The position numbers were made by a program, and so were the translations under genes. Below are positions 1 through 11,157 of a stretch of 11,157 nt of DNA, piece after piece. The stretch spans positions 1-11,157 of the forward strand of contig CAWIGG010000001.1 in the NCBI GenBank assembly GCA_963835575.1. The letters are read 5' to 3'. Source of the stretch: an uncultured Spirochaetota bacterium (GTDB lineage: Bacteria > Spirochaetota > Brevinematia > Brevinematales > JAOACQ01). How positions within the stretch are numbered: position 1 is the stretch's first letter; each line of letters opens with the position of its first letter. The notes under the pieces are model-generated. The model saw only the letters and a program-made list of their open reading frames with translations, was not told where the DNA came from and did not search any database.

Positions 1-8
1 ACACATAA

Positions 9-383
9 TCAAAGCAAAATCTTATGAGACTCCCTTCTTCTTTCCAGCTCCCCGCCCAGGGCATAGAACGCCCCCATAATCCCGCCACATTTAACCAGAA
101 TATCAGGAAGCCCTAATGACCTGGCTTTATCAGAGAGTTTATTCACTTCATCTTTATTAATATAATTCAGATCAGCTTCAATAACAATATTCTTCCAATA
201 TTTGAGTTCATCAACAATCCCGAGCATCATTGCTTTAAATGTTAATGATTGAACATCATCATCGCTCATCCATGTCAACAATTCCTGTTTCATTTCAGGA
301 ATCCTGAAACCAATTTCATTGATGTACTGTTCTGCAAGATTTTGATCGGTTAGATAATAATTTATGAATATTTCTCTACTCAT
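9..383 (-). CDS. Hypothetical protein (124 aa)
   Basis: ATG-started ORF co-oriented with the upstream operon, protein-like composition; no recognisable motif and no clear RBS. Confidence 0.6.
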   Translation of the reverse strand: MSREIFINYYLTDQNLAEQYINEIGFRIPEMKQELLTWMSDDDVQSLTFKAMMLGIVDELKYWKNIVIEADLNYINKDEVNKLSDKARSLGLPDILVKCGGIMGAFYALGGELERRRESHKILL

Positions 384-424
384 AGTACTTGATTATAAAA
401 TATTTAATGTTATTTATACAGCAT

Positions 425-799
425 CTAAAATATTTTACTTGGACTAATCCTTAACCTTGAACAAATATTTACCACAGATTTCTTTGAAACATCAGATAAA
501 ACATTCGTAATTTCATCCCTTCTTGGAACAAATTTAGGATCATTTCTACTGCAGTATGATTCAAGCATTCTCCCAATAATTCTTCCATTGATTGATAATG
601 AAAATGTTCCATTATTAATGTCTTCATTCCATAAGTATACTAAAGGTAATTCATCTATTATTTCTGCTTCTTCTTCTGTCTTCAGTTCTTTAAGATAGAC
701 AGGTTTAAATAATATTTCATCATTTAAAATTATTGAAAGGCATTTTAAAACTATTGGATCTTTTTCTTCTTTGCTTTTTTCATTTCCTTTTTTAAACAT
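425..799 (-). CDS. Hypothetical protein (124 aa)
   Basis: ATG at 799 with AGGAGG RBS at 815-810; no recognisable family. Confidence 0.75.
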   Translation of the reverse strand: MFKKGNEKSKEEKDPIVLKCLSIILNDEILFKPVYLKELKTEEEAEIIDELPLVYLWNEDINNGTFSLSINGRIIGRMLESYCSRNDPKFVPRRDEITNVLSDVSKKSVVNICSRLRISPSKIF

Positions 800-874
800 T
801 GCAATTAATCCTCCTAAGTTAGGTTAAATTATTTTATTATCAAAAGTCCAGCACCTTTATTATCTTGCTTCTCT

Positions 875-1450
875 TTATCGCTTGTAAATCGGTGACCCAA
901 ATTGCCTGGTACCGTCAATAATTTCCAAAAATAATTTGTTATAATGGTCTAACCAATCAAAAGATGCTGAACCATTTTTATCAATTATGCTGGGATTTGC
1001 ACCATATTGGATCAGTAATTCCATAATATCATGTCTTCCATTCTTTATAGCAAGATTCAATAAAGTAGTTCCCTCAAAAAAACCAACTTCGTTGATATCA
1101 AAATCTTTCTTTATAGTTTCCATAAAAATATAGGAAATATAATCGAATTCAATATTCCCTCTCACCGCAAAGTATAATACAGTCTCTCTAGATGAATTTC
1201 TAAACGTTAAATCTGCCCCGCAATTCATTAGCAATCCAACCAACGGATTATATCCCATACTGCAGGCATACATCAAAGGCGTCATATCCCATTTATCTGG
1301 AGCGTTTATATCTGCACCCTCTAAGATAAGTTTCTCGGCGGTTTCCATTTGATAATCTACAATAGCCTGCACTAATGGGGTTGAAAATTTATCTTCACTA
1401 GTATTAGCGTAAAAACTCAAATGCTTATATTTTTCCGGCAGATCATTCAT
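875..1450 (-). CDS. Ankyrin-repeat protein (about 4 repeats)
   Basis: Ankyrin motifs TPLVQAI...GADINAPD, TPLMYAC...GADL, TVLYFAV, TLLNLAI...GANPSIID. Start moved to ATG 1450 because GGAGGT lies at 1461-1456. Confidence 0.9.
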   Translation of the reverse strand: MNDLPEKYKHLSFYANTSEDKFSTPLVQAIVDYQMETAEKLILEGADINAPDKWDMTPLMYACSMGYNPLVGLLMNCGADLTFRNSSRETVLYFAVRGNIEFDYISYIFMETIKKDFDINEVGFFEGTTLLNLAIKNGRHDIMELLIQYGANPSIIDKNGSASFDWLDHYNKLFLEIIDGTRQFGSPIYKR

Positions 1451-1493
1451 AATCAACCTCCATAGCCCTTATTAAAATCAATTTTATCTGTTT

Positions 1494-1787
1494 CTAAAAG
1501 TCCGTTTCTTCCGGGATTTCATTGTCCTCCATCTCCAATTCTCTGTTCATATCCTCTTTCTCTTTTGCTTCCGGAGGCAGGAGTATATACTGAGGCAGGG
1601 CTATCTCGTCTATCTCCGGTTTCCTCAATCCTGATTCTGCTAATTGACCCACAAGGTCCCTGAAGTTTTTTGACGCTTTCATTAAGGTTTCCTCCAATAT
1701 CCCAGCTTCAACCAACTTCTTATAATATTTCGGCAGATACTGCTCCCAATGCATTTTTGCCATTTTTGCAAAATGGTCCAGTTCCAT
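1494..1787 (-). CDS. Small helical protein, TnpV-like (tentative)
   Basis: GGAGGT RBS at 1798-1793. The pattern FAKMAKMHWEQYLPKYYKKL...G.LEE.L...EIALPQYILLPPE resembles TnpV-family proteins of mobile elements; acidic tail. The ORF is solid, the family call less so. Confidence 0.55.
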   Translation of the reverse strand: MELDHFAKMAKMHWEQYLPKYYKKLVEAGILEETLMKASKNFRDLVGQLAESGLRKPEIDEIALPQYILLPPEAKEKEDMNRELEMEDNEIPEETDF

Positions 1788-1816
1788 AAACTACCTCCAA
1801 AAGAGCTTATAAATAA

Positions 1817-2041
1817 TTAAATTAAATCATTATTCTTCATGTAATCATAAAGGACAGTCCTGACACCTGACATCATAGAAAGCCCTTTGTTATTGAAATG
1901 CTCCTGCAGTATTTTTTTATAGTTTTCCGGCATAGCGATATTAAAAATCTTTTTCCTCTGCGGTTTATTTCTATTCGGGCTTTCCAGATTTTCGGTGTTT
2001 TTAATAATTCCGGCTTTTAAATCCTCTTTTTTCAACGGCAT
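1817..2041 (-). CDS. Putative ribbon-helix-helix partition adaptor (ParG/omega-like)
   Basis: ATG 2041 lies 1 nt after the parA stop (TAA T ATG). Flexible basic N-terminus, then beta strand KIFNIAMP, helix, G-turn, helix (MSGVRTVLYDYM), typical of type Ib ParA partners. Confidence 0.7.
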   Translation of the reverse strand: MPLKKEDLKAGIIKNTENLESPNRNKPQRKKIFNIAMPENYKKILQEHFNNKGLSMMSGVRTVLYDYMKNNDLI

Positions 2042-2042
2042 A

Positions 2043-2795
2043 TTATATAACTTCCAAAATAGCATTTCCAATCTTTTTTAAAGATAAAATACTTTTAGAT
2101 TCGGGATAGGATTCGAAAATGCTCTTATTCACCATCTGGCTCTCAGCCAGTTTTGAATCCTGCGGAACAAAGAAAAGTTTATAGTCCATTTTCTTAAATT
2201 CTTCCATTACTAAATTGTGCCGCCGGAAGGAATGGTTGACCAGGTTGATCACTACTTTATCATGCTTGATTTCCCTCCGGAAATTTTTTCTGATTTTCTT
2301 CAATTCATCCGCGAAAATGGTTATGCCTTCCAATCCGAAATATTCAGGCGTAAACGGCGTGATGACTTCCTGCAGGGAAAGGATGATGCTTTTTTCAAGC
2401 CGGGACATCCCGGGCGAAAGATCATAAATGACCAGATCAAATCCAAGCTTGCGGAATTCATCAAACAAATCGACGAAGATAAAAGGCTCATCATTCAATT
2501 TCGTTTCCGAATAATTCTTGAGCATGCCGTTTATCCCGAATGATGGGATGAAATAAAGATTTTCATTGTATTGGACAACGGCATCAGACACGGGAATGGA
2601 ACCCGCCAGAATATCCGCCAGTTCATGCTTTAATCCCTCATGTTTAGAAAGGAACCATGAGCTTAAAGAACCCTGCGGGTCTCCATCGATCAGCAAGGTT
2701 TTCTTTCCTTCACTTGCGGTGTAATACCCGACAGACCCGGACAGCGTTGTTTTTCCCACACCGCCTTTTAACACGTGAAAACCAAAAGACTTCAT
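2043..2795 (-). CDS. parA: ParA/Soj family partition ATPase (type Ib, no N-terminal HTH)
   Basis: Deviant Walker A KGGVGKTT, A' LLIDGDPQGS, Walker B region VIYDLSPG; GGGAGGA RBS at 2808-2802 supports ATG 2795. Confidence 0.93.
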   Translation of the reverse strand: MKSFGFHVLKGGVGKTTLSGSVGYYTASEGKKTLLIDGDPQGSLSSWFLSKHEGLKHELADILAGSIPVSDAVVQYNENLYFIPSFGINGMLKNYSETKLNDEPFIFVDLFDEFRKLGFDLVIYDLSPGMSRLEKSIILSLQEVITPFTPEYFGLEGITIFADELKKIRKNFRREIKHDKVVINLVNHSFRRHNLVMEEFKKMDYKLFFVPQDSKLAESQMVNKSIFESYPESKSILSLKKIGNAILEVI

Positions 2796-2812
2796 AAAAA
2801 TTCCTCCCAAAA

Positions 2813-2912
2813 TTGATATTATTATTATATAGTTTTAATACAATCATCCTATCATCTTGATATCAAGTTAATATCAAAACAATACTATTTTGATATTGAA
2901 ATAGTATTGTTT
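2813..2912. repeat. parS/operator-like repeat array upstream of parA
   Basis: TTGATAT heptamer 5 times (2813, 2857, 2890 forward; 2860, 2871 reverse); palindrome CTTGATATCAAG 2856-2867; 10-bp inverted repeat (IR) 2870-2879/2888-2897; 14-bp IR 2877-2890/2899-2912. Confidence 0.6.
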
Positions 2913-2949
2913 GCGGATTAAAGGATGTACCGCTTTATGGCCTTTTAAA

Positions 2950-2995
2950 ATTTTCTCACCGGTATCTTTGGAATACGACTGCCCGGTGAGAAAAT
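2950..2995. repeat. Perfect 13-bp inverted repeat (possible terminator or protein-binding site)
   Basis: ATTTTCTCACCGG (2950-2962) / CCGGTGAGAAAAT (2983-2995), 20-nt spacer, about 40 nt downstream of the 3037 stop. Confidence 0.55.
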
Positions 2996-3036
2996 CACAG
3001 CCGGTAGGCAATCACGTCCATGGCCGCAGAGCTTTA

Positions 3037-3546
3037 TTATAACCTCTCAATGTTATTGATCTCATCACCATTCATTCTTTTCTTTAAGGCCGGGTTATTA
3101 TTAATAAGATTTAAGGCAAAGGTTTTAAAAGCCGCTATAAACTTCTCAAAGTCTTTTTTAAATTCAGAAACGTTACTATCTTTTCTTAAAACGGAATCTA
3201 TATGATCAATTTTCTCCAGAATAAAACGCTTGATTTCCGATTTACCTGTCTGTTCTTTTGAATCAATTTCATTGACTTTACTGTTCAGCAAAGATATTTG
3301 GTTCAATAGTTCCGTCATTTTTTCATCCATATTATTTAAAAGGCTTATATTCTGGACATCAGACTTTTTAAGAAGCCGGGTTATAAGCTCAATGCCCTCA
3401 CTCTCTTTTTCCGTTAAATTGAACAGATAGTTATTCACAATTTTTTGAAGATATGCAGTAGGGGTTAAACCGCTCTTTGAAGAATTCAATATCCCGCTGG
3501 CTTCTTTTGTCAGTCTGATTGTGTAAGAATCTTTCTCGATTTTCAT
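3037..3546 (-). CDS. RHH plus coiled-coil protein, possible relaxosome accessory factor (TrwA/TraY/MobC-like)
   Basis: GGAG precedes ATG 3546. N-terminal SYTIRLT-helix-GLT-PTAYLQKIVNNYL fits an RHH fold; heptad-rich helical C-terminus; adjacent to the relaxase gene. Confidence 0.6.
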   Translation of the reverse strand: MKIEKDSYTIRLTKEASGILNSSKSGLTPTAYLQKIVNNYLFNLTEKESEGIELITRLLKKSDVQNISLLNNMDEKMTELLNQISLLNSKVNEIDSKEQTGKSEIKRFILEKIDHIDSVLRKDSNVSEFKKDFEKFIAAFKTFALNLINNNPALKKRMNGDEINNIERL

Positions 3547-3565
3547 AATTTTCTCCAATTAATAT

Positions 3566-3740
3566 TTGCAAGCAAAGCAAGCAATTTCATCACTTGTTTC
3601 TGATGTTGCTTGCAATCTAATTTGATTTCAAGGAATCAGTAAGCCGTATTTATGCAAGCAAACCGTTATTTTCAATATTTAATACAACTTCAATTCCCGT
3701 ATGACTTAACGTATGCATAGAGTGCGTACATTAAGTCTGT
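3566..3740. other. Candidate oriT / relaxosome-binding region
   Basis: GCAAGCAA at 3568, 3577, 3654 and inverted at 3606-3613; imperfect 15-bp IR 3703-3717/3723-3737; lies between the relaxase and RHH genes. Confidence 0.45.
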
Positions 3741-3793
3741 TAAAAATTAAGCGCTTTACTTCACAGCTTTACTAATCTTTCCTGCCGTTTATA

Positions 3794-6523
3794 TTAAAAA
3801 CCTATGCTCATTCCCCTGTTATGCTTCAAATTTCTATGCAGACTTATTTCCCATTCAATATCATTTACAATCAGACTATGTTCACGGTCAATCGTTTTCT
3901 TATTTGTAAGTTCAACTTTAGGGTTGTTTTCATAATCGAGAGCCGTTTTTCTTTCTTCACAGATTTTTAAATTTTCCCGCATTACTTCCCTGTCGGTAGT
4001 ATAGATTTTTATAAGCTCTTTAAAACGGGTCAAAGGCACATATTCCCGGTCCGTGATTTTTTTCACATCAGTAAAATCCAAAAGTGTTTTTGAAAAATTG
4101 GCTCCCTGCGATTTCATATTGGTGATCGCATAAGAGTGGTCAAACTGAAAATACTTATCAAAGCTGATTTCCACAGAATTCCCATTATCTTTTCTAACGG
4201 TCATATTTGTATTATTAATGCCGGTTATTTTTCCGGTTTCCCCATTGGAAACATCCATCAATTTATCATTTTTCAAAAATATGATCTTATCATTAATACC
4301 GAATTCTTTATGTTCTGCCCTGCTGACCGAAAATTTATTATAATCCTGCTCCAGCTTGATTCCGTCTGTCAGGCCTGTCGAATTATTCATTACCAGTATT
4401 GTATTGTTTTTAACATCTAAACTTTTTATAATCCCAATGTTCCCTGTTTTTAAATTCTCCAAGTCTTTATTTGCTGTTATAAAATAACCCTTTTCATAAT
4501 TTGAAACATTGGTTTTTTGATCAGCAGTAAGACTGAGCGGATTGTGAACAAATATCTTATAATTACCGCTGATCATTCCGGCTTCTTTTAAAGCCAACCG
4601 GATTGTTTTGTTGAATTCATTTTTCTCCCGGTTTGACGGCGTCAATATAATGCTTTTCTGAGGATCAATTAGAAAATCTTTTATTATCTGTTGTTTTAAA
4701 CTGTCGACATCGCTATTTTCAATAATAGAACCGGACATGAAGAGTTTGTGAACAGCAATGTCTATTCTTTTTTCACTCAAGTCTTTTACTATTTCCTTGT
4801 GCTCTTCAGTTTTCTGCCGGACAATATCGGTGACTTTTATAACATTCAAATTCCTTTCAAAGTTTTCAAAATCCTTCCCGGCGGCAATACTGCGGAATTG
4901 TTTTGTATCCCCCGGCATAATCAGTTTATTCTCGGTGCCGGTGATCTCTTTTAAAATCATATTCATTTTTTTAGTGCCTATCATAGTCGCTTCATCTACA
5001 ATAAAAAGCTTTTTAGCCGGTTCCTTGGCATGCTTTTTCTGTAAAAAAGAATCTATTGTTTCGGCGGATATTTCCAGACTATCCCCCAATTCATTTTTTG
5101 CTTTGCCTGTAGGGGCCAGGGCGGTCACTTCATAACCTTTCGATTGAAAAGCTTCTTTGACGGCGTTCATAAGATAGGTTTTCCCTACCCCGGCATGTCC
5201 GGAAATCAAATCAAGCCGGTCAGAAGAAATAAGAATCCTTTCAAAAGCTTTCCGCTGTGATTTTGTAAAGGTGAAATTTTCTGCAAGCCCTTTGATCTCC
5301 TCCCTGGAGAATTCCGATTTAAAATCTTTTTTAAAGCTTTTTACTGTCCTTAAGTTTTCCAATTCAAGGTTTTTTATCTCTCTGGTCGTATATACTGTCT
5401 GATAACTATTCCTGACTTTTTCATAATCTTTAAGATGTTCAATTTCCCCATTCTTTTGAAACGCTTTTATCAGGCTATTAAAATCCGCATTGCCTTTAGA
5501 TATATTCAACGCTTTTTCCAAGATATCCTTTTTAGCAAACACAGCCTTTTCTTCCGTTATAATTTGAAGAGATTGTTTTATATAATATTCCGGTGGGAAT
5601 ATTTTGATGGAATTTTCCGGAAGATTTTCAAAAGACTTCGGCAATCCTCCGACACTTTTCCCCAACTCTTTCATTTCATTCTGCCAGACCTTTTTCACAG
5701 CTTCCAGATCAACCGATTGCTTTTCCTTCCGGGTGGAAAGAATCAATGCTTTTTCAAGGGATTTTGTATTTTCACCCAGCTCTTTTTCTTCTGCTATCTC
5801 CGTCAGTTTCTCCTTCATTACTTTGGTTCTTTTCGAGAAGTTTCCCCTGACTTCCTGGTCAAACCCATTTAATTTTGTATATCCATCATTATCAATGGAC
5901 GCATCGAATTTCTGTTCTCGCAAGCCCCGGCAAAGCTGGTTTTCATATATCATCATGATCAACTTCCTGTTGTCGTAAATAGCACTGTTATTAATCGCTT
6001 TAAACTTGTTGTCAGAGGTTTTTGTAATATTAAATATAACAGCATGAGTATGCGGCTGAGGATCGAGGTCACGGCTGGTGTGATGGTCGAATAAAACATA
6101 GAGCATTTTCTCGGTGTTAATATGCTCATAACCGTTTTTTCCATGATTGTAAGTCGATTGGACCAGATTATCTTCAATGTATTTCAGGGTGATTGAGACA
6201 GCATGTTTATGAGCCGTCATAATTTTTTCCGCGTCGCCGGGATTTTTAGAGAGGTAATATGTTACACCGATACTTTTATCAGGCGAGAAAGTCAGATCCC
6301 TGCCGGGATCGTGTTCGCCGTTACCGGCCAGAGTGATTATCCTTTTTCCATAAGCATTCTTACCATTGATCAAGCCCTGATAAGTCTTATCATCGAGGAC
6401 AGACAATTTCAAATCATCAGCCAGTTTGCCATGGAATTCAATTTTATCATTTTTGTCTTTCAGATAGTAATTGTCCTTTTCATATTTTTCCATAGAATTA
6501 TACATTTTTGAAATTGTAACCAT
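3794..6523 (-). CDS. MOBF-family relaxase-helicase (TrwC/TraI-like), 909 aa
   Basis: N-terminal Y...DNYY, DLTFSPDKS, HHTSRDLDPQPHTH (HUH motif); RecD-like SF1 helicase motifs GHAGVGKT, IVDEA, GDTKQ, RQ, HSYAIT..SQG, YVPLTR; AGGAG RBS at 6533-6529. Confidence 0.93.
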   Translation of the reverse strand: MVTISKMYNSMEKYEKDNYYLKDKNDKIEFHGKLADDLKLSVLDDKTYQGLINGKNAYGKRIITLAGNGEHDPGRDLTFSPDKSIGVTYYLSKNPGDAEKIMTAHKHAVSITLKYIEDNLVQSTYNHGKNGYEHINTEKMLYVLFDHHTSRDLDPQPHTHAVIFNITKTSDNKFKAINNSAIYDNRKLIMMIYENQLCRGLREQKFDASIDNDGYTKLNGFDQEVRGNFSKRTKVMKEKLTEIAEEKELGENTKSLEKALILSTRKEKQSVDLEAVKKVWQNEMKELGKSVGGLPKSFENLPENSIKIFPPEYYIKQSLQIITEEKAVFAKKDILEKALNISKGNADFNSLIKAFQKNGEIEHLKDYEKVRNSYQTVYTTREIKNLELENLRTVKSFKKDFKSEFSREEIKGLAENFTFTKSQRKAFERILISSDRLDLISGHAGVGKTYLMNAVKEAFQSKGYEVTALAPTGKAKNELGDSLEISAETIDSFLQKKHAKEPAKKLFIVDEATMIGTKKMNMILKEITGTENKLIMPGDTKQFRSIAAGKDFENFERNLNVIKVTDIVRQKTEEHKEIVKDLSEKRIDIAVHKLFMSGSIIENSDVDSLKQQIIKDFLIDPQKSIILTPSNREKNEFNKTIRLALKEAGMISGNYKIFVHNPLSLTADQKTNVSNYEKGYFITANKDLENLKTGNIGIIKSLDVKNNTILVMNNSTGLTDGIKLEQDYNKFSVSRAEHKEFGINDKIIFLKNDKLMDVSNGETGKITGINNTNMTVRKDNGNSVEISFDKYFQFDHSYAITNMKSQGANFSKTLLDFTDVKKITDREYVPLTRFKELIKIYTTDREVMRENLKICEERKTALDYENNPKVELTNKKTIDREHSLIVNDIEWEISLHRNLKHNRGMSIGF

Positions 6524-6558
6524 GCCGACTCCTTTGCTTTATCAGCTCAATGCTTATA

Positions 6559-7230
6559 TTAAATTTCTTTATACAATTCTTTCCATTGATCTTCTGGAAT
6601 AGCGCTATATTCAGTTGATTTTTCCCTTTCCTTATGCTCCAGTTCCAAACGCTTTTTTTCTTTTTCTCTCTCATACCTCTCAATAATTTCCTTGACTTGA
6701 AGCGGTTCATTTTTGATTATATGATTGACTATGGCATCAACATTCTTAATGTTATCCATTGCCTCGACATATTTTTTCACAATTTTGCGGATTTCTGAAG
6801 GAGAGAGATTTTTAGTATCTGGTTTATCATCAGGTTTAATATCTGGTAGTGATTTCGGAAAATTTGAAACTCGATTTCTGAATTTCCCGGAATCCATTTC
6901 GGAAATTTCCGAAATGCATAACCATTTGTCTTCATCCGCAAAAGCATACCATTTTGTCCGGTCAAATTTTATTTCGTTATAATTCCCGCTTAGCAGGATG
7001 CCTTTTTCTTCCAGTTTCTTCAGGGTATATTCAATTTGATTTCGAGTCAGATACGGATAGAGTCTTTCATAAGCTTTCACTGAGTTGTAAGTCCAATAAT
7101 GTCCATTAAAAAAATTCTGTCCGTTTGCCTTATTTTTTACAATCCAAAACTGGAAATTTTTTATCATTATCGCTTCAATGATTCCATATTCTGCCGCCAC
7201 ATTTATATCAAAGGAATGCTGCAAACTCAT
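6559..7230 (-). CDS. Phage-type replication initiator (winged-helix N-terminus, replisome organiser-like)
   Basis: N-terminus HSFDINVAAEYGIIEAI...FWI.KN.AN...NGHYWTYNS...YPYL...I...LKKLEEKGIL..GNYN...DRTKWY is characteristic of phage wHTH initiators; PDIKPDDKPD linker; internal iterons. Confidence 0.8.
   Translation of the reverse strand: MSLQHSFDINVAAEYGIIEAIMIKNFQFWIVKNKANGQNFFNGHYWTYNSVKAYERLYPYLTRNQIEYTLKKLEEKGILLSGNYNEIKFDRTKWYAFADEDKWLCISEISEMDSGKFRNRVSNFPKSLPDIKPDDKPDTKNLSPSEIRKIVKKYVEAMDNIKNVDAIVNHIIKNEPLQVKEIIERYEREKEKKRLELEHKEREKSTEYSAIPEDQWKELYKEI
6851..6916. repeat. Three tandem 22-bp iterons inside rep (putative replication origin)
   Basis: GATTTCGGAAAATTTGAAACTC / GATTTCTGAATTTCCCGGAATC / CATTTCGGAAATTTCCGAAATG; the third is a perfect 22-bp palindrome. 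Confidence 0.7.
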
Positions 7231-7252
7231 TACTTTCCCCAGGATTACAAAA

Positions 7253-7583
7253 CTATTGATTAAATAAATTACTCCGTATGAAAGGCATTAATTCCAACAC
7301 TACCCGCTCTTTCTCCTCTGATGAGAGGTTTAGAAAATATTCAATTGTCGCTTTTTCTTCAATACCCAGGTATTTTTCAATTTTGAATCGAGGAACCGGA
7401 AAATAAGTTGCCCTGCTGCCGGTTTTGAGAATCTTTCCCCGAGTTCCTGCCAATGATCATAGAAATAGTCAACTGAAAAAGAAGGAAACATCTCGGCGGC
7501 TTCAGCAGGACGAGCATATCATTATTTTTATGGTAATTCTCAATCCTTTTTTGTTTGAATTCTCTCCTTTCTTTCGCGGTCAT
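7253..7583 (-). pseudogene. Xis/HTH_17-like DNA-binding protein split by two single-base deletions (or sequencing errors)
   Basis: AGGGG RBS and ATG 7583. Adding one base near 7512 and one in the C-run 7437-7440 gives a 110-aa ORF containing DMLRPAEAAEMFPSFSVDYFYDHWQELGGKILKTGSRATYFPVPRFKIEKYL. Confidence 0.65.
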
Positions 7584-7594
7584 AATTATCCCCT

Positions 7595-7632
7595 AATAAA
7601 AATGCCCGATAGCGTTGTCGCGCTTATCGGGC
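7595..7632 (-). terminator. Intrinsic terminator-like hairpin in the leader of the xis-rep operon
   Basis: GCCCGAUAAGCG-CGACAA-CGCUAUCGGGC followed by AUUUUUAUU, ending directly before the RBS. Confidence 0.7.
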
Positions 7633-7740
7633 TGTTTCGGTGTAGATAAATCAAAAAGATACCATAATAATAACATAAAATATTCTAAAATTACCTACAC
7701 CAAATTTTTTCTGATAAGGTCGACAACCCTTATTTTATCA
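7595..7740 (-). ncRNA. Putative cis-regulatory structured leader RNA with loop-loop pseudoknot
   Basis: Three stems; the loop of stem 1 (GUUGUCG) is complementary to the terminator loop region (CGACAAC); the middle stem has two G-U pairs that form only on the minus strand. Confidence 0.55.
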
Positions 7741-7910
7741 ATAGTTTATTAGTAAATATTTGATATAAAAAAATCAATATTATATACTTTTAATTCGTCA
7801 ATAATCTTTTGGTAAAATTAGAATAAAGTAATAGAAGTATTTAGCTAACAAATACTTCAATAAGAAAATAAATATTACAATATGATAATAAAGGCCATTC
7901 ATAATGACCA

Positions 7911-7944
7911 ATTATATATTCAAAAATAAATATTGTCAATATTT
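7911..7944 (-). promoter_or_regulatory. Consensus sigma70 promoter for the leftward operon with overlapping palindromic operator
   Basis: TTGACA (7939-7934), 17 nt, TATAAT (7916-7911); palindrome AAATATTG-T-CAATATTT (7928-7944) covers the -35. Confidence 0.7.
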
Positions 7945-7962
7945 TTTTCATGAGGTATAATG

Positions 7963-8631
7963 ATGATTCAGGAAAGATTGAAATACTTAAGAAAAGAATT
8001 GAAACTAACTCAAAAAGAATTGGCTGAAAAACTAGAATTGAACCAACAAACTTATACAAATTATGAATACGGAAAAAGAGATATTCCTAATATAATATTA
8101 GAAAAGATTGCTTCATTATTTGATATTAATTTGAATTGGTTGATTACTGGTATGGGTAGAATGAAAAATGAAAGTATATCAACAAAAACACCTTTATTCC
8201 ATACATATGATTTTTTTAATGATTTTGATAAATTATTACCGTTTATTGCAAATCCAGTTGCCCATTTGATTGTTGAATCCACACCTTCTTCTAATTATAA
8301 CCTTCCCTGTATAGTTTTAGAATCAATTGACTCAGGTGAATGGTATGTTTTTGAACGTGGTAGAATTTCAATACAAGGAACTGGAGGAGGTTATAATAAT
8401 CTTCTCATTTTATTATCAAAATTGAAAAAAAATAATATATCATTAGGTAAATGGACTTTATCACAAAAAATGATTTCCGACTTTGAGTCCGGTCAAATTT
8501 TATGGCCTGAAGTTAAAAAGAATGCTGTACCTCTATTTTCATTTATAAGCAATCAGGATGATTGGCAATCAATAATCAAATACTTTAAGGAAATTCTTAT
8601 AAAAGAGTACATTGTTGAAGAAAAAAAATAA
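7963..8631 (+). CDS. XRE/CI-like HTH repressor with uncharacterised C-terminal domain
   Basis: ERLKYLRKELKLTQKELAEKL...YTNYEYGKRDIP...INLNWLITGMG is a classic HTH_3/CI N-terminus. GAGGT at 7952-7956 favours ATG 7963 (7960 is possible). Confidence 0.88.
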   Translation: MIQERLKYLRKELKLTQKELAEKLELNQQTYTNYEYGKRDIPNIILEKIASLFDINLNWLITGMGRMKNESISTKTPLFHTYDFFNDFDKLLPFIANPVAHLIVESTPSSNYNLPCIVLESIDSGEWYVFERGRISIQGTGGGYNNLLILLSKLKKNNISLGKWTLSQKMISDFESGQILWPEVKKNAVPLFSFISNQDDWQSIIKYFKEILIKEYIVEEKK

Positions 8632-8731
8632 CATCCTTTGTTTCGTACGATACAATAATACTATTCGGGGGAATTTTACAACTTAAGATTAACGCTGATT
8701 ATTTCTGATTCCATTATTGCGGGGGGTTTTC

Positions 8732-9963
8732 GTGGCAAAAGGAATTTCCGAAACTAAAAACAATGGATCACTTGAAAGTAAGCTCTGGCAAGCCGCTGAC
8801 AAGCTCCGGAAAAATATGGACGCCGCCGAATACAAGCATATCGTTCTAGGTTTGATATTTTTAAAATACATATCCGACGCTTTTGAAACCCTTTATATAA
8901 AGCTTAAGGAAGGTAAAGGCGATTTCGAAGGCGCTGATCCAGAAGACCCTAATGAATACATGGCTGAAAAAGTCTTCTTTGTTCCTTCCATCGCCAGATG
9001 GAAAAACATTTCAAATAACGCTAAAAAAACTGAGATAATTCTGGAAAAAAGGAAGAAAACGGATATCGGCGGCTATCTCGATGAGGCGATGGAAGCCATT
9101 GAGAAACTGAACCCGTCGTTAAAAGGCGTTCTCCCGAAATCCTACGCCCTGCCCAACCTGGACAGGCAGAGCCTGGGCGGATTGATCGATCTGATCGGCT
9201 CGATAGAACTCGGTACAAAACAGGCACAGGAGCGTGACATTCTAGGCCAGGTATATGAATATTTCCTCGGCCAGTTCGCCCTAAAGGCGGCCAGTTTTAT
9301 ACCCCCAGAAGCGTTGTCAAAATTCTCGTCGAAATGCTTGAGCCTTATGAAGGCAGGGTATTCGACCCCTGCTGCGGGTCGGGCGGCATGTTTGTCCAGA
9401 GTGAAAAGTTTGTAAACTTTCACCGCGATCATTATAAAAAAAACGGTTCGAATGGCTTTGAGCTTAATCCATCCGACCGGATTTCAATTTTCGGCCAGGA
9501 ATCGAATCAGACGACTTGGCGGCTATGCAAGATGAACCTCGTCATCCGGGGCATCGACAGTACAAACATCAAATGGAACAATGAAGGCTCTTTCCTGAAT
9601 GATGCCCATAAAGACGTGAAGGCCGATTTTATCCTGGCCAACCCTCCTTTTAACGATTCCGACTGGAGCGGCGCTCTCTTGAAGGACGACGCCCGCTGGC
9701 AGTTCGGAAAGTCCCCTTTCAATAACGCGAACTACGCCTGGATACAGCATTTTATTTATCACACTTCACCATCCGGCATAGCCGGTTTTGTTCTGGCCAA
9801 AGGCTCGCTTACATCAAAAACAAGCGGCGAGGGGGAAATCCGCAAGAATATTATAGAAGCCGGCCTTCTGGACTGCATCGTCAACCTGCCGGCAAAACTC
9901 TTCCTGAATACGCAGATACCGGCCCAGTCCTTTGGATGTAACAATGAACATCATAAAAGTTAA
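8732..9963 (+). pseudogene. hsdM: Type I restriction-modification methyltransferase subunit, frameshifted and 3'-truncated
   Basis: [47 protein letters not shown], then in another frame [24 protein letters not shown]. Frameshift at 9282/9283; homology ends after NTQIPA (about 9924); GTG start at 8732 after a G-rich RBS. Confidence 0.9.
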
Positions 9964-9973
9964 TCCTCACACG

Positions 9974-10002
9974 TTGACTTTTGTACCGTACATCATTAAA
10001 AT
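9974..10002 (+). promoter_or_regulatory. sigma70-type promoter of the integrase gene (probably leaderless)
   Basis: TTGACT (9974-9979), 17 nt, TAAAAT (9997-10002); ATG 8 nt downstream with no Shine-Dalgarno (SD) sequence. Confidence 0.6.
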
Positions 10003-10010
10003 AAACGGCG

Positions 10011-11068
10011 ATGGCTGACAGATTTGAAATAAAAAAAGTTTCCGCGGCTCTCAACGGCGACTGCCTGATTGAATTGTCCATACCCCGTGCCCAGAGTCTT
10101 CTGCAGAAAGTACGCATGATCCCCGGCCGGAAATGGGACGCCGGTAAAAAAACCTGGCTGATCCCCGATACTCCGCAGGCGCGGCTTTTAATTGAGCAGT
10201 ATTTCGACGTTTCCATAAAGAACGCGGATGAAAATCCCGTTCAGGCCGCGATCGGGCGGGAAACCCGCATCCGCGGGTACAGCAGGAAAACAAAAGAATC
10301 GTATTCCAGGTATAATATTTCCATGCTGGAATATTTGAATAAGGCGCCGGAAGAGGTCAATTCGCAGGACATTAAAAATTACTTGGATTACCTGGCCGAT
10401 GAAAAGAAAGCCGCAGCTTCCACGCTCAACTGCGCCGTCAATGCCCTGAGGTTTTATTACGGAGTAATATTAGGGAAAGATTTTGTTTACCGGGTAAAGC
10501 GGGCAAAGAAAGATAAAAAGCTGCCGGCGATACTGAGCAAAGAGGAAGTAAAGGCCCTTATTGACAGTTACAAAAATATTAAACACAGGCTGATCATAAC
10601 CCTGATTTATTCCGCAGGACTCCGGTTATCCGAAGCGGTTAATATGCAGATAGCTGATATTGATAAAGAGCGGAAACTGATCCACATCCGGGCTTCTAAA
10701 AACAAGAAAGACCGTTATACCTTACTGTCCGATAATATCATGCCATTATTGAAAATGTATATCCAGAACTATCAGCCTCAGAATTGGCTTTTTGAGGGTC
10801 AGGGAAAAGGATTAAAAATCAGCGGCCGGACAGTTCAAGCAATTTTTCAACAGGGAATTATTAAAACCGGTATTAAGAAAAATGCGAGCGTTCACTCTTT
10901 GAAGCATTCTTTTGCAACGCATCTTCTTGAAAATGGAACGGATATTCGATATATACAAGAAATTCTTGGACACTAATCCAGTAAAACCACTGAGATTTAT
11001 ACCCATGTCCGGCGGAGAAAGACTTGAGAAAGATCATCAGCCCGTTAGATAGAATGGGAACGATATGA
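10011..11068 (+). pseudogene. Integron-integrase-like tyrosine recombinase with N-terminal HARP-like domain; inactivated
   Basis: SAM-like RGYSRKT..Y, KLPAILSKEEV, YSAGLRLSE, KNKKDR, HSLKHSFATHLLE, IRYIQEILGH. TAA at 10974-10976 precedes SSKTTEIYTHV; a frameshift near 11010 precedes KDLRKIISPLD...TGA 11066-11068. Confidence 0.85.
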
Positions 11069-11093
11069 CTGCGTGTTTTGTCCCGAATCGGAA

Positions 11094-11157
11094 GGATATA
11101 CGCAGTGCGGATATCCCTCTGAATTTGGGTAGTTATACGCATTGCGTATATAAAGAG
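11094..11157 (+). repeat. Two related palindromes after the integrase; candidate attI region
   Basis: GGATATACGCA-G-TGCGGATATCC (11094-11116) and TATACGCA-T-TGCGTATA (11134-11150); the window ends at TAAAGAG. Confidence 0.5.

Follow-up and report, generated by a model that had tools for sequence, protein, structure and literature searches.

The window, by which we mean the whole stretch of 11,157 nucleotides analysed here, comes from a spirochaete-like bacterium and carries on its minus strand a gene for a 110-aa protein followed by genes for a phage-type replication initiator and a TrwC/MobF relaxase-helicase, and on its plus strand a divergent gene for a cI-like repressor candidate. Between a promoter-like site and the gene for the 110-aa protein lies a leader with three hairpins (H1, H2 and H3), in which the loop of H1 is complementary to the loop of H3. 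The features are collected in Table 1.

Table 1. Positions of the leader elements and neighbouring genes in the window.
Feature	Position	Strand	Remark
Promoter-like site TTGACA-17-TATAAT, 12/12	7911..7939	(-)	presumed start of the leader transcript
H1, weak hairpin AUAAGG/CCUUAU with 8-nt loop GUUGUCGA	7714..7733	(-)	-5.2 kcal/mol folded alone
Loop-1 7-mer GUUGUCG	7721..7727	(-)	complementary to the loop-3 7-mer; covaries with its partner
H2, 14-bp stem with 2 G-U pairs and an AU-rich 41-nt top	7636..7704	(-)	sequence reading and fold
H3, GC-rich, 11 pairs, one bulged A, loop CGACAA; putative terminator stem	7604..7632	(-)	
Loop-3 7-mer CGACAAC, six loop bases and the first base of the 3' arm	7614..7620	(-)	
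U-rich tract AUUUUUAUU, immediately 3' of H3	7595..7603	(-)	
Ribosome-binding site AGGGGA and AUG (7583-7581) of the first gene	7581..7594	(-)	
Alternative antiterminator-like nested helix, total span	7611..7730	(-)	inverted repeat I5; MFE fold of the nascent prefix
First operon gene, 110 aa when intact; here over three frames, with two one-base indels	7253..7583	(-)	
Phage-type replication initiator, 223 aa	6559..7230	(-)	phrog_11233, E 3.1e-34
TrwC/MobF relaxase-helicase, 909 aa	3794..6523	(-)	PF08751, E 3.3e-55; NF041492 MobF, E 2.2e-54
Divergent HTH_3 (cI-like) repressor candidate, 223 aa	7960..8631	(+)	PF01381, E 1.8e-15; phrog_8, E 1.1e-20

The three stems and the 7-nt loop complementarity of the original prediction were confirmed by reading the minus strand. 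In H1, AUAAGG (7733-7728) faces CCUUAU (7719-7714) across the loop; in H2, UUUGGUGUAGGUAA (7704-7691) and UUAUCUACACCGAA (7649-7636) form all 14 pairs, two of them G-U; and in H3, GCCCGAUAAGCG pairs with CGCUAUCGGGC, interrupted only by the bulged A. The loop-1 7-mer is the exact complement of the loop-3 7-mer, and the perfect sigma-70-type promoter match upstream agrees with the assignment of the structure to the transcribed strand. The MFE fold of the 162 nt from 7745 to 7584, at -47.3 kcal/mol, is the three-hairpin fold, and none of 200 shuffles of this segment was as stable (mean -28.05, sd 3.42, z -5.63); these and all other fold energies given here refer to nested secondary structures, pseudoknots being outside the scoring. 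The 7-mer GUUGUCG occurs three times on the two strands of the window, in the two loops and at 5969-5975, where 0.42 occurrences are expected; three were reached by one of 200 shuffles.

H3 has the anatomy of an intrinsic (Rho-independent) terminator, with eight G-C pairs among its 11 and the U-rich tract directly behind it. Equivalents exist in two other genomes (G001 and G008), in which the T-run likewise lies 3' of H3 on the same strand and reads UUAUUUUUU and AUUUUUGUUUUG, respectively. The proposal that stem 3 is a terminator is thus borne out, as far as sequence can tell, by the anatomy of all three homologous leaders. A simple terminator scan missed H3 at all three loci and listed only 7909-7893 in the window; in the window, the miss is probably due to the bulge, which breaks the perfect-stem rule of the scan. 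Across the homologues, the 11 pairs of the H3 stem are 97.7% paired, with one pair altered on both sides. Of 401 genomes in the phylum, 3 contain a pattern of the terminator core.

The window genome, G001 and G008 provide three distinct versions of the leader, each located between a near-consensus promoter and the rare 110-aa gene. The promoter-like sites upstream lie on the same strand and match at 12/12 positions in the window and G001 and at 11/12 in G008. In each of the three, the MFE fold consists of H1, H2 and H3, i.e., a weak hairpin, a long hairpin and a GC-rich hairpin with its T-run, and the cores are more stable than expected (z -5.5 in the window, -4.4 in G001 and -4.6 in G008). 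The H1 stems of the homologues, GGG(U)/(G)CCC, fold with -5.9 and -5.6 kcal/mol. The H2 stem is retained through changed pairs in G001 and through unrelated sequence in G008. The sense strand is the more stable one in two of the three leaders (-42.2 kcal/mol versus -31.8 on the opposite strand for the 130-nt core of the window), G001 being the exception with a slightly more stable antisense strand (-41.9 versus -38.2 sense). G-U pairs number 7, 4 and 6 in the sense MFE folds of the three leaders, versus 1, 5 and 3 in the antisense folds.

Further searches returned the same few sequences. The leader is not a dispersed repeat: the window's own genome holds three identical copies of it, all within one repeated 6-kb segment, and 12-mers from H1 and H3 have no further exact copy in the genome except for one H3-core 12-mer at C2:1766599. 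A DNA search of 61 relatives yielded, beyond the own genome, a convincing match in G001 only (E 9e-8); short AT-rich matches in nine other genomes (E 3e-5 to 7e-4) were left out of the homologue set. Wider scans of genomes and metagenome contigs added one locus each (L016 and L017), with a leader identical to that of G001. Protein scans of viral contigs found only one (L033), which is identical to the G008 locus over the compared bases and starts 6 nt before the gene, hence without the leader; a pattern scan of viral contigs gave no match, nor did a distant blastn search of PLSDB plasmids with 7300-8000. Among 35 genomes of the order, a covariance model (R1) reached E<=1e-21 in the three known genomes only. 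Its next best match, with E 0.012 and 31 bits, scored the same as the antisense strand of the window itself, and in the two weak matches that we inspected the GC hairpin was absent.

The genes downstream differ among the loci. No relaxase is encoded among ORFs of at least 90 aa in the 3 kb downstream of the G001 leader, and the corresponding ORFs downstream of the G008 leader include neither rep nor relaxase, its neighbours being phage-like genes and a methylase; replication genes lie 3' of the leader at two of the three loci. We also considered the region as an oriT of the MOBF (TrwC-type) kind and rejected this candidate, as the leader occurs without a relaxase at the G001 and G008 loci (ORFs of at least 90 aa, 3 kb). 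The original prediction had the leader gating a xis-rep-relaxase operon, which does not hold as a general description: the leader travels with the 110-aa gene and not with rep or relaxase. An intact copy of this gene is found at L001:1698-2030, relative to which the window copy is broken by its two one-base indels. The protein family is tiny, without Pfam, NCBIfam or PHROG match, and all Atlas matches were below 0.9. An AF2 model (pLDDT 76) has no PDB match at E<=0.001; its best PDB rows are weak winged-helix regulators, an excisionase (RdfS) appearing at rank 32. The modelled fold thus looks winged-helix-like, and the label 'xis' is unproven. Weak protein matches were also seen in two further genomes, G188 and G367 (E 0.003-0.007).

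A further comparison concerns the loops, for which loss of complementarity in homologous leaders had been named in advance as a refuting observation. Complementarity is kept through two compensatory double changes: the pair GUUGUCG/CGACAAC of the window is replaced by GUGGUAG/CUACCAC in both G001 and G008. The six loop-loop pairs scored are paired in 100% of cells, with two pairs altered on both sides, and when the partner is slid by 1-3 columns, 32-42% of the whole structure remains paired, compared with 97.5% in register. This test used three distinct leaders, with G001 entered twice; as these are the only independent sequences and the G001 and G008 loops are identical, the covariation rests on one lineage, with two double changes. 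At the G001 and G008 loci (L004 and L020), the 7-mers occur in the two loops only, twice versus 0.07 expected in each. With a MAFFT alignment as input, RNAalifold finds H1 and H3 and misses H2, because MAFFT is unable to align it. Taken together, the hairpins are conserved in three genomes, and the loops, H2 and H3 covary.

The complementarity can be read in two ways. Beyond pairing loop to loop, the segment 7730-7713 can form a helix with 7628-7611 (15/18 paired) that encloses H2 and excludes the terminator. When folding is restricted to the prefix ending at the loop-3 7-mer, the MFE in all three leaders is this nested helix, in which the H1 segment pairs with the 5' arm and loop of H3, while for the complete RNA the terminator form is the best fold (-51.0 kcal/mol versus -47.5 for the forced alternative in the window, and -40.9 versus -35.9 and -55.6 versus -50.1 in the others). 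By a heuristic estimate that gives an upper bound, the direct path from the alternative to the terminator form crosses a barrier of 18-20 kcal/mol. The terminator form makes up >97% of the ensemble at equilibrium, and any switching must therefore be kinetic. Extensions of the alternative helix beyond its 7-8 nt core differ in position among the three leaders. The modelled folds suggest that the nested helix is an antiterminator-like competitor of H3. Of the original claim that the loops kiss, the complementarity therefore stands, whereas kissing as the exclusive reading does not, a nested helix being the predicted nascent fold throughout.

On balance, we lean towards reading the region as a transcription attenuator in the structured 5' leader of an early operon, which belongs to an integrative or mobilisable element. 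Transcription would begin at the strong promoter near 7939-7911, and the weak H1 would form first, exposing a loop of 6-8 nt, followed by the long H2. The 5' arm and loop of H3, whose sequence complements that of the H1 loop and of the bases 3' of it, would then emerge, and contact between the loops could nucleate pairing into the helix that encloses H2 and sequesters the 5' arm of the terminator. With this nested helix in place, transcription would be more likely to continue into the 110-aa gene and on through rep and relaxase. If the pairing were blocked, H3 would close with the U-tract next to it, and transcription would stop just before the ribosome-binding site. We infer that the leader RNA is made, that H3 terminates transcription and that the two folds compete in time; some factor, a protein or another RNA, would set the outcome by occupying the H1 loop. 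Our searches of the leaders turned up neither a sensor nor a ligand pocket, and neither a leader peptide that is conserved nor an antisense promoter reading across the hairpins.

Several other readings have to be weighed against an attenuator. The loops could form a true kissing pseudoknot, with H1 and H3 both remaining closed and H2 serving as a strut; the compact terminated leader would then stabilise or time the terminator, or protect the RNA, and no alternative secondary structure would be involved. Fully paired loop-loop complexes of 6-7 nt are known from TAR-TAR* and ColE1 RNA I/II, and the G001 and G008 loops can be drawn as 6 nt with full complementarity (UGGUAG/CUACCA), although ViennaRNA gives their H1 a 4-nt loop closed by U-G, which would need opening. 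An H1 stem persists in all three leaders at -5.2 to -5.9 kcal/mol despite sequence differences, and the extension of the nested helix beyond its core is not conserved in register; however, H1 (3-6 bp) and H3 (11 bp) are unequal in length, and a strong GC terminator folds without help. We consider such a pseudoknot rather unlikely. A fairly improbable reading at the DNA level takes the 7-mers and H2 arms as inverted duplex binding sites for the repressor, the winged-helix-like 110-aa protein or the initiator, or as a cruciform or single-strand signal (oriT or origin), with the RNA folds as a by-product. Covariation within an inverted repeat does not by itself separate RNA pairing from paired DNA sites, as inverted sites for one protein would also co-vary; the region forms one large imperfect inverted repeat (I3, I5), and a module made up of GTTGTCG-NN-CTTATC, a gap of about 10 nt and TTYGGTGTAGRTAA appears once per strand. 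At all three loci, the plus strand carries a promoter-like site (10/12) at a distance of 9-27 nt from H1, and the H1 DNA could regulate it. The element encodes a relaxase and its oriT was not located, but the leader is kept at loci without relaxase (G001, G008) or initiator (G008), and the iterons and palindromes inside the rep gene are better origin candidates. G001 and G008 share identical 7-mers at a 110-aa protein identity to the window of about 38%, and the window protein, although 73% identical to that of G001, comes with different 7-mers. The H2 stem of G008 persists in unrelated sequence, and in DNA or on the opposite strand the G-U pairs of H2 and H3 would turn into A-C mismatches. 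A T-run behind H3 is present on just one strand, and the 7-mers are spaced 107, 98 and 98 bp apart in the window, G001 and G008.

The terminated leader, of about 200-300 nt, might instead be the product itself, a trans-acting sRNA that pairs with like molecules or nascent leaders and thereby sets termination, which would make immunity or copy control dosage-dependent with no need for a separate antisense gene. A consensus promoter combined with a strong terminator would make a short RNA the main transcript, and a finished RNA carries in its terminator loop a sequence exactly complementary to the H1 loop of a nascent one. The P4 CI RNA offers a precedent (PMC4825925), and regulatory use of terminator loops by sRNAs was reported in 2024 (PMC11979758). 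The proposal is pure inference, the leader matches neither C4 nor another family in Rfam, and sequence cannot tell cis from trans pairing; we judge it very unlikely. Finally, H3 might be an ordinary terminator or insulator, with H1 and H2 as incidental AT-rich hairpins and a functionless loop match. AT-rich spacers yield many weak hairpins, promoter-like matches are close to expectation (6 found versus 4.8 expected), and only three sequences are available; yet chance would have to account for a fold that no shuffle equalled (z -5.6, 0/200), for two compensatory double changes, for 7-mers with 0.07 expected occurrences at the G001 and G008 loci that nevertheless lie in matching loops, and for an architecture retained between genera in which the adjacent protein is only about 38% identical. 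This reading is disfavoured and in our estimate highly improbable.

The attenuator reading can be placed among known systems. A cmscan of the whole window against Rfam 15 at E<=1 gave a single match, rox1 at 6891-6920 (24.6 bits versus a gathering threshold of 58), which lies outside the leader on a palindrome; the original prediction, too, could not assign the leader to a named RNA family. The leader resembles those of pT181 and pIP501 in that a rep-operon leader holds a terminator dependent on upstream pairing and a contact of hairpin loops decides, and mutually exclusive antiterminator and terminator pairings are predicted in all three leaders. In pT181, this contact is a kissing-hairpin interaction (PMC3753616). 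The partner in these plasmids is a separate antisense RNA from the opposite strand, whereas here both loops belong to one sense transcript. No conserved countertranscript promoter across H1-H3 was found at the three loci, and control by a countertranscript was rejected on this ground; the in-structure opposite-strand site at 7643-7671 (9/12) is present in the window only (absent in L004 and L020), and the conserved plus-strand promoter-like sites of the three loci fire away from H1. In satellite phage P4, whose immunity involves the CI RNA and seqA/seqB/seqC, processing of the leader yields the CI RNA, which pairs with seqA and seqC of that transcript and causes premature termination upstream of the replication genes (PMC4825925). 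The likeness to P4 CI and the related P1 c4 RNA is that complementary segments lie in one leader of a mobile element and termination comes before replication genes; within-leader complementarity of 7-8 nt is present at all three loci. In P4, a stable RNA obtained by processing acts as the partner and has two targets, whereas here a single pair of 7-8 nt is found in the loops of two hairpins on either side of a long one, the terminator loop itself being one of the partners. The present leader has no sequence or Rfam relation to P4 or P1 c4, and a search for C4/CI homology gave no Rfam match of the leader.

Long-range loop pairing upstream also controls rep in the IncI-alpha/IncB plasmids (ColIb-P9, pMU720), where an upstream hairpin loop pairs about 100 nt downstream. 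There, the pseudoknot beside the rep ribosome-binding site activates translation and depends on translation of a leader peptide and on an antisense Inc RNA, whereas here the ribosome-binding site lies 20-40 nt downstream of the target, which is the terminator loop, and neither a conserved leader ORF nor an evident antisense RNA gene is present. A 27-codon ORF in the window (AUG 7676, stop 7593) has no ORF at the same place in G001 or G008. As in trp-type attenuators, H1 (1:2) would compete with the alternative helix (2:3), which would compete with the terminator (3:4); here, in contrast, a 69-nt hairpin splits segments 2 and 3, and segment 2 has as its core an exposed loop and not a paired strand. 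Short ORFs near H1 (stop 7730 in the window, stop 1988 in G008) have no Shine-Dalgarno sequence and are absent in G001, and control by a leader peptide was rejected because the ORFs are not conserved among the three leaders.

Attenuators in the leaders of replication or transfer genes have been described in a small number of plasmids and phages, all from well-studied bacteria, and to our knowledge nearly all of them rely on either a distinct antisense RNA or the translation of a leader peptide, neither of which is evident in the present leader. The leader, which has no Rfam match, may represent a new sequence family of transcription attenuators. If it works as proposed, it would be a compact and self-contained RNA switch, would add a second level of control to that of a cI-type repressor in mobile elements of a spirochaete-related order that has barely been studied, and would contribute a new small RNA family to databases. 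A further conjecture, which we think clearly unlikely, is that the terminated leader is its own antisense regulator, its terminator loop complementing the H1 loop of nascent leaders. Were this true, accumulated short transcripts would occupy new H1 loops, block the antiterminator and enforce termination, so that one promoter and one RNA would provide dosage-dependent immunity or copy control of genes for excision, replication and transfer, a P4-CI-like circuit cut down to two hairpin loops without a separate antisense gene. In the attenuator as we propose it, the deciding contact would have both partners in one transcript, one of them the terminator's own loop, with a long hairpin between them. 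Nature supplies the loop pair in two versions that are orthogonal to each other, so that a clean swap experiment is feasible.

Direct reading of the minus strand recovers, each in its predicted place, all the leader elements that the original prediction had listed: three hairpins (H1, H2 and the terminator H3) and a complementary 7-mer in the loops of H1 and H3. The three-hairpin fold is the minimum-free-energy (MFE) structure of 7745-7584 (ViennaRNA, -47.3 kcal/mol; z-score -5.63), and none of 200 dinucleotide shuffles folds as well. Both strands of the window together hold three copies of the 7-mer where 0.42 would be expected: one in each of the two loops and a further one at 5969-5975. The three hairpins and the loop complementarity are thereby confirmed and lie well beyond chance. 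H3 is not among the matches of a simple terminator scan of the window, which we attribute to its bulge. The Rfam check proposed with the prediction, run as a covariance-model search of the window, returned no family matching the leader region. The scan did flag as terminator-like a small hairpin at the presumed transcript start (7893-7909, minus), which reads GGTCATTATGAATGGCC and is followed by TTTATTATCA.

Features of the leader and its neighbouring genes in the window
Feature	Position	Strand	Remarks
Promoter-like site TTGACA-17-TATAAT	7939-7911		12/12; directed into leader
H1 hairpin AUAAGG/CCUUAU, loop GUUGUCGA	7733-7714	minus	sequence reading
H1-loop 7-mer GUUGUCG, exact complement of CGACAAC	7727-7721 with 7620-7614	minus	sequence reading
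H2, 14-pair stem including two G-U, around 41-nt AU-rich top	7704-7691 with 7649-7636	minus	sequence reading
H3 GCCCGAUAAGCG-CGACAA-CGCUAUCGGGC, 11 pairs and one bulged A	7632-7604	minus	sequence reading
3' of H3: AUUUUUAUU, ribosome-binding site AGGGGA, AUG	AUG 7583	minus	sequence reading
Small gene, first of operon	7583 to 7253	minus	downstream of leader
223-aa phage-type replication initiator	6559-7230	minus	phrog_11233, E 3e-34
909-aa TrwC/MobF relaxase-helicase		minus	downstream of leader
HTH_3 cI-like regulator			divergent, upstream of leader

Homologous leaders could be compared at the DNA level in two relatives, G001 of the same genus (locus L004; the leader is identical in L016 and L017) and G008 of the same family but another genus (L020). 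The comparison is confined to three independent leader sequences because searches for further copies yielded none: of 401 genomes sampled across the phylum, 3 contain the conserved terminator core, which a pattern search finds in no viral contig, and a covariance model run on 35 genomes of the order recovers only the same three genomes at E<=1e-21, with all others at noise level. As far as searched, the leader thus appears confined to three Brevinematales-like genomes. The IMG/VR provirus record L033 gives the same reading as the G008 locus over the compared bases.

All three leaders lie between a near-consensus promoter on their own strand (12/12, 12/12 and 11/12 in the window, G001 and G008) and the start codon, and share the H1-H2-H3 fold and a T-run 3' of H3. 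H3 is nearly invariant; in G008, a G-C and a G-U stand in place of two of its pairs, and the bulge is shifted. The H1 stem is GGG(U)/(G)CCC in both relatives versus AUAAGG/CCUUAU in the window, with similar stability (-5.2 to -5.9 kcal/mol). H2 keeps its GUGUAG/CUACAC core in G001, where the distal pairs GGUAA/UUAUC of the window become UUUU/AAAA, while in G008 an unrelated sequence (GCGGAU.../...AUCCGC) still forms the stem. The loop 7-mers are GUGGUAG and CUACCAC in both relatives versus GUUGUCG and CGACAAC in the window, so that two positions differ per loop with complementarity intact; the loop-loop covariation proposed as a check on the prediction is therefore found, with two pairs changed on both sides. 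In the leader alignment A2, whose pairing count used four distinct rows for three distinct leaders (G001 enters twice with different ends), all cells of the six loop-loop pairs are paired (100%), and sliding the partner by 1-3 columns lowers whole-structure pairing from 97.5% to 32-42%. The 7-mer is confined to the two loops in both L004 and L020 (2 matches versus 0.07 expected; 0/200 shuffles reach 2). The stretch from the promoter to H1 in G008 holds a strong hairpin distinct from the one at 7893-7909 in the window, as well as a perfect palindrome of 20 bp.

In the window, a longer imperfect inverted repeat, I5 (7730-7713 versus 7628-7611, 15/18), contains the loop complementarity. As H2 lies between its two segments, these pair in a nested manner, which can be scored without a pseudoknot. 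At full length, the terminator form (-51.0, -40.9 and -55.6 kcal/mol in the window, G001 and G008) is favored over the forced nested helix (-47.5, -35.9 and -50.1 kcal/mol) and makes up >97% of the equilibrium ensemble. For transcripts cut at the end of the loop-3 7-mer, when the 3' arm of the terminator has yet to be made, the MFE structure is the nested helix in all three leaders, occupying part of the terminator's 5' arm. Direct-path barriers from this alternative to the terminator are 20.3, 17.9 and 18.9 kcal/mol, as heuristic upper bounds. Given this nascent structure, these barriers and an equilibrium favoring the terminator, the modeled folds bear the signature of a kinetically controlled attenuator. 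As a plausible mechanism, the helix between the H1 segment and the H3 5' arm would be the antiterminator, H3 the terminator, and H1 a weak anti-antiterminator that would nevertheless leave the nucleating bases exposed in its loop.

Our best reading, to which we give slightly more credence than doubt, is an attenuator that acts at the RNA level through the H1-H3 complementarity; its rivals are sites acting at the DNA level and a terminated leader acting in trans. The original prediction of a kissing-loop antitermination/attenuation switch is thus partly supported, as regards the attenuator, for which the nested antiterminator helix is the form we prefer. A genuine kissing complex, with both H1 and H3 closed, is the main variant and a live alternative, since the register of the helix extension beyond the 7-8-nt core differs among the three leaders and the H1 stem is maintained in all of them. 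The covariation of an inverted repeat would fit paired DNA sites equally well; however, at three loci the leader lies in a 5' untranslated region downstream of a strong promoter, its T-run is one-sided, and its G-U pairs (two in the window H2, one each in H2 and H3 of G008) would turn into A-C mismatches in DNA or when read from the opposite strand. Also favoring RNA, the H2 stem is kept despite unrelated sequence, the 7-mer version is uncorrelated with divergence of the adjacent protein, and the sense strand folds better in two of three leaders, the exception being G001 (-38.2 sense versus -41.9 antisense).

For the signal governing the attenuator, we find no conserved leader peptide (the 27-codon ORF that starts at AUG 7676 in the window is missing from the other leaders), no conserved antisense promoter transcribing across the hairpins in the three loci, and no conserved junction resembling a ligand pocket in the leaders compared. 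The most economical candidate for setting the outcome is a protein or RNA occupying the H1 loop. The terminated leader itself is an attractive option acting in trans, given the exact complementarity of its terminator loop to the H1 loop. This would resemble P4 immunity, in which, according to PMC4825925, the CI RNA, itself derived from the leader, base-pairs with seqA and seqC on that same transcript, so that transcription ends prematurely ahead of the replication genes.

The complementarity lies inside one leader as in P4 CI and P1 c4, to which there is no sequence or Rfam relation. The loop-to-target distance of roughly 100 nt is that of the IncI-alpha/IncB pseudoknot. That system controls translation and requires a leader peptide and an antisense RNA; the peptide requirement fails here. 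The logic of a trp-type attenuator fits, but again without a leader peptide. Functionally closest are the pT181/pIP501 attenuators, with contact in pT181 through kissing hairpins according to PMC3753616; their partner, however, is a separate countertranscript, for which no promoter is seen here. The leader belongs to none of these systems and, by sequence comparison, appears to be a new family of an already known kind of regulator, the attenuator.

The small gene behind the leader is split into three frames in the window because of two one-base indels (one in a C-run near 7436, the other near 7511) relative to the copy on contig C7, which has an intact 110-aa ORF (L001:1698-2030); the C6 copy has one of the two differences. 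The split could be an assembly error or real decay. The predicted label xis proves a guess from position, since the protein matches no Pfam, NCBIfam or PHROG family and its AlphaFold model (pLDDT 76, winged-helix-like core) has no PDB match at E<=0.001. The family is very small (4 matches in a 5.8-billion-protein search; 8 at E<=0.001 among 1.84 billion representatives), with about 38% identity between the G008 protein and that of the window. Gating of a rep-relaxase operon does not hold across loci: the G001 leader neighbors an integrase, a repressor, a 112-aa gene, an HTH_36 initiator and ParA, with no relaxase among ORFs of >=90 aa within 3 kb, and the G008 leader small phage-like genes and a DNA methylase. 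Across the loci the leader is therefore linked to the 110-aa gene rather than to rep or relaxase. Such differing content beside a conserved leader speaks against an oriT. In the window, candidate origin repeats sit inside the rep gene, not the leader: direct and inverted repeats on TTTCGGAAA and GATTTCTGAA cluster at 6783-6943 (D2, D3, D5, I1, I8 and I21, including a 14+14 palindrome at 6892-6919) and look like an origin within the initiator gene. A weak Rfam 'rox1' match is this palindrome.

The window spans an entire contig (11,157 bp) of a genome that totals 4.39 Mb in 7 contigs. Its right 6 kb (5005-11157) recurs in C7 and at the end of C6 at 99.7-99.8% identity, whether as several related elements or through unresolved assembly paths, and the leader does not differ by a single base among the three copies (100% identity). 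Opposite-strand 10/12 promoter-like sites lie 9-27 nt from H1 in 3/3 loci (window 7760-7788, L004 1658-1686, L020 2001-2029; all plus), reading toward the divergently oriented regulator gene and converging on the leader promoter; they may provide the switch with a second promoter that faces the first. A type I methylase gene, hsdM (8717-9963, plus), is broken into a pair of overlapping ORFs (8717-9415 and 9334-9963) and followed by a tyrosine recombinase (10011-10976, plus), an order that recalls invertible specificity-gene systems. The left 5 kb, unlike the repeated right part, is unique and carries, beside ParA and small unknown ORFs, a 193-aa ankyrin-repeat protein (875-1456, minus), an unusual cargo in a bacterial mobile element.
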